Source: a virus (taxonomy: Duplodnaviria > Caudoviricetes). Taken from it: DNA of 57,211 nucleotides. The DNA lies in IMG/VR virus record IMGVR_UViG_3300025632_000017, positions 1-57,211 of that record; one strand, given 5' to 3'. A program made the position numbers and the translations under genes. Positions 1 through 57,211 of this stretch are shown here, one piece after another. The notes beneath the pieces were generated by a model. That model saw only the letters and a program-made list of their open reading frames with translations, searched no databases and was not told where the DNA came from. How positions within the stretch are numbered: the stretch's first letter is position 1; the number at the start of each line of letters is the position of its first letter.

Positions 1-405
1 CCTTCAAGTAACTGCTTACGCTGATGCTCCGGCAGAGAGAGAAGCATCGCTTCATAGTCGCCAGAGTCAGATAAGTACGGATTATCAAATAGAGAGGCGG
101 GAATAAAACGGCGCTTAAATAGAGGCTGACCTTCTTTACTATGCCCTTTAGGAAAGGTAATAGTTTCCCCAGAATCCAAATGCGTTGCCCAAAAAGCTTT
201 ACCTGCTCTTTCAGGGTCAATAAACATTTTCTTAACCCAAGCATGTCCTGCTCCTCCGGGGTTTGTTGTTGCTCTCATGTAGAGACCAAGAGTTGACGAA
301 TGTGCAGATCTCAAGCGAGATCTCATATAATCCCAAGCGTAAGGTGTAGTCCATTGAGTAAGTTCGTCAAATCCAATCCAGTTAAAAGCCTGACCCTGAT
401 AGCGT
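1..405 (+). repeat. Left copy of imperfect terminal overlap (matches 56807..57211)
   Basis: First 98 and last 55 nt identical, many substitutions in between. Confidence 0.95.
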
Positions 406-833
406 GTGACATCTGTATCCTTATCCAAGTATGACATCCAGAGGCGACCGCCTTGAGGTGATGTCCATTGAGACTTACGCTCTGACCATTTAATGCCCGG
501 AATAGCACGGGGATATAGCTCCTGAGACTTTTGTATTAGTTCCCTTAGTTCTTCTGTTGTGTGACGTACAAGTAGGCCACTAAAGTTCGGATCGTTCAAA
601 CCATGTAGCGGGTCAGCTAACATAGCGTAGGATTTGCCACCACCAGCTGCGCCACCATATAGAACCTCACGTTCTGATGCGCTCAAGAAGTATGACTGTG
701 GCCCTGGGTTTGGCTTGAATACTACCTCTTGTGCTAACTCTACGTCAAAATCAGCTGCCTTAACTGTAGCAGGTACGGTTTTAGGCTCTTCAATCTTCTC
801 TGATACTGTAGCTACCGACTCGGCCTTGCTCAA
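1..833 (-). CDS. terL: Terminase large subunit, N-terminal part (runs off the left edge, continues at the right end)
   Basis: Manual translation from TTG at 833: ...VFKPNPGPQSYFLSASEREVLYGGAAGGGKS (Walker A) ...WIGFDELTQW (Walker B); in frame with 56143..57132 after circularisation (~498 aa in total). Confidence 0.9.
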   Translation of the reverse strand, partial: MSKAESVATVSEKIEEPKTVPATVKAADFDVELAQEVVFKPNPGPQSYFLSASEREVLYGGAAGGGKSYAMLADPLHGLNDPNFSGLLVRHTTEELRELIQKSQELYPRAIPGIKWSERKSQWTSPQGGRLWMSYLDKDTDVTRYQGQAFNWIGFDELTQWTTPYAWDYMRSRLRSAHSSTLGLYMRATTNPGGAGHAWVKKMFIDPERAGKAFWATHLDSGETITFPKGHSKEGQPLFKRRFIPASLFDNPYLSDSGDYEAMLLSLPEHQRKQLLE

Positions 834-1212
834 GCTTTTCGATCTGCGAGAGCGCTTCTTTGAGCCGCTGGGTGAGCTTGCGTTTAATTGCAGCTGATTT
901 CTTACGTTTTTGCTCAACTTTAATTCTCTTATGTAATCCCATGTGTGAGATATATCGCCCAGTAGTCTTACTTAACCATATCGCTACTTCACGATAAGAA
1001 TACTGCTTTAAGTGCCGCTTGGCAAGCTCTAATGCTTCTAATTCTTCTGGAATAGGTTCTAACAGCCTGTCATTTTCTGGGTGAACTCTATAACCAAAAG
1101 GAACTTGCCGTAAGGAAACACGAGCTATTACATGCCACTCTTTCTCCTCACCCTTAAAAGGTTTTGGTAGCTCCCAAAAACCTAGATCTCTATCGTAGTC
1201 ATATTTTGACAA
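790..1212 (-). CDS. Hypothetical DNA-binding protein (HTH-like) upstream of terL
   Basis: VPFGY and YSYREVAIWLSKTTGRYISHMGL, basic C-terminal helix; packaging-gene context. Confidence 0.6.
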   Translation of the reverse strand: MSKYDYDRDLGFWELPKPFKGEEKEWHVIARVSLRQVPFGYRVHPENDRLLEPIPEELEALELAKRHLKQYSYREVAIWLSKTTGRYISHMGLHKRIKVEQKRKKSAAIKRKLTQRLKEALSQIEKLEQGRVGSYSIRED

Positions 1213-1214
1213 TG

Positions 1215-1586
1215 TTACTCGTTAGAACCTTCTTTTGGTGGTAAGTAAAAGATGCCACCTCCATTAGAAGTTACATCTACTTTATCTACCTTACCAAGTC
1301 CTGCACGATCAAGCAAGTCCTTAGCCGCAGCCATCTTCTCTTTGATTCCTAATTCAGTAGGATCTGAGAGGGCATCAACTAAAGCCATAACAGCCTTAGG
1401 CGCAGAACGAGCAAAGTGTGTACGTGTAGCAGCACCAATCTCATCTTTAAGAGACTCAACAATAAGGCGTGTAGGTGTTTTATCACTGTAGCCAGCTAAT
1501 TGCTTAGCACGAACAACATCTCCACCCGCCTCATCAAATAAGACTTCTAGGAACTTTTGCTGGTTCTCTGTTAAGTTACGGGCCAT
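1215..1586 (-). CDS. Putative terminase small subunit
   Basis: LTENQQKFL...AKQLAGYS N-terminal HTH pattern, AAKDLLDRAG; position just upstream of terL. Confidence 0.55.
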   Translation of the reverse strand: MARNLTENQQKFLEVLFDEAGGDVVRAKQLAGYSDKTPTRLIVESLKDEIGAATRTHFARSAPKAVMALVDALSDPTELGIKEKMAAAKDLLDRAGLGKVDKVDVTSNGGGIFYLPPKEGSNE

Positions 1587-1596
1587 AGTATATTCC

Positions 1597-2178
1597 TTAT
1601 AGAGGATTATCGACTAGCTCATCATACGCTTTCCATATATCATCTACTTCTGTCTGTAGAGTATCTAGCGTATCGCCTAGTCCATCTGTAATAGTTGTAG
1701 CCTTATCTACTTGGCTACGCAAGTCTAAAAGCACCTTCTGCTGCTCTAAGATCTGTGACATGTTTGTGCTTAGCTGTGCAAGCTTCTGGTTCAAACCACG
1801 TACATCGTTGTCTGCAATAGCTTGCTCTAGTGTTTGAATACGAGATACAAGACTAGCTTCTAGTTCTTGTAGCTTTGTAATTAGCAAAGAATCTAGTACT
1901 ACTATCTCACCAGCTAGAGTGTTCTGAACATCTGTGAGGTTGCGCTGGGCTACAGTCTCTACCTTAGTTACTCTGGTAGTAATCTCCGCAGCTTTTGCAT
2001 TGAATGCAGCACTATTCTCCGCAACTTCTGCAATGCCAGCCTCTACACCGTAGAAACGCTGTAGTGTATCATAAGACCAATACACACCACCTGCAACTGT
2101 AGAAAGAACTGGAAGTGCCACAGCAACCATCCAGCCCTTAATGTTGTATCCACCTACGCTAAACTCAAAGTCCATCAT
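1597..2178 (-). CDS. Membrane-anchored coiled-coil protein
   Basis: N-terminal TM (WMVAVALPVLSTVAGGVYW) followed by long heptad-rich helix. Confidence 0.7.
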   Translation of the reverse strand: MMDFEFSVGGYNIKGWMVAVALPVLSTVAGGVYWSYDTLQRFYGVEAGIAEVAENSAAFNAKAAEITTRVTKVETVAQRNLTDVQNTLAGEIVVLDSLLITKLQELEASLVSRIQTLEQAIADNDVRGLNQKLAQLSTNMSQILEQQKVLLDLRSQVDKATTITDGLGDTLDTLQTEVDDIWKAYDELVDNPL

Positions 2179-3002
2179 TGTGTTGGCATTGCCCCATACT
2201 GATTAATGTATTCACCTGCTGCGTAAATCTCTGTAGCATTCTTCATCTCAGGTGTTAAGTAGCCCTGGAAGCCTGTACCAAAACCTGAGTCATCCCAAGT
2301 GATAACAAACTCATCAATAGCCTGTGTATATGTGATAGCTGTGTAGCTACCAACCATGTAGTTACCCTGTGCAGCGTAGTTGTCTACAGTGGCAGTAAGT
2401 TCATCGTTGTTAGCCGCAGCCATGAAAGCACCAGCCTGTTGAGCAAAAGTCTCTACAGCTGCTACTGCCTCGTTGTACTCATTAACCTCAGCAGCGTCTA
2501 AGCTGTATGCGTCTGTCTCAAGCATACCCTGTAGCTCAACCTGCTCAGGCTTAGTGTCTGCCTCAGATGCTACGGAAGCTACCTCAACTGCTGTCATAAC
2601 TACAGCTGTAGCAGCAGTCAGGTTATCTACTGCAGTGTTCAAGCTATTCATAGCCGCTGCATGTTCCTGCATAAACAACTGCTCAGCTGTACTAGCAATG
2701 GCATAGTCATGTTGCAGTACAAGGTCTTTAGCTTCTAGGTATGCACCTAGCTCATCTGTGGTAATAATACCCTCACTAAGTGCATCATCGTTAATAACAC
2801 CACCGATAGCAGCATAACCTACAGCACCTACAGTCATAACACCACTGTTAGTAATACGATCCTGAATATCACCGATAGAGGCGATAAGCATGTCAATCTT
2901 CTCTTGACCAGTTAGCTCGTAGTTAGTCTCTTGTGCGCTTGCTGCTGCGGAAACGCTCACTAAGGCTGAGCTTAGGAGTATTGTCTTCAACGATCTCTTC
3001 AT
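2175..3002 (-). CDS. Secreted acidic helical protein
   Basis: Sec signal MKRSLKTILLSSALVSVSAAASA-Q; 275 aa ORF. Confidence 0.7.
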   Translation of the reverse strand: MKRSLKTILLSSALVSVSAAASAQETNYELTGQEKIDMLIASIGDIQDRITNSGVMTVGAVGYAAIGGVINDDALSEGIITTDELGAYLEAKDLVLQHDYAIASTAEQLFMQEHAAAMNSLNTAVDNLTAATAVVMTAVEVASVASEADTKPEQVELQGMLETDAYSLDAAEVNEYNEAVAAVETFAQQAGAFMAAANNDELTATVDNYAAQGNYMVGSYTAITYTQAIDEFVITWDDSGFGTGFQGYLTPEMKNATEIYAAGEYINQYGAMPTQ

Positions 3003-3636
3003 CTGTGTCTTCCTCTCCTACCCTAAGTAGGGTATCCCAAAACGCTTTGTCTGTCTCATACCCAACGATATAAAGCGCTGGACTCTCTCTGTACTTCTTT
3101 ATCGCTGCCTTCCCCATAAGCAGCTTACCTGTCTTACTGTCGTTTATTGGACAGGGTGTATTCGCTAACATCATACTACGGAACACTATAGGGTCTTGGC
3201 ACAGTACAGATATAGCTGATACCTGTAACCCTAAGCCACCTACTTGCTGTGGTGCTCCTAAGAGCCTAGCGTTCTTACGTCTGTTACAAGCTTCATCCTG
3301 CTCCATCTTACCAGAGGATAAACCTAAGACGCTTATCTGTATCCCTGTAGAGCTTGGTAGTAAGCAGCTATCGTTACCGCCACCACCCATCATCGTAGGA
3401 GCTATCGCTGACATAACAGGGGCAGCTGAACCAGCACCCGTAGCGTTGTAGTTGTTAGTTACAGACTCCTCAGAGTTGTTACTGTCTACAGTGCTATTCT
3501 CGTTACTCGTAGAGAAGTCTCCAGTAACATCACCTGCCTGTGCAGTCATCCCCAATAACATCACGGAGATAAGGGTCACTGCACATAAGCTGAAGAGCGG
3601 CGTCTTTCTGACCGATGTATGTAAGAGTTTGTGCAT
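2923..3636 (-). CDS. Secreted Cys-containing hypothetical protein (start uncertain)
   Basis: Signal-like LISVMLLGMTAQA-G; several Cys (NDSC, ACNRRKNARLL, LCQDP, TPCP). Confidence 0.7.
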   Translation of the reverse strand: MHKLLHTSVRKTPLFSLCAVTLISVMLLGMTAQAGDVTGDFSTSNENSTVDSNNSEESVTNNYNATGAGSAAPVMSAIAPTMMGGGGNDSCLLPSSTGIQISVLGLSSGKMEQDEACNRRKNARLLGAPQQVGGLGLQVSAISVLCQDPIVFRSMMLANTPCPINDSKTGKLLMGKAAIKKYRESPALYIVGYETDKAFWDTLLRVGEEDTDEEIVEDNTPKLSLSERFRSSKRTRD

Positions 3637-3769
3637 CTAAGTTCCGTTGACATTTGGCATCATTAGCCGGGCAAGAGGAAGGTAAGACCACAGATGAAGT
3701 ACTACATGCAGTAGTTATACTCATACAAACCAGAAATGCAAGATTATTTAAAGTTCCCTGCCACGACAT
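3530..3769 (-). CDS. Small putative lipoprotein (79 aa)
   Basis: ATG at 3769 after GGGGTG; MSWQGTLNNLAFLVCMSITTA-C lipobox-like; 4 further Cys in the mature part. Confidence 0.55.
   Translation of the reverse strand: MSWQGTLNNLAFLVCMSITTACSTSSVVLPSSCPANDAKCQRNLDAQTLTYIGQKDAALQLMCSDPYLRDVIGDDCTGR
3713..3741 (-). promoter_or_regulatory. Putative promoter TTGCAT-N16-TATAACT
   Basis: Same geometry as four other sites in the genome. Confidence 0.45.
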
Positions 3770-3914
3770 TGCGGATTTCACCCCGTGCGATACCGATGTC
3801 ATGCAGTTCTTTGTCTGACATGTTAGTGAGGATCCAGTAGTCTGCACGTGCTTGTTGTGCCTTTTGTAAGCTTGCCAAGAAGTCTGTGAAGGTCTTAATA
3901 ATAAGTGTGAACAT
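3744..3914 (-). CDS. DUF1127 (YjiS-like) small protein, 56 aa; not in ORF track
   Basis: MFTLIIKTFTDFLASLQKAQQARADYWILTNMSDKELHDIGIARGEIRNVVAGNFK; L..(L/M)SD..L.DIG..R.EI signature; AGGA RBS. Confidence 0.8.
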   Translation of the reverse strand: MFTLIIKTFTDFLASLQKAQQARADYWILTNMSDKELHDIGIARGEIRNVVAGNFK

Positions 3915-3921
3915 TGTATTT

Positions 3922-3966
3922 TCCTATGTTATGCCCAGCATCATTGCTAGACTTGCATAGTTATAC
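3922..3966 (-). promoter_or_regulatory. Leader element TAACTAT / AGCAAT-N-ATGCTGG hairpin / AACATAGGA, shared with scaffold-gene leader
   Basis: Aligns with 52364..52410. Confidence 0.6.
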
Positions 3967-4014
3967 ATATGTTAGAACTATTTACCTCTACTAAGTTTGC
4001 ATACCCGCTATTCG

Positions 4015-4374
4015 TTATACGCCAGAGAAGGTCTCTGTTACAGTTAGGATAGTGTCTACATGTGCTGCTACACCAGGAGTAACACGTATCTGATCTCCTG
4101 CAGCCAGTACTAGCTCAATGTCAGAAAAGGTTATGTATTCACCTGCACCTAAGTTCTTACCCTCTAAGAAGTGTGACGTATATGTATCAGCTGCTACGTA
4201 CCACTCAATAGTAATATCTGTGTTACCTGAGAAGTTATGGACGTGAAGATAGCTTACCTCAGCCACACAGTTAGGAGGACACGTATATACATTCTCTGTA
4301 GTAGTCGTAGTGTTGTGACCCCATACAGAACGCCTACGAGCAGGTCTACCTTGGTGGTTGAGTGTAACAGCCAT
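4015..4374 (-). CDS. Hypothetical beta-rich protein, possibly virion
   Basis: 119 aa ORF; VYTCP...LVLAAGDQI pattern typical of small phage structural proteins. Confidence 0.6.
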   Translation of the reverse strand: MAVTLNHQGRPARRRSVWGHNTTTTTENVYTCPPNCVAEVSYLHVHNFSGNTDITIEWYVAADTYTSHFLEGKNLGAGEYITFSDIELVLAAGDQIRVTPGVAAHVDTILTVTETFSGV

Positions 4375-4679
4375 TACTCGTCAACCCACGCTTCATTCTC
4401 TGGGGTGTTAGGGTCATCAGCAATGAGTTGACCTTTAGCGTTACGAGCACGTTTCTTACCTGGAGGAGGTGTAGCTTTCTTAGCTTTCTTCTTAGGCTTA
4501 GTAGCTGCAATATCTGCTTCCTGACAAATAGCATTGACGTTAGGGTCTTTGCTCTGCACGTTGCCATAGTTGTCTTCACCAGCAGATTGATTACCCATGG
4601 AGTCCCATACGTAGCCATGCTCATCTACACGGTAGCCCTTAGCTTCCAGTGCTTCTTTATATTTATGGTAATATTTCAT
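4374..4679 (-). CDS. Hypothetical protein
   Basis: 101 aa, coupled to neighbours; C-terminal RARNAKGQLIADDPNTPENEAW motif. Confidence 0.7.
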   Translation of the reverse strand: MKYYHKYKEALEAKGYRVDEHGYVWDSMGNQSAGEDNYGNVQSKDPNVNAICQEADIAATKPKKKAKKATPPPGKKRARNAKGQLIADDPNTPENEAWVDE

Positions 4680-4861
4680 TACTTACCCTTCTTAAGTGGA
4701 CGTGCTGCTTGGTTAGATGCACCACAAGCTAAGCCACCTGTAGCGTAACCCATCTTCTTCTTAGCCATACCACCATAACTGTAACCCATCTTCTTAGCTA
4801 CTCCTGGTGCTTCTTTCTTAAGAGCCTTCATGCCTTTGTTCATCATACCACCTTTGTTCAT
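4679..4861 (-). CDS. Small basic M/K/G-rich protein
   Basis: 60 aa with repeated NKGG/YxxGG motifs. Confidence 0.6.
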   Translation of the reverse strand: MNKGGMMNKGMKALKKEAPGVAKKMGYSYGGMAKKKMGYATGGLACGASNQAARPLKKGK

Positions 4862-4868
4862 ACCTTCA

Positions 4869-5147
4869 TTACCACTTCACCTTATCTGCCCAGTAAGCTG
4901 CTGAGAGCTTACCCTTCTTAATGTTCTTTGCATGTCTAGCTTTAAAGCTTGCACGTTTCTTCTTCATGCGATCAGATTCACCCGCTTTAGGCTTGCCTGC
5001 TGTGGATGCTCCCTGCTCACCAAAGCGGATGAGCTTAATGGTGTCACCTTCCTTGGCAAGTACGGCGTGTGACTTGGTAGGGTGTTTAGGGGTACGCTTT
5101 GGTTTGTTGTAACCTGCAAACGTCTCTCCTCTATACTCAATAGACAT
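4869..5147 (-). CDS. Conserved basic phage protein
   Basis: KLIRFGEQG...RASFKARH...SAAYWADKVKW motif common in phage late regions. Confidence 0.75.
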   Translation of the reverse strand: MSIEYRGETFAGYNKPKRTPKHPTKSHAVLAKEGDTIKLIRFGEQGASTAGKPKAGESDRMKKKRASFKARHAKNIKKGKLSAAYWADKVKW

Positions 5148-5148
5148 A

Positions 5149-5394
5149 TTAAGCTTTACCTGCTCTGCTATTACGAGGGAAACTACGGTTCTTAGCTTTT
5201 GTAGTTACGGCTAGGTTAGAGCGCTTGTTATTCTTAGGGTTGCCATCCTTGTGATGTACGTCTTTGCCATCACCCTTTTTAACAACACCACCAGCAGAGA
5301 GTTTAGCACGAGCAGAGTTACGAGATGCACGTTTCTTTACCTGAGCAGGCTTACCTTGGTAGTTAGCATACTCTTTTTTATAGTCTCTAGCCAT
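5149..5394 (-). CDS. Small HNH-motif protein
   Basis: DGKDVHHKDGNPKNNKRSNL...NRS. Confidence 0.7.
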   Translation of the reverse strand: MARDYKKEYANYQGKPAQVKKRASRNSARAKLSAGGVVKKGDGKDVHHKDGNPKNNKRSNLAVTTKAKNRSFPRNSRAGKA

Positions 5395-5644
5395 AGTCTC
5401 GCTCTCTATCGGGGTCTAGTACGTCATTACGATCAAGTAGACCTTCTAAATACATCATTCGTTCTACGTAATCTAAGGTTAACTCTCTATCAGGGAAGAC
5501 TTCCTGTAGGTGTGCTCTAGTGTAGAACACTTCACTACGAGGAATGTGTACACGCTGGAAAGCTCTTACATCATTTGACGCTAAAGCAGAGTAAAACTCT
5601 TCTAATACGGAATCAGATGCGTATAGTTTTATTTGTTTAGACAT
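5387..5644 (-). CDS. Hypothetical protein (first late-strand gene)
   Basis: ATG at 5644 (MSKQIKLY); overlaps next gene start. Confidence 0.65.
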   Translation of the reverse strand: MSKQIKLYASDSVLEEFYSALASNDVRAFQRVHIPRSEVFYTRAHLQEVFPDRELTLDYVERMMYLEGLLDRNDVLDPDRERDYG

Positions 5645-5653
5645 GAATGTCAA
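5625..5653 (-). promoter_or_regulatory. Putative promoter TTGACA-N16-TAAAACT
   Basis: Perfect -35 and recurring geometry; overlaps the start of the 5387..5644 ORF. Confidence 0.5.
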
Positions 5654-5681
5654 TACTTTTATTATACAAAGGGGGAGAAAG

Positions 5682-5992
5682 TGGTACGTGCCGCAAACTA
5701 AGTATGAGGAGAGTGAGGGAGGAGAGAGTATTACTTAGAGTGTAACACGTACCAGTTAATGTAACGTTGTTTTATTTTATTATGGTTACATTAAATAAAG
5801 TATATACGAATGTTTATTACACTACAAGTGTTAAATTGTAATAATATGTGATTATAGAGTATTACTCTAGAGTTATAACTTACCTATGTCCACTATCCTT
5901 TTTGTAACACTCTCTTATAGAGTAATACTCTTCTTTATTTATTACTTTACTTTAGTTTTAACTCTAAGAGTAATACTCTGTGTGCTCCTGCT
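5682..5992 (-). ncRNA. Candidate structured RNA with anti-Shine-Dalgarno loop
   Basis: Downstream of promoter 5997..6025; ORF-free; hairpins 5682-5690/5746-5754, 5698-5704/5732-5738 and 5756-5765/5784-5793; loop reads UACUCUCUCCUCCCUCACUCUCCUC on - strand. Confidence 0.45.
5725..5979. repeat. Repeated palindrome AGAGTAWTACTCT
   Basis: Full copies 5856-5868, 5919-5931, 5967-5979; partial 5725-5735. Confidence 0.85.
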
Positions 5993-5996
5993 CCGC

Positions 5997-6025
5997 AGTT
6001 ATACCCATAGAAACACCCTGGTCAA
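5997..6025 (-). promoter_or_regulatory. Putative promoter TTGACC-N16-TATAACT at head of the late strand
   Basis: Near-consensus hexamers in intergenic DNA. Confidence 0.65.
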
Positions 6026-6919
6026 CCCCTAAAATGCACATACTGCAATTATTGTAACATTTTGTTACTGTAATACAGGGTTACTGCTTAGGGTACCTGC
6101 TCAAGTGGTCCATAGGGGGTGTCTGTCTCACATAGTGGTACTAACTAGGTCCACATCGGCCCTACTTTACTTAGGTTTACATAAGGCATCGCTTATATAC
6201 GAACTAAAAAACCACTTCTGTGTATTTGTACATATACGTATACCCTACGTACCCCCCATGGAGCCTGCCCCCTCCCCTCTTTATACTCTTACTATCACGC
6301 CAAACACTGTTTTTATTGGCTTTTTTATTGTCTCCCCTCCCCTGCCCTAACAAATTAAAGATAGGCTATAGGATAAAGCATTGTTTTTATTGCATTAGGG
6401 AAGTGATAGGTAGGCACTTACTTTGATATATTGTATATTCTGCCACCCTATCCCCCGATTGTTCAAGATTGTACACCTAGCCGTGCACTTAACACACAAG
6501 AGAACAATGCGAAACAATCCGGCTCTAATGTTCTGACTTGTATTTTTCTGCTCTTGATTGTTCTGACTATCCCGCAATCAATACAATGAAAAACATTTGT
6601 ATACCAAAACTCAAAAGTGGATCTTATTTGGCAGGGCTTTTTTGTGCCATTATATAGTCAAACAAATTGCTGCACCAAATCATGCTCTGGAATTGCCCTA
6701 TTGAATTGCTCAAAAGTGATTTGGTTTTATGCGCAGCTGCACCCGTTAAAACTCTTTAAATAGGCCAAAGCTGCAATTTGTGCCGGTAATCCCCTGGAAA
6801 TCTTCATTTGTAACTATATGAAATTAAACAATAATCGAAATAAGATGAAATTATTCTGCAAAAAGTTATCTTTTTTGCTTGCAATGTTTTGTGGGATGTT
6901 GTCTTAGTTGTTTCACGGT

Positions 6920-7208
6920 TTAAGACCTAAGCAATACGGAACAGGCGGCGATGCCTAAGAATTGCGGCGATGGTCAGAAACTCTGAGGCTTGAAACAGTG
7001 CCGCACGTTATTTGACATTGATGGATCCACCCCAAACCTAGGCGCAAGCCGATAATGGGAAACACTAGGGGAAAGCTTTGACGGACTAGCCTGCGGGTCT
7101 CTGTTTAACTAGCAATATGATTAACGCCTAATAAAGAGGCGCAAGGCTTAAACCTAGGTTAGTTTTTAGTGAGGGGCGGCATACAATCGCCCTTCCTATA
7201 AGTTAACC
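6920..7208 (+). promoter_or_regulatory. Structured early leader (boxA-like element, GNRA hairpin, long terminal stem)
   Basis: GTTATTTGACAT 7007-7018; TCAGA-AAC-TCTGA; GGC-GCAA-GCC; long imperfect stem 7157-7208. Confidence 0.45.
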
Positions 7209-7228
7209 AAATCAATGGAGTAAGACAA

Positions 7229-7819
7229 ATGACAAACTATGTAAGAAACATCCTTAAGACATACCGCATTGCCACAGTGTCAGACGTAGCAGATGGCGTT
7301 GAATGGTATGATAGAGCAAAGCGCATGGCGGCATGGATTGCAAAAGAGACTGGCATTCCAGAGACAACAGTGATCGGCGCTATGGCGGCTCTATCGCCTA
7401 ACAACAGATGGGAACGGAATTGCAAGGACGCTCTAACTATGTGCCAAGCGTGGATCAATGGCGACACAACAGATGACTTCAAAGTGTCCTGCTATAACAC
7501 GATGAAGCAAAAGGCGTGGTCTATCTTAGAGGATGACCTGACAACAGATGAAGACATTCTTTCCCGCCTCAATGGGCAGAAAATCCGCTCTTTCTACTCT
7601 AATATTCGTGGATTGGATGAAGTAACTATTGATGGTCACGCATTGAATATTGCAAGGGGCAAGCGTGAAGGCCTTACATCTGACAAAACAAACATGGGCA
7701 AGAAACAGTATCGTGAATTGCAAGCCGCCTATGTAACAGCCGCCAAGCGTGTGAAGGTTAAGCCGCATGAATTGCAAGCTATCACATGGACAACATGGAA
7801 ACGTATCCACAACATATAA
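7229..7819 (+). CDS. Conserved early phage protein
   Basis: 196 aa; GVEWYD, AALSPNNRWERN, KIRSFY, VTIDGH, LQAITW motifs; GGAG RBS. Confidence 0.75.
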   Translation: MTNYVRNILKTYRIATVSDVADGVEWYDRAKRMAAWIAKETGIPETTVIGAMAALSPNNRWERNCKDALTMCQAWINGDTTDDFKVSCYNTMKQKAWSILEDDLTTDEDILSRLNGQKIRSFYSNIRGLDEVTIDGHALNIARGKREGLTSDKTNMGKKQYRELQAAYVTAAKRVKVKPHELQAITWTTWKRIHNI

Positions 7820-7831
7820 ATGAGGAATAAT

Positions 7832-7948
7832 ATGACAAAAATATTCAACGTATCAACACGCAAGGTTGGCGGCATCCGCTTTATTAAGATCGGCAAACTA
7901 TGCTTTAGCTATTGCGTAACAACCAAATTCAAACCTATCGGAGGATAA
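7832..7948 (+). CDS. Small early protein (38 aa); not in ORF track
   Basis: GAGGA RBS; MTKIFNVSTRKVGGIRFIKIGKLCFSYCV... Confidence 0.6.
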   Translation: MTKIFNVSTRKVGGIRFIKIGKLCFSYCVTTKFKPIGG

Positions 7949-7954
7949 ACTATC

Positions 7955-8194
7955 ATGGAACGCTATTTCGTAAAAGACATGCGCAGACTTACTAACTCAC
8001 CATCTGGAAATCCACGCTTCAAATTTATCGTGGCGGATCGGTACGGTGAGACAAAAGTATTGCACACAAAAGCTGATGCGATGTTTAACTATAAGATCAC
8101 GCACGGCTGGGCCAATCGTATGATTGAGGGCTATACACACGCCACCAGCCGCAACATAATCCTTGACCATGCAGACATATCGGAGAAATTTTAA
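7955..8194 (+). CDS. Hypothetical early protein
   Basis: GGAGG RBS; NSPSGNPRF motif. Confidence 0.7.
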   Translation: MERYFVKDMRRLTNSPSGNPRFKFIVADRYGETKVLHTKADAMFNYKITHGWANRMIEGYTHATSRNIILDHADISEKF

Positions 8195-8409
8195 TGGCAC
8201 GTTTAGACATAGACACAACAACAATGGAAGTTGCCGCAAGGGCTTTAGCTAAATTCAAGCTGGACTACCCCGACAGGATTACTATTTGGGTAGAAGCAGA
8301 GGAGGGCCAGCTTGATATAAAAATTGGCAGTACAGCAAAGCGCACGAACGAAGGCGGAATGCGTTATCACATATATTTTCACAAGACAGATGGACTGATG
8401 GAGGTTTAA
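8194..8409 (+). CDS. Hypothetical early protein
   Basis: TAATG coupling to upstream gene. Confidence 0.65.
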   Translation: MARLDIDTTTMEVAARALAKFKLDYPDRITIWVEAEEGQLDIKIGSTAKRTNEGGMRYHIYFHKTDGLMEV

Positions 8410-8412
8410 ACA

Positions 8413-8847
8413 ATGGACAGACAAACGCTTAGAAACAGGAGCAACAACCCCGACAACCCCAACAAAAACCTGTGCGGCTATGCTGTAGCTCGTGCGCTGG
8501 GCGTGGATGATGCTACACGATACATTCACACGATTGGAGACCTGCAACGTGCGATCCGCTCTATGTGGTCTCTGCGCAGTGTCAAAACCAAGATGGGCGT
8601 GAAGGCTGGCAAAACCACAGTGGGAGCTATACGCAAAAGAATTGCATCAAAGGGCGAGGCTCTGGCTTACTTGGTACACGTTGAGGGCCATGTGCTTTTG
8701 CTTGACAGGGATGGCTCTACATCTGTAGACACCGCACCAGTGCAACGTGATCGGCGCAAGGTTTTGAAGGTTCAGGGTGTCTATATGTCAGACAATGACA
8801 GAAAGTTTATTAAGATGATGCAACTCAAAGAGGAGAAACTAAAATGA
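8413..8847 (+). CDS. Hypothetical early protein (possible Cys/His/Asp papain-like pattern)
   Basis: GGAGG RBS; NLCGYAVARALG...GHVLLL...VDT. Confidence 0.65.
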   Translation: MDRQTLRNRSNNPDNPNKNLCGYAVARALGVDDATRYIHTIGDLQRAIRSMWSLRSVKTKMGVKAGKTTVGAIRKRIASKGEALAYLVHVEGHVLLLDRDGSTSVDTAPVQRDRRKVLKVQGVYMSDNDRKFIKMMQLKEEKLK

Positions 8848-9167
8848 TCTACGCAATCGCAGACGTACCACACGCCGACTATGACAATTATGACATGCTC
8901 AACAAACTCTTTCACGCATTGTCACCGCTTGGCTGGGTGCATAGCTCATGGAAGAATGACACTTGCCCGTCACTGCTCAAAGAAGAAAAGCACGGGAATT
9001 ATTGTCAGGTATTCGTGGACTATATCAACCCTGACCTGCGTGAAGATCCAGAGTGGAGCTTACTATCATATAACTGTTATGACGCAGAAAATATGCTGAT
9101 ATTTGAGGAGCAGTTTGACAACGTAGACAAACTCATAATCTATCTAACAAAGAAGGTGACATCATGA
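8844..9167 (+). CDS. Hypothetical early protein
   Basis: SSWKNDTCPS motif; ATGA overlap. Confidence 0.7.
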   Translation: MIYAIADVPHADYDNYDMLNKLFHALSPLGWVHSSWKNDTCPSLLKEEKHGNYCQVFVDYINPDLREDPEWSLLSYNCYDAENMLIFEEQFDNVDKLIIYLTKKVTS

Positions 9168-9889
9168 CCAAAGGTATCGTAATCAGTCTTTATGACTTCA
9201 CAGGTGAGGCACTCAAGCCATGGGCAGAGGCAGGTTATGACTGCTACGCCTATGACATCCAGCATCCTGTAGAGGGGCGCACAGAGGGTGGCATCCACTA
9301 CCGCCGTGCTGACCTGCACAACAAGGATAACCTACTTGCCCTACCTTCAGAGTTTAGTGACAAGCCTGTTGTGTTTGGCATGGCCTTCCCTGTCTGCACT
9401 GACATGGCTGTATCAGGTGCGGCACACTTCAAACGTAAGGCTGAACGTGACCCTGAGTTTCAGGTGAAGGCTGTGAACTATGCTAGATGGTGTGCTTGGT
9501 TGTTTGATGCCCTAGGTGTCCCATACTTTGTGGAGAACCCTGTCAGTGTCTTGGCTACTAAGTGGCGCAAGCCTGACCACAGCTTCCACCCTTATGAGTA
9601 TGGTGGCTACATCCCTGACGATCAGGCAGAGCATCCACGCTGGCCTGAGTATATCGCACCCCGTGATGGATATAAAAAGAAGACCTGCCTATGGACGGGT
9701 GGTGGCTTTGTGATGCCTACAAAGGTATCTGTTGACCCTGAGAAGTACCATGGCAACGGTTACAGCACAGCCATGATGAAGCTGGGCGGTAAGTCACAGC
9801 GCACCAAAGACATACGATCTGCCACACCCCGTGGGTTTGCCAAGGCAGTCTATGAGTTTAACAGCCAACCAGTAAAGGAGAAGGCGTAA
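9164..9889 (+). CDS. DNA cytosine-C5 methyltransferase-like protein
   Basis: SLYDFTG (motif I-like), FPVCT (motif IV-like), VENPV (motif VI), YKKKTCLW, RSATPRGFAKAV. Confidence 0.7.
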   Translation: MTKGIVISLYDFTGEALKPWAEAGYDCYAYDIQHPVEGRTEGGIHYRRADLHNKDNLLALPSEFSDKPVVFGMAFPVCTDMAVSGAAHFKRKAERDPEFQVKAVNYARWCAWLFDALGVPYFVENPVSVLATKWRKPDHSFHPYEYGGYIPDDQAEHPRWPEYIAPRDGYKKKTCLWTGGGFVMPTKVSVDPEKYHGNGYSTAMMKLGGKSQRTKDIRSATPRGFAKAVYEFNSQPVKEKA

Positions 9890-10035
9890 TGGATAGAGAA
9901 GTATTCTTTGATTGGCTTGATGCAATGGTGCTGTCGGATGACAGCCGTGGATTGTCGTGGCAAGTCGCACAGGATGATGGTGACGGGTGCATCACAGTAA
10001 AGTTTCATAATGTAGAAGAAGAAGAGACAGAATAA
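9889..10035 (+). CDS. Small hypothetical protein (48 aa)
   Basis: AGGAG RBS, TAATG coupling; MDREVFFDWLD... Confidence 0.6.
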   Translation: MDREVFFDWLDAMVLSDDSRGLSWQVAQDDGDGCITVKFHNVEEEETE

Positions 10036-10088
10036 CACCCACCAATGACACCCTATACTAGTAACGGTTAAAACAGGAGAGAAAACAA

Positions 10089-10262
10089 ATGTATACGCTA
10101 GAACTAACATCAAGCCAGCTACTCATGCTGAAGGAACTGATCGACAATGACATTGAAATATCCTGCATGGATGCACCAGACTACACTGACATGGATGCCA
10201 TGCAATACTATCTGGATCGGTGCACAGTGTACCACCTAGTAAAAGAGGAACTAGAGACATGA
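10089..10262 (+). CDS. Small hypothetical protein (57 aa)
   Basis: AGGAGAG RBS; MYTLELTSSQLLMLKELID... Confidence 0.6.
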   Translation: MYTLELTSSQLLMLKELIDNDIEISCMDAPDYTDMDAMQYYLDRCTVYHLVKEELET

Positions 10263-10411
10263 TCCGTATCATACTCACCAGCAAGATCACGCACAAACCC
10301 TTGTGTTATCACACCGTGACAGACATGAGAGAGGCAGACAGGCTGGCTGCTAATTACAGCCGCATGGAAGGTGTCAAGGTAGAGGTGTTGCAACTGAGCA
10401 ACGTGACATAA
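10259..10411 (+). CDS. Small hypothetical protein (50 aa)
   Basis: ATGA overlap; MIRIILTSK... Confidence 0.55.
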   Translation: MIRIILTSKITHKPLCYHTVTDMREADRLAANYSRMEGVKVEVLQLSNVT

Positions 10412-10476
10412 TGGTAACATTGACGCAGATTAACACAACGAATAACCTACAAATGTCTAACATAGGAGAAACAGAC

Positions 10477-10692
10477 ATGACTAACACACAAAACTCTAAG
10501 ATCATCACACACCTTCGTGCAACCAAGGGTCTGACCCAGCGTGAGGCTATGCTTGACTACAGCATCCAGTCATTCACCAAGCGTATCTCTGAGCTACGCA
10601 AGTCAGGCTACCGCATTGATGGCGTTAAGGGTAAGCACCCTGTGACAGGTCAGCAGTACACACGCTATGTGCTAATTGAGGAGACAGCATAA
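10477..10692 (+). CDS. Winged helix-turn-helix protein
   Basis: TQNSKIITHL...LTQREA...RISELRKSGYRI...YTRY; AGGAG RBS. Confidence 0.75.
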   Translation: MTNTQNSKIITHLRATKGLTQREAMLDYSIQSFTKRISELRKSGYRIDGVKGKHPVTGQQYTRYVLIEETA

Positions 10693-10895
10693 TGATTGCA
10701 AGTCGTGCCATAAAAGTATACGCCAGTGTGGGTCAGCCTGATGGTGAGTATGTCACCACAGTCTTCACACCTCACGATGCAAACCTGGCTCGTATCAAGC
10801 TATTCAAACGCACGGGTGTACGCCGTGTCATATTCAAGACAGCAACAGGTAATGAGCTTGCCTCATTCATCAACAATAAGGTAGAAAAACCATGA
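10692..10895 (+). CDS. Hypothetical protein
   Basis: 67 aa, coupled, GAGGAG RBS. Confidence 0.65.
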   Translation: MIASRAIKVYASVGQPDGEYVTTVFTPHDANLARIKLFKRTGVRRVIFKTATGNELASFINNKVEKP

Positions 10896-10963
10896 TTAAT
10901 AAACTAATCACAGCATTTTTAATTTGGCCCTTCGTAGCCTTAGTTATAGCGTATGCTTTTTAA
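10892..10963 (+). CDS. 23-aa hydrophobic peptide
   Basis: ATGA overlap; MINKLITAFLIWPFVALVIAYAF. Confidence 0.4.
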   Translation: MINKLITAFLIWPFVALVIAYAF

Positions 10964-11030
10964 GATACATGACCCGCACGATGAATGTTCTCATTGAGCG
11001 GGTTACTTACCTAAACTGTAGGAGAGAGAG

Positions 11031-11945
11031 ATGAGAAAGCCGGAGAGCACAGACAAAATAGAAAAGTTACTATCATTCTATATGCGAAGTCCTGCCTTCG
11101 CTAAACTAAAAGGAGAAACTCAAAAGCAGTACGAGAGACATCTAACTAATGTTGGTAACACTAAAGTTTATGCAATTCTACTTAAAAACTACAGGATAGA
11201 AGACCTGAGAGCCAGTCATCTCACAAATGCCTATGAGCAATGGCTTAATACAGGAACTCGTACAGCAAACTATCGTAAGACCGCACTGAGTGCAGCATGG
11301 AAGTATGGATTGCGTAATGACATAATGATCCACGATCCTGTGCGTCTAATCAAGACAGAGACAACAGAGCCTCGCAAAGTTAAGTGGTCACGGGATCAAG
11401 TTAAAACATTCCTAGACACAGGCTATAGCCAAACGAAATGGCGTAACCTTACTCTAATTGTTCACATGGCATATGACTGGGGCCAACGCATAGGCGACAT
11501 GAGAACTCTTACATGGGATAAATTAAACCTAGAAGAGTGTCGCTTAGATATTACACAATCGAAACGAGGCGCAGAGGTACACCTACCTATTAGCTCTGGC
11601 TTATGCCAGATGCTACAGAAACAGCATGAAGACTTTGGGTTCCAGGATTTTGTTGCTCCTAGAATAGAGCCTAGATGTGGCGTATATGTTGCTTACTCAG
11701 AGAAGAATATTTCTAGTATTCTCAATGATATACTACAAGAAGCTAACCTACCAAACCAACTAACAGCCATGGACTTACGCCGCACAGCAGTGACAGAAAT
11801 GATGGAGGCTGGTGTTGACCTTGTTGGTATCATGCAGGTAACAGGACACAAGAGTATGAATAGCGTGAGGCCTTACATGGTCAACACATTCAGTGGTGCA
11901 TCCAAGGCACTAGCAGCGAGAGGTAATGGCGATGACGAGAGTTAG
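11031..11945 (+). CDS. int: Tyrosine recombinase / integrase
   Basis: GQRIGD (R), QSKRG (K), MDLRRT, VTGH, PY catalytic pattern. Confidence 0.9.
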   Translation: MRKPESTDKIEKLLSFYMRSPAFAKLKGETQKQYERHLTNVGNTKVYAILLKNYRIEDLRASHLTNAYEQWLNTGTRTANYRKTALSAAWKYGLRNDIMIHDPVRLIKTETTEPRKVKWSRDQVKTFLDTGYSQTKWRNLTLIVHMAYDWGQRIGDMRTLTWDKLNLEECRLDITQSKRGAEVHLPISSGLCQMLQKQHEDFGFQDFVAPRIEPRCGVYVAYSEKNISSILNDILQEANLPNQLTAMDLRRTAVTEMMEAGVDLVGIMQVTGHKSMNSVRPYMVNTFSGASKALAARGNGDDES

Positions 11946-12276
11946 ATCCCCCGAGACAATAAACAGAGATAACATTAGGAAGAGAAAAAGATACGACTAT
12001 GGTCAGGCTGTACTAAAGCGTTACAAAGTAAGGAAGGGTTGCGCTAAGTGTGGCTACAACAAAAGTGCACAGGCGTTACAGTTCAACCATATCAACCCAG
12101 AGGATAAATGTTTCCTTATAGCACAAAGGGCACATAATATGTACCTGAAAAGACACACTAAAGGTAAACAGATGCTAAGGTCAGAGATAGCTAAGTGTCA
12201 AGTGTTGTGTGCTAACTGTCACTGCATACTTACTTTTGAGGAAAAACACTTTGGTGTGAAGCGGAAGGGTAGGTAG
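11926..12276 (+). CDS. HNH endonuclease
   Basis: CAKCG...LQFNHINP...KCQVLCANCH. Confidence 0.8.
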   Translation: MAMTRVRSPETINRDNIRKRKRYDYGQAVLKRYKVRKGCAKCGYNKSAQALQFNHINPEDKCFLIAQRAHNMYLKRHTKGKQMLRSEIAKCQVLCANCHCILTFEEKHFGVKRKGR

Positions 12277-13056
12277 ATGAACATTCGTAAATATTTAGAC
12301 AGCCTGGACTTAAGAGAGGATGAGAGCAGACGTATGAACTGCCCATCCTGCTATGCCAAGAACACATTCACGATCACTAAAGAGATGGGTCTAATCAAGT
12401 ACAACTGTTACAAGCTAGACTGTAGCATTGGCGGGTATCATCACACTGACCTTACAGCAGCAGAGATAAAAATACTCATGGCTAAACAAGAGAAGCCTAT
12501 GCAGATGGAGCCTGAGACTATGGAGATACCTGAGTATGTGGTACAGCCTACAGCAGAGCATGATAAGTTTCACAGGTTCACTAAACGCTGGGGTATCGTA
12601 GACAGACGCCTACTCTATGACGTTAAGGATGAACGTGTTGTATTCCCGATACACTACAAAGGGCGCATCATTGATGCTAATGGACGTGCAGTAGGCGAGA
12701 AGCTGCCTAAGTGGTATCGCTACACAGGTAAGGCAGACTACTACACAGTAGGGACGGGGCCAACACTTCTAGTCTTAGAGGATTGTGTCTCTGCCATGGT
12801 AGCATACCAAGAGTTTCCTAATGTAACAGCTATGGCAATACTTGGCACAGCCCTTACAGCCGCACACATGGATAAAATAAGCGAGTATGACGATGTTATC
12901 GTAGCACTAGATCCTGATGCAGCACACAAGACTTTGCAGTTTAGTAGAGAGATAGCACTATGGACAAATGCAAATAGTACAGCCTTCAGGCTTGACGATG
13001 ACATCAAATATAGGCTAACTGATGACCTAGAACGATTAAAGGAATTACTATCATGA
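12277..13056 (+). CDS. DNA primase
   Basis: N-terminal Zn finger CPSC...CYKLDC; TOPRIM VLEDCVSA, LGT, ALDPDA. Confidence 0.9.
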   Translation: MNIRKYLDSLDLREDESRRMNCPSCYAKNTFTITKEMGLIKYNCYKLDCSIGGYHHTDLTAAEIKILMAKQEKPMQMEPETMEIPEYVVQPTAEHDKFHRFTKRWGIVDRRLLYDVKDERVVFPIHYKGRIIDANGRAVGEKLPKWYRYTGKADYYTVGTGPTLLVLEDCVSAMVAYQEFPNVTAMAILGTALTAAHMDKISEYDDVIVALDPDAAHKTLQFSREIALWTNANSTAFRLDDDIKYRLTDDLERLKELLS

Positions 13057-13190
13057 ACGATCTAAAAGATTTTCTCAAAGAGATGGGCCTAGAGAGTGTC
13101 CACCCTAAGCCTAGCGCAGAGAAGCCTGACTATATGCAGCCAGGATATTATGTAGATCCACGAAACAAATACGGTGAGGTTCCATTCTGA
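13053..13190 (+). CDS. Small hypothetical protein (45 aa)
   Basis: Coupled both sides; MNDLKDFLKEMGL...GEVPF. Confidence 0.6.
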   Translation: MNDLKDFLKEMGLESVHPKPSAEKPDYMQPGYYVDPRNKYGEVPF

Positions 13191-13840
13191 TGATTAAAGC
13201 AACATACATTGATCACATGGGTAATGACTTGACGGTAGCCAACGCTGCACGAGTGTCATTTGGTAAGACATCTCAGATGGAAGACGATCCTTGGGGGCCA
13301 CCAAAGCTCAAGGCTAAGGATGATAAGCTCATCCGTTATCTAGCCAAGCATCGTCATATCAGTCCCTTTGGGCATTGCTTTGCAAGCTTCCATGTCAAGG
13401 CTCCAATCTTTGTGGCACGGCAGCTAGTCAAGCATAAGTTCTTGAGATGGAACGAAATATCTAGGCGCTATGTGGATGATGAGCCAGAGTTTTATGTACC
13501 TGACGTGTGGCGTGGGCGCAGTTCTGACAAGAAGCAAGGCTCTGATGGTGTCGTTGATGTAGGTGACTGGGGTGATACTAACTGGGCATGTCTAAAAGCC
13601 TACAACGATCTTCTTGAGCATGGTGTAGCACCTGAGATGGCACGTATGGTGCTACCACAGTCAACCATGACTGAGTGGTACTGGTCAGGTAGCCTAGATG
13701 CCTTTGCTGATATGTGTAACCTACGCTGCAAGCGTGACACACAGGCAGAGACACGAGAGGTAGCTGCCCAGATAGACCACAAGATGATTGAACTATTCCC
13801 TGTATCGTGGGATGCACTAACGGAGGATGAAGATGGCTAA
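13190..13840 (+). CDS. thyX: Flavin-dependent thymidylate synthase
   Basis: [46 protein letters not shown]. Confidence 0.95.
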
Positions 13841-14045
13841 ACTGTATGACTTAGAGCCAATGATAATGGACTGCTGGCATGTATGCGATGACCTACAGAT
13901 AGTCTTCAGACAGATCGGTGATGGTGAACGTGAGCCTACACATGATGAAATGATGAACACCTTGATGGGTATGCAGCAGCTATACCAGTGGAAGTTTGAG
14001 CAGTTGTTCAACAAGTATGAGGATGTACTCCGTGACAGACAATGA
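13827..14045 (+). CDS. Hypothetical protein
   Basis: 72 aa in operon. Confidence 0.65.
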
Positions 14046-14116
14046 GTGGCCTTTAGAGGCAGACTTTAGTGACATAAGACCTATGACGCCAGAAGAACGT
14101 AAGGCTGCACAGGAAC

Positions 14117-14464
14117 GTGACGAAAAGAACGGAGCTAAGAAGAATGATTCGTAGTGAATGGAAACGTTTGATGAAAGAGAACCAGGACTTTAAGGAGAGT
14201 GTATTGGCTGAGCATAATAGAATAGAACCGCCTGTTACGGCAGCGGATAATGTCAACAACCCAGCGCACTATGGTAAGGGTAGCATTGAGTGCATTGACT
14301 ACATTGAAGACTTCCTCACCACAGAGGAATACATAGGCTACCTGCGTGGTAACATAGCTAAGTACCTACACCGCTGGCGTTACAAGAACAAGCAAGAGGA
14401 TCTACTCAAGTCACAGTGGTACTTGGATCGTCTTATAAAGCTAAATGGAAAGGATAAGACATGA
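14117..14464 (+). CDS. DUF3310 family protein (T7 gp1.7-like); start probably 14143
   Basis: DNVNNPAHY, IECIDYI, GNIAKYLHRWRYKN, EDLLKSQWYL. Confidence 0.85.
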   Translation: MTKRTELRRMIRSEWKRLMKENQDFKESVLAEHNRIEPPVTAADNVNNPAHYGKGSIECIDYIEDFLTTEEYIGYLRGNIAKYLHRWRYKNKQEDLLKSQWYLDRLIKLNGKDKT

Positions 14465-14589
14465 TGCCTGTAGGTCAATTACGTTTGTTGCTCACCAAGG
14501 CAGGGCTTGAGTATGTCATCACCCGTGTGGAAGGTAACGTAGCTCACGTTAACATTCTTGTAGCGGAGCAGCCTGATGTACACAGTTGA
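14461..14589 (+). CDS. Small hypothetical protein (42 aa)
   Basis: ATGA overlap, AAGGA RBS. Confidence 0.5.
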   Translation: MMPVGQLRLLLTKAGLEYVITRVEGNVAHVNILVAEQPDVHS

Positions 14590-14818
14590 GTTTGAATCAG
14601 ACGCTGCTGTAATCACAACCCTAGACCAGGATGACATGCACGAGGATGTGGAAGTCATCTTAGGTGATGATGGTGATGTATATATCCGACAGTTTGAACC
14701 AGACATGGACTGTTACCAGATGATTATCATGAGCCATCAGCAACTCATTGATATTATAGCAGCATACAACAGTAAAGAAGGGGCTTTCTACATAACATTT
14801 GAGAGGCCACAAGTATGA
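14576..14818 (+). CDS. Hypothetical protein
   Basis: 80 aa, GGAG RBS. Confidence 0.7.
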   Translation: MYTVEFESDAAVITTLDQDDMHEDVEVILGDDGDVYIRQFEPDMDCYQMIIMSHQQLIDIIAAYNSKEGAFYITFERPQV

Positions 14819-15027
14819 ATGAACTAGGACAAGGGTTTTTCGCTGGCGTATTCGCAATGTATGTGTTAGCCCTACCCTTAATATACCATATGGTAGAGCC
14901 AGAGGATGAGGAGATGGATAACTCTGGCCCTATCAAGTTTGCTTTCCTGTGGCCTTTGATTGCACTGGAAGTATTATATCGTATCTTTGTAGGAGAGAAA
15001 GACAATGATGGAACTGGCACTAATTAA
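14815..15027 (+). CDS. Small two-TM membrane protein
   Basis: Two hydrophobic segments; FLWP motif. Confidence 0.65.
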   Translation: MNELGQGFFAGVFAMYVLALPLIYHMVEPEDEEMDNSGPIKFAFLWPLIALEVLYRIFVGEKDNDGTGTN

Positions 15028-16231
15028 GACGTTACTTAACCGTGACTTCTATGAACAACACAAAGGCATTCGCTGCCCTGATAAAATCTTCACTAAGGAT
15101 GTACGCAAGATCAAGCAGGCACTAGATGCTGCCATGAGGACATATGATGGCGATCTAAACACATCAGACCTAGAGGCCTTGTTCTACTCACAGAACCAGA
15201 CGATGACAACTGCCACTAAGACTGCCTATGAAGATCTCTTTCGCAAGATAAATAAAGAAGACACTATCAAAGAGGATATTGCTACAGACGTACTTGGCAG
15301 TATGTTTCAGCAGTATGTAGGCGAACAGGTAGCCAACCTAGGCTTTGACTTCGTTAACGGCACACAGACCAGCCTAGAGCCGCTCAGACGTATGCTTGAG
15401 AACTACAAGGATGACTTCACCCCCAACCTTCGTATTGAGTGGGAAGACATTAGTATCGACACACTACTCAAGGCAAACGATCTACAGACACAATGGAAGT
15501 TTAATATCCCTAGCCTACGCCGCAAGGTAGAGGGTGTCAGTGGTGGTCACTTACTGTTGGTAGGCGCACGTCCTAACACAGGTAAGACATCCTTCCATGC
15601 CTCTCTCATTGCTGGACCAGAGGGCTGGGCGCACCAAGGTGCTAAGTGTGTGGTGCTATGTAATGAGGAAGCATATGAGCGTGTAGGAGCACGTTACTTG
15701 AGCGCAGCCTCTAACATGTCCATGGATGAGGTTAAGGCTAACGTAGCCCTCGCTCGTAGCCGCTATGAACCTGTTAGGAAGAACATCCGCATCAAGGACA
15801 GCACCAACAAGGATATGCAGTGGGTTGAGTCTCTGGTCAAACAAGAGAAGCCAGACGTACTGATCCTGGACATGGGTGACAAGTTCGCCAGCAAGACAAG
15901 TGATAAGTCCGATGTGTACCTAAAAGATGCGGCTATCTATGCTCGTAACATCGCTAAGCAATACAACTGTTGTGTTGTATGGATGTCACAGCTGAGTGCT
16001 GTAGCAGAGGGCAAGGTATATGTAGACCAATCCATGATGGAAGGCAGTAAGACAGGTAAAGCAGCAGAGGCAGACCTTATGGTTCTGATCTCTAAGAACC
16101 CCATTGTTGAGGGTGCTGATGAAGAAGATACACAACGGCACTTGAATATAGCTAAGAATAAGCTTAAGGGTGGTTGGCACGGTGTAGTACACTGTGAGTT
16201 AGACGGGGCGAGATCACTATATCAAGCCTAG
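15005..16231 (+). CDS. DnaB-like (SF4) replicative helicase
   Basis: GARPNTGKT Walker A, LILDM, MSQL, EADL, NIAKNK. Confidence 0.95.
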   Translation: MMELALIKTLLNRDFYEQHKGIRCPDKIFTKDVRKIKQALDAAMRTYDGDLNTSDLEALFYSQNQTMTTATKTAYEDLFRKINKEDTIKEDIATDVLGSMFQQYVGEQVANLGFDFVNGTQTSLEPLRRMLENYKDDFTPNLRIEWEDISIDTLLKANDLQTQWKFNIPSLRRKVEGVSGGHLLLVGARPNTGKTSFHASLIAGPEGWAHQGAKCVVLCNEEAYERVGARYLSAASNMSMDEVKANVALARSRYEPVRKNIRIKDSTNKDMQWVESLVKQEKPDVLILDMGDKFASKTSDKSDVYLKDAAIYARNIAKQYNCCVVWMSQLSAVAEGKVYVDQSMMEGSKTGKAAEADLMVLISKNPIVEGADEEDTQRHLNIAKNKLKGGWHGVVHCELDGARSLYQA

Positions 16232-16242
16232 AGGAGAGAGAG

Positions 16243-18291
16243 ATGAGACTTGTACTAGACGTTGAGAACACAACAAACAGGCGTAGGGATAAGCTACACC
16301 TAGACCCATATGAGGAGGGTAACTTCCTTGTGCAAGTCGGTATGCAGAACGCAGATAATCACGAAGAGTTACATATTGTAACATTAGATCACGTTGAGAA
16401 GAAAGACACTAGTGGTGCTGGGCGTAAGCTAATTCAACAAATCTTAGACATGACTACTCTTCTCATCATGCACAATGCGCAGCACGATCTGATGTGGCTA
16501 TGGGAATGTGGCTTTAAGTATGACGGGCCTATCTATGACACCATGCTTGCAGAGTATATCCTACTGCGTGGTCAGAAAGATCCATTAAGCTTAGAGGCAT
16601 GTGCAGAGAGACGCAACCTTAACGCTCAGAAGGATGACACCCTCAAGCGTTACTTTAAGGAAGGGTATAATACAAATGAAATTCCTCTCAGTGAGCTTTG
16701 CTTTTATCTTAGGTGCGATCTCGACACAACTCGTGAGTTGTTCCACAGCATCCAGGCAGACTACGGTGAACCCGATTCAGCCAGTCTACACACCGTTAGA
16801 GACGTTACCTTCAGAACCTGTCAAACCCTTACCCGAATGTACATGTCAGGAATCAGGGTGGATCGTACAGCCTTAGATGATGTACGCTTACAGTTTGAAC
16901 GTGAGAAGGCAGACATTGAGGATCGACTACAGCATAAGGTGCGTGAGATCATGGGTGACACACCTATCAATCTCAAGTCACGGGAGCAGATGTCTCAGGT
17001 TGTATTCTCTCGCAGGATGAACAACAAGAAAGAGTGGGTGGAGCTGTTTGATTACGTGAACAACCCTAAAGAGTTTAAGCAGGCTGTAGAAGCTAACAGT
17101 ACTATCATAAAACGTACAAAAGCTTTCACCTGTCCTACATGCACGGGTACAGGTAAGACGTACAAGACAAAGAAGGATGGCACTAAGTTTGCTAAACCTA
17201 ACAAGTGCAGGGATTGTGACGCTCGTGGCTATGGCTTGAAGGAACTAAACCATATGGCAGGTCTAGGCTTTGGTGCACCTAGCAAGAAGTGGGTTAGTGC
17301 TGATGGGTTTAGCACAGGAAAGGATAACTTAGATGTACTTGTGGGAACTGCTAAAACGAACAACATGGATGCTGCTGTTGAGTTTCTTACTGACCTTAAG
17401 CGTCTTTCTGCTGTTAGTAGCTACCTCTCTAGTTTTGTGGAAGGTATCGACACCTTCACCAAATCAGACGGTTTCCTGCATGTGGGACTCACCCAACACA
17501 TTACTGCAACAGGACGTTTTAGTGGAAGAAATCCCAACATGCAAAACATGCCAAGAGGCGGGACGTTTCCCGTAAAGAAAGTGTTTGTGTCTCGCTGGGA
17601 TGGCGGCTACATCTGTGAGGCTGACTTTGCTCAGCTTGAATTTAGAACGGCTGCATACCTGGCTCAGGATGAAGTTGCTATGGGAGAGATTGCTACAGGC
17701 TTTGACGTACACAGCTATACTGCACAGGTTATCTCTGATGCAGGACAGCCTACGTCACGTCAGGAAGCCAAGGCTCATACCTTCGCACCTCTCTTTGGGG
17801 CTACAGGTTATGGCAGATCTAAGGCAGAGGAAGCTTATTACATTCACTTCACGGAGAAGTATCAGGGTGTAGCTAACTGGCACAAGAACTTAGCTGATGA
17901 AGCTGTACGGTTTAACAAGATTACTAATGTGTCAGGGCGGCAGTACGCATTCCCTGATGTTAAGCGCAACTCTCGTGGTGGTGTATCGCACTTCACCATG
18001 ATTAAGAACTACCCAGTGCAGGGCTTTGCTACTGGTGATGTTGTTCCTGTTGTGCTAATTGAACTGGAGGAGCGGTTGAAGGGGCTACAATCTTGCTTAG
18101 TGAATACTGTTCACGACTCAACGGTTATAGACATTCATCCAGAGGAGAAGGAGACAGTATTAAGTATTATAGAAGACATGAATGAGGGCTTGACAGACTT
18201 AATTGAGAAAGCCTATAACGTAAAAATGAATGTGCCTCTATTATTAGAATCTAAAATCGGGCCGAATTGGCTTGACGTAAGAGATGTATGA
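16243..18291 (+). CDS. polA: Family A DNA polymerase with DnaJ-like zinc-finger insertion
   Basis: Exo LDVE/HNAQHD/YDTM; CPTCTGTG...CRDCDARG; TGRFS, DFAQLEFR, RQEAKAHTF, NYPVQG, VHDS. Confidence 0.97.
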   Translation: MRLVLDVENTTNRRRDKLHLDPYEEGNFLVQVGMQNADNHEELHIVTLDHVEKKDTSGAGRKLIQQILDMTTLLIMHNAQHDLMWLWECGFKYDGPIYDTMLAEYILLRGQKDPLSLEACAERRNLNAQKDDTLKRYFKEGYNTNEIPLSELCFYLRCDLDTTRELFHSIQADYGEPDSASLHTVRDVTFRTCQTLTRMYMSGIRVDRTALDDVRLQFEREKADIEDRLQHKVREIMGDTPINLKSREQMSQVVFSRRMNNKKEWVELFDYVNNPKEFKQAVEANSTIIKRTKAFTCPTCTGTGKTYKTKKDGTKFAKPNKCRDCDARGYGLKELNHMAGLGFGAPSKKWVSADGFSTGKDNLDVLVGTAKTNNMDAAVEFLTDLKRLSAVSSYLSSFVEGIDTFTKSDGFLHVGLTQHITATGRFSGRNPNMQNMPRGGTFPVKKVFVSRWDGGYICEADFAQLEFRTAAYLAQDEVAMGEIATGFDVHSYTAQVISDAGQPTSRQEAKAHTFAPLFGATGYGRSKAEEAYYIHFTEKYQGVANWHKNLADEAVRFNKITNVSGRQYAFPDVKRNSRGGVSHFTMIKNYPVQGFATGDVVPVVLIELEERLKGLQSCLVNTVHDSTVIDIHPEEKETVLSIIEDMNEGLTDLIEKAYNVKMNVPLLLESKIGPNWLDVRDV

Positions 18292-18300
18292 GGTATAACT
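18272..18300 (+). promoter_or_regulatory. Putative promoter TTGACG-N16-TATAACT
   Basis: At end of polA, upstream of the SSB-like gene. Confidence 0.65.
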
Positions 18301-18334
18301 AAGACTCTTTTTGACTGTAGTAAAGGATATACAG

Positions 18335-19213
18335 ATGAGTACAGAACTAGCAACAACAGGTTCATTAGACCCATTAGCAGAGCTGATTGGTGAACCTAAA
18401 CAACAGACACAATCACGATCTTCTCTGGCTCGTGTTAGTGTGTTGAGTACAGCCATTAAAGGCGAGATTGAGCTTGGCGGTAAGAAGATCAAGACAGACG
18501 TTTTACCTGTTGGGTCTTTCAAGATCACACTTGGTGATGATGTCTTCTATGCAGAAAGCGTAGAGGTTCGTATAATCACGCATCGCTTTCAGTTTCAGCG
18601 GTGGAACACTTCCACTAGTGAGATGGAGAAGTCCGTTATGAGTCGTTCTACTTACAGCGACTTAAAGGATAGCACTGGTGGCTTTAACTTAGGCCGTCCC
18701 TCTGGTTACATTGAGGATTGGAACGCACTACCTGAAGCTACTAAGGAGATTATTCGCTCAGCTAAACGTGTGAAGATCTTCATGGGTACACTTACAGTTA
18801 AGGCTCCTCTTGATGATGCAGGACAACCTACCGCTGGTGAGTATGTTGATATTCCATTCGTTATGGATGTTAAAAATAACGATAGCCTCAAGAGCCTTGC
18901 AGCTACTGAAAAAGCTATTGAACGTAAGAACGTCAAAACTCACATGGCTAAGGTTATCCTTAGTGGTGCAGAGGGTTCAATTCCTACAGGTGCTACCTAT
19001 GGCTACGTTACTTCTTCTGTAGGAGAGATTGTACAGGAGTCAGACGAAGACACTGCAGCTATGAGGAAAGTAGCTTCAGACTTCTTGGATTATGTCAGCT
19101 ACTCAAATGGTAAGATCATGGATCTACACGTTGAGCGTTCCAATACAAGTATGAGCAAGGAAGATGCAGCACTTGTAGGTTCTATTATTGATGTAGAAGA
19201 GGCACCATACTAA
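18335..19213 (+). CDS. Putative single-stranded DNA-binding protein
   Basis: Position between pol and exonuclease; acidic/aromatic tail DVEEAPY; AAGGA RBS. Confidence 0.55.
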   Translation: MSTELATTGSLDPLAELIGEPKQQTQSRSSLARVSVLSTAIKGEIELGGKKIKTDVLPVGSFKITLGDDVFYAESVEVRIITHRFQFQRWNTSTSEMEKSVMSRSTYSDLKDSTGGFNLGRPSGYIEDWNALPEATKEIIRSAKRVKIFMGTLTVKAPLDDAGQPTAGEYVDIPFVMDVKNNDSLKSLAATEKAIERKNVKTHMAKVILSGAEGSIPTGATYGYVTSSVGEIVQESDEDTAAMRKVASDFLDYVSYSNGKIMDLHVERSNTSMSKEDAALVGSIIDVEEAPY

Positions 19214-20082
19214 TGACTCATCCTGCAGAGATAGCTGTTTTCTCTTTCTTGCAGAAGGCTATGGCTGGTGAGACTACTATGACAGAGGAGGTGGCTAAAC
19301 AAGTCGCCTCCGATGTTGAGGCTGCTTTGTACAAGCAATTCTCAGGTGGTCCTCGTGATGATTTTCGCTTACGGATGTCTAATATCGGTAGGCCTAAGTG
19401 TCAGCTATGGTTTGACAAGAATGACCCAGAAGACAAGACACCATTCCCTCCACACTTCCTGATGAACATGATCCTTGGCGATATAGTCGAGGCTGTGTTT
19501 AAGGGTATCCTACGTTCAGCAGGCATAGAGTTTGAGGATAACAAGCGTGTTACTCTCAAGTTACCTCATGGTCAGGAGATCAAGGGTGAGTATGATATGG
19601 AGATGGATGGACGCATTGACGATGTTAAGTCTGCCTCACCTTGGTCTTACGATAACAAGTTTGCATCCTTTGGTTCACTAGCCTACAAGGACGGCTTTGG
19701 CTACGTGGCACAGCTTGTGGGCTACGCAGAGGCCGCTGGAAAGGATGTAGGTGGCTGGTGGGTAGTCAACAAAGCAAATGGTCAATTCAAGTATGTAGAC
19801 GCCTCTGAAGACGTAGACAAGGAAGCAGTATTGGCTGACATCCAGGCTACTGTAGATTACATCGACAACGATGAACCCTTTGAGCGTTGCTTTGAGCCAG
19901 TAGAGGAATCATTCTACCGTAAGAAGACAGGTAACTGGGTGCTACCTGATGACTGTAAGTTCTGTAGCTTTAAACATAAGTGTCATGACAACTTTGAGAC
20001 ACGCACAAGCATCCCTAGTAAATCTAAGAACCCACAACTTGTGGACTACACATTCATAGCAGAGGAATATCTGAATGCCTAA
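19213..20082 (+). CDS. PD-(D/E)XK exonuclease (Cas4/RecB-like)
   Basis: LRMSNIGRPKCQLW, GEYD, DDVKS, YVAQL, CKFCSFKHKC. Confidence 0.85.
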   Translation: MTHPAEIAVFSFLQKAMAGETTMTEEVAKQVASDVEAALYKQFSGGPRDDFRLRMSNIGRPKCQLWFDKNDPEDKTPFPPHFLMNMILGDIVEAVFKGILRSAGIEFEDNKRVTLKLPHGQEIKGEYDMEMDGRIDDVKSASPWSYDNKFASFGSLAYKDGFGYVAQLVGYAEAAGKDVGGWWVVNKANGQFKYVDASEDVDKEAVLADIQATVDYIDNDEPFERCFEPVEESFYRKKTGNWVLPDDCKFCSFKHKCHDNFETRTSIPSKSKNPQLVDYTFIAEEYLNA

Positions 20083-20281
20083 ACTAACTATCAACGACAC
20101 CGACTACTACACAGAAGACTTCAATGAGAATCAGACAAAGCTTTACAATGAGGTGATGCTTGCAACAGATCAGATGAAGCGCTTAGAAGTTCAATTCAAA
20201 GCACTAGAGGGTATGACTAATGTACTAGCATCTCAGATTGTAGAAGAAGGTAAAGATGCCGAAGACGAACCGGAGGCATAA
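20075..20281 (+). CDS. Small coiled-coil hypothetical protein
   Basis: 68 aa; KLTINDTDY start. Confidence 0.7.
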   Translation: MPKLTINDTDYYTEDFNENQTKLYNEVMLATDQMKRLEVQFKALEGMTNVLASQIVEEGKDAEDEPEA

Positions 20282-20693
20282 CTCTAAAACGTATCGCAGT
20301 GGCCTTGAAGTTGAGGCCGCTGCATACCTCAAGGATAGGCAGAAGATTGTAGCCTATGAAAAGCTAAAGATAGAGTGGGAGGATCTAAAGTACCGTACAT
20401 ACACACCAGACTTTGAGCTAGACAACGGCATAATAATTGAGCTGAAGGGGTTGTTTTCTGCTGCAGATAGACGTAAGCATATAGAGATACAGCGTCAGCA
20501 TCCTACACTAGATATTCGTTTTGTATTTAGTAATGCTAATTCAAGGCTTTACAAAGGAGCTAAGAGTAGGTACTGCGATTGGTGCGATCAAAAGGGTTTC
20601 CTCTGGGCTAATCGTGTGATACCAGAAGAGTGGCTCAAAGAAAAAGGTAAGCGTATGAAAGAGCAGCGTGTAAAAGTTAAGAGGAGAGAGTAA
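20256..20693 (+). CDS. Endonuclease I (T7 gp3-like Holliday junction resolvase)
   Basis: YRSGLE, YTPDF, IIELKG, DRRKH, LDIRFVF. Confidence 0.93.
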   Translation: MPKTNRRHNSKTYRSGLEVEAAAYLKDRQKIVAYEKLKIEWEDLKYRTYTPDFELDNGIIIELKGLFSAADRRKHIEIQRQHPTLDIRFVFSNANSRLYKGAKSRYCDWCDQKGFLWANRVIPEEWLKEKGKRMKEQRVKVKRRE

Positions 20694-21046
20694 TGGCTTA
20701 TGAGATTAAACCTGGTGACATCGCTATTGTACTATCTCCTGTCGTTGAGGACGGTGAGTGGACGGGCAGTATCAAGACTGGCATGGTCTTTGGTTCGGCT
20801 GGTTCAGAGGATGGCATGAGGGCTGCTCTTGATGAGGCACTCACTATGTCTGCTGCACAGAAGTTCTTAGAGCTTTACCCTGATGCTTGGGAAGACTTTG
20901 CAGATCTAAGGCAGGGCATTATTCAAGAGATGTTTCCCGATCAGTATGCAGAAGCAGAACAAGAGCAAGCAGAAGCTACAGCGTATGAAGTAGAGGATAA
21001 TGTAGTTACACTTACACGCTGGTCTAAGACACAGGGAAGCGCATGA
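20693..21046 (+). CDS. Hypothetical protein
   Basis: 117 aa; extended RBS GAGGAGAGAGTA. Confidence 0.75.
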   Translation: MAYEIKPGDIAIVLSPVVEDGEWTGSIKTGMVFGSAGSEDGMRAALDEALTMSAAQKFLELYPDAWEDFADLRQGIIQEMFPDQYAEAEQEQAEATAYEVEDNVVTLTRWSKTQGSA

Positions 21047-21210
21047 AGAAGTTTAGTGTTACTTTTGTTATGAAGGTTGATAAGAATAATAACATACTAT
21101 CATCCTACGAAGACAGTCATGAGCAAGACATTCATGACTTGATTACAGATGTTATCTATGATGTAGATGATGTGGAGATTGAGAACTTAAACGTCAAGGA
21201 GAGACAATGA
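21043..21210 (+). CDS. Small acidic hypothetical protein (55 aa)
   Basis: ATGA overlaps both ends; MKKFSVTFVMKVDK... Confidence 0.65.
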   Translation: MKKFSVTFVMKVDKNNNILSSYEDSHEQDIHDLITDVIYDVDDVEIENLNVKERQ

Positions 21211-21566
21211 TTACACAAGAAGATATAGATGCGTTTGCTGCTATGGCAGATATTAACACACAGGATTATTCCTACTGGGTAGAGGGTAAGATTGTAACAG
21301 AAGGTGAGACCCGCTTAGTGGAGAATACACTAGGCTTAGTAGGTGAAGCAGGCGAGGTGGCTGAGAAGATCAAGAAGCTACTGCGTGACAACACAAAGGT
21401 CTCATCTGATGACATTATCAAGGAGCTAGGTGACGTTGTGTTCTATGTTACAGCCCTTGCTAACTACTTTAACAGTGACCTCACAGAGGTACTACAAACT
21501 AATATGGATAAACTAAACAGCCGTGCAAGACGTGGCGTTATTAAAGGATCAGGTGACAACCGATGA
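21207..21566 (+). CDS. mazG: MazG-like nucleotide pyrophosphohydrolase
   Basis: LGLVGEAGEVAEKIKK, KELGDVVFY, GSGDNR. Confidence 0.92.
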   Translation: MITQEDIDAFAAMADINTQDYSYWVEGKIVTEGETRLVENTLGLVGEAGEVAEKIKKLLRDNTKVSSDDIIKELGDVVFYVTALANYFNSDLTEVLQTNMDKLNSRARRGVIKGSGDNR

Positions 21567-22186
21567 GAAAGCCAACCGTATATTACGGAGGGTGGGAAGA
21601 CTCACCGCTCTCCGTACATACAGAGATTTCAGACTTATTAACAGACTTTAAATCTAAGATGCCTGTGGAAGAAGAGGCTTTCTTTAGGTGTCCATCCTTT
21701 CTAAGTTGGGCTAAAAACAAGTTGGTAATTAAGTCTGCCTATGATTACTCTGTACAAAAGGACGCTATAAGCGAAGAGAGCAAAGTTTATGCACAGTGGC
21801 ACAAAGGTGAGTTCATGTTCTTTTCTGACATGTCTGTGAAGATGACGATCTACCCGCCGTTTCTTGAGAGGACTAACATACAAGGGGTTGTAGGGGAATT
21901 TGATATAGGTAAATGGCTAAGGCCAACGGGACCAGCCTCTACTCTTATAGGAGGTGAGCTACATATAAAGGAAGGTCAACCTCTGATGTATGTTGGGTTT
22001 GATAAGCCCGTTAAATTAGTTAAGGTGATCTTTCCCAATGACGTAGAAAAGCTCTGTAAGGTATCGCTTAGTTATCCAAGGAAGGGTAGAGCTACTCCAC
22101 TAGTAAAGCTGTACGACAAGTTTGCGAATAGTGGACTAAGGCGTGTGGTGTTAAACAAGATCAAGACGTATAATAGTATAAAATAA
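21563..22186 (+). CDS. Hypothetical protein (CP-motif family)
   Basis: FFRCPSF, GEFDIGKWLRP, IKEGQPL. Confidence 0.65.
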   Translation: MRKPTVYYGGWEDSPLSVHTEISDLLTDFKSKMPVEEEAFFRCPSFLSWAKNKLVIKSAYDYSVQKDAISEESKVYAQWHKGEFMFFSDMSVKMTIYPPFLERTNIQGVVGEFDIGKWLRPTGPASTLIGGELHIKEGQPLMYVGFDKPVKLVKVIFPNDVEKLCKVSLSYPRKGRATPLVKLYDKFANSGLRRVVLNKIKTYNSIK

Positions 22187-22195
22187 GGAACTAAA

Positions 22196-24094
22196 ATGAG
22201 CAATCAACTACCAACCGACTATCAAGCATTCATTCACAAGTCACGCTACGCCAAGTACTTTGACGGCGAAGGCCGTGAGTCCTGGGGTAAGACAGTAAGC
22301 CGCTACATGGATAACGTAGTGCGCCGTGTGACAGGTGATAACTCTTACATCAACGACATTGAGCAGGCTATCTTAGGTCAAGAGATCATGCCTTCTATGA
22401 GAGCTATGATGACAGCTGGGCCAGCGCTTGATCGTGACAACACTGCAGGCTACAACTGTAGCTACCTACCCGTAGATGACCCTAAGTCCTTCGATGAGGC
22501 TATGTACATCCTCCTCTGCGGCACTGGTGTCGGGTTCAGTGTCGAGCGCCAGTTTATCAGCAAGCTCCCAGAAGTGCCTGAGCTGTTCGAGAGTGAGTCT
22601 ATCGTTGTCGTTAAGGACAGTAAGGAAGGCTGGGCTAAGGGGTTCCGTCAAGTTCTTGCACTCCTGTGGGCTGGTGAGATTCCTAAGTGGGATGTCTCTC
22701 GTGTACGTCCTGCTGGTGCAAGACTTAAAACATTTGGCGGTAGAGCGTCAGGCCCAGCGCCACTCGTAGAACTATTTAACTTTGCTGTGTCTACCTTCAA
22801 GGCGGCACAAGGACGCAAGCTTAGCTCTATGGAATGTCATGACCTGATGTGCTTCATTGGTCAGATCGTTGTTGTAGGTGGTGTGCGCCGCTCAGCTATG
22901 ATCTCTCTGTCTAACCTGAGTGATGACCGTATGCGTCACGCTAAGTCAGGACAGTGGTGGGAGACAGCTGGGCATCGTGCCTTGGCTAACAACTCTGTAT
23001 CGTACACTGAGAAGCCAGACATGGAAACATTCATGCGTGAGTGGCTTGCCCTGGTTGAGTCTAAGTCAGGTGAGCGTGGTATCTTCAATCGTGAGGCATC
23101 CAAGAAGCAAGCAGCTAAGTTTGGGCGGCGTGATCCTAACCATGAGTTTGGTACAAACCCTTGTTCTGAAATCATTTTACGCCCATATCAGTTTTGCAAC
23201 CTAACGGAGTGCGTAGTACGTGCGACTGATACCATTGAGGATCTTGAGCGTAAGGTTAAGCTGGCTACCATCTTAGGTACGATCCAGTCTACCATGATTA
23301 AGTTCCCATATCTGCGTAAGATCTGGCAGAACAACACAGCAGAAGAGCGCTTGCTTGGTGTGTCTATGACAGGCATCATGGACAACCCTCTTATGACAAA
23401 CCAGAACAAAGGACTGGAGAAGACCCTTGAGCATTTACGATCCATTGCTGTGGCTACTAACGCTGAGTGGGCTGAGTTGCTTGGCATCCCTGCTTCTGCT
23501 AGTATCAGCTGCGTTAAACCTTCCGGTACGGTATCACAGCTGGTTGACTCTGCTTCTGGTATTCATGCTCGTCACAGCCCCTATTATATTCGCACTGTGC
23601 GTGGTGACAGCAAAGACCCTTTGACGCAGTTTATGATTGACCAAGGTATTCCTAATGAGCCTTGCGTCATGAAGCCTGACTCTACTGTAGTGTTTAGCTT
23701 CCCTGTTAAGTCTCCTGAGCAGGCTGTCACACGTAATGATATGACTGCTGTAGAGCAGCTTGAGTTGTGGCTCAGCTATCAGCGACACTGGTGTGAACAT
23801 AAGCCAAGTGTAACTATCTCAGTTCGGGATTCTGAGTGGATGTCTGTGGGAGCGTTTGTGTACGAACACTTTGATGAGATGTCAGGTGTATCATTCCTGC
23901 CACATTCAGATCATACTTACCAGCAAGCACCTTATCAGGACTGCACTAAGGAAGAGTATCAAGAGATGCTTGCACTTATGCCAGACAGCATTGACTGGGA
24001 AGAGCTTAACGACTACGAGAATGAAGATAACACAGTATCCATGCAGACTATGGCCTGCTCTGGTGACAGCTGTGAGATCGTGGATCTAGTATGA
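22196..24094 (+). CDS. nrdJ: Class II (B12-dependent) ribonucleotide reductase
   Basis: PSMRAM, GYNCSY, GTGVGFS, GGVRRSA, TNPCSEI, KPSGTVS, C-terminal CSGDSCE; no beta-subunit gene. Confidence 0.93.
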   Translation: MSNQLPTDYQAFIHKSRYAKYFDGEGRESWGKTVSRYMDNVVRRVTGDNSYINDIEQAILGQEIMPSMRAMMTAGPALDRDNTAGYNCSYLPVDDPKSFDEAMYILLCGTGVGFSVERQFISKLPEVPELFESESIVVVKDSKEGWAKGFRQVLALLWAGEIPKWDVSRVRPAGARLKTFGGRASGPAPLVELFNFAVSTFKAAQGRKLSSMECHDLMCFIGQIVVVGGVRRSAMISLSNLSDDRMRHAKSGQWWETAGHRALANNSVSYTEKPDMETFMREWLALVESKSGERGIFNREASKKQAAKFGRRDPNHEFGTNPCSEIILRPYQFCNLTECVVRATDTIEDLERKVKLATILGTIQSTMIKFPYLRKIWQNNTAEERLLGVSMTGIMDNPLMTNQNKGLEKTLEHLRSIAVATNAEWAELLGIPASASISCVKPSGTVSQLVDSASGIHARHSPYYIRTVRGDSKDPLTQFMIDQGIPNEPCVMKPDSTVVFSFPVKSPEQAVTRNDMTAVEQLELWLSYQRHWCEHKPSVTISVRDSEWMSVGAFVYEHFDEMSGVSFLPHSDHTYQQAPYQDCTKEEYQEMLALMPDSIDWEELNDYENEDNTVSMQTMACSGDSCEIVDLV

Positions 24095-24321
24095 GCTATA
24101 CAGTGGTAGGAACAGATAACTGTAAGTTTTGCACTAAAGCAAAGCACCTGCTACGAGAAAAGAGGGTAGGCTTCACGGCCTATTCTCTAAGTTCCCCTAG
24201 CAGTAAGTGGCTATTGACACTCATGAAAGAAGCGGGTATGACTACTGTACCCCAAATTTGGGATAACGAAGGCCGCCATGTTGGTGGCTACACAGAACTA
24301 AAGGAACGTTTAGATGGTTGA
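24091..24321 (+). CDS. grx: Glutaredoxin
   Basis: CKFC, TVPQIW, GGYTEL. Confidence 0.92.
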   Translation: MSYTVVGTDNCKFCTKAKHLLREKRVGFTAYSLSSPSSKWLLTLMKEAGMTTVPQIWDNEGRHVGGYTELKERLDG

Positions 24322-24457
24322 GTTTTTTGTAATGTTCTTCTTTGCTGTAGCAGCAGTAGAAGTAACTACAGACGTAGCAGGTAAAGCATACGATTATGTA
24401 GAACCTAAAGTAACAGAGATTATGTCTGGCGAAGAGTCAGATACGGTACAGAAATAA
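24314..24457 (+). CDS. Small membrane protein (47 aa)
   Basis: MVEFFVMFFFAVAAVE...; coupled. Confidence 0.5.
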   Translation: MVEFFVMFFFAVAAVEVTTDVAGKAYDYVEPKVTEIMSGEESDTVQK

Positions 24458-24657
24458 TGTTTACTTTAGTTATGATTGCTTTCTTGGCAGGGGAGGAGCC
24501 TATAGTTAGGGCTTCTCCTGATCTGTATCGCTCTTACTCAGAGTGTGAAGATACTGCTATAGATGTAATGAATATGCTCATAGATGAACTACCACCTAAG
24601 ACACTACGTCAGTCAAGGATAGTTTATATTTGTGCGGATGTACCGGAGAATGTTTAA
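24457..24657 (+). CDS. Small hypothetical protein
   Basis: Hydrophobic start, Y.S..EC...C pattern. Confidence 0.6.
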   Translation: MFTLVMIAFLAGEEPIVRASPDLYRSYSECEDTAIDVMNMLIDELPPKTLRQSRIVYICADVPENV

Positions 24658-25175
24658 TGACTGTTAGTATAGAAGACAATCTATTACCTGACGATACCTT
24701 TTATATGATAGCAGATATAATTATGGGAAGTACGTTTCCTTGGTGCTTCACTCCTGCTGTTACTATGGAGGAGAAAGATACACTGCTGAACTATCAGTTT
24801 TTTCATCCTGTATATCGTAGGGATACAATGGAGAGCAACTACTTCTCATTACTAAAACCTCTATTCGGGGCGATGAATGCTTCCTCTATCTTAACATGTA
24901 AGATAAACTGTAATCCTTATGCAGGAGATACTATACATGAACATGGGATGCACCAAGATCTTAGAGGCTGGCCTGAGGACGTAAAAGCTAATACAGCTGT
25001 CTTTTATCTTAACACAAACAACGGCTATACTTTATTAAAGAGTACTAATGAGAAGATTAAATCTGTAGCTAACAGGCTGGTTACGTTTAACTCAGAGGAA
25101 TACCATACAGGCTCTACAACAACAGATCAAAAGGCTAGATACGTAATAAACATAAATTATGTTCGGGCTACATGA
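24657..25175 (+). CDS. 2OG-Fe(II) oxygenase
   Basis: HQD (HxD), AVFYLNTNNGYT, NRLVTF, YHTG, RYVININ. Confidence 0.85.
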   Translation: MTVSIEDNLLPDDTFYMIADIIMGSTFPWCFTPAVTMEEKDTLLNYQFFHPVYRRDTMESNYFSLLKPLFGAMNASSILTCKINCNPYAGDTIHEHGMHQDLRGWPEDVKANTAVFYLNTNNGYTLLKSTNEKIKSVANRLVTFNSEEYHTGSTTTDQKARYVININYVRAT

Positions 25176-25627
25176 AAGGATGCGTAATGCAGTTAGATCT
25201 ATTTCCAGAAGCAGCAGAAGAGTCCGTTGAATCTGGCACTATGCTTTGCCGAAAGTGTAATACCGATAAACCTTACTCACAATTTAGAGAAGCAGCAGTT
25301 ATCTGGGAAACACAGCCTAGAAAGAAACACGCTCCTAAATACACAGGAGTTCTTCGCTATTGCAACAGCTGCAGTAAAGCCTATACAGAAAGTAGAAAGC
25401 TTGCCCAAAAGAATGCGCCACCTAAACCTGTTCATGACTTTAATTGTAAGTGCTGTGGATCTGTAACAAAACCGTCTAGTGCTCATATGGATCACGATCA
25501 CATTACTCACGCTTTCAGGGGCTGGCTTTGTAGAGCTTGTAATACAGGCATAGGCAGTTTGGGAGATACAGTAGAAGGCCTAGAAAAAGCAATTAACTAC
25601 TTAAAGGCTCACTATGAACAACATTGA
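25172..25627 (+). CDS. Endonuclease VII-type nuclease
   Basis: CKCC...MDHDH...RGWLCRACNTGIG...AINYL. Confidence 0.85.
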   Translation: MKGCVMQLDLFPEAAEESVESGTMLCRKCNTDKPYSQFREAAVIWETQPRKKHAPKYTGVLRYCNSCSKAYTESRKLAQKNAPPKPVHDFNCKCCGSVTKPSSAHMDHDHITHAFRGWLCRACNTGIGSLGDTVEGLEKAINYLKAHYEQH

Positions 25628-26324
25628 ACCCTTAGCTAAACCAACACGTACACGGCGCAAGACAAACTACAAGGGTGCTGCTGCTAAGCCTACCTCTGGT
25701 ATTCTACCTAAGACAGAGAACCAAGGTAAGCTCATTGACGCTATCACTAACAGCAAGCAGGTGCTTATACTTGGCCCTGCTGGTACTGGTAAGACTTACG
25801 TTACGGCTACATGTGCAGCAGACTTGTACACACTCAAAGAGATTGACAAGATTGTAATCACACGCCCTCACGTAGCTGTAGGTAAAGACATTGGGTTCCT
25901 GCCAGGTACACTAGAAGAGAAGGCACAACCGTGGGCGTTGCCTGTGCTTGACGTACTGGTGAAACACTTGGGGCGTGGTGCTGTTGATACAGGACTTAAG
26001 AACGGTAACATTGAAGTAGCTACACTAGCGTTGATGCGTGGGCGTAGCTTTGATGATGCTTTCATTATCGTTGATGAAGCGCAGAACATAGATGTGTCAG
26101 AGATCAAGATGCTGTTGACTCGTGTGGGTGAAGGCAGTACTATTGTACTCAATGGTGACATCCAGCAGTCTGACTTAAAGGGTACGTCTGGTCTAGCTAA
26201 GATCATTCATCTTGCTAAGAAGTATATGCTTGATGTTCCTGTAGTAGAGTTTGGCGTTGATGACATTGTGCGTAGTGGTATCTGTGCTGAGTGGGTGAAG
26301 GTGTTTATGAAGGAAGGTCTGTGA
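25614..26324 (+). CDS. phoH: PhoH family ATPase
   Basis: GPAGTGKT, GFLPG, MRGRSF, DEAQN, GDIQQSD. Confidence 0.95.
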   Translation: MNNIEPLAKPTRTRRKTNYKGAAAKPTSGILPKTENQGKLIDAITNSKQVLILGPAGTGKTYVTATCAADLYTLKEIDKIVITRPHVAVGKDIGFLPGTLEEKAQPWALPVLDVLVKHLGRGAVDTGLKNGNIEVATLALMRGRSFDDAFIIVDEAQNIDVSEIKMLLTRVGEGSTIVLNGDIQQSDLKGTSGLAKIIHLAKKYMLDVPVVEFGVDDIVRSGICAEWVKVFMKEGL

Positions 26325-26860
26325 TGCCTTATAAGTGTAAAGAAGAGAAGGCAGCTTATCAAAAAGCTTACTACGAAGCTAATAAGGAAAAGAGTAAAGC
26401 TTCTATGAAAGCTTACTACGAAGCTAATAAGGAAAAGAAATTAGCTTATATGAAAGCTTATCAGAAAGCTAATAAAGAAAAGAAGAAGGCTTACAGAAAG
26501 GCCAACAAGGAAAAGATAAAAGCTTATAGAGAGGCCAATAGAGAAAAGATGGCATCTTTCAATGCAAGACGCAGAGCCTTAAAGCGTAAACAAATACCCG
26601 TACACCTACGTGACTGCCCTCATGAGAAGAAACGCTTAGTAGAAATATACAAACTGCGTAACATCATAAGTGAAGCCACAGGAGTACAACACCACGTAGA
26701 TCATATGTGGCCTATAGCAGATGGTGGGCCTCATTGGAGTGGTAACTTACAGATTATACCTGCAGAGGAGAACCTGAGTAAGCGTGCCTCTGTGTGTGAA
26801 GAAACAAAGGCTACTATCATAAAGAGCCTATACACGTTTGAGTCAGAAAGAAGCATCTAA
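26324..26860 (+). CDS. HNH endonuclease with N-terminal KAYYEANKEK repeats
   Basis: HHVDHMWP...GPHWSGNLQII...NLSK. Confidence 0.85.
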   Translation: MPYKCKEEKAAYQKAYYEANKEKSKASMKAYYEANKEKKLAYMKAYQKANKEKKKAYRKANKEKIKAYREANREKMASFNARRRALKRKQIPVHLRDCPHEKKRLVEIYKLRNIISEATGVQHHVDHMWPIADGGPHWSGNLQIIPAEENLSKRASVCEETKATIIKSLYTFESERSI

Positions 26861-27064
26861 ATGAAGTTAGAACAAGAAGCGAAAGCACACGTAGAAGGTA
26901 CACGTATCAAGTTCTATGATGAGTTAGCCCAACATGCGGAAGCATTAGAGAAGCATATCAAGAGTAATCTATGGCAGAGTGACGAGAGGAACAAAGCACT
27001 AGAGCATCTGATAGCTACGGTACTATGGGCAAGACACTGTGTTAAGAAACACGGAGTACAATAA
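26861..27064 (+). CDS. Small helical-hairpin protein, possibly Acb2/Tad1-like
   Basis: SDERNKALEHLIATVLWARHCV resembles S.E...A...L..A..WA..A. Confidence 0.45.
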   Translation: MKLEQEAKAHVEGTRIKFYDELAQHAEALEKHIKSNLWQSDERNKALEHLIATVLWARHCVKKHGVQ

Positions 27065-27096
27065 AGAAAAGGGGAGCTTAGTGGCTCCCCTCTCTC
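27063..27096. terminator. Terminator between convergent arms
   Basis: AGGGGAGC-TTAGTG-GCTCCCCT stem, A-run on left, pyrimidine run on right. Confidence 0.85.
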
Positions 27097-27097
27097 G

Positions 27098-30000
27098 TTA
27101 CAGTTTAAGATAGTAATTTATTAAACCAGTAATTCTAATATCCTTTTCATCACGGTTCATCTCTTCATCAGGTATAGCATTTGTTTCCTCAATATGCTCC
27201 TCTAGGGTTTTACCTTCCCAGCGAGTACCTTCTGCAAAGACTGCAAACATAACATCTCTTGCTTTTCGATCATTACTAGACAGTGCCTTTAGTCTGCCTC
27301 TTGTCCAGTTAAAATAATCCCCTGTGTACTTCTCATCTGTTGCCATTTGTTGTAGCAACTCTTTAGCATACTTACGTTCTGCAGCAATATAATCCTTAAT
27401 GCCACTGAACCCTTCTAAAGAATCTGTCGTTTCGTTGCCACCAACCAGAAGCTGTTTCTGTTGTGCAGGCGTAGCATTTTTATACATAGGAGATTCAATC
27501 ACCTTCATCATGTTGTCATACAAGTGTCCTTGTAGTAACTGCTCTGTCAACACAGCAACCACAGGGTTCTTCTCACGATAAGGGTTGTACACGGTAAAAG
27601 GGTCAATCTGCAAACGTACAAACTCTTGCTTTAAAGGGTTCATACGAGGCTCACCCACAAGACCAATGACCTGTTTAATCATTGGGTTAGTTATACGTAA
27701 TGGGCCTTCACCAAAGATGTCCATACGAACAGCGTCATAACCCTCGTCTTCATTACCCTTAAACTGTGTCTGAAAGACAGCCTTTGTGGAGGTGTTAAAG
27801 AACTTAAGTAAGCCTTCCGCTTTCTTAGGGTCAATATCAATACCAGACATCTCTTTAAGAGTGTTGGCAATGGTTCGTGCATTAAAATCTGGAAGCTGTC
27901 TAGTTACTCTCTGAAAAGAAGACATAGGCATCTCAAACAAACCTAAGTTAAGCATACTCACAGTAGCATCTCTTGTTTCAGGAAAGTAAGAAGAACGAGG
28001 GTCAAATTGTCCGTAGAAGTCCTTAACTACAGCTGCTGGATAAGTAAAGGCACTAAAATAATTACCTACTAAGTCCCACAGAGGTTTAGTATCACCAGAT
28101 TCAACTGCACGTATAACCTTGTCTACTGCTGTCCCTGATGGACGAAACTCTGTACCAACCGCGATCTTAGCAATGTCTTTTTTGATCTCTGCATTACTTT
28201 TAACTTCTTGTCCCGCCATGACACGTGCAGCTAGGTTAGCTGTATACGCATGGAATGCACCAGGGCCAAGAGCGGCCTGAGCATTATAGGTTTGACCATC
28301 ATCAGTCTGTGCATGGAACCACTCAAGATTATTAGCAATGTTATCCTTCTGTACTTGATATAAAGCACCAAATGCTGCAGCCCCAGTCATAGCCTTGCCA
28401 AACTCTTCATCTGCTATAGATCGGCCTGTCGCCAAGCGCCTAATGAGAGTAAGACCTGTATAGTCACTAATAAACTTAGCCTGTGATGCCATATAACGAG
28501 GGAACGGTATCAGTACGGTGAGGCCTGACTTGTTAATGAGATCTACAAGCTCCTTAGTTGCCTTGCTCTCTGCAGAAGAACCTTTACCACCAAATTTACG
28601 TTGAAAGGTGAAAGCCAAGCTCTCATCTAAAGCATCATTGAGCATTTCATTTGATATGTTACCTAAGCGCCCTGCTTTCATCTCCTCCATAAGGCTACTG
28701 CCTTTAGCTTTAAATTGCCTATCTAAGTTACTTGCAATAACAGCTTTCTTAAATGTGTGGTCAGAGATAGTGTTAAGCGTGTTAAAAGCTTTACCTGTTC
28801 TAGCAAGCCATGAGTTTGACACAAGAGCGCTCTCAGCCATGGCAGCATCTTGAAATACACGAGACAGTGTTTCAGGTGCGTCTTGTTGCAATGTCTTAAT
28901 GAGTGCTTCTGCTACAACGTTGTCTTTAGTAAGATATTTAAAGGTGTCTAAGGTGCCTTTCATAGTAGAGATACCCTGAGAAAAACGCCCTCTTAACATC
29001 TGACCGATACCTGTGTTCACTTGATCCAGCATATCAATGCCTGTCATAGCTCCACCAAAGATATTGTTTCGCATAGTTGTAGCAACCTGAGAAGTCATCA
29101 AAGCACGTCTAGCAGATTCAATCTCTTTAAAGCCACGCCAAGCCCTACCTGCAATGCCATGTCCTGCTTCAGAACCAGAGTCTAGTGCACGTTTAGCTTC
29201 AGAAGGATCAACACTAGACATACCTGCATTATACAAACGCTCTATGTCATCCGCAAACTTCTTACCATCGACAGCACCTACAAGCTTAGCACCGCCTTTA
29301 CGAACAAGCTTAGATTGGTCAGCCAAGATCTTAGCCGCTTCTGATACCTCTGCAGCATATACAGCGGATAGCTGTCTGTTACTTAAGTTATACTTTTTAG
29401 CTATTTCTTCAAAAGCATCGCTACTACCGTCTTCACCTATAGTCTTAGCAAGTACTTCTGTTATACGCTGACCTGACTCTGGTTTAATGCCTAGACTCTT
29501 AGTAAGATCAAAAGAAGCGGCTGTAAGTCTCCGTATAGTATCACGATCCAATCCACCGATTAGACCATCAGGAAGTGTATCACTAAGGATGTCGTGCTTG
29601 GCTTCCATACCCTCTTTTACAAGTGCAGGGTCAATAGCCTTAAGCAGCCTATCAGTAGTAAAGGTCATACGCTTCTTGCCTTCAGCCGTAGACAGCGCCT
29701 TCTTGATGGTCTCTTCCGTAGCCGCCTTAGCCTCTTGCAGCGCAGCTACATTAGCCTGTCTGCCTTCATCTAAAGTTTCTACGAGCCTACCAGATACTCT
29801 ATTACGGTTGAATGCAGGAATGGCATAACCAAGAGCCCCAGCTGATCCACCAATAGCCCCTGCTAAGGCAACGTTACCCATGTTGACATCGTACTCTTCG
29901 TCAATCTCTTTACCTGCAGTCTGTTTGATGCGCTCTAGGCCAAGCTGAGACCCTGCAGCAATACTGCCATCCACTGCACCTGCAAAAGCAGCACGTCCTA

Positions 30001-30484
30001 TTAGTCTATTAGCCACTTTACGTGTGGCTATAAGAGCGCCTTGCTTAGTCGCTTGTACAGCAGCCCCGCCAGCACCACCTGTAAAAGTGCCTGCAGCAAC
30101 AGAAGCATACGTAGAGGGGGCACTAAGAAAACCTTTAGCATAGTCAAAGATAGCTTCACCACCACGGTCAAGCATACCCTCTCCTTTTGAGTTATCAAAT
30201 GTAAATAACAAGCGCCCATAAGCCTGACGTTCTTTTTCATCTACTTTATCATCACTAACGTAGTAGTAATCTTTAGCCATAGTAATTTCGTTGGCTGTAC
30301 TCATACGAAAATGTTCTAGTACTTCGTCTACGACATCATCAGCTGAAAGATCTTGAATGTCTTCGTCCGTAAAACCCTTGCGTTTACTCTTTAAAAAAGT
30401 TAAAGCATCTGTAAGGAAGGCAGGATCGTTTTTCAGATCGGATACCTTTTTATCCTTCATGTTTTCTGCTGTATAATAGTCCAT
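27098..30484 (-). CDS. Large internal virion (ejection) protein
   Basis: 1128 aa, helical, last gene of the structural arm. Confidence 0.65.
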   Translation of the reverse strand: MDYYTAENMKDKKVSDLKNDPAFLTDALTFLKSKRKGFTDEDIQDLSADDVVDEVLEHFRMSTANEITMAKDYYYVSDDKVDEKERQAYGRLLFTFDNSKGEGMLDRGGEAIFDYAKGFLSAPSTYASVAAGTFTGGAGGAAVQATKQGALIATRKVANRLIGRAAFAGAVDGSIAAGSQLGLERIKQTAGKEIDEEYDVNMGNVALAGAIGGSAGALGYAIPAFNRNRVSGRLVETLDEGRQANVAALQEAKAATEETIKKALSTAEGKKRMTFTTDRLLKAIDPALVKEGMEAKHDILSDTLPDGLIGGLDRDTIRRLTAASFDLTKSLGIKPESGQRITEVLAKTIGEDGSSDAFEEIAKKYNLSNRQLSAVYAAEVSEAAKILADQSKLVRKGGAKLVGAVDGKKFADDIERLYNAGMSSVDPSEAKRALDSGSEAGHGIAGRAWRGFKEIESARRALMTSQVATTMRNNIFGGAMTGIDMLDQVNTGIGQMLRGRFSQGISTMKGTLDTFKYLTKDNVVAEALIKTLQQDAPETLSRVFQDAAMAESALVSNSWLARTGKAFNTLNTISDHTFKKAVIASNLDRQFKAKGSSLMEEMKAGRLGNISNEMLNDALDESLAFTFQRKFGGKGSSAESKATKELVDLINKSGLTVLIPFPRYMASQAKFISDYTGLTLIRRLATGRSIADEEFGKAMTGAAAFGALYQVQKDNIANNLEWFHAQTDDGQTYNAQAALGPGAFHAYTANLAARVMAGQEVKSNAEIKKDIAKIAVGTEFRPSGTAVDKVIRAVESGDTKPLWDLVGNYFSAFTYPAAVVKDFYGQFDPRSSYFPETRDATVSMLNLGLFEMPMSSFQRVTRQLPDFNARTIANTLKEMSGIDIDPKKAEGLLKFFNTSTKAVFQTQFKGNEDEGYDAVRMDIFGEGPLRITNPMIKQVIGLVGEPRMNPLKQEFVRLQIDPFTVYNPYREKNPVVAVLTEQLLQGHLYDNMMKVIESPMYKNATPAQQKQLLVGGNETTDSLEGFSGIKDYIAAERKYAKELLQQMATDEKYTGDYFNWTRGRLKALSSNDRKARDVMFAVFAEGTRWEGKTLEEHIEETNAIPDEEMNRDEKDIRITGLINYYLKL

Positions 30485-30538
30485 GGTTGCTCCGATTAGC
30501 GTTTTATAGATAGGTTATTGGTGTGTTCCTGTACTATA

Positions 30539-32830
30539 TCACAAACCCATTTCTTTTTGCACTATCGCTATGCCATATTTCTCAACTAGCATCTCCAGCA
30601 GTCCAGTGTCTTTGCCTAATTCACGAGCTTTCTGTGCTCTCTGAAGTCTAGCTTTATCGCTTGCTGTCATACCTTTAGGCTTAAGGGGTTTCTTAGGCCT
30701 AGTCACTAAAGGTTCAGGCTCTACAGTTTGCTCTACTTCAGCCTTTTCACGTAGGTCAGAGATCTTATCCTTAAGAGCTTGTAAAGCTACAACCCTATTT
30801 CTCTGCCCTTCATTCTTCATAATACGCTCCTCTAAGGATTCCTCAAAGAAGGCTGCTATAGAGGTATTTATTTTATCCTGAGTGTCAAACAGAGACTGGT
30901 GAAACACATCTGGCAGTTCAGTCAGATAACTCAGAGCCTTAGAGATCTCTGATGTCGTAGCGTTTTCCAGGTCTTCAGGTACATCACCAGGGAATTCCGG
31001 GGTAAACACTTCGTTTACAGCGCTAGGCTCTTCTGCCTTTTTCTTTTCTGCATACTCCATACGTTCCCGTATCAATTCCTCTAGCTGTTTGTAAGCAGGG
31101 GTATCAGTTGCAGTAGTAAACAACTTTACGAAGTTATCTTCTACTTCGTTTACTACTTCTTCTGGGGGCAAGTCACTGGTGAAGTACTTAGTGAACCCCA
31201 TAGCTGCAACTTTAGCGGCACTATCTGCCTGGCTTTTAGATATATTCTTTAAGCCTCTGCTTAGCCTTGTCTCCTGAGTCCCCCCTACAAAACCTGTAAG
31301 AAAGTCTACAGCAGTAGCAAGCCCAGATGCTACAGCGGAGTTAGTAGTTTTAAGATTGGATACTATAGATGTATTAAGATCTTCAGTAGAAGGTAATTGG
31401 ATGCCTAAAGAATCAATCCACTCACTTGTAGCAGCACCAGCAGCAATACTTTTTACAAGAGGTTTGATTGTATCATCCTCGTAAGCAGCTTCACGGCGGT
31501 CCATGCCAATGTCAGATAAATCCAAGCTAGGTACAGAGTCATCTTCGTAAGCCGCTTCACGGCGATCCATGCCAATGTCAGATAAATCAGTGGCACCAGT
31601 AGTACCACCAGTAAGCTCTTCTACCTTAGCATTAATAGCAGCATCTGAGGTCAGAGGAGCAGGTCCAGAGGCTGCAGCTGCAGCGGGAGTAGATGTTTCA
31701 GTTAAAGGGTCAGTATTAGCTGCATCTACAGATGTCTCTTCTTCAGGTTCTACTCCTGGAATAGGCTCACCATTTAGTACGGCTTCAAATTGTGTATCAG
31801 TAAACGTACCATCAGTTTCAATAATAAGCTTTGTAAAGCGTCCATCTCTTTCCGCCGCTACAAAAGCCTTTAACTCCTCTGGAGTGTCGATAGAACGAAT
31901 CATCCTAGACATAGCGCCTGTACGTTTTAATTTGTTACCAAAGCCAGCCCCGTAACCCTTAAAGGCTATATTGCTCTCAAGAAAAGCAAGGTACTCTGAA
32001 GCAGTCTCAATGTCTTTGAATACATCTATTACGTTGCCATCAGCTGGGTTTTTAAAGTTTTTAGCTAGTGAAGCGTCAATATCTGTTTCGGTATCATTTA
32101 ATACCTTAAAGTTTGCAGCAAGTCTCCTACGAGTATTATTCTGTGTAGTACCAAAATCAGATGACTTATAGTCTTGGTCAGGTAATGCTAGGGGTCCAGC
32201 TGTAACCTCAGGGAATATATCACCACGTCCTGCAGAAGCATTAAAGTTACGTAACTCATCCATGCTAAAGCCTGCATACTGCATATTCTTAAGCTGCTCT
32301 TCTGCAGAGGCTCGTGGGTTTAACGCTAAGAAGTCAGCCATAGCTTTACCAAAAGCGCCACGCTTGTTAACTTCAGACTTAGGGTTATTGCTGGCGTTAA
32401 GGTTCTGAGTTGTATTAAAGAGGATGTTTCTCAAGCCAGACTCAAGTGTCATACCTTTGGGCATAGTTACACTAGATGCCATATTGAGAGAGCCAAGTAT
32501 AGTACTTTTATCAAAGCCTAATTCACTTGCATTAGCCTCTGCAGCCATCTTCTGCTCCATGAGGGTTTTGTGAATTGCGTTTAGATCGTACTTACTAGCC
32601 ATAGCTACAATCTCAGAGTCTGTAAAACCAAAAGAATCTTTTAGTTGTCGAGCCTGAGACACGGTAGCTTTATACGCAGCTGTAGTTTCTGCGTACTTAG
32701 GCGCATTAGCCTTGGCAGAAGCAATCATCATATCTTCGTATTTTTCTGCTTTATCTGTACGGTCTTGGATCTTTTGTACAAACGTATCGGCAAAGCCGCC
32801 AATCATACCTGCCTGAAATGCACTTGCCAT
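30539..32830 (-). CDS. Internal virion protein
   Basis: 763 aa; position; internal duplicated DLSDIGMDRREAAYEDD. Confidence 0.55.
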   Translation of the reverse strand: MASAFQAGMIGGFADTFVQKIQDRTDKAEKYEDMMIASAKANAPKYAETTAAYKATVSQARQLKDSFGFTDSEIVAMASKYDLNAIHKTLMEQKMAAEANASELGFDKSTILGSLNMASSVTMPKGMTLESGLRNILFNTTQNLNASNNPKSEVNKRGAFGKAMADFLALNPRASAEEQLKNMQYAGFSMDELRNFNASAGRGDIFPEVTAGPLALPDQDYKSSDFGTTQNNTRRRLAANFKVLNDTETDIDASLAKNFKNPADGNVIDVFKDIETASEYLAFLESNIAFKGYGAGFGNKLKRTGAMSRMIRSIDTPEELKAFVAAERDGRFTKLIIETDGTFTDTQFEAVLNGEPIPGVEPEEETSVDAANTDPLTETSTPAAAAASGPAPLTSDAAINAKVEELTGGTTGATDLSDIGMDRREAAYEDDSVPSLDLSDIGMDRREAAYEDDTIKPLVKSIAAGAATSEWIDSLGIQLPSTEDLNTSIVSNLKTTNSAVASGLATAVDFLTGFVGGTQETRLSRGLKNISKSQADSAAKVAAMGFTKYFTSDLPPEEVVNEVEDNFVKLFTTATDTPAYKQLEELIRERMEYAEKKKAEEPSAVNEVFTPEFPGDVPEDLENATTSEISKALSYLTELPDVFHQSLFDTQDKINTSIAAFFEESLEERIMKNEGQRNRVVALQALKDKISDLREKAEVEQTVEPEPLVTRPKKPLKPKGMTASDKARLQRAQKARELGKDTGLLEMLVEKYGIAIVQKEMGL

Positions 32831-32832
32831 AA

Positions 32833-33408
32833 TTAAACTTCCTTCGCCATGAGACCTGCAGGTGCGGCAGGCATCTCTTCCATAGTTTCTTCCGCCATTT
32901 CTACAGGCTCTTCTTCCATAGGTTCATCAGATTGCATAGACTCTAATACGTCTTGCTGCATTTGTACGCCAGGATCAGATGCTTCACCTTTGGCGATCTC
33001 CAGTTCTAGCTTAGTTGCCAGCTTCTGACGCATACGCTCTTCTTTCTTAGCATCCATGTTAACATAGTCTGTCATAGTGAGTTTGTATTCAACGCCAACA
33101 ACCTCTGCAATGGTTTGGATCTGTGTAGCAATTACACCTTTTAGTAGTAGCTTAGTGTCTACTGAATGCAGACCATCCATAACACCACCCGAAAGCATTG
33201 TATCCACGACAATACTAATGGGGATTCCTATGTCCAGCATGTCAATTAACTCATCCTGAGATTCAGGATCAGCAAGACGTTCCATGTACATCTCAAGAGC
33301 ATCCATAGGATCTGCATACTTAGGCGGTTGCTCCCAAGGTACGTTCTTAGGTTCCGTAGTTAAAGACTGACCGGGGATTGGTCCCTCAAATAGTGTTGGC
33401 TTTGCCAT
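32833..33408 (-). CDS. Conserved hypothetical virion-region protein
   Basis: PIPGQSLT.EPKN.PWEQPP motif. Confidence 0.7.
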   Translation of the reverse strand: MAKPTLFEGPIPGQSLTTEPKNVPWEQPPKYADPMDALEMYMERLADPESQDELIDMLDIGIPISIVVDTMLSGGVMDGLHSVDTKLLLKGVIATQIQTIAEVVGVEYKLTMTDYVNMDAKKEERMRQKLATKLELEIAKGEASDPGVQMQQDVLESMQSDEPMEEEPVEMAEETMEEMPAAPAGLMAKEV

Positions 33409-33417
33409 GATAATACC

Positions 33418-33840
33418 TTACTTAGTGAAACCTGCGCCAAAGTAGAGACCTACGATAGCTGAAACGATGTGTGTGTCTAGTGGGGTGATTACGAAGCCTC
33501 TAGCTGCCTGCCACTTTACTGTGCCATCGCCGCCAAAGATCCAGTTAAACAGGCCGCCCTCTACTTCTGTGTAGCCTACAATAACGCTTACCTCAGGATA
33601 CCACACAGCCACTGCTTTTGGCAAGACTATAATTGAGAAGATTGCAGATAGAGCAATAAGCCTGCGTGTCCATGCAAAATGCTTATCTGTCTTGCCGTGC
33701 TCTCTGGCCTGCTGCATACCACCAATCATCATCTCTTGTTGCTTGGCTTTGTTCTTAGCGTTCTGCCCTATCATAGACATAACCCCACCCAGTACAGTGG
33801 AGAATAGCATAGTGATAAGCTCTAGAGGTAAACCAAACAT
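33418..33840 (-). CDS. Membrane protein, holin candidate
   Basis: Three hydrophobic segments, ends IVGLYFG; adjacent to hydrolase. Confidence 0.5.
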   Translation of the reverse strand: MFGLPLELITMLFSTVLGGVMSMIGQNAKNKAKQQEMMIGGMQQAREHGKTDKHFAWTRRLIALSAIFSIIVLPKAVAVWYPEVSVIVGYTEVEGGLFNWIFGGDGTVKWQAARGFVITPLDTHIVSAIVGLYFGAGFTK

Positions 33841-34769
33841 TAGGGACGTGCCTTTGGTTTCGGCTTAATCCAGTTCTTACCATCATATCTATTGTCATCA
33901 TCTGCATTACCAAACAGGTGACTTCCTATCTGAAGGGTGCCACGTTTACGAGACTTCATATCAGGTAGCCAATCAGGTTGATTAACAGCTGTGTTTACAT
34001 AATGAGTAGCGCCGTCTGTAGGGTCTGTATAATCTCCAGTAAGAATATCACCTGCAGCTTTATAGGCTTTTGCGCTAGGTTTAAGAGCCATCATATTTTT
34101 ACCTTGTTTGCCTTTAGCGTGTCCTGTCCACGAGTTCCACGGAGAGAACTGGCCTTTCTTTAGAATTACACCCTCTATATCATCACCATATTTACCAGCT
34201 GCAGCACGGTTAGCTATTACAGAGCCTACCGCAATCATACCTTCATAACCCTCTTGTGCTGCTTCTGCTTCAATGGTACGAGCTAAGATCTCTAGCTTAG
34301 ACATCTCTTTAGGGCTTTTGTACACCTTATACTCTGGTATATCTAGGTTCTCTGGTCTAGCCATCATATTGGCACTTTTAGACATGAGACCCTCAGAACC
34401 TGAAGCCTCTACTATTGCTTCCTCAATGTCGCTATTTGTTTGTGTAGTCTCTGGGATTGTAAGCTCTTCAGGTCTAGCTTTAGGCCGCACAGGCTCCTCT
34501 GGAGTTAAAGCAGATACATCATACTTTGATAGATAGATCTCTGGCTGTTCTTCCATAGCAATGTCAGCTTTCTGGCGAAGGCTTCTAATAGTGTTTGCTA
34601 CAAAGTCATCTGTTGTAGGAGCAGCTGCTGTTGGCTTATCAAATAAACCCTTACGCTTACTAGTACTATCATCCCCTGTAGAGGGTTTTTGTGCAGAAAG
34701 AGCACGTTCCTTAATGCGAGACATCATGGTAACGATGTTATCTGTCTGTGATTGTGATAAAAGACCCAT
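33840..34769 (-). CDS. Protein with C-terminal SleB/Hydrolase_2 cell-wall hydrolase domain
   Basis: LARTIEAEA, AVGSVIANR, GQFSPWN, DPTDGATHY, IGSHLF; start MGLLSQ. Confidence 0.88.
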   Translation of the reverse strand: MGLLSQSQTDNIVTMMSRIKERALSAQKPSTGDDSTSKRKGLFDKPTAAAPTTDDFVANTIRSLRQKADIAMEEQPEIYLSKYDVSALTPEEPVRPKARPEELTIPETTQTNSDIEEAIVEASGSEGLMSKSANMMARPENLDIPEYKVYKSPKEMSKLEILARTIEAEAAQEGYEGMIAVGSVIANRAAAGKYGDDIEGVILKKGQFSPWNSWTGHAKGKQGKNMMALKPSAKAYKAAGDILTGDYTDPTDGATHYVNTAVNQPDWLPDMKSRKRGTLQIGSHLFGNADDDNRYDGKNWIKPKPKARP

Positions 34770-34797
34770 TGTAATTATACCTACTGTTAACGCTGTT

Positions 34798-36942
34798 TTA
34801 ACCAAATGCCCAGTCCAGAGCTTTGTCTGCAAACATAGCAAGTAGCTTACCTGAACCTGCGCCTGCTGCTGTATCAATCTGAGCTTGAATTTGCGATGCA
34901 GCTGTTTCAGCTTGAATAGCTGCAACCTGCAACCTAACCTGACGATCTGCAGTACTCTCAGCGGCACTAAAAGCATAACTAATCATATCACGCTCTTCTT
35001 GGATTACATTGTTGTATGCAGTCATTGTGTACTGATTTTCAGCGATTGCTGCATCACGGTTTGCTTCGTTCTGCGCTGCTGTTTCTGCTGTAGTAGTTGC
35101 CTGAGACCATGCAGCATTAGCTTGCGCTACGATAAGCTGGTTGTTTGCATTAAACTGATCTCGTGCCGCTCTCTGACTTACATTAAACTGATTTACTGCA
35201 TTTGTTTGACCAGAGTTAAACTGGTTCATGGCATTCTTTTGCTCATTATTAAACATAGACACCTGAGATGCTAGATTAGTAAAGAACTGATTAGTCTGGT
35301 TCTCACTAGAAGCATTAAATTGCTTAGAAGCATTCTCAGCAGCTTGGTCTGATAGCAAGGCATTAACCAAACTCTGTGATTTAAACATGGTAGCCTGTTG
35401 CTCATTAGACAAGTTAACCATGTCCATATCTAAGAAAGACTTAGCGTTTTGTACCTGCGCCTGCTGACGGTTGTTTAGGTTAGTAAGATCTAACTGTGTC
35501 ATGGCAGCTGCATCAGCCATTACTTTAGCATTAGCAGCACTAAGGTTAGCTAAGTCTACAGACTGTGCCATACGAGCATTCTCAAGAGCAACCTGCTGTT
35601 CAGCAGTGAAGTTCATGTTAGCAATCTCTGAGATCTTAGAAGCGTTAGCTACACGAGCCTGGAAGTTTTGGTTAAACTCTAGCCCTAAAAACTCAGCACG
35701 TTTCTCAGCAGCAAACATAGCAGCTTGTTGTTTATTACTTAGGTTAGTTAACTCAAATGTAGCAGAAGTCTGCGCATCCTGTACAGCGATAGGCATTGCT
35801 GATTCCATGGCGGCTTGAATAGCAGCCTGACCAGCCATAGAAGAAGCAGACAACCCACGTGCAGCCATCTGTGCAGCTGCAGCCCTCATAGCACCAGCAG
35901 CCCATGCAGGAGGTTCACTACCCTCAAACTGCTCCATCAAGCCCGTAAGCTGACCCTGTACTGTAGCATCTGTAGAAGGAGCACCTGTAGCAGCGGCGAA
36001 GTTAGTCTCTGTCTTGACACGCTCCATGTCAACAGTAGAGCCTTCAATCATCTCCCCTTCCTGCAGAGTACGAGCATCTACAGGCTGCACCCTACGTGCT
36101 TCTGATAGCTGAGCAGCGGAAATACCAAGCTGAGCAAGCTTATCTGGTGACATAGATTGCGCATCAACTAAAGCTTCTGCGCTAGGTTTACCTGTAGCAG
36201 CCTCTAAACGATCCAGTACATCTTTTGTTGTAGATTCTACAGAAAGAGGCTCATAGGTAACTGCATCTGTCTTAGTGGGTGTCGTAACATCTGCTGCAGT
36301 TTCTGCAGTATCTACTACCATATCTGTAGTAGCAGCTACGTCTCCTGTACCTGCAGCGATCTCTCCTGCAGTCTTATCCTCTTCTGATATAGTAGCTACA
36401 TCAGCTTTCTTGGTCATCGACCCTGGATCTGTTGCAGCTTTTACATTTAACTCTGCGCTTGTAGGAACTTGTGTAGTTTTATAATCAGAATAAGCAAGAG
36501 AGTATTTTTGTTTAGCATTGTTTACATTTGTTTGTGCATCTGTAACAGCTTTTACTAACTCTTCATTTTCAGGGTCTGCTTGTTGTGCATTAATGGCATC
36601 CTGCAGGGCAGTGTTTGCTGTGGACACCCCTTCTCTCGTTGCGTCAAGAGGATTAACAGCGCCATTTGTATCAGGCGGTAGATCAATTTTGGGGAAATCC
36701 TCCATGTTGGCGGTATCTAGATTATTTTGAAAACCGCCTACTGCATAGCCTTTCTTAGTAGCCATGCCACCATAAGCCATACCAATACGCTTCTGCGCTA
36801 CCTCTGCCATCTTACCGACACGAGCAGCAGCACCAGGCTGTGACGCTAAGTAAGCAGCTTGTTCATCAGCCTGCATACCCTGCATTTCAGGTATAATCTT
36901 ACCCATCTGTTCTGGTGTGAACCCTGCAAACTTCTTAGCCAT
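34798..36942 (-). CDS. Internal virion protein (A/Q/N-rich)
   Basis: 714 aa; QFNA/NLSN.QQA repeats. Confidence 0.65.
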   Translation of the reverse strand: MAKKFAGFTPEQMGKIIPEMQGMQADEQAAYLASQPGAAARVGKMAEVAQKRIGMAYGGMATKKGYAVGGFQNNLDTANMEDFPKIDLPPDTNGAVNPLDATREGVSTANTALQDAINAQQADPENEELVKAVTDAQTNVNNAKQKYSLAYSDYKTTQVPTSAELNVKAATDPGSMTKKADVATISEEDKTAGEIAAGTGDVAATTDMVVDTAETAADVTTPTKTDAVTYEPLSVESTTKDVLDRLEAATGKPSAEALVDAQSMSPDKLAQLGISAAQLSEARRVQPVDARTLQEGEMIEGSTVDMERVKTETNFAAATGAPSTDATVQGQLTGLMEQFEGSEPPAWAAGAMRAAAAQMAARGLSASSMAGQAAIQAAMESAMPIAVQDAQTSATFELTNLSNKQQAAMFAAEKRAEFLGLEFNQNFQARVANASKISEIANMNFTAEQQVALENARMAQSVDLANLSAANAKVMADAAAMTQLDLTNLNNRQQAQVQNAKSFLDMDMVNLSNEQQATMFKSQSLVNALLSDQAAENASKQFNASSENQTNQFFTNLASQVSMFNNEQKNAMNQFNSGQTNAVNQFNVSQRAARDQFNANNQLIVAQANAAWSQATTTAETAAQNEANRDAAIAENQYTMTAYNNVIQEERDMISYAFSAAESTADRQVRLQVAAIQAETAASQIQAQIDTAAGAGSGKLLAMFADKALDWAFG

Positions 36943-36944
36943 AA

Positions 36945-37202
36945 TTACTTATTCCCTAACTGCATCCATACTGCACCAGCTATGAATGTTATAATTGCGA
37001 TTGTTGTTACCTTTACAAATGTACTCCAGATACCTTTACGTGTATCACGCCACACTTCTAATAGGTCTCGCATTTCGTTGATGTCTTTGGCAGCATTAGT
37101 ATCATGCAAACCTATAGCTGACAAAGCCTGCTTAGCTCCACGTCTTGCAGCCCTGTCTAGCATAGCTTCTAGCTCGTCTGGTGTCAAGGATATAGATGTC
37201 AT
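36945..37202 (-). CDS. Small protein with C-terminal TM (DUF6127-like)
   Basis: ELEAMLDRAARRGAKQAL..GL.D..A.KDI.EMRDLL. Confidence 0.6.
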   Translation of the reverse strand: MTSISLTPDELEAMLDRAARRGAKQALSAIGLHDTNAAKDINEMRDLLEVWRDTRKGIWSTFVKVTTIAIITFIAGAVWMQLGNK

Positions 37203-37208
37203 ATTACT

Positions 37209-39068
37209 CTACCTGAATATAACTAGTGAAACCTGAGGGAAGTCAAGCACTGTGTTGTAGTTACCATCATTTGTACCAGAAACATAACCGCCTTTGACCC
37301 TTACAGATGTAGTTGTAATATCACCTGTTGAGTTAGGTTGACAATGATAAACCCAATGCGGTCTATCTGTTCTGTGTCTGGTAGGCAGACAGTGTACTGA
37401 ATAGTTAGTATCAGGCATAGCTGTAGTGAAGTTAATAGTGTAATCACCCGGGCCGTTTCTTGTTACCGAACTAACATTGCCTGATGCGTTAATACTACCG
37501 TTATAGCCGTTAAAGCTAACCCAAGCCCTAGCACCGTAGTAAGGAGCCGTACCCGTGGTCACGTCTAAAGGTGAAAACTCATCTACAGCAGCCTTAACTT
37601 TAGCTGGAGATACGAGACTTTCAGTAGTGCTAGTACCAGCTTCCCAAGTAGCTTCTGTCTGAGTGGATGCTTCATACTTACTATTTAGTGCTGTCTGCAA
37701 GCCATCAACATTAGAGATAACATGGTTGTGACTGTCATCAGCAATAGTAGCTGTAATAGTTGCGTTAGCTGTGCCGTTAAAAGAGGCACTACCAGAGACA
37801 TCACCTGTAAGAGATATGGTTCTGGAAGTTTCTAGTGCTGTAGCTGTAGCGGCATTACCTGAAATACCGCCCGATACTGTGCCTGTTACGTTCCCTACCA
37901 AATCACCTGTGACATTACCCACGACTGAACCTGTATGAACGCCATTTGTATTGCCTGTAACATCTCCTACCAAAGCACCTTCAAATGTATTTGCTACAAA
38001 TGTCTCACTGCCTACAGTCCACTTATCGTCTGCTTCGTTCCATATAAGTGTTTTGTTAGCGGCTGTACCACGCTCAATCTCAATGCCACCATTCTGTGTA
38101 GGTGTGCCTGTCTCATTAGAGTTGAGAACAATCTGGTTATCTGCAAGGTTGAGTGTCTCAGTGTTTACGGTGGTAGTAGTCCCGTTTACTGTTAAGTTGC
38201 CATTAACTACAGTGTTGTTAAAAGTGACATCTGATGTAGTGCCTACAGCCTGACCAATAGCAACAGTACCATTAGTAATACTAACACCCGTACCGCCAGA
38301 GAAGTGAGCACGTGTCTCAGCAGCACTAGGGCCAGTGTATGTAAAAGTACCAGCAGAGTAGGTCAGGCTACCGTCACCACCAGTGTCAGTGACACTAAAA
38401 GCAGCCTTAGCTGCTGCAGTAGCACGTGCATCTGTGTAGTATAGGTTAGTTGTGCCTTCTGCTACAGTGTCTGTATTACCCTGTGTAAAACTAATAACGC
38501 CTGTACCTGAGTTGTAGCTAAGGCTACCCGTAGCTGACACAGAAGATCTAGCACGAGCAGTAGTAAAGTACTGGTTAGTTGAGCCTTCACTGATGACATC
38601 TGTGTCATGGTTAGATACGTCAGATACTGTACCTGTTACATTACCCGTGACGTTACCTGTTACATTACCAGTGACGTTACCTGTTACATTACCAGTGACA
38701 CCGCCTGTAGCTGTTATAATACCTGTAACACCAAGAGTACCACCTACTGTCGCATTAGCTGATACAGTTAAGGCATCTGTGTCTACAGTACCATCAAACC
38801 AAGCATTCTTATATTGTACAGCGGCTGTACCTAAGTCCAGAGTGTTAGTAGTCTTAGGCGTAAGAGCAGTACCTGAAACAATGAGGTCTTGCGCTGGGCC
38901 TACCTTAGTGATGGGCGCACCTTCACCTGCAGTACCGTCATGAGCGTGACCAGTAGATGCGTTAAACCCTGCCTCAATGGCATTGTACTCAGCATCAAAG
39001 TCATCCGCATCAATAACGTTACCGTTAGCAATGTTGTTTGCTGTATCCTGACGTGTATAACCTGCCAT
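37209..39068 (-). CDS. Tail fibre protein
   Basis: HAHDG N-terminus, VTGN repeats, C-terminal ARAWVSFNG...NVSSVT..G.Y.INF module. Confidence 0.8.
   Translation of the reverse strand: MAGYTRQDTANNIANGNVIDADDFDAEYNAIEAGFNASTGHAHDGTAGEGAPITKVGPAQDLIVSGTALTPKTTNTLDLGTAAVQYKNAWFDGTVDTDALTVSANATVGGTLGVTGIITATGGVTGNVTGNVTGNVTGNVTGNVTGTVSDVSNHDTDVISEGSTNQYFTTARARSSVSATGSLSYNSGTGVISFTQGNTDTVAEGTTNLYYTDARATAAAKAAFSVTDTGGDGSLTYSAGTFTYTGPSAAETRAHFSGGTGVSITNGTVAIGQAVGTTSDVTFNNTVVNGNLTVNGTTTTVNTETLNLADNQIVLNSNETGTPTQNGGIEIERGTAANKTLIWNEADDKWTVGSETFVANTFEGALVGDVTGNTNGVHTGSVVGNVTGDLVGNVTGTVSGGISGNAATATALETSRTISLTGDVSGSASFNGTANATITATIADDSHNHVISNVDGLQTALNSKYEASTQTEATWEAGTSTTESLVSPAKVKAAVDEFSPLDVTTGTAPYYGARAWVSFNGYNGSINASGNVSSVTRNGPGDYTINFTTAMPDTNYSVHCLPTRHRTDRPHWVYHCQPNSTGDITTTSVRVKGGYVSGTNDGNYNTVLDFPQVSLVIFR
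38628..38700. repeat. 12-bp coding tandem repeat (VTGN)n
   Basis: Degenerate tandem units. Confidence 0.8.
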
Positions 39069-39078
39069 GTTTTAGTCC

Positions 39079-40617
39079 TTACTGTCTATCGTTCTGTCTA
39101 AACTCTAGCAGGGCTGTGTCTAGAGTGAATGTAGGGTTTATAGAATTGTCTTCAATACGAAGGGCTATAGTCTTACCTGAGCCAATAATATTTGTGTTGT
39201 AGATCTTGTCTAACTCACCCCCGTATGTAGAGGTGTTAAACACAGAGTTAGATTCCCCAAATATGAATACAGATGTACCCGTACTTTCTACGCTCTGTGT
39301 AGCGGGTTGTATAACACCTGTGTTTGTAGATGAACCAAAGTCATACTTAACGTTAAGATCCAGAGTCATACTGCCAGTAGGTTCTGCATACAGTGTCATC
39401 TTGTAGAATGACTTACGCATCTGAGGATCAGACAGAGGCATATAGGGTGACTCGTAAATAGCCTCAATAGGTAGCCCATCAAAGCTTGATCCTGTATCTA
39501 ACTCATATACATAGCCATCCGTATTAGCAAAAGCAATAGTCTCAGCTGTATCTGTGTACCTACTGTCTGCTACAAAAGCTTTTACCCCCTTAGTTGTAGA
39601 CCAGCTAATACCAGACGCACCCTGTGATACAAACTTAGTAGCGATTAAGCCTTTAGATGCTTCATGTTGTTCTGACTCTATATAAGCAAAGATATGATAC
39701 TGAGCTTTCTCTCTCATAAGTACAGAACAGAAGTTAGGCGTACTGCCAAGGAACGTGGTAGCATCCTTAGCTATAGGATCAGAAGCAATATCCAACCCAA
39801 AGTCACCAATGCGATCCGTAGCACTCAGCAAGCGGATACCATCAGGAGCAAGGTACATAATGTCACCACCAACTTCCTGAATAGTGTCACCATTAACACA
39901 GCCAATACGGTCTGTAATAGGTGCTACCTGAAAGTCTGCTGCGGTGTTACCTGTTATGCGTTTAATGCTGTCAGTAGTAAAGACTATAAGCTGGTCACGG
40001 AAGACAGCTAGACCTGTTATCTCATTAGCTACGTTGATAGAGCCAGCGCCATTAGCTGCACTAAAGTCATCTACAGTAAAGGGTGCAGTAAAGTATAGGT
40101 TGTTACCCTTGGCGTAGAATGCTGTATCCTTAAACACTGCTACATTCTCTGCACCTAGTACATCTGTGCTACCTGTAATAGCTGTGAGAGTATTGCCTGA
40201 TGTGTTGTACGTAGCAGGGTAGTTATTACTATCTACAAAGATAACTTTATCGTCACCGTCTAGGTTATATAGAACATGCTTAGCCTTACCACCAAGCAAA
40301 GGTCTTGCACCCATGGATGTCCACGTAGTACCTGTGCCGTAGTAGTACTCTGTTACGTTAGAACCGTTCTGTCTAGCTACAACAATACGCCCAGAGCTTA
40401 TCACTTTGAGTGCTAGGATAGGGCCAGACCCAGGTACAGCTGCAGTGCTAAACTTCTCAAAGCCTTTGATCTTAGAGTAGCCACCCTCTTTGCTAGACTC
40501 AAAGTTCTGCAAGATAGTAGCAGAACCCACAGCATTACTACCCTGTTGTAAAGGGCTAAGGTTAGAGATGAGACCGCCTCTAAACTCAATAGGGAATGTC
40601 TGCCACTGTGTAGCCAT
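39079..40617 (-). CDS. Tail nozzle / stabilisation protein
   Basis: FRGGL start, beta-rich, 512 aa, follows adaptor. Confidence 0.7.
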   Translation of the reverse strand: MATQWQTFPIEFRGGLISNLSPLQQGSNAVGSATILQNFESSKEGGYSKIKGFEKFSTAAVPGSGPILALKVISSGRIVVARQNGSNVTEYYYGTGTTWTSMGARPLLGGKAKHVLYNLDGDDKVIFVDSNNYPATYNTSGNTLTAITGSTDVLGAENVAVFKDTAFYAKGNNLYFTAPFTVDDFSAANGAGSINVANEITGLAVFRDQLIVFTTDSIKRITGNTAADFQVAPITDRIGCVNGDTIQEVGGDIMYLAPDGIRLLSATDRIGDFGLDIASDPIAKDATTFLGSTPNFCSVLMREKAQYHIFAYIESEQHEASKGLIATKFVSQGASGISWSTTKGVKAFVADSRYTDTAETIAFANTDGYVYELDTGSSFDGLPIEAIYESPYMPLSDPQMRKSFYKMTLYAEPTGSMTLDLNVKYDFGSSTNTGVIQPATQSVESTGTSVFIFGESNSVFNTSTYGGELDKIYNTNIIGSGKTIALRIEDNSINPTFTLDTALLEFRQNDRQ

Positions 40618-41306
40618 TAGTAATATACTCTCGTGTCTCGCAGGTATTCAGTGCGATTAATATGTAAGCTACGTAATTGTTTAATGCCTTGCTCAAACTT
40701 TTGTAGTGCTAATTGTGATGCCTGCATGTCACCACGGAACTGATAAACGTAGTACATAGCGCCATCAACGATGGTATAACGGTATTGCTCAGGGAGTGTA
40801 GGTACATCTGTAGAAAGCTCTAGATCGTAGCCTGTACGGAAGTACTCATACACTACTTCATACTCTTTATCGGGAGTAGGGTAAAAGATCAACTCTCTAC
40901 TAGGTGTACGTACAACATGCGTTGGTGTATTTCTTATACTTGTGGTAGAGTTATACTCAGTATCTGCATACTTGTCAAGCCATTCTTCGTATGTTAGTAC
41001 TTTTAGTTTGACTGTACCAACATTAAGATCATCATCACGCTTGATGCGGAAGGTGTTCATGTTAATAGTTTTACTATCATAAGGCATACTATAACGTACT
41101 TCACCGGGAAGTAGTACTTCTGTTTCTTCTACATGGTTCCACGGCCACTCAAACTCTTCCTGATTGACATGGCGAATAGCTGAGTTAACAGCATCCTTAG
41201 CAAAGCTGTAGTAGCCTGTAGCTGTAGGGAAGTTAGCACTCGTAAGTTCTACTTCATTAAGGCGGCGGTTAATATCGTTAACTAGGCTAATGTAGTCGTA
41301 TGCCAT
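40617..41306 (-). CDS. Head-tail adaptor (tail tubular protein)
   Basis: LVNDINRRLNEV, WPW, FYPTPD..Y, P.LPEQY...IVDGA. Confidence 0.7.
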   Translation of the reverse strand: MAYDYISLVNDINRRLNEVELTSANFPTATGYYSFAKDAVNSAIRHVNQEEFEWPWNHVEETEVLLPGEVRYSMPYDSKTINMNTFRIKRDDDLNVGTVKLKVLTYEEWLDKYADTEYNSTTSIRNTPTHVVRTPSRELIFYPTPDKEYEVVYEYFRTGYDLELSTDVPTLPEQYRYTIVDGAMYYVYQFRGDMQASQLALQKFEQGIKQLRSLHINRTEYLRDTRVYY

Positions 41307-41308
41307 TC

Positions 41309-41626
41309 TTACTTCTCCTTGACACGCAGAAATACGCTGCGCTCATACTGTAATCCGCCTATTGTGGTTATCTTACACGTAATTCTGTAACGTTTATTAT
41401 TTGTACCTAAACTCAAGCGGATAGTAGCCACAGTTGTAGTGTTAGTAGCCTGTACAAACTGTAGCCCATCTACAACATCTGTATTGTTCACTTCTGTTTT
41501 AACACCTACTGCGTCATCAATATACCAAGTGACGCCAGAAACAGCATCACCACTCAAGAAACGAGACCAGTCTATGCTGTAATCAAGTAACTCATCTTTA
41601 TCTTTATCAGGCCACTTATATGACAT
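41309..41626 (-). CDS. Putative tail-associated adaptor protein
   Basis: KDKDELLDYSIDW motif. Confidence 0.6.
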   Translation of the reverse strand: MSYKWPDKDKDELLDYSIDWSRFLSGDAVSGVTWYIDDAVGVKTEVNNTDVVDGLQFVQATNTTTVATIRLSLGTNNKRYRITCKITTIGGLQYERSVFLRVKEK

Positions 41627-41636
41627 AGGCTATCCT

Positions 41637-42500
41637 TTAGGCTGCAATATTTACTGTTCTGCTTGCTGAGAATACAGCGTCTATAACTATTGTTCTGTTA
41701 TCTTCTGCTATATGTACAACGTGATTTAAGGGTTGAGGATTGGTGTATAACGTCCTGTCTCTACTGTAAGCATCTGCCTCAAAGGGGAAGTTGACAGCAG
41801 TAACTGTAACAGCTGATACCGCAGTTGTACCTACTACGTCTTCTAGTCTCTCTGCTACATTTACTATTACAGGGTTGATTGTAGCAGTTGCTACTACCGA
41901 AAGCAAGGACTCTGATACGTCAATCTCAAAAGAGTCTAGGCTGGTAGGTTCCACAGTACCCTGTGCTGAAACACCTACTATAGACTGTAAGGAGTCAGCG
42001 TGTGGTATGATAGCAGTAACACTACCTGTAGCAGAAGCGCTATCTAGAAGCTCTGAGATATGTACCGTTAAACTACCTGCAAAACCCGTAGCCGATACAG
42101 AAAGAAGGTTCTCACTAATATCAATCTCAAAGCCACCTGCACTAACAGGCTCTAAAGCAGTTGAACCTGATACTGAAGCAAGTGTATGATTACCTTTAGC
42201 ATCGTACCCTACAGTAGCTACATTTCCTGTAGCGGATACACTGGAGAGTAGTTCAGAGAGGTTAACCTGTACTGTACCAACAGATACTGTAGCACCAACA
42301 GAGTTTGTAACTTCATCAGGGTTTAGTGTTAGACTACCTACCGTACCTGTAGCTGATACAGACGCTAGTAGTTCAGATACATTAACAGTTGTAGCTGTTA
42401 TGCTACCCGTAGATAGTACAGACGCTAGAGCTACGACAGCAGATATACCAGCCTGAGATGCAGCTAAAGGTGTTGTAGCTAGTGGGGTAAAGCCAAACAT
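41637..42500 (-). CDS. S/V/A/T-rich repeat virion protein
   Basis: MFGFTPLATTPLA start; repeated L.SVSATG.V. Confidence 0.65.
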   Translation of the reverse strand: MFGFTPLATTPLAASQAGISAVVALASVLSTGSITATTVNVSELLASVSATGTVGSLTLNPDEVTNSVGATVSVGTVQVNLSELLSSVSATGNVATVGYDAKGNHTLASVSGSTALEPVSAGGFEIDISENLLSVSATGFAGSLTVHISELLDSASATGSVTAIIPHADSLQSIVGVSAQGTVEPTSLDSFEIDVSESLLSVVATATINPVIVNVAERLEDVVGTTAVSAVTVTAVNFPFEADAYSRDRTLYTNPQPLNHVVHIAEDNRTIVIDAVFSASRTVNIAA

Positions 42501-42520
42501 ACTGTATTACTCTCTACGCA

Positions 42521-42913
42521 TTAGGGTTTAGTGGGCCATGTAATGTCAGCGGGAAAGCCAGATTGCTGTGGTACATCCCTTAGTAAAGAACGATAAGCAG
42601 CCCATGCAGCTTGATCTACAGGAGCATCAGCAACCTGTGTCCAGTCAGATGAGGTCAAGAGTGCATCACGTTCTTGACGGGCTATTATAGCAGGGTCTAC
42701 TGGCTCAGGTTCTGGCTCAGGTTCTGGCTCAGGTATGTCCTCTACAGCCCAAGCTGTACCATCCCAACGTGCCAACTGTGCGTCTGTTGTTGAGGGTGGC
42801 GCAGTCTCTACGCAACCTGCTGGGATAAGCATATTGCTTTCATCCATAGGGTCTTGGTCTGCTGTTGTGATGCCTATGAAGACACCATCAATGTCGGTTT
42901 GATATACGTTCAT
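42521..42913 (-). CDS. Tail fibre assembly chaperone
   Basis: RQERDALL..SDWTQ..D.P...WAAYR..LRDVPQQ.GFP..ITWPTKP. Confidence 0.85.
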   Translation of the reverse strand: MNVYQTDIDGVFIGITTADQDPMDESNMLIPAGCVETAPPSTTDAQLARWDGTAWAVEDIPEPEPEPEPEPVDPAIIARQERDALLTSSDWTQVADAPVDQAAWAAYRSLLRDVPQQSGFPADITWPTKP

Positions 42914-42925
42914 ATCTGTGTCTCC

Positions 42926-45571
42926 TTAGTATTTGATGCAGGCTAGAAGGGCTATGTTGCGTGGGCGAGTTTCACCGCTTGTAGATGACGAAACACGGGC
43001 GCTAGGTGAGTTAGCAGAATCAAAGTCCAATCTTGTAGCGTTTCCATATCCAATACCTGAGTTTCGTGCGCCACCTACCCTATAATCATTAAACACACCA
43101 CTGCCCGACCCAATATTAAAGTGTTCAGCAGATGTATTATATCCACCTGTAAGCCTCTGCATTTGGTCAAGCTGTGAGCTACCAAAGCTACGTCCACTAT
43201 CAACACCACGACTGTCATCCCAGCCACGGATAAATTCACCACGAAGGTCAGGCACGTTAAACGACCCACCAGAGCCACCATATGTATAGCCGATAGCTGA
43301 GAATAGGTCTGGATATGCACTTGTGCCTAGTGATGCACCGTTAGCTTTGATATAACCAGACGGGGCAGAGCTACCTGCGTGATATATGATAGAGCCAGCG
43401 GGAGCACCTGCGTCAATACCTGTTAAGTTAGAACCATTACCTGTAAAGTTAGAGGCTGATACGGTGCCGTCTGCAGTAAAATTACCGTTTTCTTCAAAAT
43501 GAAATCTGTCACCGACTCCATTAAAATGCAGCGACATGGACGACCGGCTATTTCGCGTGTCATGGACAAGCCAAATATAGTTAGCATCAGCACTGGTGTT
43601 TTTAAGACCAAGCATATATCTTTGGGTTGATTCTAAATATATAGGATAAGCTGATCCAGAACTAATGCTTAACCATCCGCCTGTTCCCGTGAAACCAGCA
43701 CCCATGCTAACTCTGCTATTAGCATGGATGCGCATTGCTTCAGTGCCATTGGTACTAGAAGTTACATCAGTGGTATTATTAACAAAGAAACTTAAGTAAC
43801 CACCGCCATTTGTTCTTCCAGCAATAATGCTATTTTGACCATTGTTACCTAGCTGCAAATGCTGCCAATCTAATGTGGATCTATAGCTATCAGTACCATT
43901 ATATCTAACATTTAGTTGTCCTGTAGATTCAATAGTCAAACTTCCATTCATGTTGTCAGAAGTGTCACTACGCAGATAAGATGACCCCTGCACACCATCC
44001 AAGAGATCAGCATCTAGGCCAGAGCCTGAGCCGTCCGTTGTGCTGGTCCATACTTCACTCCAGCTTAACCAACTATTGTTATTATCGTTTCGTGAACGTA
44101 TCCACGTTCTGTTGTTGCTACCATAGTATGTTGCAAGTTGTGTACCTTCATTAGAACCGTTACCCGCAAAATTGTAGACATTTACATAGCTAGTAGGATA
44201 ATTCCCAGTACCGCCTGTCCCCCTTGATGTAGCCCAAAAGCTGTCTGGATCGTAAGTATCAATGTTTTGAGTTTCACGATTAAAGTGCATATCTAGCGTT
44301 GTGTTTGTATGAGTATGACTGTCATTAGCCACCGTCACACTCAGCGTAGCATTACCTGAGCCATCCCAAGAGACAGAACCGGATGCGTCACCGCTTAGGG
44401 AGAGGGTACGTGCAGTGGTCCACTTGTCGGCATTGGGGTGGTAGTCATCGTGGAATATGTATTTGTTGGTGCCTGATGTGCCTACACGATAATGCAATAA
44501 CCCTGTTTCAGTGAAACCCATACGAGCAATCTCGCCAGTGGTATTGGCATACTTAATAACAGAATAGTAATTACCATCACTGCGATTAACGGTAAGTTGA
44601 TCTGCGAAACCACCAGAAGCAAGTGTAAGAGTACCACTCATAGTATCGCCAGTGACATTCACAAAACGTGAGTCTGCTTCTGTCTCTGTATAGTAGCGAC
44701 CATCAAGGTTAGCAGAAGAAATACCTGTAATATGCCCATACGTATCAAGAGTAATGTCTTGAATGACTGTGCCATTAGAGTTGTCCACAGAGGCTTGGCT
44801 AGATGTGTCAGCATGACTAATAGTACGGTTAGCAGTTAAGTCTCCACCACCAGTAAGACCACTACCTGCTGAAACGGTAATAGTCTTATTAGCTTTAGTG
44901 CCAATATTAGTAGCTGTAGTAGTAGCAAAGTTTGGATCGTCACCAAGCGCAGCAGCTAACTCATTAAGCGTATCAAGCGTACCTGGTGCAGAATCAACAA
45001 TATTAGCTACAGCTGTATCGGCGTAGCTAGTGTAGTAAGAACCGTGTTGACCATCTAGAGTATCTGCATCTACGTTTAACGCATCAATGTCAGCCTTTGT
45101 TTGATCTGCAGTGGCACCAGCCTCAATCCCATTCAGCTTGCTGTGATCAGCGTCAGTGAAGACATTGCTATCTGTAGCCGCCTCGACCAATGAGCGAATT
45201 TCAGATGCCGTTTGATCACCTGTCGCACCTGTTTCAATACCTGCTAACTTGCTTTGCTCTGCATCACTAAACTCGTTGGTGTTAGCATTACTTTCATAAG
45301 CAGTCTTAATCTCTGCAGCAGTCTGATCTGCAGTAGCACCCGCTTCAATACCGTCTAGCTTACTATGATCTGCATCAGTAAATACGTTAGTGTCAACACC
45401 AGCAGTTATAAGAGCACGGATCTCTGAGTGTGTCTGGTCTCCTGTAGCACCATGTTCAATGCTGTCTAGCTTACTACCATCAGACGCAATATCACGCCCA
45501 TCAATAGTACCTTGAGCTATAATGTTACCACTAGCATCTAGCAGATCAGCTAAGTCACGTGCTTTAGTCAT
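42926..45571 (-). CDS. Tail fibre with C-terminal collar domain
   Basis: KLDGIEAGA repeats, [45 protein letters not shown]. Confidence 0.88.
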   Translation of the reverse strand: MTKARDLADLLDASGNIIAQGTIDGRDIASDGSKLDSIEHGATGDQTHSEIRALITAGVDTNVFTDADHSKLDGIEAGATADQTAAEIKTAYESNANTNEFSDAEQSKLAGIETGATGDQTASEIRSLVEAATDSNVFTDADHSKLNGIEAGATADQTKADIDALNVDADTLDGQHGSYYTSYADTAVANIVDSAPGTLDTLNELAAALGDDPNFATTTATNIGTKANKTITVSAGSGLTGGGDLTANRTISHADTSSQASVDNSNGTVIQDITLDTYGHITGISSANLDGRYYTETEADSRFVNVTGDTMSGTLTLASGGFADQLTVNRSDGNYYSVIKYANTTGEIARMGFTETGLLHYRVGTSGTNKYIFHDDYHPNADKWTTARTLSLSGDASGSVSWDGSGNATLSVTVANDSHTHTNTTLDMHFNRETQNIDTYDPDSFWATSRGTGGTGNYPTSYVNVYNFAGNGSNEGTQLATYYGSNNRTWIRSRNDNNNSWLSWSEVWTSTTDGSGSGLDADLLDGVQGSSYLRSDTSDNMNGSLTIESTGQLNVRYNGTDSYRSTLDWQHLQLGNNGQNSIIAGRTNGGGYLSFFVNNTTDVTSSTNGTEAMRIHANSRVSMGAGFTGTGGWLSISSGSAYPIYLESTQRYMLGLKNTSADANYIWLVHDTRNSRSSMSLHFNGVGDRFHFEENGNFTADGTVSASNFTGNGSNLTGIDAGAPAGSIIYHAGSSAPSGYIKANGASLGTSAYPDLFSAIGYTYGGSGGSFNVPDLRGEFIRGWDDSRGVDSGRSFGSSQLDQMQRLTGGYNTSAEHFNIGSGSGVFNDYRVGGARNSGIGYGNATRLDFDSANSPSARVSSSTSGETRPRNIALLACIKY

Positions 45572-45587
45572 GTTTAAGTCCTACGTA

Positions 45588-46001
45588 TTAGGGTTTAGTC
45601 GGCCATGTGATGTCATGTGGGAAGCCAGCTTGATCTGTGATGTTCAACAAGTCAGTGCGATACTGTGTCCACTCAGCCTGTTTAGCTGCGGTGAGGTCTG
45701 CCCAGCGGAGAGCGTTAGACACGATAGGGTCAACCTCTGTGACCAAGCGATTGTCACGCTCTGCACGAACACCTGCGGCTGCGGCTACATCTAGCTCTAC
45801 TTGTGTAGGCGGAACATATGCAGTGAAGTCATCACCGATCAGAGCCATGACTGCATCGTTGTCGATGGTTGTATCTGTGTCATAATCAGTCAGCAGGTAG
45901 GGTATCCACCCGTAATCTGGGTGGTTAATCTCCACATCAATGACTGTGTTTGCTGCGTTCTTTGATGCCGCATTACGGACTTGTGTAATTGCAATACTCA
46001 T
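45588..46001 (-). CDS. Tail fibre assembly chaperone (second)
   Basis: EINHPDYGWIP; VRAERDNRL; WTQYR...GFP..ITWPTKP. Confidence 0.8.
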   Translation of the reverse strand: MSIAITQVRNAASKNAANTVIDVEINHPDYGWIPYLLTDYDTDTTIDNDAVMALIGDDFTAYVPPTQVELDVAAAAGVRAERDNRLVTEVDPIVSNALRWADLTAAKQAEWTQYRTDLLNITDQAGFPHDITWPTKP

Positions 46002-46306
46002 TATGAAACCCTTACAGCAACAGTTAAACATTGTCGGTCTGTCCTAACCTCTTGTCCCATAGCTCTCCATGTGCCACTAGGAGTACCGCTGGGGTACTGA
46101 GAGTAAACTGCGGCGTTAAAGACGTGCCAACTTGAGTATGTTAGGCCGCTACTATAAAGAGACCCAGCATTAAAACCGCCATACCGCCCAAGAACAGCAT
46201 AACTCCCAACAGCACCAAGGTCTGTACTAGCACCCGCCCCACTCACAATATTTACAAGGTTCCTACTGTCATCAATAACCGTAGTACCATTAACTTTAAT
46301 CGCCAT
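46001..46306 (-). CDS. Small tail-fibre-related protein
   Basis: MAIKVNGTTVIDDSRN; GAVGSY...SGTWRAMG...VRVS. Confidence 0.65.
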   Translation of the reverse strand: MAIKVNGTTVIDDSRNLVNIVSGAGASTDLGAVGSYAVLGRYGGFNAGSLYSSGLTYSSWHVFNAAVYSQYPSGTPSGTWRAMGQEVRTDRQCLTVAVRVS

Positions 46307-46336
46307 CTTCGTGTCCTTCCACTATTAGCGTTATGA

Positions 46337-46639
46337 TTACCAAGGAACCCCAGCGGTAGTCGTTGGGTTCAACTCAGCGTTAATCTTGTCAGCAATGGCT
46401 GTCTCAACGTCAGCTTTCACGACAGTGTTCCAGACCCAAGCAAGCACGTTGGCTTGAGTTAAGCTATCAAATGCAATGAAGTCAGAGGCAGATGCGTCCG
46501 GTGTCCATGAGGTTGTCCCGTATGAGGAAGCAGTAGCCTCCCCATCAACACCCTCGCAGCGCCAGTGTGCCACTGTGACACCACCGTCTGCTGTGTTGCG
46601 CTCAAGATTTGCGATAGTCCATGTGTATGTAATAGCCAT
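46337..46639 (-). CDS. Small tail-region protein
   Basis: FIAFDSLTQANVLAWV...GVPW. Confidence 0.7.
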   Translation of the reverse strand: MAITYTWTIANLERNTADGGVTVAHWRCEGVDGEATASSYGTTSWTPDASASDFIAFDSLTQANVLAWVWNTVVKADVETAIADKINAELNPTTTAGVPW

Positions 46640-46641
46640 AG

Positions 46642-49605
46642 TTACTCTCCTAGTTTAGCTTTAAGCTCGTCAATCTGAGCTTGTTGTTCCTTCATGGCTT
46701 CGATCAAGAGAGCCACCATGTTTCCGTACTTAACTGACTTGATGCCTTGGTCATTTGTGCTGACTACATCCGGCAGTACAGCTTCCACTTCCTGAGCGAT
46801 TACGCCGACCTCTGAGTTGCCATTCTCGATCCAATCGAATGAGACACCACGCAAAGACTTAACGGCATCCAGAGAGCCTGTGAGCGTCTCTACGTTTGTC
46901 TTGAGAGTAGCGTCTGAGGTGGTGTTGAAGTTGGCAGCGTTTACTGTGCCTGAGAAGTAGGCGTCTTTGAAGGCTACAGCTGATAACCCTAAGTCAATAG
47001 CACTACCTCTAGAATCACCGTCATTGTTCACGGGGTAAATACGATCTGCACCATTGTCGAAAAGTAGCTTGGTATTGGAGTTTCCTAAGTACAGTCTGGA
47101 TTGGCCGTTTGCTAGTTTAGCCCCAAGGTCTCCTGCATATACGCCGTCTTTATAAATACCAAGAACTGGCCCATCATTTCCATTACGGCCAAAGGTGCCT
47201 GTACGGCCTTGATATGCAGAAGAGAAAAACAACCCATCATTTCTAATGGCAAAACCATTTGTAGTATTTCCTACACCCGGCTGTGTTGAACTAGACTGAC
47301 CCACAAGCAGGTTGCCGCTGGCATCAAATGTTGCAAAATCGCTTGTAACATTACCAATAACTAATTGATCAGAGCCTCCTAATTTCATCTTCATCTTGTT
47401 AGAAGATGCAACAACTTCCAGAGAGGAAGCAGATCCACCTGTTGCCCCGCTATTTGCAAAAAGACTTAGTAACGATAGCGTGTCCCCAGAGTCAGGAGCG
47501 CCAACAGTCAGTCTAGAAGAAGCAGACGTATGGTTAATCGCCACATTCCCGTTGCTCAAGATGCGCATGGCTTCGGAGCCGTTTGCAGTAAAGCGCATAG
47601 AATTATCAGAGTTAAAGTAAGCCAATTGACCAACATCAATGTCGGCACTATCACCTAGGTTTACATAACTAGCCCCGCCAGATGTTGTAGCCTCAAGGGT
47701 TAAAGCAGCGTAATCACCAGAACCTTTTACATGAAGTTCTGTTGAGGCACTTGTAGTTCCCAGCCCAAGTCTCTCCGTACTCGCATCCCAGAAGAACTTT
47801 GGTGTCGTGCCTGTGTCCTCGTAGAAGCTGATGTCGCCGTTTGCCGCTACAAGTAAACGCTGTGCAGGTGTTGCTCCTGTCTTTACTCTGAAAATACCGT
47901 TGGCACTTACTTCTGCACCATCTACATTGTTTTCAGGCGTAAAATAACGATCATCGTTAAACTTCAGTTTATCACCTGCGGTTAGTGTAATATCCCCATC
48001 CACAGTCAGCCCATCAGCCGTCACTGTGCCAGTTACGTCAATACCTGTGGAGGTGGTGGCGAGTTTAGGAGAGTTGGCATGGTATAAAGAAACTGCAGCA
48101 TTAGGATTTATATACATACCAGTAGAATTACCGGCAGTATTCATAAATACTTGATCTTCCGCTCTAATTTGAAGAGAATATCCGGCGGTATTTTCTTTAA
48201 TAATAGATGTATTGCCGTCAGAATAGATTTCTAAATCTCCGCCTGACCCAAAGATGGCTTTGTCGTTGTCACCGAAGGACAAGTTGCCAGTCATGCTATC
48301 GCCAGACTTAGAAACTTTAGAAGCAATATTGTTAGCAGTGGTAGTAGCAAAGTTAGGGTCATCACCTAATGCTGCTGCTAGTTCGTTTAATGTGTCTAGT
48401 GTGCCAGGAGCAGAATCTACAAGGTTAGCTACTGCGGTATCTGCATAGCCTGTGTAATAACTACCGTGCTGCCCGTCTAGTGTATCTGCATCTACGTTAA
48501 GAGCATCAATATCAGCTTTGGTTTGGTCAGCTGTCGCCCCGCTCTCAATGCCATTGAGCTTTGTGTGATCGGCATCTGTAAATACGTTGCTGTCAGTCGC
48601 GCTTTCTACAAGTGCGCGGATTTCGGCGGCTGTTTGATCGGCTGTAGCTCCGGCCTCAATACCTGCAAGTTTAGATATATCTCCAGCAGTTGTGAACTTG
48701 TTAGTAGTAGATGTATCACTAATATCGTCAGCATCAAGTACTACAGCACCTGTCTGTGTGTTTACACTGTCAACAGTATTTACTTCAGCACCTGTCTCAA
48801 TACCAGAAAGTTTTGTCTGCTCAGCATCAGTGAAAGCATTAGTGTTAGCGTTATTCTCGTAGGCTGTTTTAATCTCAGCATCTGTCTGGTCAGCTGTAGC
48901 GCCTGCTTCTACACCATCTAGTTTAGTACCATCTGTAGCTACATCTCTGCCATCTACAGTACCAGTAACTGTAATATTGCCAGTAACATCAATACCTGCA
49001 GCAAAGTCTACGTTAGCGTCAAACTGCCCACCAGTAACTTTAGATACTGTGTCAGCTAGAGTAAAAGCCTTAAATGCTACAATGTTAATCTCGTCACTGA
49101 GTGCAGCACCTGCAGTAAGCGTTACTGTGTTACCACCTGATACAGAGTAGTCTTGGCTGTTGCCCTCAAGAACAATACCATTCATGAAGACAATAATGTT
49201 ATCTTCAAAGAAGGCTAACTGATTGCTGTTATCATCATTACCAGTAAATACTGTCTGACCAGCTGTAGCTGTGAAGTAGAAGTAATCAATAGATCTACTA
49301 CCAAGGTTCTCAATATCAGTAGCAGAAGTAGTAATAAAAACTTCTTGTTGACCCGATAGATTGAGTAAGGAACCTGTTGAGCTTTCCTCTAACGAGCGAG
49401 ACATTGTAGTGCCACTGTGTGTATATACACCTGTGCCTACTTCCCAGTCATTAGTATCTACAATAGTGTATCTAACGGAGTTGCCATCAAGGATACCACC
49501 ATCAGAGAAAGTCTGGAAACTCTCTACTGCAGAGCCAAGCGTAATTGTGCCAGTACCCGTAGTAGCAGATGTAACCTTTACACGGTTAGCAAACTTAATC
49601 GTCAT
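46642..49605 (-). CDS. Long tail fibre with C-terminal S74 intramolecular chaperone
   Basis: [27 protein letters not shown], coiled-coil end. Confidence 0.9.
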
Positions 49606-49626
49606 GGATAGGTATCCTTGTGGTGT

Positions 49627-50064
49627 TTAGGCGATACGAATTACAGCTGTAGCAGCTGCAGCAGCAGGAAACTCAATAGTCAAGTCACCAGCTGTAGCAC
49701 TAACCGTGCCACCAAAGTCAATAACTGCTACCGCTTTATTGCCCTGCGTTGAGTTGTAGATAATACAACCAGCTGTGGAAATAGTTACGTTACCAAATAC
49801 TTCATCAGTAAAGTCAACAATAGCTGTACTGCCGTCAAGAGTAATAGTAGCACCGTCTAGAGCCTGACCACCAGCTGTGTAGTTTGTACCTACAGCTTCG
49901 TCTGTATTACCCGTAACATCAGAGTAGTTAGTTGTAGCAGCACCGTAAGTACCTGCCATTGAAGTCTTAATAAGAGCTAATTTTAGTACATCTGTATCCA
50001 GATCATGAACACCCCCAAGAAGCTCTTGCTTGAAGCTGTTGCACATTGCAGTTGTGATAGCCAT
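49627..50064 (-). CDS. Virion structural protein
   Basis: AMCNSFKQELL, Y.AGG..L, AVAVIDFGG, TIEFP. Confidence 0.7.
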   Translation of the reverse strand: MAITTAMCNSFKQELLGGVHDLDTDVLKLALIKTSMAGTYGAATTNYSDVTGNTDEAVGTNYTAGGQALDGATITLDGSTAIVDFTDEVFGNVTISTAGCIIYNSTQGNKAVAVIDFGGTVSATAGDLTIEFPAAAAATAVIRIA

Positions 50065-50086
50065 CTTGTGATGTCCCTTTATATGT

Positions 50087-50123
50087 GAAAAAAGCACAAA
50101 GGGGCCAGCATGTAGCCAGCCCC
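50087..50123 (-). terminator. Terminator after major capsid gene
   Basis: GGGGCTGGC-TACAT-GCTGGCCCC then TTTGTGCTTTTTT. Confidence 0.75.
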
Positions 50124-50136
50124 AGTGTTATGCCTA

Positions 50137-51195
50137 TTAGGCAGCGTTGTAGTTAGCAACAATAAGAGCCTCTGGACGCAGGATCTTGCGACCATAGAGG
50201 TGCATACCACGAACGATGTCAGCAAAGCTGTCTGGGTCACGGTAGTTCTCTACTTTGTTGATTTGCTCAGCAGAAGCAACAGCCTCGTCCTGACCAGCAA
50301 CAACTACACCGTAGTTAGTAGACTGTGCAGTTGTACCGTTAGTACCAGCACCTGAGCCCAAGTAAGGCAGGTTGTTGGATACGTAGATACGGAAGCCGTG
50401 CAGGTTGTTGAGAACCAAACCGTTCATCAAGCCTGAGCCACCGAAGTCTGCGTTAAGTACACGAGAGTCTTCGTCTTTCAGCATCTCAACAAAGATTGGA
50501 TCGACAACCATCCAGCGACCACGTGCGTCAACGTTTTGTACGTCAAGCTTACGAGCCATACGTGCAACCACAGTCAAAGGAGAAACAGTTGTCGCAGACA
50601 ATGCTGTTGCACCTGGGAGGCGTGGAGCGAGTGGGATGGAGTCACCTGCAGTAGCTGAACCAGAGATGGTCAAGTTACCGAAGTCAGTTGCGTCCAGTTT
50701 GTTGTCTGCCAACAGTTCGTCAGTACCAGCACCAGTATTGGCTTTATCGCCAGAAGCTGTTGTGTTGACGGCCCAAGAGCCTGCACCACCAGCGTAACCA
50801 GACAAGTAACCCAAGCATTCTTCATCCATGGCGTCTGCCATTTTGTAGGCTGCACGGTTGGCTGCCAATGAGGTGAAGTCTACGTGAGAGAACTGCTCTT
50901 CAATGTCATCCATTTTGAAAGCAAAGTAGTTAGCTTTATCAATAGTCAAAGAGAAGTCTGTGTCATCAAGTTTCTCTACTGAGATACCTGTGTGACGCTG
51001 CAGAGCGTTGACGGTTACGTCTGGCTCTTTTTGGATGCGAACTGTGTCGCCTTGGTTTGCAATCTCACCAAAGTAAGAGTTGTTGGTGATTGCGTTAGTT
51101 ACAGCACTTTTACGCAGAGCGATTTGTGCCTGTTTAGAGTAGATAATCGGGGAGAAGTTCCCGTTAAATCCACCACCAGCGGTTCCGATAGCCAT
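50137..51195 (-). CDS. Major capsid protein
   Basis: NFSPIIYSK, GEI...GDTVRI, FADIVRGMHLYG.KILRPEAL; AAGGAG RBS; own promoter and terminator. Confidence 0.9.
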   Translation of the reverse strand: MAIGTAGGGFNGNFSPIIYSKQAQIALRKSAVTNAITNNSYFGEIANQGDTVRIQKEPDVTVNALQRHTGISVEKLDDTDFSLTIDKANYFAFKMDDIEEQFSHVDFTSLAANRAAYKMADAMDEECLGYLSGYAGGAGSWAVNTTASGDKANTGAGTDELLADNKLDATDFGNLTISGSATAGDSIPLAPRLPGATALSATTVSPLTVVARMARKLDVQNVDARGRWMVVDPIFVEMLKDEDSRVLNADFGGSGLMNGLVLNNLHGFRIYVSNNLPYLGSGAGTNGTTAQSTNYGVVVAGQDEAVASAEQINKVENYRDPDSFADIVRGMHLYGRKILRPEALIVANYNAA

Positions 51196-51401
51196 AATAA
51201 TTCTCCTTATAGATATGGCGTGAGAGATATACACTACATATCCACTAAAGAGGCTCGTCTTAGTAGGGTAGTCAGCTATGCTCTAAGGATGGCCGTCCGT
51301 TGAGCGCTGGGCCTATAATCTGAGGTAGTTCTTTGATGTGGCTTTAGTGCTTAGTGAAAAGCATGTACAGGCAGTTTATGCCTGACACTGTACATGCCTA
51401 T

Positions 51402-51430
51402 AGTTTTATCTATGATTGAATAAGTGTCAA
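51402..51430 (-). promoter_or_regulatory. Putative capsid promoter TTGACA-N16-TAAAACT
   Basis: Perfect -35; ~200 nt upstream of capsid start. Confidence 0.65.
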
Positions 51431-51431
51431 G

Positions 51432-52358
51432 TTATTTCTTAGACATATCATAAATAAATTTACCAGAGCGCTGAGCTTCAAAGATCTCATCATTGCGCTT
51501 CTCGTATTCTTTAAGGCTCATCTTAGCTACTTGTGATTCACTGAGATACCTTGAGGAGTCATCTGCATCCAATGCAGTACGACCTTTAGCTTTAACTGAG
51601 GATGCAGCTGCTTTGTCTGAGCTAGAGCTACTCTTAGTCTTGATACCTTTATCTGACTTGTAGAGATCAATAACACGTGCAACAGACTTAGCGTCTTCAC
51701 TGTTCTCGTATAGTGCATCCTGTACAACTTTAGGCTGCTTTTCTGCCCATGTATGAAACGCATCATCAGCACGAATCTCTTGAAAGTCAGGGTGCATAGA
51801 GAGTAACTCAGCTTCAGCCTTATCTCGTTTAGCAGATGCACGTAACTCTTCAATCTCTTTAAGACGCCCGTCTAAATCAGCAGAACGTTCATTAGCTTTC
51901 TTATCAGCAATAGCCTCTACGATACCTGCAACGTCTGGGTACTTCTTAGCCCATGCTTCTACTTCGTCTTCTGACTTAGGTAGTACAAGTTCATTCTTTG
52001 TAGCTGCATCTAGTTGTGACTTAAGCTTATCAAGCTGTGATTGAAACTCTTTCTCTTTCTCTTGAGTGTGTCGCCGTAGATCACCGTAACGCTTCTTGAA
52101 GTTCTTCTCTTCTGCACTCAGATCTTCATCTTGTGCTTCAGCTTGTGGTTCTTCTTCTTGTTCGGTAACACTCTCTGCCTGAACTGTGCGCTCGACAGGC
52201 TCTTCGCTACGGGATTCCTCTTCAGCAGTTTCTTCTTCTGTTTCATCTGTCTGAATCCCTGCTTGTTTAAACAGAGCTTTTAGTTCCTCTTCATCACGTT
52301 GTACACGAGATATGTTACGATTATGGGACGCTGAGTCCGTCTGAATTGCTTCTGCCAT
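51432..52358 (-). CDS. Putative scaffolding protein
   Basis: Acidic N-terminus, FKKRYGDLRRH coiled coil, directly upstream of capsid. Confidence 0.7.
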   Translation of the reverse strand: MAEAIQTDSASHNRNISRVQRDEEELKALFKQAGIQTDETEEETAEEESRSEEPVERTVQAESVTEQEEEPQAEAQDEDLSAEEKNFKKRYGDLRRHTQEKEKEFQSQLDKLKSQLDAATKNELVLPKSEDEVEAWAKKYPDVAGIVEAIADKKANERSADLDGRLKEIEELRASAKRDKAEAELLSMHPDFQEIRADDAFHTWAEKQPKVVQDALYENSEDAKSVARVIDLYKSDKGIKTKSSSSSDKAAASSVKAKGRTALDADDSSRYLSESQVAKMSLKEYEKRNDEIFEAQRSGKFIYDMSKK

Positions 52359-52426
52359 TTTCTTTCCTTATGTTGGGGCCAGCATTATTGCTGGGTAGCC
52401 TTATAGTTATTTGGTAGTCTTAGTAG

Positions 52427-53827
52427 TTACTTCTTCTTTTTCATCAAGCCGCCTTTATTTAGTCCTGATATACCATAGGCAGTGTCTAAAGAAGCACCAC
52501 CTGCTGTTGTATCATCTGATGCAGTAGAAGTACTTGTACCTGTTGTTATACCACTTGTGGTCTCTTTAGCAGCAGCTGTTTTTGCTTCAGCGGCAGCCCG
52601 TCTATCTCTCATCATGGATTCATGTGCGTTATTCCCACCCCCATTATTTTGTGGAGGCTGCTCAGTAGGTTGCGATGTAGGAGTGCTAACAGGGTCATTA
52701 CTCGTGCTGTTTGCAAAGCCAGGCTCAAGAACTTCGCCTGTTGCATCGTCTACAAGAACACCGTTTCTGTAAGATTTACCATCTCCTTTTGTTAGGATAT
52801 TGGCAAGGGACTCTGTAATACTATTACCTTTGTATGTCTCACTACCCGTAAGTACTTCAATACCAGTAGGTGCTTCTCTAAGTTTAGCAGAGCCGTCTGC
52901 GTTCTTACCTTGCATAACGTTGCGAATTTCTTCTAGCTTTTTAGCTTGGGAAGTATTGCCAGTATTTGTAAGAGATTCAATCTGACTATCAAGGCCTTTA
53001 AGCATAGAGTTTTTCTGTAGTTTCATTAGACCTTTTACACCAAGTCCTGCTAACGGACCTAACATAAGAGCTGCACCATAGGATAGGCCTGTACCCATAC
53101 CCTCAAGTTCTTCGTAAGTTGATAGAAACTTTTCAGGTGTAGCGACAGTAGGGTCAGACCAGTCAATAGCTTCTGCTGGAGGAGGTGGTGGTGTACTATC
53201 ATTGTCATTAGAGTTATTAGATGTAGCAGTGCCTGTTGCTGCTGCTGTTTCTACTTGAGTAGATACCTGTTCAGCCGCAGTAGCTTCTTGAGTAGCCCCA
53301 TCAGGAATAGGTGTTAAAGGTTTACCATTCATAAACTGAATATAATACTTTGTTCCATCTGCTCCAATAAAGGTACGAATCTCAAAGCCGCTGCTATCAG
53401 ATCCTGTGGCAACGTGGTACGGTAGAGCGGCTTCACCGCCTTCAGCATAACCAGAGATAAAACCACCTTGGTTCATCATAGGTTGCTCTTCTGGAGAGTC
53501 TTCAACCATCTGTAACTCAGACACGTCAAAAGGTAATTCATCACCACCCATCTCCATGCCAGTCTCGCCGACAGGCTCACCACCGATGCGTCCATTAGCT
53601 TCCATATCAGCAAAGCCTCGCTTGGCTTCATTACGGATGTCCTCAAAGAACTTAACGCCAAAGAAGCGTACCACATCAGCAGGTACGACATACTCACCTT
53701 CACTCAGTTGAGCAGGGATGTCATCACGTACTTCTTCTGGCATAGAGCCTGTAGGTACTTCATTGCCTGACACAGGGTCTACACGTTCACCTTCATCACC
53801 GAAGGCCGTTTCCATTTGTTCATCCAT
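52427..53827 (-). CDS. Head-region hypothetical protein
   Basis: DDIPAQLSEGEYVVPADVV motif; low-complexity C-terminus. Confidence 0.7.
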   Translation of the reverse strand: MDEQMETAFGDEGERVDPVSGNEVPTGSMPEEVRDDIPAQLSEGEYVVPADVVRFFGVKFFEDIRNEAKRGFADMEANGRIGGEPVGETGMEMGGDELPFDVSELQMVEDSPEEQPMMNQGGFISGYAEGGEAALPYHVATGSDSSGFEIRTFIGADGTKYYIQFMNGKPLTPIPDGATQEATAAEQVSTQVETAAATGTATSNNSNDNDSTPPPPPAEAIDWSDPTVATPEKFLSTYEELEGMGTGLSYGAALMLGPLAGLGVKGLMKLQKNSMLKGLDSQIESLTNTGNTSQAKKLEEIRNVMQGKNADGSAKLREAPTGIEVLTGSETYKGNSITESLANILTKGDGKSYRNGVLVDDATGEVLEPGFANSTSNDPVSTPTSQPTEQPPQNNGGGNNAHESMMRDRRAAAEAKTAAAKETTSGITTGTSTSTASDDTTAGGASLDTAYGISGLNKGGLMKKKK

Positions 53828-54008
53828 TTACTTTGTCCCTCAAGTACTTTAGTTGTCTCAGCGCTTTGATAGCACCCTGATGTCGGTATAGCTCTGCAGT
53901 ATCAGAGATGTTTTCCATACTTCTATGCGTGGAAGAGATGCACCCATCAAGCTCCTCAATGAACGCATCCCATATCTGTTTATCGTTAACTAGCTTCTTA
54001 AGCGACAT
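53820..54008 (-). CDS. Small conserved protein downstream of portal
   Basis: LYRHQGAIKALRQL motif. Confidence 0.7.
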   Translation of the reverse strand: MSLKKLVNDKQIWDAFIEELDGCISSTHRSMENISDTAELYRHQGAIKALRQLKYLRDKVNG

Positions 54009-56130
54009 TACCGCTAAACCCTTGCTCACCCGGTGTTGGTGCTGTTCCTACGCCCATCTGTCCACCGCCACTTCCTGTGGTGTCCTGTACGCCCTGTGGA
54101 GCCTGTCCTTCTGGCGCTGGGCTACCTTGGGGCATGGGAACGCCTTCTGGGCCTGTAGGGGCAGGAGGTGGAGCCTGAAAGCCTTTTAAGATCTCAGACT
54201 GTATAGCAGCATCCTGCATAGAGTTAGTCACTTTGTCTGGGTCAAGATCCATAGACTTAGCAATCTCACGAATGATGTAGTCCATCTTAGCGAAGGGAGC
54301 TAGGACTGGGTTCTGTGCAACCTGCAAGAACTGCATCAAACGCTGTGAGCGTACCTCGTTAGCCATAAGGCTCTCTGTACCAGATGCACGGACCTCTAGA
54401 TCTCCACGGATAGATGGATCAAAGTCAAACTGCATGTTGAAAGCAAAGAATGCCTTACCCATGGGGCGAATAAGGTAATCGTCTACGTTCTTTACTACCG
54501 CCCGAATAGAACCGTTAGCAGCAGACATAAGCATAGAAATACCAGAAGCTGTACGCCCAACGCCAGATACTCCGGTTTGTCCGTGAGCGAAACTAGGGAA
54601 TCCAGTACTTTCATCTGCTAGTACCCGTGCCTTATCAAAGAGTTGCATGTTCTCTTGTGCTACGTTAGGGAACTTAGTGCCGAAGATTCCTTGCCCTGGA
54701 GCACCGCCCTGACGCCGGAACACCTTGCCCGGATACACTGACATATCTTGACCTGGTACAAGGTTAGTCTCATCTACTTCAATGATAAGATTACCAGATA
54801 GTGCAGCGTTGTCAATAGCCATACGCATAAAGCCATTCATCAACGTCTGTGTATCGTCCATGTTCTCAGCAATGCCTACGCCAAAGAAGGAGTAAGGGTT
54901 GTGCTCATAAGGTACAGCATAGTAAGGAATACGTGCAGGCTTAAACGGATTCAATACAAATCGCAGAACCTCGCCGTTACAAACCCAGATATTACAGTTC
55001 AGTTCATCAAGGTCTTTATACTCCCGTGGTATATTAACACCATGCTCTTCAAGAATGCCTGTATCTACGAAACCCCAGAACTCCAATACTTCCCAACGCT
55101 CTGAGTCGGGCTGCGTATCGTCATCTTCCATAGCCATTTCCCAGTGTTTCTGAATGTAATCTGGGCCTTTGGCGATAGCCATATCTAAAGCATCCTTCAT
55201 AAAGTAAGGACGGCTCTTGAGCGCACGTAATTGAGTGCGTGACATTTTATGTCGTTCAATTATGTATTCTGCTTCATCCATAGAAGCTGCTTCTGGATCT
55301 GGGTAGAAGTTCCAGCAGGAAACGTGTTGTGTTTCTGGAACAGTCTTAACAATAGGCTCATAATCACCGTCTTCGTTCCAGTTAGGGTATTCTTTATCTA
55401 CAGCAAATGGACCTTTCATGACACCTGTGCCAAGTAAAGCCATCTCAAATGCCATAGAACGTAAGTGAATAGAAGCACCCGATTCCTCTAACTGATCGTG
55501 GATCTTCTTTTCCATTTTCTTAGCTGCAATCATAGCAGGATGAAATGTTACTGTGGTAGGAGTAGTACCGTCACCCTCGACTATCTTTTCACTTACATTA
55601 GCTAGTTTTTCCTGTAACGGACCTAACCTACGAGCTAAGTCTGCAAGAGTATCACCTGGCTGAAGTTTAGTATCAGGACCAATTAAGTAAGGCTTAGGAG
55701 CAGGGCTTTGAGTAACAGAGTTTAATGCTTCACCAGCAGCAGCTGCGTTAGGGTCCATGTTTATGTGTACAGATTCAGCTACGCCATCTGGTAGTATAGA
55801 GGGGTCAACCGACATAGGGAATTTGTTGTTACCAAACAATACATCTGTAATAGATCCGTATGCAGCTAAGGTTTTTGTTTTAGTGACCTTAATAAATACA
55901 CGAGACTTTTCCGTGTCTGTAAACTGTACTTCAGAACTATAGAGACCACGATAGTTGCGGTATGCACGAAGCCAACGCTGTTCATCTGAGTATCGAGAGT
56001 CTTCTGAACGTGTATATCGCTGTTTAACAAAGCCTACTACACTAGATGCCTCTTCAAAAATACTATCTTTAGTATCTTCTGCTGCTGTTACATCATCCGT
56101 CTCAAACGAAAGTTCATTATTCTCTGCCAT
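53998..56130 (-). CDS. Portal protein
   Basis: 710 aa after terL; LLGTGVMKGP, FYPDP, RTASGISMLM; P/G-rich tail. Confidence 0.88.
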   Translation of the reverse strand: MAENNELSFETDDVTAAEDTKDSIFEEASSVVGFVKQRYTRSEDSRYSDEQRWLRAYRNYRGLYSSEVQFTDTEKSRVFIKVTKTKTLAAYGSITDVLFGNNKFPMSVDPSILPDGVAESVHINMDPNAAAAGEALNSVTQSPAPKPYLIGPDTKLQPGDTLADLARRLGPLQEKLANVSEKIVEGDGTTPTTVTFHPAMIAAKKMEKKIHDQLEESGASIHLRSMAFEMALLGTGVMKGPFAVDKEYPNWNEDGDYEPIVKTVPETQHVSCWNFYPDPEAASMDEAEYIIERHKMSRTQLRALKSRPYFMKDALDMAIAKGPDYIQKHWEMAMEDDDTQPDSERWEVLEFWGFVDTGILEEHGVNIPREYKDLDELNCNIWVCNGEVLRFVLNPFKPARIPYYAVPYEHNPYSFFGVGIAENMDDTQTLMNGFMRMAIDNAALSGNLIIEVDETNLVPGQDMSVYPGKVFRRQGGAPGQGIFGTKFPNVAQENMQLFDKARVLADESTGFPSFAHGQTGVSGVGRTASGISMLMSAANGSIRAVVKNVDDYLIRPMGKAFFAFNMQFDFDPSIRGDLEVRASGTESLMANEVRSQRLMQFLQVAQNPVLAPFAKMDYIIREIAKSMDLDPDKVTNSMQDAAIQSEILKGFQAPPPAPTGPEGVPMPQGSPAPEGQAPQGVQDTTGSGGGQMGVGTAPTPGEQGFSGNVA

Positions 56131-56142
56131 GTTCTATCTTCC

Positions 56143-57211
56143 TTAATAGCCGAAGCTGGGATCTGCCGCCTGAAAGCCAGAGCGTTGTTTTGCGGGATTA
56201 TAGTCCCAGATGCTACTGCGTGGACGTGTCATAATACCGTAGCGTAAAGCGTCATACAAGTGATCTTCTGCATGAGTATCTACATCTTCTGGATTCTTCT
56301 TGTCCAGTGGAATGCTTGGTATCTGCGCAATGGTATTTGTACAGTTACTCATAAATACAAGACGAGGTTTATCTGTAAACTCATCTACCTGTAAACGCCT
56401 GTGTATTTCGTTCTTACCTGCGACACGTGAACCTCTTGACCGATCAGAGGGACGCCAACGACAACCCTTCATATTCATCTGCTCTGCCAAGCTAGGTCCA
56501 GTGTCGCCACGGTTGTGCCATAAAGAACTATCCAGCACCCCGTATCTTATTGTACCATCATGAGCTTCTGCTTCCAGTATAAGATCTGCTAGATCAGAAG
56601 CTGTTACTTTAGAGACATACATCTCACGGTACACAATTACTTGTTCATCAGGTGCTACAGCAAACCAGAGAACACCAGTGTAACTACCATAACCGTAATC
56701 GCAAGACCTAAACTTTGCCCAAGAGTCAGGTATCTCAAATGAGTCCACGACATGTATGTTTCTGTCAAACTCTGGAAAAGCCGCACCTTCATTAATATCC
56801 CAGTTACCTTCAAGTAACTGCTTACGCTGATGCTCCGGCAGAGAGAGAAGCATCGCTTCATAGTCGCCAGAGTCAGATAAGTACGGATTATCAAATAGAG
56901 AGGCTGGAATAAAGCGGCGCTTAAATAGAGGCTGGCCTTCTTTACTATGACCTTTAGGGTAGGTGATCGTTTCACCAGACTCAAGATGCGTTGCCCAAAA
57001 AGACTGGTTCGATCTTGAAGGGTCAATAAACATCTTTTTAACCCAAGCATGTCCACTTCCTCCGGGGTTTGTTGTTGCCCTCATGTAGAGGCCTAATTTA
57101 TTAGAGTGTGCAGACCTCAAGCGAGATCTCATATAATCCCAAGCGTAAGGTGAAGACCATTGAGTAAGTTCGTCAAATCCAATCCAGTTAAAAGCCTGAC
57201 CCTGATAGCGT
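56143..57211 (-). CDS. terL: Terminase large subunit, C-terminal part
   Basis: RATTNPGG, LFDNPYL, LLEGNW, DYGY, EDHLYDALRYG. Confidence 0.93.
   Translation of the reverse strand, partial: RYQGQAFNWIGFDELTQWSSPYAWDYMRSRLRSAHSNKLGLYMRATTNPGGSGHAWVKKMFIDPSRSNQSFWATHLESGETITYPKGHSKEGQPLFKRRFIPASLFDNPYLSDSGDYEAMLLSLPEHQRKQLLEGNWDINEGAAFPEFDRNIHVVDSFEIPDSWAKFRSCDYGYGSYTGVLWFAVAPDEQVIVYREMYVSKVTASDLADLILEAEAHDGTIRYGVLDSSLWHNRGDTGPSLAEQMNMKGCRWRPSDRSRGSRVAGKNEIHRRLQVDEFTDKPRLVFMSNCTNTIAQIPSIPLDKKNPEDVDTHAEDHLYDALRYGIMTRPRSSIWDYNPAKQRSGFQAADPSFGY
56807..57211 (+). repeat. Right copy of imperfect terminal overlap
   Basis: Aligns without gaps to 1..405. Confidence 0.95.

What the first reader, a model, noticed from the sequence alone, without database searches (positions are those of the whole stretch)
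3744..3914. Unannotated phage-encoded DUF1127-like small protein, possible partner of the anti-SD RNA
Seen: a 56-aa ORF missed by the track, with LTNMSDKELHDIGIARGEI, a clear RBS and its own leader. Known: DUF1127 proteins are widespread in alphaproteobacteria; CcaF1 of Rhodobacter sphaeroides binds RNA, is co-transcribed with the CcsR anti-SD sRNAs and affects RNA processing and turnover. Inference: the phage may carry a DUF1127 plus anti-SD RNA pair on the same strand about 1.8 kb apart, i.e. a phage version of a host post-transcriptional module. Unlike the host locus, the two are not adjacent, so the link is speculative.
Basis: partly seen in the sequence, partly recalled or inferred. Interest (0 to 1): 0.75.

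Follow-up and report, generated by a model that had tools for sequence, protein, structure and literature searches.

The report
Phage-encoded DUF1127 small regulator gene
This marine phage carries a real, strongly conserved gene for a 56-residue DUF1127 protein, a kind of small bacterial regulator, which all its cultured relatives on roseobacters also carry and which does not depend on the nearby RNA hairpin.

Summary
The ORF at 3744-3914 (minus strand, 56 aa) is real. It passes Pfam DUF1127 (31.9 bits against a cut-off of 23.3). It is under strong purifying selection (median dN/dS 0.048).

**Distribution**
- All 11 cultured HMO-2011-type roseophages carry the gene.
- At least 336 IMG/VR stretches encode a relative.
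- 0 of 4 tested group members on other hosts have it.
- DUF1127 genes also occur in unrelated phages of Rhodobacterales and Rhizobiales: SIO1, P12053L, CRP-403, phiM12 and Phosso.
- One GenBank record, CRP-603 gp69, already names the gene, so it is a new member of a known kind.

**Regulation.** The gene has its own conserved TAWAACT promoter-like box and a structured leader.

**The hairpin link.** The CU-loop hairpin at 5672-5759 is a genuine conserved RNA element on the same strand. Another agent of this scan has already followed it up on this same window. The proposed partnership with it is not supported:
- 8 of 12 complete genomes have the gene without any such hairpin.
- The hairpin matches no Rfam family.
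- The window protein is arginine-poor, at 5.4%.

**Most likely function.** It is probably a phage mimic of host small DUF1127 regulators, acting on a host partner such as the PhoR sensor kinase or on RNA turnover. This is inferred, not shown.

The parts
3744..3914 (-). Coding sequence of the 56-aa DUF1127 small protein (stop codon at 3744-3746)
   Evidence: ORF list. Pfam PF06568 at 31.9 bits against cut-off 23.3. dN/dS 0.048. Homologues in 11 of 11 cultured roseophages of the group.
3922..3925 (-). AGGA Shine-Dalgarno-like site 7-8 nt before the ATG
   Evidence: Read from the sequence. AACATAGGAAA is conserved in window-type leaders.
3924..3960 (-). Leader stem-loop: inner hairpin 3933-3952 with an AGCAAU-N-AUGCUGG core, closed by an outer CUAUG/CAUAG stem that reaches the ribosome-binding site
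   Evidence: RNA fold of 3915-3962 (minus): -14.9 kcal/mol, z -5.27, 0 of 200 shuffles as good. Stem sequence varies with pairing kept across relatives. The exact core motif occurs only here and at 52379-52392.
3959..3965 (-). TATAACT -10-type promoter-like box of the gene's own leader
   Evidence: Strictly conserved column block TATAACTA in 20 diverse leaders. A TAWAACT box lies 30-78 nt before the ATG in 79 of 112 unique leaders, against 102 of 5000 random 56-nt windows. Only one exact 10-mer copy in the window. Function as a promoter is inferred.
3997..4007 (-). Conserved CGGGTATGCAA block just after the stop of the upstream gene, 31 nt before the -10-type box
   Evidence: Conserved in the leader alignment. 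Single exact copy in the window. Role unknown.
3713..3741 (-). TTGCAT-N16-TATAACT promoter-like site starting 3 nt after the DUF1127 stop codon
Evidence: Read from the sequence. GTATAACTAC at 3711-3720. Together with the upstream box it brackets the gene like a separate unit.
4015..4374 (-). Conserved upstream neighbour, a 119-aa protein of unknown function
   Evidence: ORF list. A 357-363-nt gene precedes the DUF1127 gene in CRP-207, -13, -603, -345, -2, -1 and -9. No Pfam or PHROG hit.
5672..5759 (-). CU-loop ('anti-SD-like') hairpin, the proposed partner; probably not functionally tied to the gene
   Evidence: Fold -23.7 kcal/mol, z -6.76, 27-nt loop. Of 17 consensus pairs, 7 show compensatory changes. 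Model R1 scores 87.5 bits on the minus strand and 31.1 on the plus strand.

Best explanation
**What it is.** The ORF is a genuine gene for a three-helix, 56-residue DUF1127-family protein. It is a lineage-wide accessory gene of HMO-2011-type phages that infect roseobacters. It sits among small genes upstream of the small terminase subunit and is bracketed by promoter-like boxes, so it is probably expressed as its own, separately regulated unit, like a moron.

**How it most likely works (inferred, not shown).** The phage protein imitates the host's own small DUF1127 regulators and binds their cellular partner to retune host stress and nutrient responses during infection. Of the two documented DUF1127 modes, I rate protein-protein binding to a sensor kinase (PhoR being the documented case) somewhat more likely for this arginine-poor subtype, at about 0.3. 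I rate CcaF1-like RNA binding or modulation of RNA turnover at about 0.25. The protein does not require the CU-loop hairpin 1.8 kb upstream.
For: **Shown: identity and constraint**
- Pfam DUF1127 above the cut-off.
- dN/dS 0.048.
- Conserved core L29, L37, D39, G41, R44 over 54 phage and bacterial sequences.
- AlphaFold2 model with helices at 2-30, 34-40 and 44-53, mean pLDDT 73.7.

**Shown: distribution**
- 10 roseophage records by tblastn, plus CRP-9 by Pfam, make 11 of 11 cultured roseophages found by portal homology.
- 0 of 4 tested relatives on other hosts have it: HMO-2011, HTVC115P, HTVC033P and RHph_N3_19.
- At least 336 IMG/VR stretches encode a relative.
- The phage copies form essentially one clade. 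The label needs 2 changes, and the only bacterial row inside is one long branch.

**Shown: recurrence in unrelated phages of hosts rich in DUF1127**
- SIO1, P12053L, CRP-403, phiM12 and Phosso score 42-57 bits.
- In three of them the gene lies between mazG and the ribonucleotide reductase gene.

**Shown: own regulatory signals**
- Conserved TAWAACT box in 79 of 112 unique leaders, against 2% background.
- Structured leader, z -5.3.
- A second promoter-like site right after the stop codon.

**From the literature**
- DUF1127 proteins of 24-72% 'homology' from four species all restore pstS control in an Agrobacterium mutant and bind PhoR (PMC12501420, abstract and sections 26 and 32 read).
- CcaF1 binds RNA (PMC8034643, passages read).
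- YjiS binds membrane proteins and not RNA (PMC11707872, passages read).

**Weak.** Contigs from RNA libraries of two studies cover the ORF (X7 record 20; X9 record 29). This shows presence only.
Against: - No partner was identified and nothing here tests binding.
- The PhoR preference rests on indirect points only: low arginine in the window subtype (5.4%), cross-species complementation in the literature, and the mazG/RNR neighbourhood in other phages. The role of arginines in PhoR binding is not established in what I read.
- Other subtypes of the same phage clade are arginine-rich (CRP-603 13.9%, CRP-9 17%). RNA binding therefore stays open.
- Damping the Pho regulon is not an obvious benefit for a marine phage.
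- The Rhizobium phage RHph_N3_19 of the same group lacks the gene although its host lineage has DUF1127 proteins.
- The promoter is inferred from conservation only. There is no clear -35 at 16-18 nt, and the general sigma-70 scan did not list this site.
- Structure searches gave nothing significant: Foldseek best E 3.9 and PDB sequence search best E 0.33.
Confidence: 0.5

Rival explanations
1. The DUF1127 protein and the CU-loop hairpin RNA form a phage version of the host CcaF1-CcsR module: the protein binds or matures the anti-SD-like RNA, which then covers ribosome-binding sites.
For: - Both lie on the same strand of the same arm.
- In an independent pattern scan, 47 of 47 hairpin loci with at least 3556 nt downstream carry a DUF1127 ORF 1.5-4.4 kb downstream. 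The 6 loci without one have at most 2386 nt downstream.
- The pair persists while the genes between them vary, and across proteins only about 40-50% identical.
- The host module is real in the data: ar14 lies next to DUF1127 in L275 and L261.
- In S. meliloti the cuckoo RNAs come from the 5' UTR of the DUF1127 gene (PMC8034643 passage). An upstream position is therefore not alien.
- The hairpin loop carries UCUCCUCCCU, matching 8 of 9 positions of the cuckoo motif.
Against: - The gene is present in 11 of 11 cultured roseophages of the group. The 47 of 47 figure is therefore expected without any functional link.
- 8 of 12 complete genomes lack any comparable CU-loop hairpin: model R1 on whole records and a generic whole-genome scan that did recover the positive controls.
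- Of 19 IMG/VR loci with at least 4.6 kb upstream, 7 lack the hairpin and 1 has only a weak variant hit.
- Near-identical protein subtypes occur with and without the hairpin.
- The two features are not adjacent. They are 1758 nt and six ORFs apart, and the gene has its own promoter-like box.
- No ar14 or other Rfam match.
- Bacterial DUF1127 genes linked to ar14 are not the nearest relatives of the phage clade, ranking 16-18 of 78.
- The window protein is arginine-poor.
- Unrelated phages carry DUF1127 in other gene neighbourhoods. I did not scan them for the hairpin.
Confidence: 0.13
2. The protein is an RNA-binding regulator whose operator is the hairpin in its own leader. The same hairpin sits in the leader of the gene at 51432-52358. 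This would give autoregulation plus co-regulation of a virion-assembly gene.
For: - The leader module is shared between the two genes: ATAACTAT, then a CCAGCAAU-N-AUGCUGG hairpin, then the AACAUA(A)GGAAA ribosome-binding site.
- The exact hairpin core occurs only at these two places in 57 kb.
- The second copy is also seen in relative L039.
- CcaF1 binds its own transcript (PMC8034643 passages).
Against: - Other phage subtypes have different leaders, and no second copy was found within 10 kb.
- A shared leader may simply mark one promoter class.
- The second hairpin alone is not unusually stable, z -0.73.
- The window protein is arginine-poor.
Confidence: 0.1
3. The protein is a membrane-associated small protein of the YjiS type. 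It would act on envelope or lysis-related proteins encoded just downstream.
For: - The N-terminal 16 residues are rich in hydrophobic residues spaced as for an amphipathic helix (reading of the sequence; helix 2-30 in the model).
- YjiS is membrane-localised and binds inner-membrane proteins (PMC11707872 passages).
In CRP-345 and CRP-1 an endolysin and a spanin lie a few genes downstream.
Against: - No transmembrane segment was tested or evident.
- The N-terminus is not conserved in sequence across subtypes.
- Gene neighbourhoods differ among phage lineages.
Confidence: 0.1
4. The ORF is a chance open frame or a non-coding leader of the downstream genes.
For: It is very short, and overlapping ORFs exist in other frames.
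Against: - Pfam hit above the curated cut-off.
- dN/dS 0.048, with third-position variation dominant.
- Intact in all relatives examined.
Confidence: 0.01

Closest known systems
CcaF1 (RSP_6037) of Rhodobacter (Cereibacter) sphaeroides and the CIN1 locus (DUF1127 gene plus CcsR/cuckoo/ar14 sRNAs)
   Same: Same Pfam domain. Both are small proteins. The host clade is related (Rhodobacterales). A structured RNA with a CU-rich, anti-SD-like loop lies on the same strand of the same phage arm.
   Different: - The RNA is not adjacent: it lies 1758 nt away with six ORFs between.
- The gene has its own promoter-like box.
- The hairpin is a single stem with a 27-nt loop and matches no ar14 model.
- The window protein has 5.4% Arg, whereas CcaF1 is described as arginine-rich.
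- Phage copies are not nearest to the ar14-linked bacterial copies.
- Most phages with the gene have no such RNA.
Small DUF1127 proteins SDP1-3 of Agrobacterium tumefaciens and YjiS of E. coli and Salmonella (sensor-kinase binders: PhoR, SsrA)
   Same: Same domain, covering nearly the whole protein of about 50 residues. The literature reports that very divergent members substitute for one another in pstS control (PMC12501420 section 26).
   Different: This one is phage-encoded and has a lower arginine content. Binding to any kinase is untested. The benefit to a phage is unclear.
CRP-603 gp69 ('DUF1127 domain-containing protein', UAW59236.1) and the 'hypothetical protein' homologues in CRP-1, -2, -3, -9, -207, -212, -235, -345 and -738
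   Same: Orthologous position upstream of the small terminase subunit, on the same strand. Identity to the window protein is 38-58%. All those tested pass the Pfam cut-off.
   Different: The window belongs to an arginine-poor subtype. That subtype is known only from metagenomic contigs at 80-100% identity.
Phage morons (accessory genes with their own promoter inserted between core genes)
   Same: A small gene with a promoter-like box before it and another right after it. Its presence depends on the host lineage.
   Different: No terminator was found after it. It is fixed in the whole roseophage group rather than sporadic.

Membership tests
DUF1127 (Pfam PF06568) | Match to the family HMM above the curated gathering score | tested here: met
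   31.9 bits against 23.3, E 1.1e-7, profile positions 2-37 of 37. 31.6 bits in the six-frame search.
DUF1127 (Pfam PF06568) | Small protein (about 45-75 aa) in which the domain covers most of the length | tested here: met
   56 aa, with the domain at residues 13-48. The size range comes from a PMC8034643 passage.
DUF1127 (Pfam PF06568) | Conserved core L..L.D.EL.DIGI.R..I | tested here: met
   L29, L37, D39, G41 and R44 are invariant. I40, I42 and I47 are conserved in at least 90% of 54 phage and bacterial sequences.
DUF1127 (Pfam PF06568) | Unusually high arginine content (family mean 14% according to PMC12501420 section 32) | tested here: not met
   3 Arg in 56 residues, or 5.4%; net charge +1; pI 8.2. 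This is a hallmark of the family, not a Pfam criterion. Other phage subtypes reach 13-17%.
DUF1127 functional classes (RNA binder or sensor-kinase binder) | Binding to RNA, or to PhoR or another sensor kinase | not testable with these tools
CIN1 locus (CcaF1 plus CcsR/cuckoo RNAs) | DUF1127 ORF directly adjacent to, and in one transcript with, cuckoo RNAs | tested here: not met
   The hairpin lies 1758 nt upstream with six ORFs between. The gene has its own promoter-like box. In bacterial loci L275 and L261 the ar14 RNA starts 28 nt after the gene.
CIN1 locus (CcaF1 plus CcsR/cuckoo RNAs) | RNA recognised as ar14/cuckoo (hairpins with CCUCCUCCC loops) | tested here: not met
   No Rfam match in the window at E up to 1, nor in 5550-6000 at E up to 10. 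The loop holds 8 of the 9 motif letters in a 27-nt loop.
CIN1 locus (CcaF1 plus CcsR/cuckoo RNAs) | Orthology of the protein with CcaF1-type DUF1127 proteins | tested here: inconclusive
   The tree uses 57 columns and is poorly resolved. The phage clade is nearest to Sneathiella rows. Rows linked to ar14 rank 16-18 of 78 by path length. No named CcaF1 sequence was available.

The most novel reading that the evidence does not exclude
Phages of Rhodobacterales and Rhizobiales have repeatedly captured the host's small DUF1127 regulators as a general takeover tool. In one roseophage lineage the capture is coupled to a phage-made, cuckoo-like anti-SD RNA. That lineage would then carry a complete, physically dispersed CcaF1/CcsR-type riboregulatory module that reprograms host translation and RNA turnover.
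Probability: 0.12. Interest if true: 0.8.

Novelty: new member of a known kind. Interest (0 to 1): 0.42.

Why it matters
DUF1127 proteins are among the most common uncharacterised small proteins of Alpha- and Gammaproteobacteria. Their mode of action, RNA binding or sensor-kinase binding, is still debated.

Several results here point to a conserved host target worth hijacking:
- A whole, globally abundant group of marine phages keeps such a gene.
- Unrelated phages of related hosts carry one too.
- Group members on SAR11 and SAR116 hosts do not.

The arginine-poor phage subtype is a natural variant that could help separate the two proposed activities.

In my two full-text searches for DUF1127 no listed title or abstract treats a phage-encoded DUF1127. 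Two key papers on these phages have no occurrence of the term in their main text. Their supplements were not visible to me.

Tried and rejected
**Searches that found nothing or little**
- Rfam found nothing for the hairpin or anywhere in the window. No tRNAs were found.
- The generic sigma-70 and terminator scan listed neither the gene's leader box nor a terminator after the gene.
- PHROGs gave only a weak hit to a family of unknown function, phrog_26566, E 0.013.
- Neighbouring proteins have no Pfam family. PHROGs names only the small terminase subunit for 1215-1586.
- The PDB sequence search and Foldseek against the PDB gave nothing significant. A few SAM domains appear at E 6-9, which is not evidence.

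**Ideas that did not hold**
- SD sequestration in the leader. With a transcript start assumed 5 nt after the box, only 1 of 79 leaders has half or more of the SD zone paired. The strong 5'-UCUCC/GGAGA stem seen in CRP-207-type leaders would exist only in read-through transcripts, so I make no claim.
- The hairpin loop as regulator of the DUF1127 ribosome-binding site. Predicted duplex -6.8 kcal/mol, rank 46 of 78, median -7.4.
- Arginine content does not differ by hairpin status: median 8.85% in 44 unique proteins with the hairpin, 8.0% in 42 without.

**RNA libraries.** All four runs laid are contigs. They cover the ORF and the hairpin, but they cannot show strand, ends, level or even transcription. 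Parts without cover mean nothing.

**Limits of the tree and the sampling**
- The tree has few columns. Independent origins of the phage groups are suggested but not shown, since starred branches force only one origin.
- For speed, the tree left out every second IMG/VR row.
- Not tested for DUF1127: HTVC103P, HTVC104P, phiM6, MW202701 and the other Rhizobium phages listed.

Full report
**Observation.** The minus strand of the window holds an ATG-started ORF at 3744..3914 that encodes 56 residues and contains the quoted motif.
- An in-frame TAG four codons before the ATG fixes the start. One stored gene call of 74 aa, P0001, reads that TAG as Q and is a caller artefact.
- AGGA lies 7-8 nt before the ATG. 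A 100-nt gap separates the ORF from the upstream 119-aa gene.
- Pfam places residues 13-48 on positions 2-37 of the 37-position DUF1127 profile at 31.9 bits, against a cut-off of 23.3. A six-frame search gave 31.6 bits.
- Among 33 unique window-type coding sequences from related contigs, variable sites by codon position are 27/15/45 of 56. Median dN/dS against the window is 0.048 over 26 pairs with dS above 0.05.

The ORF is therefore a real protein-coding gene.

**What the window is.** It is an IMG/VR virus record of 57,211 bases, rated 100% complete and 'linear'.
- Its closest cultured relative is Roseobacter phage CRP-207, at 94% DNA identity over part of 2000-8000.
- Genes run rightwards from about 7.2 to 26.9 kb and leftwards elsewhere.
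- The DUF1127 gene lies in the leftward arm. Upstream are six small ORFs. Downstream are three ORFs of unknown function, the small terminase subunit (1215-1586, PHROG 2538), a large terminase subunit that the window ends appear to cut, and the portal gene.

**Distribution in the phage group.**
- tblastn with the protein finds 10 records, all Roseobacter CRP phages. All ten have intact ORFs of 47-92 aa.
- Portal homology lists 11 roseophages in the group. The eleventh, CRP-9, has a DUF1127 gene (gp62) at 32.8 bits (33.6 bits).
- The four other group members I tested on whole records have none at E up to 0.1: HMO-2011 on SAR116, HTVC115P and HTVC033P on SAR11, and Rhizobium phage RHph_N3_19.
- The gene is annotated as a CDS in 10 of the 11. 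It is named DUF1127 only in CRP-603 (gp69) and is unannotated in CRP-13.
- The large protein collection returned 52 close relatives (59-100% identity) from metagenomes. Of these, 51 have a precomputed PF06568 hit and 3 are named 'YjiS (DUF1127 family)' by JGI.

**DUF1127 in other phages.** Weak tblastn hits with two further queries were confirmed by Pfam at 42-57 bits in the following:
- Roseobacter phage SIO1, where the ORF is unannotated;
- Celeribacter phage P12053L;
- Roseobacter phage CRP-403 (Autographiviridae);
- Sinorhizobium phage phiM12;
- the jumbo phage Phosso.

In SIO1, P12053L and CRP-403 the gene lies between mazG (in SIO1, gp19 at that position) and the ribonucleotide reductase gene. 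Those three proteins form a starred clade although the phages belong to two families. The Sinorhizobium phage copies sit nearest a Rhizobiaceae copy.

**Relation to bacterial copies.**
- The bacterial search found at least 219 relatives. All of those listed are Alphaproteobacteria apart from a few MAGs, and the best has 54% identity.
- On a tree of 173 rows and 57 columns, poorly resolved, the HMO-2011-type copies are essentially one clade. The label needs 2 changes, and the only bacterial row inside is the long branch L246.
- The nearest bacterial rows are from Sneathiella.

**Own regulatory signals.** An alignment of 20 diverse leaders shows two conserved blocks. One is CGGGTATGCA, just after the stop of the upstream gene. 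The other is a strictly conserved TATAACTA, followed by a hairpin whose stem sequence varies while pairing is kept.
- A TAWAACT box lies 30-78 nt before the start in 79 of 112 unique leaders, against 102 of 5000 random 56-nt windows.
- In the window both blocks are single exact copies.
- The leader folds at -14.9 kcal/mol, z -5.3.
- Three nucleotides after the stop codon a TTGCAT-N16-TATAACT site begins.
- The gene thus looks like a separately promoted unit. This is inferred from conservation, since no 5' end was seen.
- The same leader module precedes the gene at 51432-52358. That lead came from note e1-6240205.

**The proposed partner RNA.** The hairpin is real.
- On the minus strand it folds at -23.7 kcal/mol, z -6.8, with a 27-nt CU-rich loop.
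- In 14 diverse copies, 17 consensus pairs include 7 with compensatory changes. There are 29 G-U cells against one A-C cell, so the structure is read on the DUF1127 strand.
- Model R1 scores 48-98 bits on that strand and 22-34 bits on the other.
- CRP-603 and CRP-2 have a longer hairpin with a similar 25-nt loop.
- An independent pattern scan of IMG/VR gave 118 or more stretches. Of the 70 new loci, 53 are confirmed by R1. At least 11 of the 53 are contigs already fetched.
- All 47 loci with at least 3556 nt downstream have a DUF1127 ORF on the same strand, 1.5-4.4 kb downstream. The other 6 have at most 2386 nt downstream.

**Why this does not show a partnership.** The gene is present throughout the group whether or not the hairpin is there.
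- Whole-record R1 searches find the hairpin in CRP-207 (70.7 bits, 4.4 kb upstream of gp64) and weakly in CRP-603 and CRP-2. They find none in CRP-13, -212, -738, -235, -345, -3, -1 or -9.
- A generic whole-genome scan recovered both positive controls and found nothing comparable in those eight phages.
- Of 19 IMG/VR DUF1127 loci with at least 4.6 kb upstream, 11 have the hairpin, 7 have none and 1 has only a weak variant hit.
- Close protein relatives differ in hairpin status. L136 has it and CRP-13 lacks it; CRP-603 has it and CRP-1 lacks it.
- The hairpin matches no Rfam family, whereas ar14 is found right after DUF1127 genes in bacterial loci L275 and L261.
- The gene's ribosome-binding site is an average predicted target of the loop, ranking 46 of 78.
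- A promoter-like TTGACA-N16-TAAAACT lies between the hairpin and the arm's genes (note e1-6240206; conserved TTGACA seen). Even co-transcription is therefore uncertain.

**The protein itself.**
- AlphaFold2 with a 54-sequence alignment gives three helices (2-30, 34-40, 44-53) at mean pLDDT 73.7.
- No solved relative was found by sequence or by fold.
- The window protein has 3 arginines (5.4%), net charge +1 and pI 8.2. Medians are 8.6% for viral copies, 12.7% for the bacterial copies I fetched and 14% for the family in the literature (PMC12501420 section 32).

**Literature read.**
- CcaF1 binds RNA and acts with RNase E on its own ccaF1-ccsR transcript (PMC8034643, passages).
- YjiS is membrane-associated and shows no RNA binding (PMC11707872, passages).
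- The Agrobacterium proteins bind PhoR. Copies from S. meliloti, R. sphaeroides and E. coli all restore pstS control (PMC12501420, abstract and sections 26 and 32).

**Mechanism.** The firm part is that this is a conserved, separately signalled accessory gene restricted by host lineage, encoding a DUF1127 protein.

The inferred part is that it mimics the host's DUF1127 regulators and engages their partner. I lean to a protein partner such as PhoR for this arginine-poor subtype (about 0.3) over RNA binding (about 0.25). My reasons are the cross-species complementation in the literature and the nutrient-stress gene neighbourhood (mazG, RNR) in other phages. None of this is direct evidence.

**Expression.** Contigs from RNA libraries of two studies cover the ORF and the hairpin. 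Contigs show presence only.

**Novelty.** The family is known, and one GenBank record already labels the orthologue. In the listings of my two full-text searches for DUF1127 no title or abstract treats a phage-encoded DUF1127. The term does not occur in the main text of PMC9038755 or PMC6918029; I could not see their supplements. The hairpin on this same window was already followed up by another agent of this scan (e1-6240203). All earlier notes returned concern this window, not other DNA.

Noticed in passing
window 5672-5759 (-); L002 1069-1167; L010 1081-1178; CRP-207 record 53431-53520 (-): The CU-loop hairpin is a widespread conserved RNA element. It has an invariant UACGUG/CACGUA outer stem, a covarying inner stem and many G-U pairs on the minus strand. 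CRP-603 and CRP-2 carry a longer variant. A conserved TGTTACAYT lies 5-6 nt before the stem. Another agent has already followed it up (e1-6240203).
   Followed up: partly
window 5625-5653 (-); L002 about 1190-1220; L008 about 875-903; L011 about 920-948: A conserved TTGACA sits 0-3 nt before the annotated ATG of the arm's first ORF (5387-5653). A TAAAACT-type box follows 16 nt later, inside the first codons. This looks like a promoter that overlaps the annotated start. If so, the hairpin lies upstream of it and the start of that ORF is doubtful.
   Followed up: partly
window 52359-52410 (-): The gene at 51432-52358 (PHROG 13678, unknown function) has nearly the same leader module as the DUF1127 gene. 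The module is an ATAACTAT box, a CCAGCAAU-N-AUGCUGG hairpin and an AACAUAAGGAAA ribosome-binding site. The exact hairpin core occurs only at these two places in the window.
   Followed up: partly
window 3-917 (-) and 56143-57210 (-): The large terminase subunit appears to be cut by the window ends. Both open-ended ORFs match Terminase_6N, at profile positions 2-139 and 91-214. The record is therefore a permuted, probably circular or terminally redundant genome, although it is classed as linear.
   Followed up: partly
L319 1459-1635; L320 1459-1638; L321 1459-1638: A mazG - DUF1127 - ribonucleotide reductase arrangement is shared by Zobellviridae phages (SIO1, P12053L) and the Autographiviridae phage CRP-403. 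The DUF1127 proteins are 79-85% identical. The SIO1 copy is not annotated in AF189021.1.
   Followed up: partly
P0001 (window leader 3915-3968): A stored gene call of the window's own protein is 74 aa long because the in-frame TAG in the leader was read as Q. This is an artefact of an alternative-code gene call on a short contig, not evidence of recoding.
   Followed up: no
L004 5546-5710 (CRP-13 record about 49313-49477): The DUF1127 ORF of CRP-13 (54 aa, Pfam 31.1 bits) is not annotated in MW514247.1. It overlaps the annotated start of the small terminase subunit.
   Followed up: yes
window 6225-6360 (+): Two CCCCTCCCCT tracts lie on the plus strand in the inter-arm region. No significant fold was found (z -1.6).
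   Followed up: partly
L086 and L088 (one 80,374-base IMG/VR contig): Two identical DUF1127 loci lie about 55 kb apart on one contig. This suggests a concatemeric assembly of a genome of about 55 kb.
   Followed up: no

What the first reader, a model, noticed from the sequence alone, without database searches (positions are those of the whole stretch)
5682..5754. Stem-loop exposing an anti-Shine-Dalgarno loop complementary to the phage's own int, polA and 20693 ribosome-binding sites
Seen: nested stems (TGGTACGTG/CACGTACCA 5682-5690/5746-5754; CTAAGTA/TACTTAG 5698-5704/5732-5738) close a ~27-nt loop. On the - strand, downstream of the promoter at 5997-6025, the loop reads UACUCUCUCCUCCCUCACUCUCCUC. 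Three + strand genes have unusually extended RBSs that match it: GAGGAGAGAGTA at 20681-20692 (12/12), GAGGAGAGAG at 16231-16240 before polA (10/10) and AGGAGAGAG at 11020-11028 before the integrase (9/9). Known: alphaproteobacterial cuckoo/CcsR sRNAs act through loop-exposed CCUCCUCCC anti-SD motifs. Inference: a late-strand sRNA may shut off translation of integration and replication genes, or host mRNAs, forming an RNA-level early-to-late or lysis/lysogeny switch.
Basis: partly seen in the sequence, partly recalled or inferred. Interest (0 to 1): 0.85.

Follow-up and report, generated by a model that had tools for sequence, protein, structure and literature searches.

The report
Phage RNA hairpin mimicking the anti-Shine-Dalgarno sequence
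A group of abundant marine phages keeps, at the head of its late genes, a folded RNA hairpin whose open loop copies the ribosome's mRNA-docking sequence, so it probably damps translation by covering ribosome-binding sites, though no target or transcript has been shown.

Summary
The hairpin at 5682-5754 is real and not chance (minus strand -23.7 kcal/mol, z -7.6). It is conserved in HMO-2011-type roseophages. I found 56 distinct versions in viral contigs, plus versions in isolates CRP-207, CRP-603 and CRP-2. The outer stem shows compensatory changes. There are 28 different loop-closing helices. The loop is always 18-30 nt, about 86% C+U and nearly G-free, and always contains CUCC and CCUC.

Conserved promoters, U.G pairs and a pyrimidine or U-rich tail point to a minus-strand RNA. 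It lies between upstream promoters and a third promoter that overlaps the start of an 85-aa ORF.

Loops of other phages fit this phage's RBSs as well or better, and own loops show no preference. The matches at int and 20693 are strong in only 2 of 4 genomes. Primase, helicase and MazG are more consistent.

It matches no Rfam family and fails the cuckoo/CcsR definition, although a DUF1127 (CcaF1-like) gene lies about 1.8 kb downstream.

Best reading, about 45%: a leader-derived SD-masking RNA. Transcript, strand and targets are unproven. This scan has noted similar CU-loop phage RNAs on other DNA.

The parts
5997..6025 (-). Upstream promoter P1, TTGACC-N16-TATAACT. It would start a minus-strand RNA near 5990-5993.
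   Evidence: Read. The same TTGACN-N16-TATAAC/TACAAC site lies 298-446 nt upstream of the ORF start in 30 of 31 representative relatives. The block 5931-6036 is 79.8% identical to non-coding DNA of Roseobacter phage CRP-207.
5756..5794 (-). 10-bp inverted repeat (TTAATGTAAC / GTTACATTAA) directly 5' of the hairpin on the minus strand. It is either a possible first stem-loop of the RNA or a GTAAC/GTTAC protein-binding palindrome on DNA.
   Evidence: Read. Relatives carry GTAACAC...GTGTTAC at the same place. Not tested further.
5682..5754 (-). Conserved long hairpin: an outer stem of 10-11 bp, an internal loop, then a 7-bp inner stem.
   Evidence: Folds. The covariance model scores one copy in the window at 87.1 bits, 5680-5757 minus strand. 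The outer stem is 98.1% paired over 52 distinct sequences, with 6 pairs showing double changes and 0 of 500 shuffles reaching the covariation score.
5705..5731 (-). 27-nt unpaired loop. It is C/U-rich and G-free, with two CUCC/CCUC-containing halves, and is the same sense as the 16S anti-SD.
   Evidence: Across 56 distinct hairpins the loops are 18-30 nt, mean C+U 0.86, 0-2 G, with CTCC and CCTC in 56 of 56 and CTCCTC in 46 of 56.
5667..5681 (-). Pyrimidine-rich tail after the stem (ACUUUCUCCCCCUUU). It is a weak terminator-like U tract in this window.
   Evidence: In relatives, T makes up 5 or more of the 10 nt after the stem in 42 of 56, and a T-run of 4 or more occurs in 34 of 56. An RNA-library contig ends at 5681.
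5625..5653 (-). Promoter P3, TTGACA-N16-TAAAACT, overlapping the start codon and codons 5-7 of the next ORF.
   Evidence: TTGAC(A/T) sits 0-8 nt before the start codon in all hairpin-bearing relatives shown. The -10 box is always built from GTA/ATA, CAA/AAA and CTA codons, with no synonymous variation.
5387..5644 (-). 85-aa ORF of unknown function, the first gene of the late strand. It was used as the anchor to find relatives.
   Evidence: It is coding: entropy by codon position is 0.57/0.41/0.99. No Pfam or PHROG family. The AF2 model has pLDDT 80 with four helices. No Foldseek match at E of 0.001 or better, and best VIA Z is 3.0.
3744..3914 (-). 56-aa DUF1127 (CcaF1-type) gene in the same strand block. 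This is context, not shown to be a partner.
   Evidence: Pfam PF06568, E 1.1e-07, 31.9 bits against a cut-off of 23.3. A relative lies within about 2.5 kb downstream in 52 of 69 hairpin-bearing loci with a full flank.
20681..20692 (+). RBS with a 12/12 complement to the loop, before the 117-aa ORF at 20693.
   Evidence: Duplex energy is -21.6 here, -16.4 in G005, but only -9.5 and -10.2 in G002 and G003.
16231..16240 (+). RBS of the DNA polymerase A gene with a 10/10 complement.
   Evidence: Duplex energies with each phage's own loop are -19.3, -17.4, -16.8 and -11.5 in the four genomes.
11020..11028 (+). RBS of the integrase gene with a 9/9 complement.
   Evidence: Energies are -16.4, -6.4, -16.4 and -11.9 in the four genomes.
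14983..15004 (+). RBS window of the DnaB-like helicase gene (GGAGAGA type), one of the three most consistently complementary orthologue groups.
   Evidence: The weakest of the four genomes is still -13.2 kcal/mol. Pfam DnaB_C.
12255..12276 (+). RBS window of the Toprim (primase-like) gene, consistently complementary in four genomes.
   Evidence: The weakest of the four is -14.5. Pfam Toprim_2, E 1.6e-4.
21185..21206 (+). RBS window of the MazG gene, consistently complementary in four genomes.
   Evidence: The weakest of the four is -13.1. Pfam MazG.

Best explanation
The element is a conserved structured non-coding RNA module of a subgroup of HMO-2011-type roseophages. It sits on the minus (late: lysis, packaging, virion) strand.

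Host-type promoters upstream would transcribe it. P1 is at 5997-6025, and most relatives have a second promoter, P2, about 190 nt before the ORF. The transcript would run through a long hairpin whose 18-30-nt loop stays single-stranded and copies the sense of the ribosomal anti-Shine-Dalgarno sequence (CUCC/CCUC repeats, almost no G). A pyrimidine or U-rich tail follows the hairpin, and then a further promoter (P3) serves the downstream genes. The RNA ending at the hairpin is therefore probably a product in its own right: about 310 nt from P1 here, and about 130 nt from P2 in relatives.

I think it most likely works like other C/U-rich-loop riboregulators. The loop would pair with GGAG-centred purine tracts of ribosome-binding sites and lower their translation. 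The most consistent candidates are the phage's own replication genes (primase, helicase, polymerase, MazG). Host mRNAs are equally possible.

Shown: the structure, its covariation, the constancy of the loop's composition, the conserved promoters, and its restriction to viral contigs.
Inferred: transcription, the 3' end, action in trans, and every target.
For: Structure and conservation:
- Fold z is -7.6.
- 71 of 82 upstream stretches of relatives carry the hairpin motif. Four of the 11 misses are truncated contigs, and one (CRP-207) has the hairpin but the pattern missed it.
- 95 viral-contig stretches match the arm pattern, against 1 unconvincing hit in 185,579 bacterial and archaeal species genomes.
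- The outer stem is 98.1% paired, with 18 compensatory cells and 0 of 500 shuffles as high. Slide controls drop to 17-51% paired.
- There are 28 distinct loop-closing helices among 56 distinct hairpins, while every loop stays C/U-rich.

The loop motif outlasts the stem:
- More distant relatives have different stems but again CU-rich loops. L023 and L024 have a small hairpin with a covarying stem and the identical loop UUUCCCUCCUUUCC. L078 has CUCUCCUCC. CRP-603 and CRP-2 have a 100-nt hairpin (z -6.2 and -4.9) with a 25-nt CU loop.
- L025, L028 and L036 add a second CU-rich stretch 5' of the hairpin.

Strand:
- P1 is present in 30 of 31 representatives and P2 in 23 of 31, all reading towards the hairpin.
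- There are 45 U.G cells in the stem on this strand.
- The CU strand folds better in 25 of 33 variants.
- The T-rich tail is on this strand.
- The plus-strand promoter-like site in the window is not kept in the one relative sequence (L065) I checked by eye.

Expression hint: in one metatranscriptome run, a 324-nt contig with one mismatch covers exactly 5681-6004 and stops one base past the stem.

Pairing:
- Real loops beat shuffled loops on RBSs conserved across four genomes. Three orthologue groups have a worst-case energy of -13 or lower, against a mean of 0.08 in 200 shuffles (0 of 200 reach 3).
- Early-strand RBSs pair better than late-strand ones in all four genomes.
Against: - There is no stranded or end-resolved RNA data. 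The contigs cannot give strand or true ends. The contig's 5' end at 6004 is best explained by a strain variant at 6005. Another contig (5478-5728) bridges the hairpin.
- Complementarity is generic. In this window the loop is only z -1.5 (early) and -1.9 (late) better than shuffled loops in mean energy.
- Loops of other phages fit this phage's RBSs as well or better, and no genome prefers its own loop.
- RBSs of an unrelated hairpin-less phage give -7.9 to -9.2 kcal/mol, like this phage's late genes.
- The shuffle control destroys the CUCC core. It shows only that the loops contain an anti-SD-like motif.
- The element always sits at one place, directly before P3 and the ORF. That fits a cis role equally well.
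- The A.C mismatch kept in the stem would be a G.U pair on the other strand, and 8 of 33 variants fold better on the purine strand.
- In this window the U tract is weak (UUU only).
- The element is dispensable. Five of 8 cultured relatives lack it (CRP-1, CRP-9, CRP-13, CRP-345, HMO-2011). CRP-1, CRP-9 and CRP-13 infect the same host strain as CRP-2, which has it.
Confidence: 0.45

Rival explanations
1. A purely cis-acting leader element. The hairpin plus U-rich tail would be an attenuator or insulator terminator. It would stop transcripts from P1 and P2 before P3 and set how much read-through reaches the 85-aa ORF, whose start codon lies upstream of P3's expected start site. It might also stabilise the 5' leader. 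On this reading the CU-rich loop is a binding site for a factor that controls read-through, or a Rho-loading (C-rich, G-poor) patch, and not a pairing seed.
For: The position is fixed directly upstream of P3 and the ORF in all 56 variants and in the divergent forms. The tail is T-rich in 42 of 56. The ORF has no SD and can only be translated from read-through RNA, because P3's -10 box lies in codons 5-7. The RNA-library contig stops at the stem base while another bridges it. Hairpin-less relatives keep the same promoter-leader-P3 layout.
Against: A terminator needs no 18-30-nt loop, and certainly not one whose C/U composition and CUCC/CCUC motifs are kept while the stems are replaced. Five of 56 tails have no T-run next to the stem, and the window's own tail is weak. 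The consensus terminator scan finds nothing, although its loop limit of 3-8 nt excludes this hairpin by design. There is no purine-rich SD in the leader for the loop to sequester in cis.
Confidence: 0.27
2. A protein decoy or handle. The exposed CU-rich loop would bind an RNA-binding protein, either to sequester it or to be processed by it. Candidates are the phage's own DUF1127 protein, host CcaF1, Hfq or ribosomal protein S1.
For: A DUF1127 gene lies on the same strand 1.6-2.9 kb downstream in 19 of 23 loci that have enough upstream DNA, and in 52 of 69 hairpin loci. CcaF1, a DUF1127 protein, binds RNA and controls the levels of the anti-SD CcsR RNAs in Rhodobacter. The related RNA RSs0680a is bound by Hfq. 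Both points come from passages of PMC8034643 and PMC4615179 read.
Against: The co-occurrence is confounded by descent, because all these loci are one phage group. CRP-207 has the hairpin but no DUF1127 match in the 2.8 kb examined. The CUGGC loop motif discussed for CcaF1 binding is absent from these loops. No binding test was possible.
Confidence: 0.13
3. A DNA-level element read as double-stranded or extruded DNA and not as RNA. It could be part of a replication origin, a packaging site or an operator, such as a cruciform or a polypurine/polypyrimidine tract.
For: It lies in a 1.6-kb gene-free region rich in palindromes (AGAGTAWTACTCT and GTAAC/GTTAC repeats). In the CRP records this region is next to the genome ends. 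Both strands fold about equally well.
Against: The stem keeps pairing through compensatory changes, with 45 U.G cells, which would be mismatches in DNA. The loop constraint is on the composition of one strand and not on a fixed sequence. Conserved promoters read into it.
Confidence: 0.05

Closest known systems
Cuckoo / CcsR1-4 / NfeR1 (alpha-r14) sRNAs of Alphaproteobacteria, with the DUF1127 protein CcaF1 (PMC4615179 and PMC8034643, passages read)
   Same: Hairpin loops display a C/U-rich motif resembling the anti-SD. The stems vary freely while the loop motif is kept. The host clade is the same (Rhodobacteraceae). A DUF1127 gene lies in the same transcription direction. In S. meliloti the RNAs lie 5' of the DUF1127 gene, as here.
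   Different: There is one long hairpin of 70-100 nt, not 2-4 adjacent hairpins of 24-50 nt. The exact motif CCUCCUCCC is in 0 of 56 loops. There is no Rfam match even at E of 10 or less. The DUF1127 gene is 1.6-2.9 kb and several genes away, not adjacent. The element is carried by a virus and was found in no bacterial genome by pattern search.
C-rich-loop, SD-masking sRNAs such as S. aureus RNAIII and the Rsa RNAs with UCCC loops (as summarised in PMC4615179, passage read)
   Same: An unpaired C-rich loop motif is complementary to ribosome-binding sites. This is the proposed mode of action.
   Different: There is no sequence or structural homology. The loop here is much longer and has two parts. 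No target has been shown.
Short terminated leader RNA of a phage late operon: lambda PR' 6S RNA ending at tR' (recalled, not from a call)
   Same: Constitutive-looking promoters sit at the head of the late operon. They are followed by a hairpin with a U-rich tail, with the late genes beyond it.
   Different: Lambda's terminator has no conserved anti-SD-like loop. Read-through there depends on the Q protein, and no Q-like gene was identified here. Here a further promoter (P3) follows the hairpin.
Other CU-loop RNAs of uncultured phages noted earlier in this scan (AI notes e1-5834877, e1-5792573, e1-6128094, e1-6053476, e1-1099232)
   Same: They share the same idea: a phage-borne hairpin RNA with an invariant pyrimidine-rich loop complementary to RBSs.
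   Different: They are in different phage groups with different folds and no shared sequence. The sequence look-up found no look-alike outside this genome. Those notes are unverified.

Membership tests
Cuckoo / CcsR / alpha-r14 sRNA family | Two to four adjacent hairpins, each 24-50 nt (PMC4615179) | tested here: not met
   There is a single hairpin of 70-85 nt (about 100 nt in CRP-603 and CRP-2). The covariance model finds one copy in the window.
Cuckoo / CcsR / alpha-r14 sRNA family | Loop motif CCUCCUCCC in every hairpin loop | tested here: not met
   The exact motif is in 0 of 56 distinct loops. CTCC and CCTC are in 56 of 56, and CCTCC in 28 of 56.
Cuckoo / CcsR / alpha-r14 sRNA family | Hairpin loop of 9-27 nt | tested here: inconclusive
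   Loops are 18-30 nt. Many fall within range and some exceed it.
Cuckoo / CcsR / alpha-r14 sRNA family | Match to the curated Rfam models | tested here: not met
   cmscan of 5000-7600 at E of 1 or less, and of 5600-6050 at E of 10 or less, gave 0 matches to any of 4227 families.
Cuckoo CIN1 subgroup | Direct adjacency to a DUF1127 ORF (RNA in its 5' or 3' UTR) | tested here: not met
   A DUF1127 gene is present, but it lies about 1.8 kb downstream with several genes between. Distances are 1629-2933 nt in 19 loci.
Rho-independent (intrinsic) terminator | Stable G+C-containing stem immediately followed by a U tract | tested here: inconclusive
   T makes up 5 or more of the 10 nt after the stem in 42 of 56, and a T-run of 4 or more occurs in 34 of 56. 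The window itself has only UUU, and 5 variants have none next to the stem.
Rho-independent (intrinsic) terminator | Short loop (3-8 nt in the consensus scan) | tested here: not met
   The loop is 18-30 nt. The scan found 0 terminator-like sites in 5200-7400.
SD-masking base-pairing sRNA (functional class) | Unpaired C/U-rich seed complementary to GGAG-type RBSs | tested here: met
   Mean duplex energy with the phage's RBSs is -8.2 to -12.2 kcal/mol. Contiguous complements of 8 nt or more occur at 9 of 81 RBS windows.
SD-masking base-pairing sRNA (functional class) | Made as a discrete transcript of the stated strand | tested here: inconclusive
   Only unstranded contigs of RNA libraries were available. 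One contig covers 5681-6004, and another bridges the hairpin.
SD-masking base-pairing sRNA (functional class) | Specific, conserved target whose translation falls | not testable with these tools
   Conserved complementarity at the primase, helicase and MazG RBSs is compatible with this. It cannot be told apart from generic SD strength (r 0.61 with a plain anti-SD 9-mer).
Processive antitermination RNA (HK022 put type) or nut site | Promoter-proximal stem-loops that make RNA polymerase resist downstream terminators | not tested
   No model or assay was available. I considered it only because the element heads a late block of about 35 kb.

The most novel reading that the evidence does not exclude
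A subgroup of one of the ocean's most abundant phage types would carry a viral version of the alphaproteobacterial CcsR/CcaF1 riboregulatory pair. One part is an anti-SD-mimic RNA made from the leader of the late operon. The other is a phage DUF1127 RNA-binding protein. Together they would shut down translation of SD-led messages late in infection, whether the phage's own replication genes or host mRNAs. That would be an RNA-level early-to-late switch in a phage that has no RNA polymerase of its own.
Probability: 0.2. Interest if true: 0.8.

Novelty: new variant of a known kind. Interest (0 to 1): 0.55.

Why it matters
HMO-2011-type phages are among the most abundant marine viruses (abstract of PMC9038755). 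How they time gene expression without their own RNA polymerase is not described. That paper's main text does not mention promoters, non-coding or intergenic regions, small RNAs or DUF1127.

A conserved, covarying RNA that mimics the anti-SD would be a simple way for a phage to tune translation of its own early genes or of host genes. It would also extend the cuckoo-type principle from bacterial stress regulons to viruses.

Three cultured phage-host pairs carry the element (CRP-207, CRP-603, CRP-2). Natural relatives without it infect the same host strain as CRP-2 (CRP-1, CRP-9, CRP-13). The idea can therefore be tested directly.

If the element turns out to be only a leader terminator, it is still the first defined regulatory landmark of the late operon in this group.

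Tried and rejected
- Rfam: no family matched.
- tRNA and tmRNA: none in the window.
- Consensus scan: it lists neither P1 nor P3, because it demands T at -10 position 6. It finds no terminator-like site, because its loop limit is 3-8 nt. Its best plus-strand promoter-like site (5638-5665) was not kept when I read one relative's sequence by eye (L065).
- Own-loop versus own-RBS co-variation across four complete genomes: none. Every RBS set pairs best with the longest loops (G005 or G004), whatever its origin.
- Mean-energy test in the window alone: z is only -1.5 and -1.9.
- RNA-library contigs (runs X2, X8, X11, X15): they give no strand, ends or levels. Bins without cover (for example 6417-6617) mean nothing. 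The 5' end of the 5681-6004 contig coincides with a strain difference at 6005. I cannot exclude a graph break at 5681.
- 85-aa ORF: no Pfam or PHROG family. No Foldseek match at E of 0.001 or better. Best VIA-align Z is 3.0 over 48,161 chains, which is uninformative.
- DUF1127 protein: no PHROG family at E of 0.01 or less.
- Bacterial genomes: the arm pattern gave a single hit, in a Paenibacillus contig. It has a masked stretch and a loop that is not CU-rich, and scores 17.9 bits against 39-95 for viral copies. I took it as chance. This searched only the majority arm form, so divergent bacterial copies are not excluded.
- One viral pattern match (L101, 2 contigs) is G+C-rich, has no CU loop and has no TTGACA/ATG context. 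I dropped it as chance.
- Covariance model on CRP-603 and CRP-2: no hit at E of 1 or less, although reading and folding show the element. The model is therefore blind to that variant.
- Literature: searches for phage-encoded anti-SD sRNA, for cuckoo/CcsR/NfeR1 with bacteriophage, and for roseophage with small RNA found nothing on this element. For those I saw listings and abstracts only.
- Inner-stem covariation could not be counted column by column, because MAFFT and the model do not align the inner stems in register. I counted distinct loop-closing helices from single-sequence folds instead.
Full report
**What is in the window.** The window is a 57-kb virus record of the HMO-2011 type. Its family-A DNA polymerase carries a weak DnaJ-centre match, and it has a tyrosine integrase, a DnaB-like helicase, a Toprim protein, MazG and endonuclease I. 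Genes on the plus strand run from 7229 to about 26860 and form the early, replication arm. Genes on the minus strand run from 5644 down to 1 and from 57211 down to 27098 and form the lysis, packaging and virion arm. Between the arms lies a 1.6-kb stretch, 5645-7228, with no ORF of note. The flagged hairpin is the last feature of that stretch before the first minus-strand gene.

**The observation.** The minus strand folds into an 11-bp outer stem, an internal loop, a 7-bp inner stem and a 27-nt loop. The energy is -23.7 kcal/mol, with z -7.6 and 0 of 200 shuffles as good. The plus strand gives the mirror fold at -24.6, z -4.6. The minus-strand loop is AUACUCUCUCCUCCCUCACUCUCCUCA. The three RBS strings are exact. 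No Rfam family matches, even at E of 10 or less, and there is no tRNA or tmRNA.

**Relatives.**
- I used the 85-aa ORF that follows the hairpin (5387-5644, minus strand) as an anchor. It gave 80 viral-contig loci (89 confirmed, 80 kept).
- Of 82 upstream stretches (80 loci, the window and CRP-207), 71 match a loose hairpin-arm pattern, giving 32 distinct sequences.
- Of the 11 misses, four are contigs cut short (L004, L016, L017, L044). The model still finds partial copies in L016 and L044.
- CRP-207 has the hairpin, at 51.8 bits, although my pattern missed it.
- L023, L024 and L078 carry different hairpins, described below.
- L075, L080 and L081 have none.
- A pattern built from the two arms finds 95 stretches in viral contigs. 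In one genome for each of 185,579 bacterial and archaeal species it finds only one unconvincing hit.
- Pooled, there are 56 distinct hairpins with flanks.
- The window has exactly one copy, at 87.1 bits. The 26-bit plus-strand hit is its mirror image.

**Is it a conserved structure?** Yes.
- On 52 distinct sequences aligned to the model, 98.1% of stem cells pair. Six of 12 pairs show changes on both sides, in 18 cells. Examples are G-C to A-U in 3 cells and C-G to U-A in 8. None of 500 shuffles reaches the observed covariation score. Sliding the partner by one to three columns drops pairing to 17-51%.
- That alignment was fitted to the model, which favours pairing. An independent MAFFT alignment of 33 sequences folded with RNAalifold gave the same outer stem and the same double changes.
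- The inner stem cannot be aligned column by column. Single-sequence folds nevertheless show a loop-closing helix in every variant, built from 28 different sequence pairs.

**The loop.**
- Loops are 18-30 nt, with a mean C+U fraction of 0.86 (minimum 0.77) and 0-2 G.
- CUCC and CCUC occur in 56 of 56 loops, and CUCCUC in 46 of 56.
- Most loops have two parts, CUCUCCUC then NUG then UCUCCUC(U).
- The strongest argument that the single-stranded CU motif is the functional part comes from the more distant relatives, where the stems are replaced but the motif returns:
  - L023 and L024 have a small 9-bp hairpin whose stem differs between the two. Its 14-nt loop, UUUCCCUCCUUUCC, is identical in both.
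  - L078 has an unrelated long stem around CUCUCCUCC and a CUUCCCUCCU tail.
  - CRP-603 and CRP-2 have a hairpin of about 100 nt (-37.4 and -35.8 kcal/mol, z -6.2 and -4.9) with a 25-nt CU loop.
  - L025, L028 and L036 add a second CU-rich stretch 5' of the hairpin.

**Which strand, and what surrounds it.** Relatives show a constant layout, read on the window's minus strand.
- P1, of the form TTGACN-N16-TATAAC, lies 298-446 nt before the ORF start in 30 of 31 representatives. In the window it is at 5997-6025.
- P2, of the form TTGACA-N17-TAMACT, lies near -190 in 23 of 31. It is absent in the window, where AT-rich palindromes take its place.
- A GTAAC...GTTAC inverted repeat follows, then the hairpin at about -108 to -37, then a pyrimidine-rich tail.
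- Last comes a third promoter-like site, P3. Its TTGACA sits 0-8 nt before the start codon. Its -10 box (TAAAACT or TACAACT) lies exactly 16 nt further on, inside codons 5-7 of the ORF.
- The ORF is truly coding: entropy by codon position is 0.57/0.41/0.99. Its first 12 codons show a weaker third-position bias (0.64/0.58/0.78). The three codons that make the -10 box are always GTA or ATA, CAA or AAA, and CTA. That points to a DNA-level constraint.
- So two promoters read into a stretch with no minus-strand ORF of 30 aa or more. That stretch ends in a hairpin with a T-rich tail: T is 5 or more of 10 nt in 42 of 56, and a T-run of 4 or more occurs in 34 of 56. A fresh promoter follows.
- This is the layout of a short non-coding transcription unit or a leader that ends at the hairpin.

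Further support for the minus strand:
- There are 45 U.G cells in the stem.
- The CU strand folds better in 25 of 33 variants, with means of -24.2 against -21.7 kcal/mol and a paired t p of 1e-4. The sequences are related, so this p value overstates the evidence.

Against it:
- A conserved A.C mismatch would be a G.U pair on the other strand.
- Eight of 33 variants fold better on the purine strand.

**Expression.** Only assembled contigs of RNA libraries were available. They show neither strand nor true ends. In run X2, a metatranscriptome, a 324-nt contig with one mismatch covers 5681-6004 at depth 9.3. It ends one base beyond the stem. A second contig of another strain (251 nt, depth 3, three mismatches and a gap) bridges 5478-5728. 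The 6004 end coincides with a difference from a CRP-207-like strain at 6005, so it is an assembly break. I cannot exclude the same for 5681. I count this as a weak hint of an RNA end at the hairpin, from one study only.

**The anti-SD hypothesis.** I called genes in the window and in three complete relatives (G002, G003, G005). I then computed loop-RBS duplex energies.
- Early-strand RBSs pair better than late-strand ones in all four genomes: -8.7 against -8.2, -9.0 against -7.8, -9.8 against -8.1, and -12.2 against -8.7 kcal/mol. A plain anti-SD 9-mer shows the same ranking.
- Against composition-matched shuffles of the loop, the mean energy in the window is only z -1.5 (early) and -1.9 (late). 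G005's early genes reach z -4.3.
A 12-mer occurs in 0.4% of 2000 shuffles. Three or more 9-mers occur in 1.7%. Nine or more 8-mers occur in 0.1%.
- Real loops of other phages do as well or better on this phage's RBSs. L040's loop gives five 9-mers and eleven 8-mers.
- In the cross table, no RBS set prefers its own phage's loop. RBSs of an unrelated hairpin-less phage (G001) pair at -7.9 to -9.2.
- The shared loop motif (CUCUCCUC) is therefore complementary to the common RBS form (GAGGAGAG). This is a generic SD/anti-SD relation and not a tuned match.
- Across the four genomes, the groups that stay strongly complementary are the Toprim gene (weakest -14.5), the helicase (-13.2) and MazG (-13.1). 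The polymerase gives -19.3, -17.4, -16.8 and -11.5. Gene 20693 (-21.6, -9.5, -10.2, -16.4) and int (-16.4, -6.4, -16.4, -11.9) are strong in only two.
- Three groups with a worst case of -13 or lower were never reached in 200 loop shuffles, whose mean was 0.08. That control destroys the CUCC core, and the energies correlate with plain anti-SD energies (r 0.61). So it shows that the loops carry an anti-SD-like motif and nothing more specific.

**Link to cuckoo/CcsR.**
- The 56-aa ORF at 3744-3914 is a DUF1127 protein: PF06568, 31.9 bits against a cut-off of 23.3.
- A relative lies within about 2.5 kb downstream in 52 of 69 hairpin-bearing loci with a full flank. It is absent from all four intact hairpin-less loci: L075, L078 (which has the divergent hairpin), L080 and L081.
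- Conversely, 19 of 23 loci found with the DUF1127 protein that have 3 kb or more upstream carry the hairpin 1629-2933 nt upstream on the same strand.
- All of these are one phage group, so this is co-residence and not independent association.
- By the published definition, cuckoo RNAs have two to four adjacent hairpins of 24-50 nt. Each loop carries CCUCCUCCC, and the CIN1 subgroup lies directly beside a DUF1127 ORF (passages of PMC4615179 and PMC8034643).
- Here there is one long hairpin. The exact motif is in 0 of 56 loops. The DUF1127 gene is several genes away, and no Rfam model matches.
- So the element is not a member of that family, although it plausibly works the same way.

**Distribution among cultured phages.** Eight isolates carry the ORF. 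CRP-207, CRP-603 and CRP-2 have a CU-loop hairpin. CRP-9, CRP-13, CRP-345, CRP-1 and HMO-2011 do not. CRP-2 shares its host strain with CRP-1, CRP-9 and CRP-13. The element is therefore an accessory module and not a requirement for infecting that host. The hairpin-less phages keep the layout of an upstream promoter, a leader of about 200 nt, and P3.

**Verdict.** The element is a real, conserved and previously uncatalogued RNA structure of a roseophage subgroup.

| Reading | Estimated probability |
|---|---|
| Leader-derived RNA whose loop masks Shine-Dalgarno regions | 0.45 |
| Purely cis-acting terminator or attenuator | 0.27 |
| Protein handle or decoy | 0.13 |
| DNA-level element | 0.05 |

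I found nothing in print on it. For PMC9038755 I ran a term search of the main text only, and supplements were closed. This scan's own notes list similar CU-loop RNAs in other, unrelated phages. Those notes are unverified.

Noticed in passing
window 5625-5653 (-): A promoter-like site, TTGACA-N16-TAAAACT, overlaps the start of the 85-aa ORF. The -35 box sits 0-8 nt before the start codon in all relatives. The -10 box is encoded by codons 5-7, which never vary synonymously. The ORF's N-terminus changes length to keep the 16-nt spacing. The ORF's start codon would lie upstream of this promoter's transcription start.
   Followed up: partly
window 3744-3914 (-): An unannotated-looking 56-aa DUF1127 (CcaF1-type) gene. 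It is in Pfam (31.9 bits) but in no PHROG family. Relatives occur in most hairpin-bearing contigs.
   Followed up: partly
window 6915-7020: A non-coding block about 76% identical over about 105 nt to non-coding DNA near the genome ends of Lentibacter phages vB_LenP_ICBM1 and ICBM3, which are a different phage group.
   Followed up: no
window 5857-5980: Three copies of the palindrome AGAGTAWTACTCT occupy the place where most relatives have promoter P2. The closest relatives (L002, L005, 98-99% identical in the ORF) have P2 instead, so this segment has been exchanged.
   Followed up: no
L023 about 1088-1118 and L024 about 855-885 (upstream of the ORF): A small hairpin with the identical 14-nt loop UUUCCCUCCUUUCC and stems that differ between the two contigs. 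It is closer in size to a cuckoo-type hairpin than the window's element is.
   Followed up: partly
window 5149-5394 (-): An 81-aa HNH_3 endonuclease gene. About 75 nt of its DNA is 77-80% identical to HNH genes of Vibrio phages.
   Followed up: no
window 5387-5644 (-): The 85-aa protein is conserved across the group, with 25 invariant columns in 30 sequences. It folds confidently as four helices (pLDDT 80) but matches no family and no solved fold.
   Followed up: yes
L001 3440-3560 (CRP-207 non-coding region): A long CA/CG-rich low-complexity run (CACACACGC-type repeats), followed by repeated AAACGAATCA words, in the gene-free region of CRP-207. It has no counterpart in the window.
   Followed up: no
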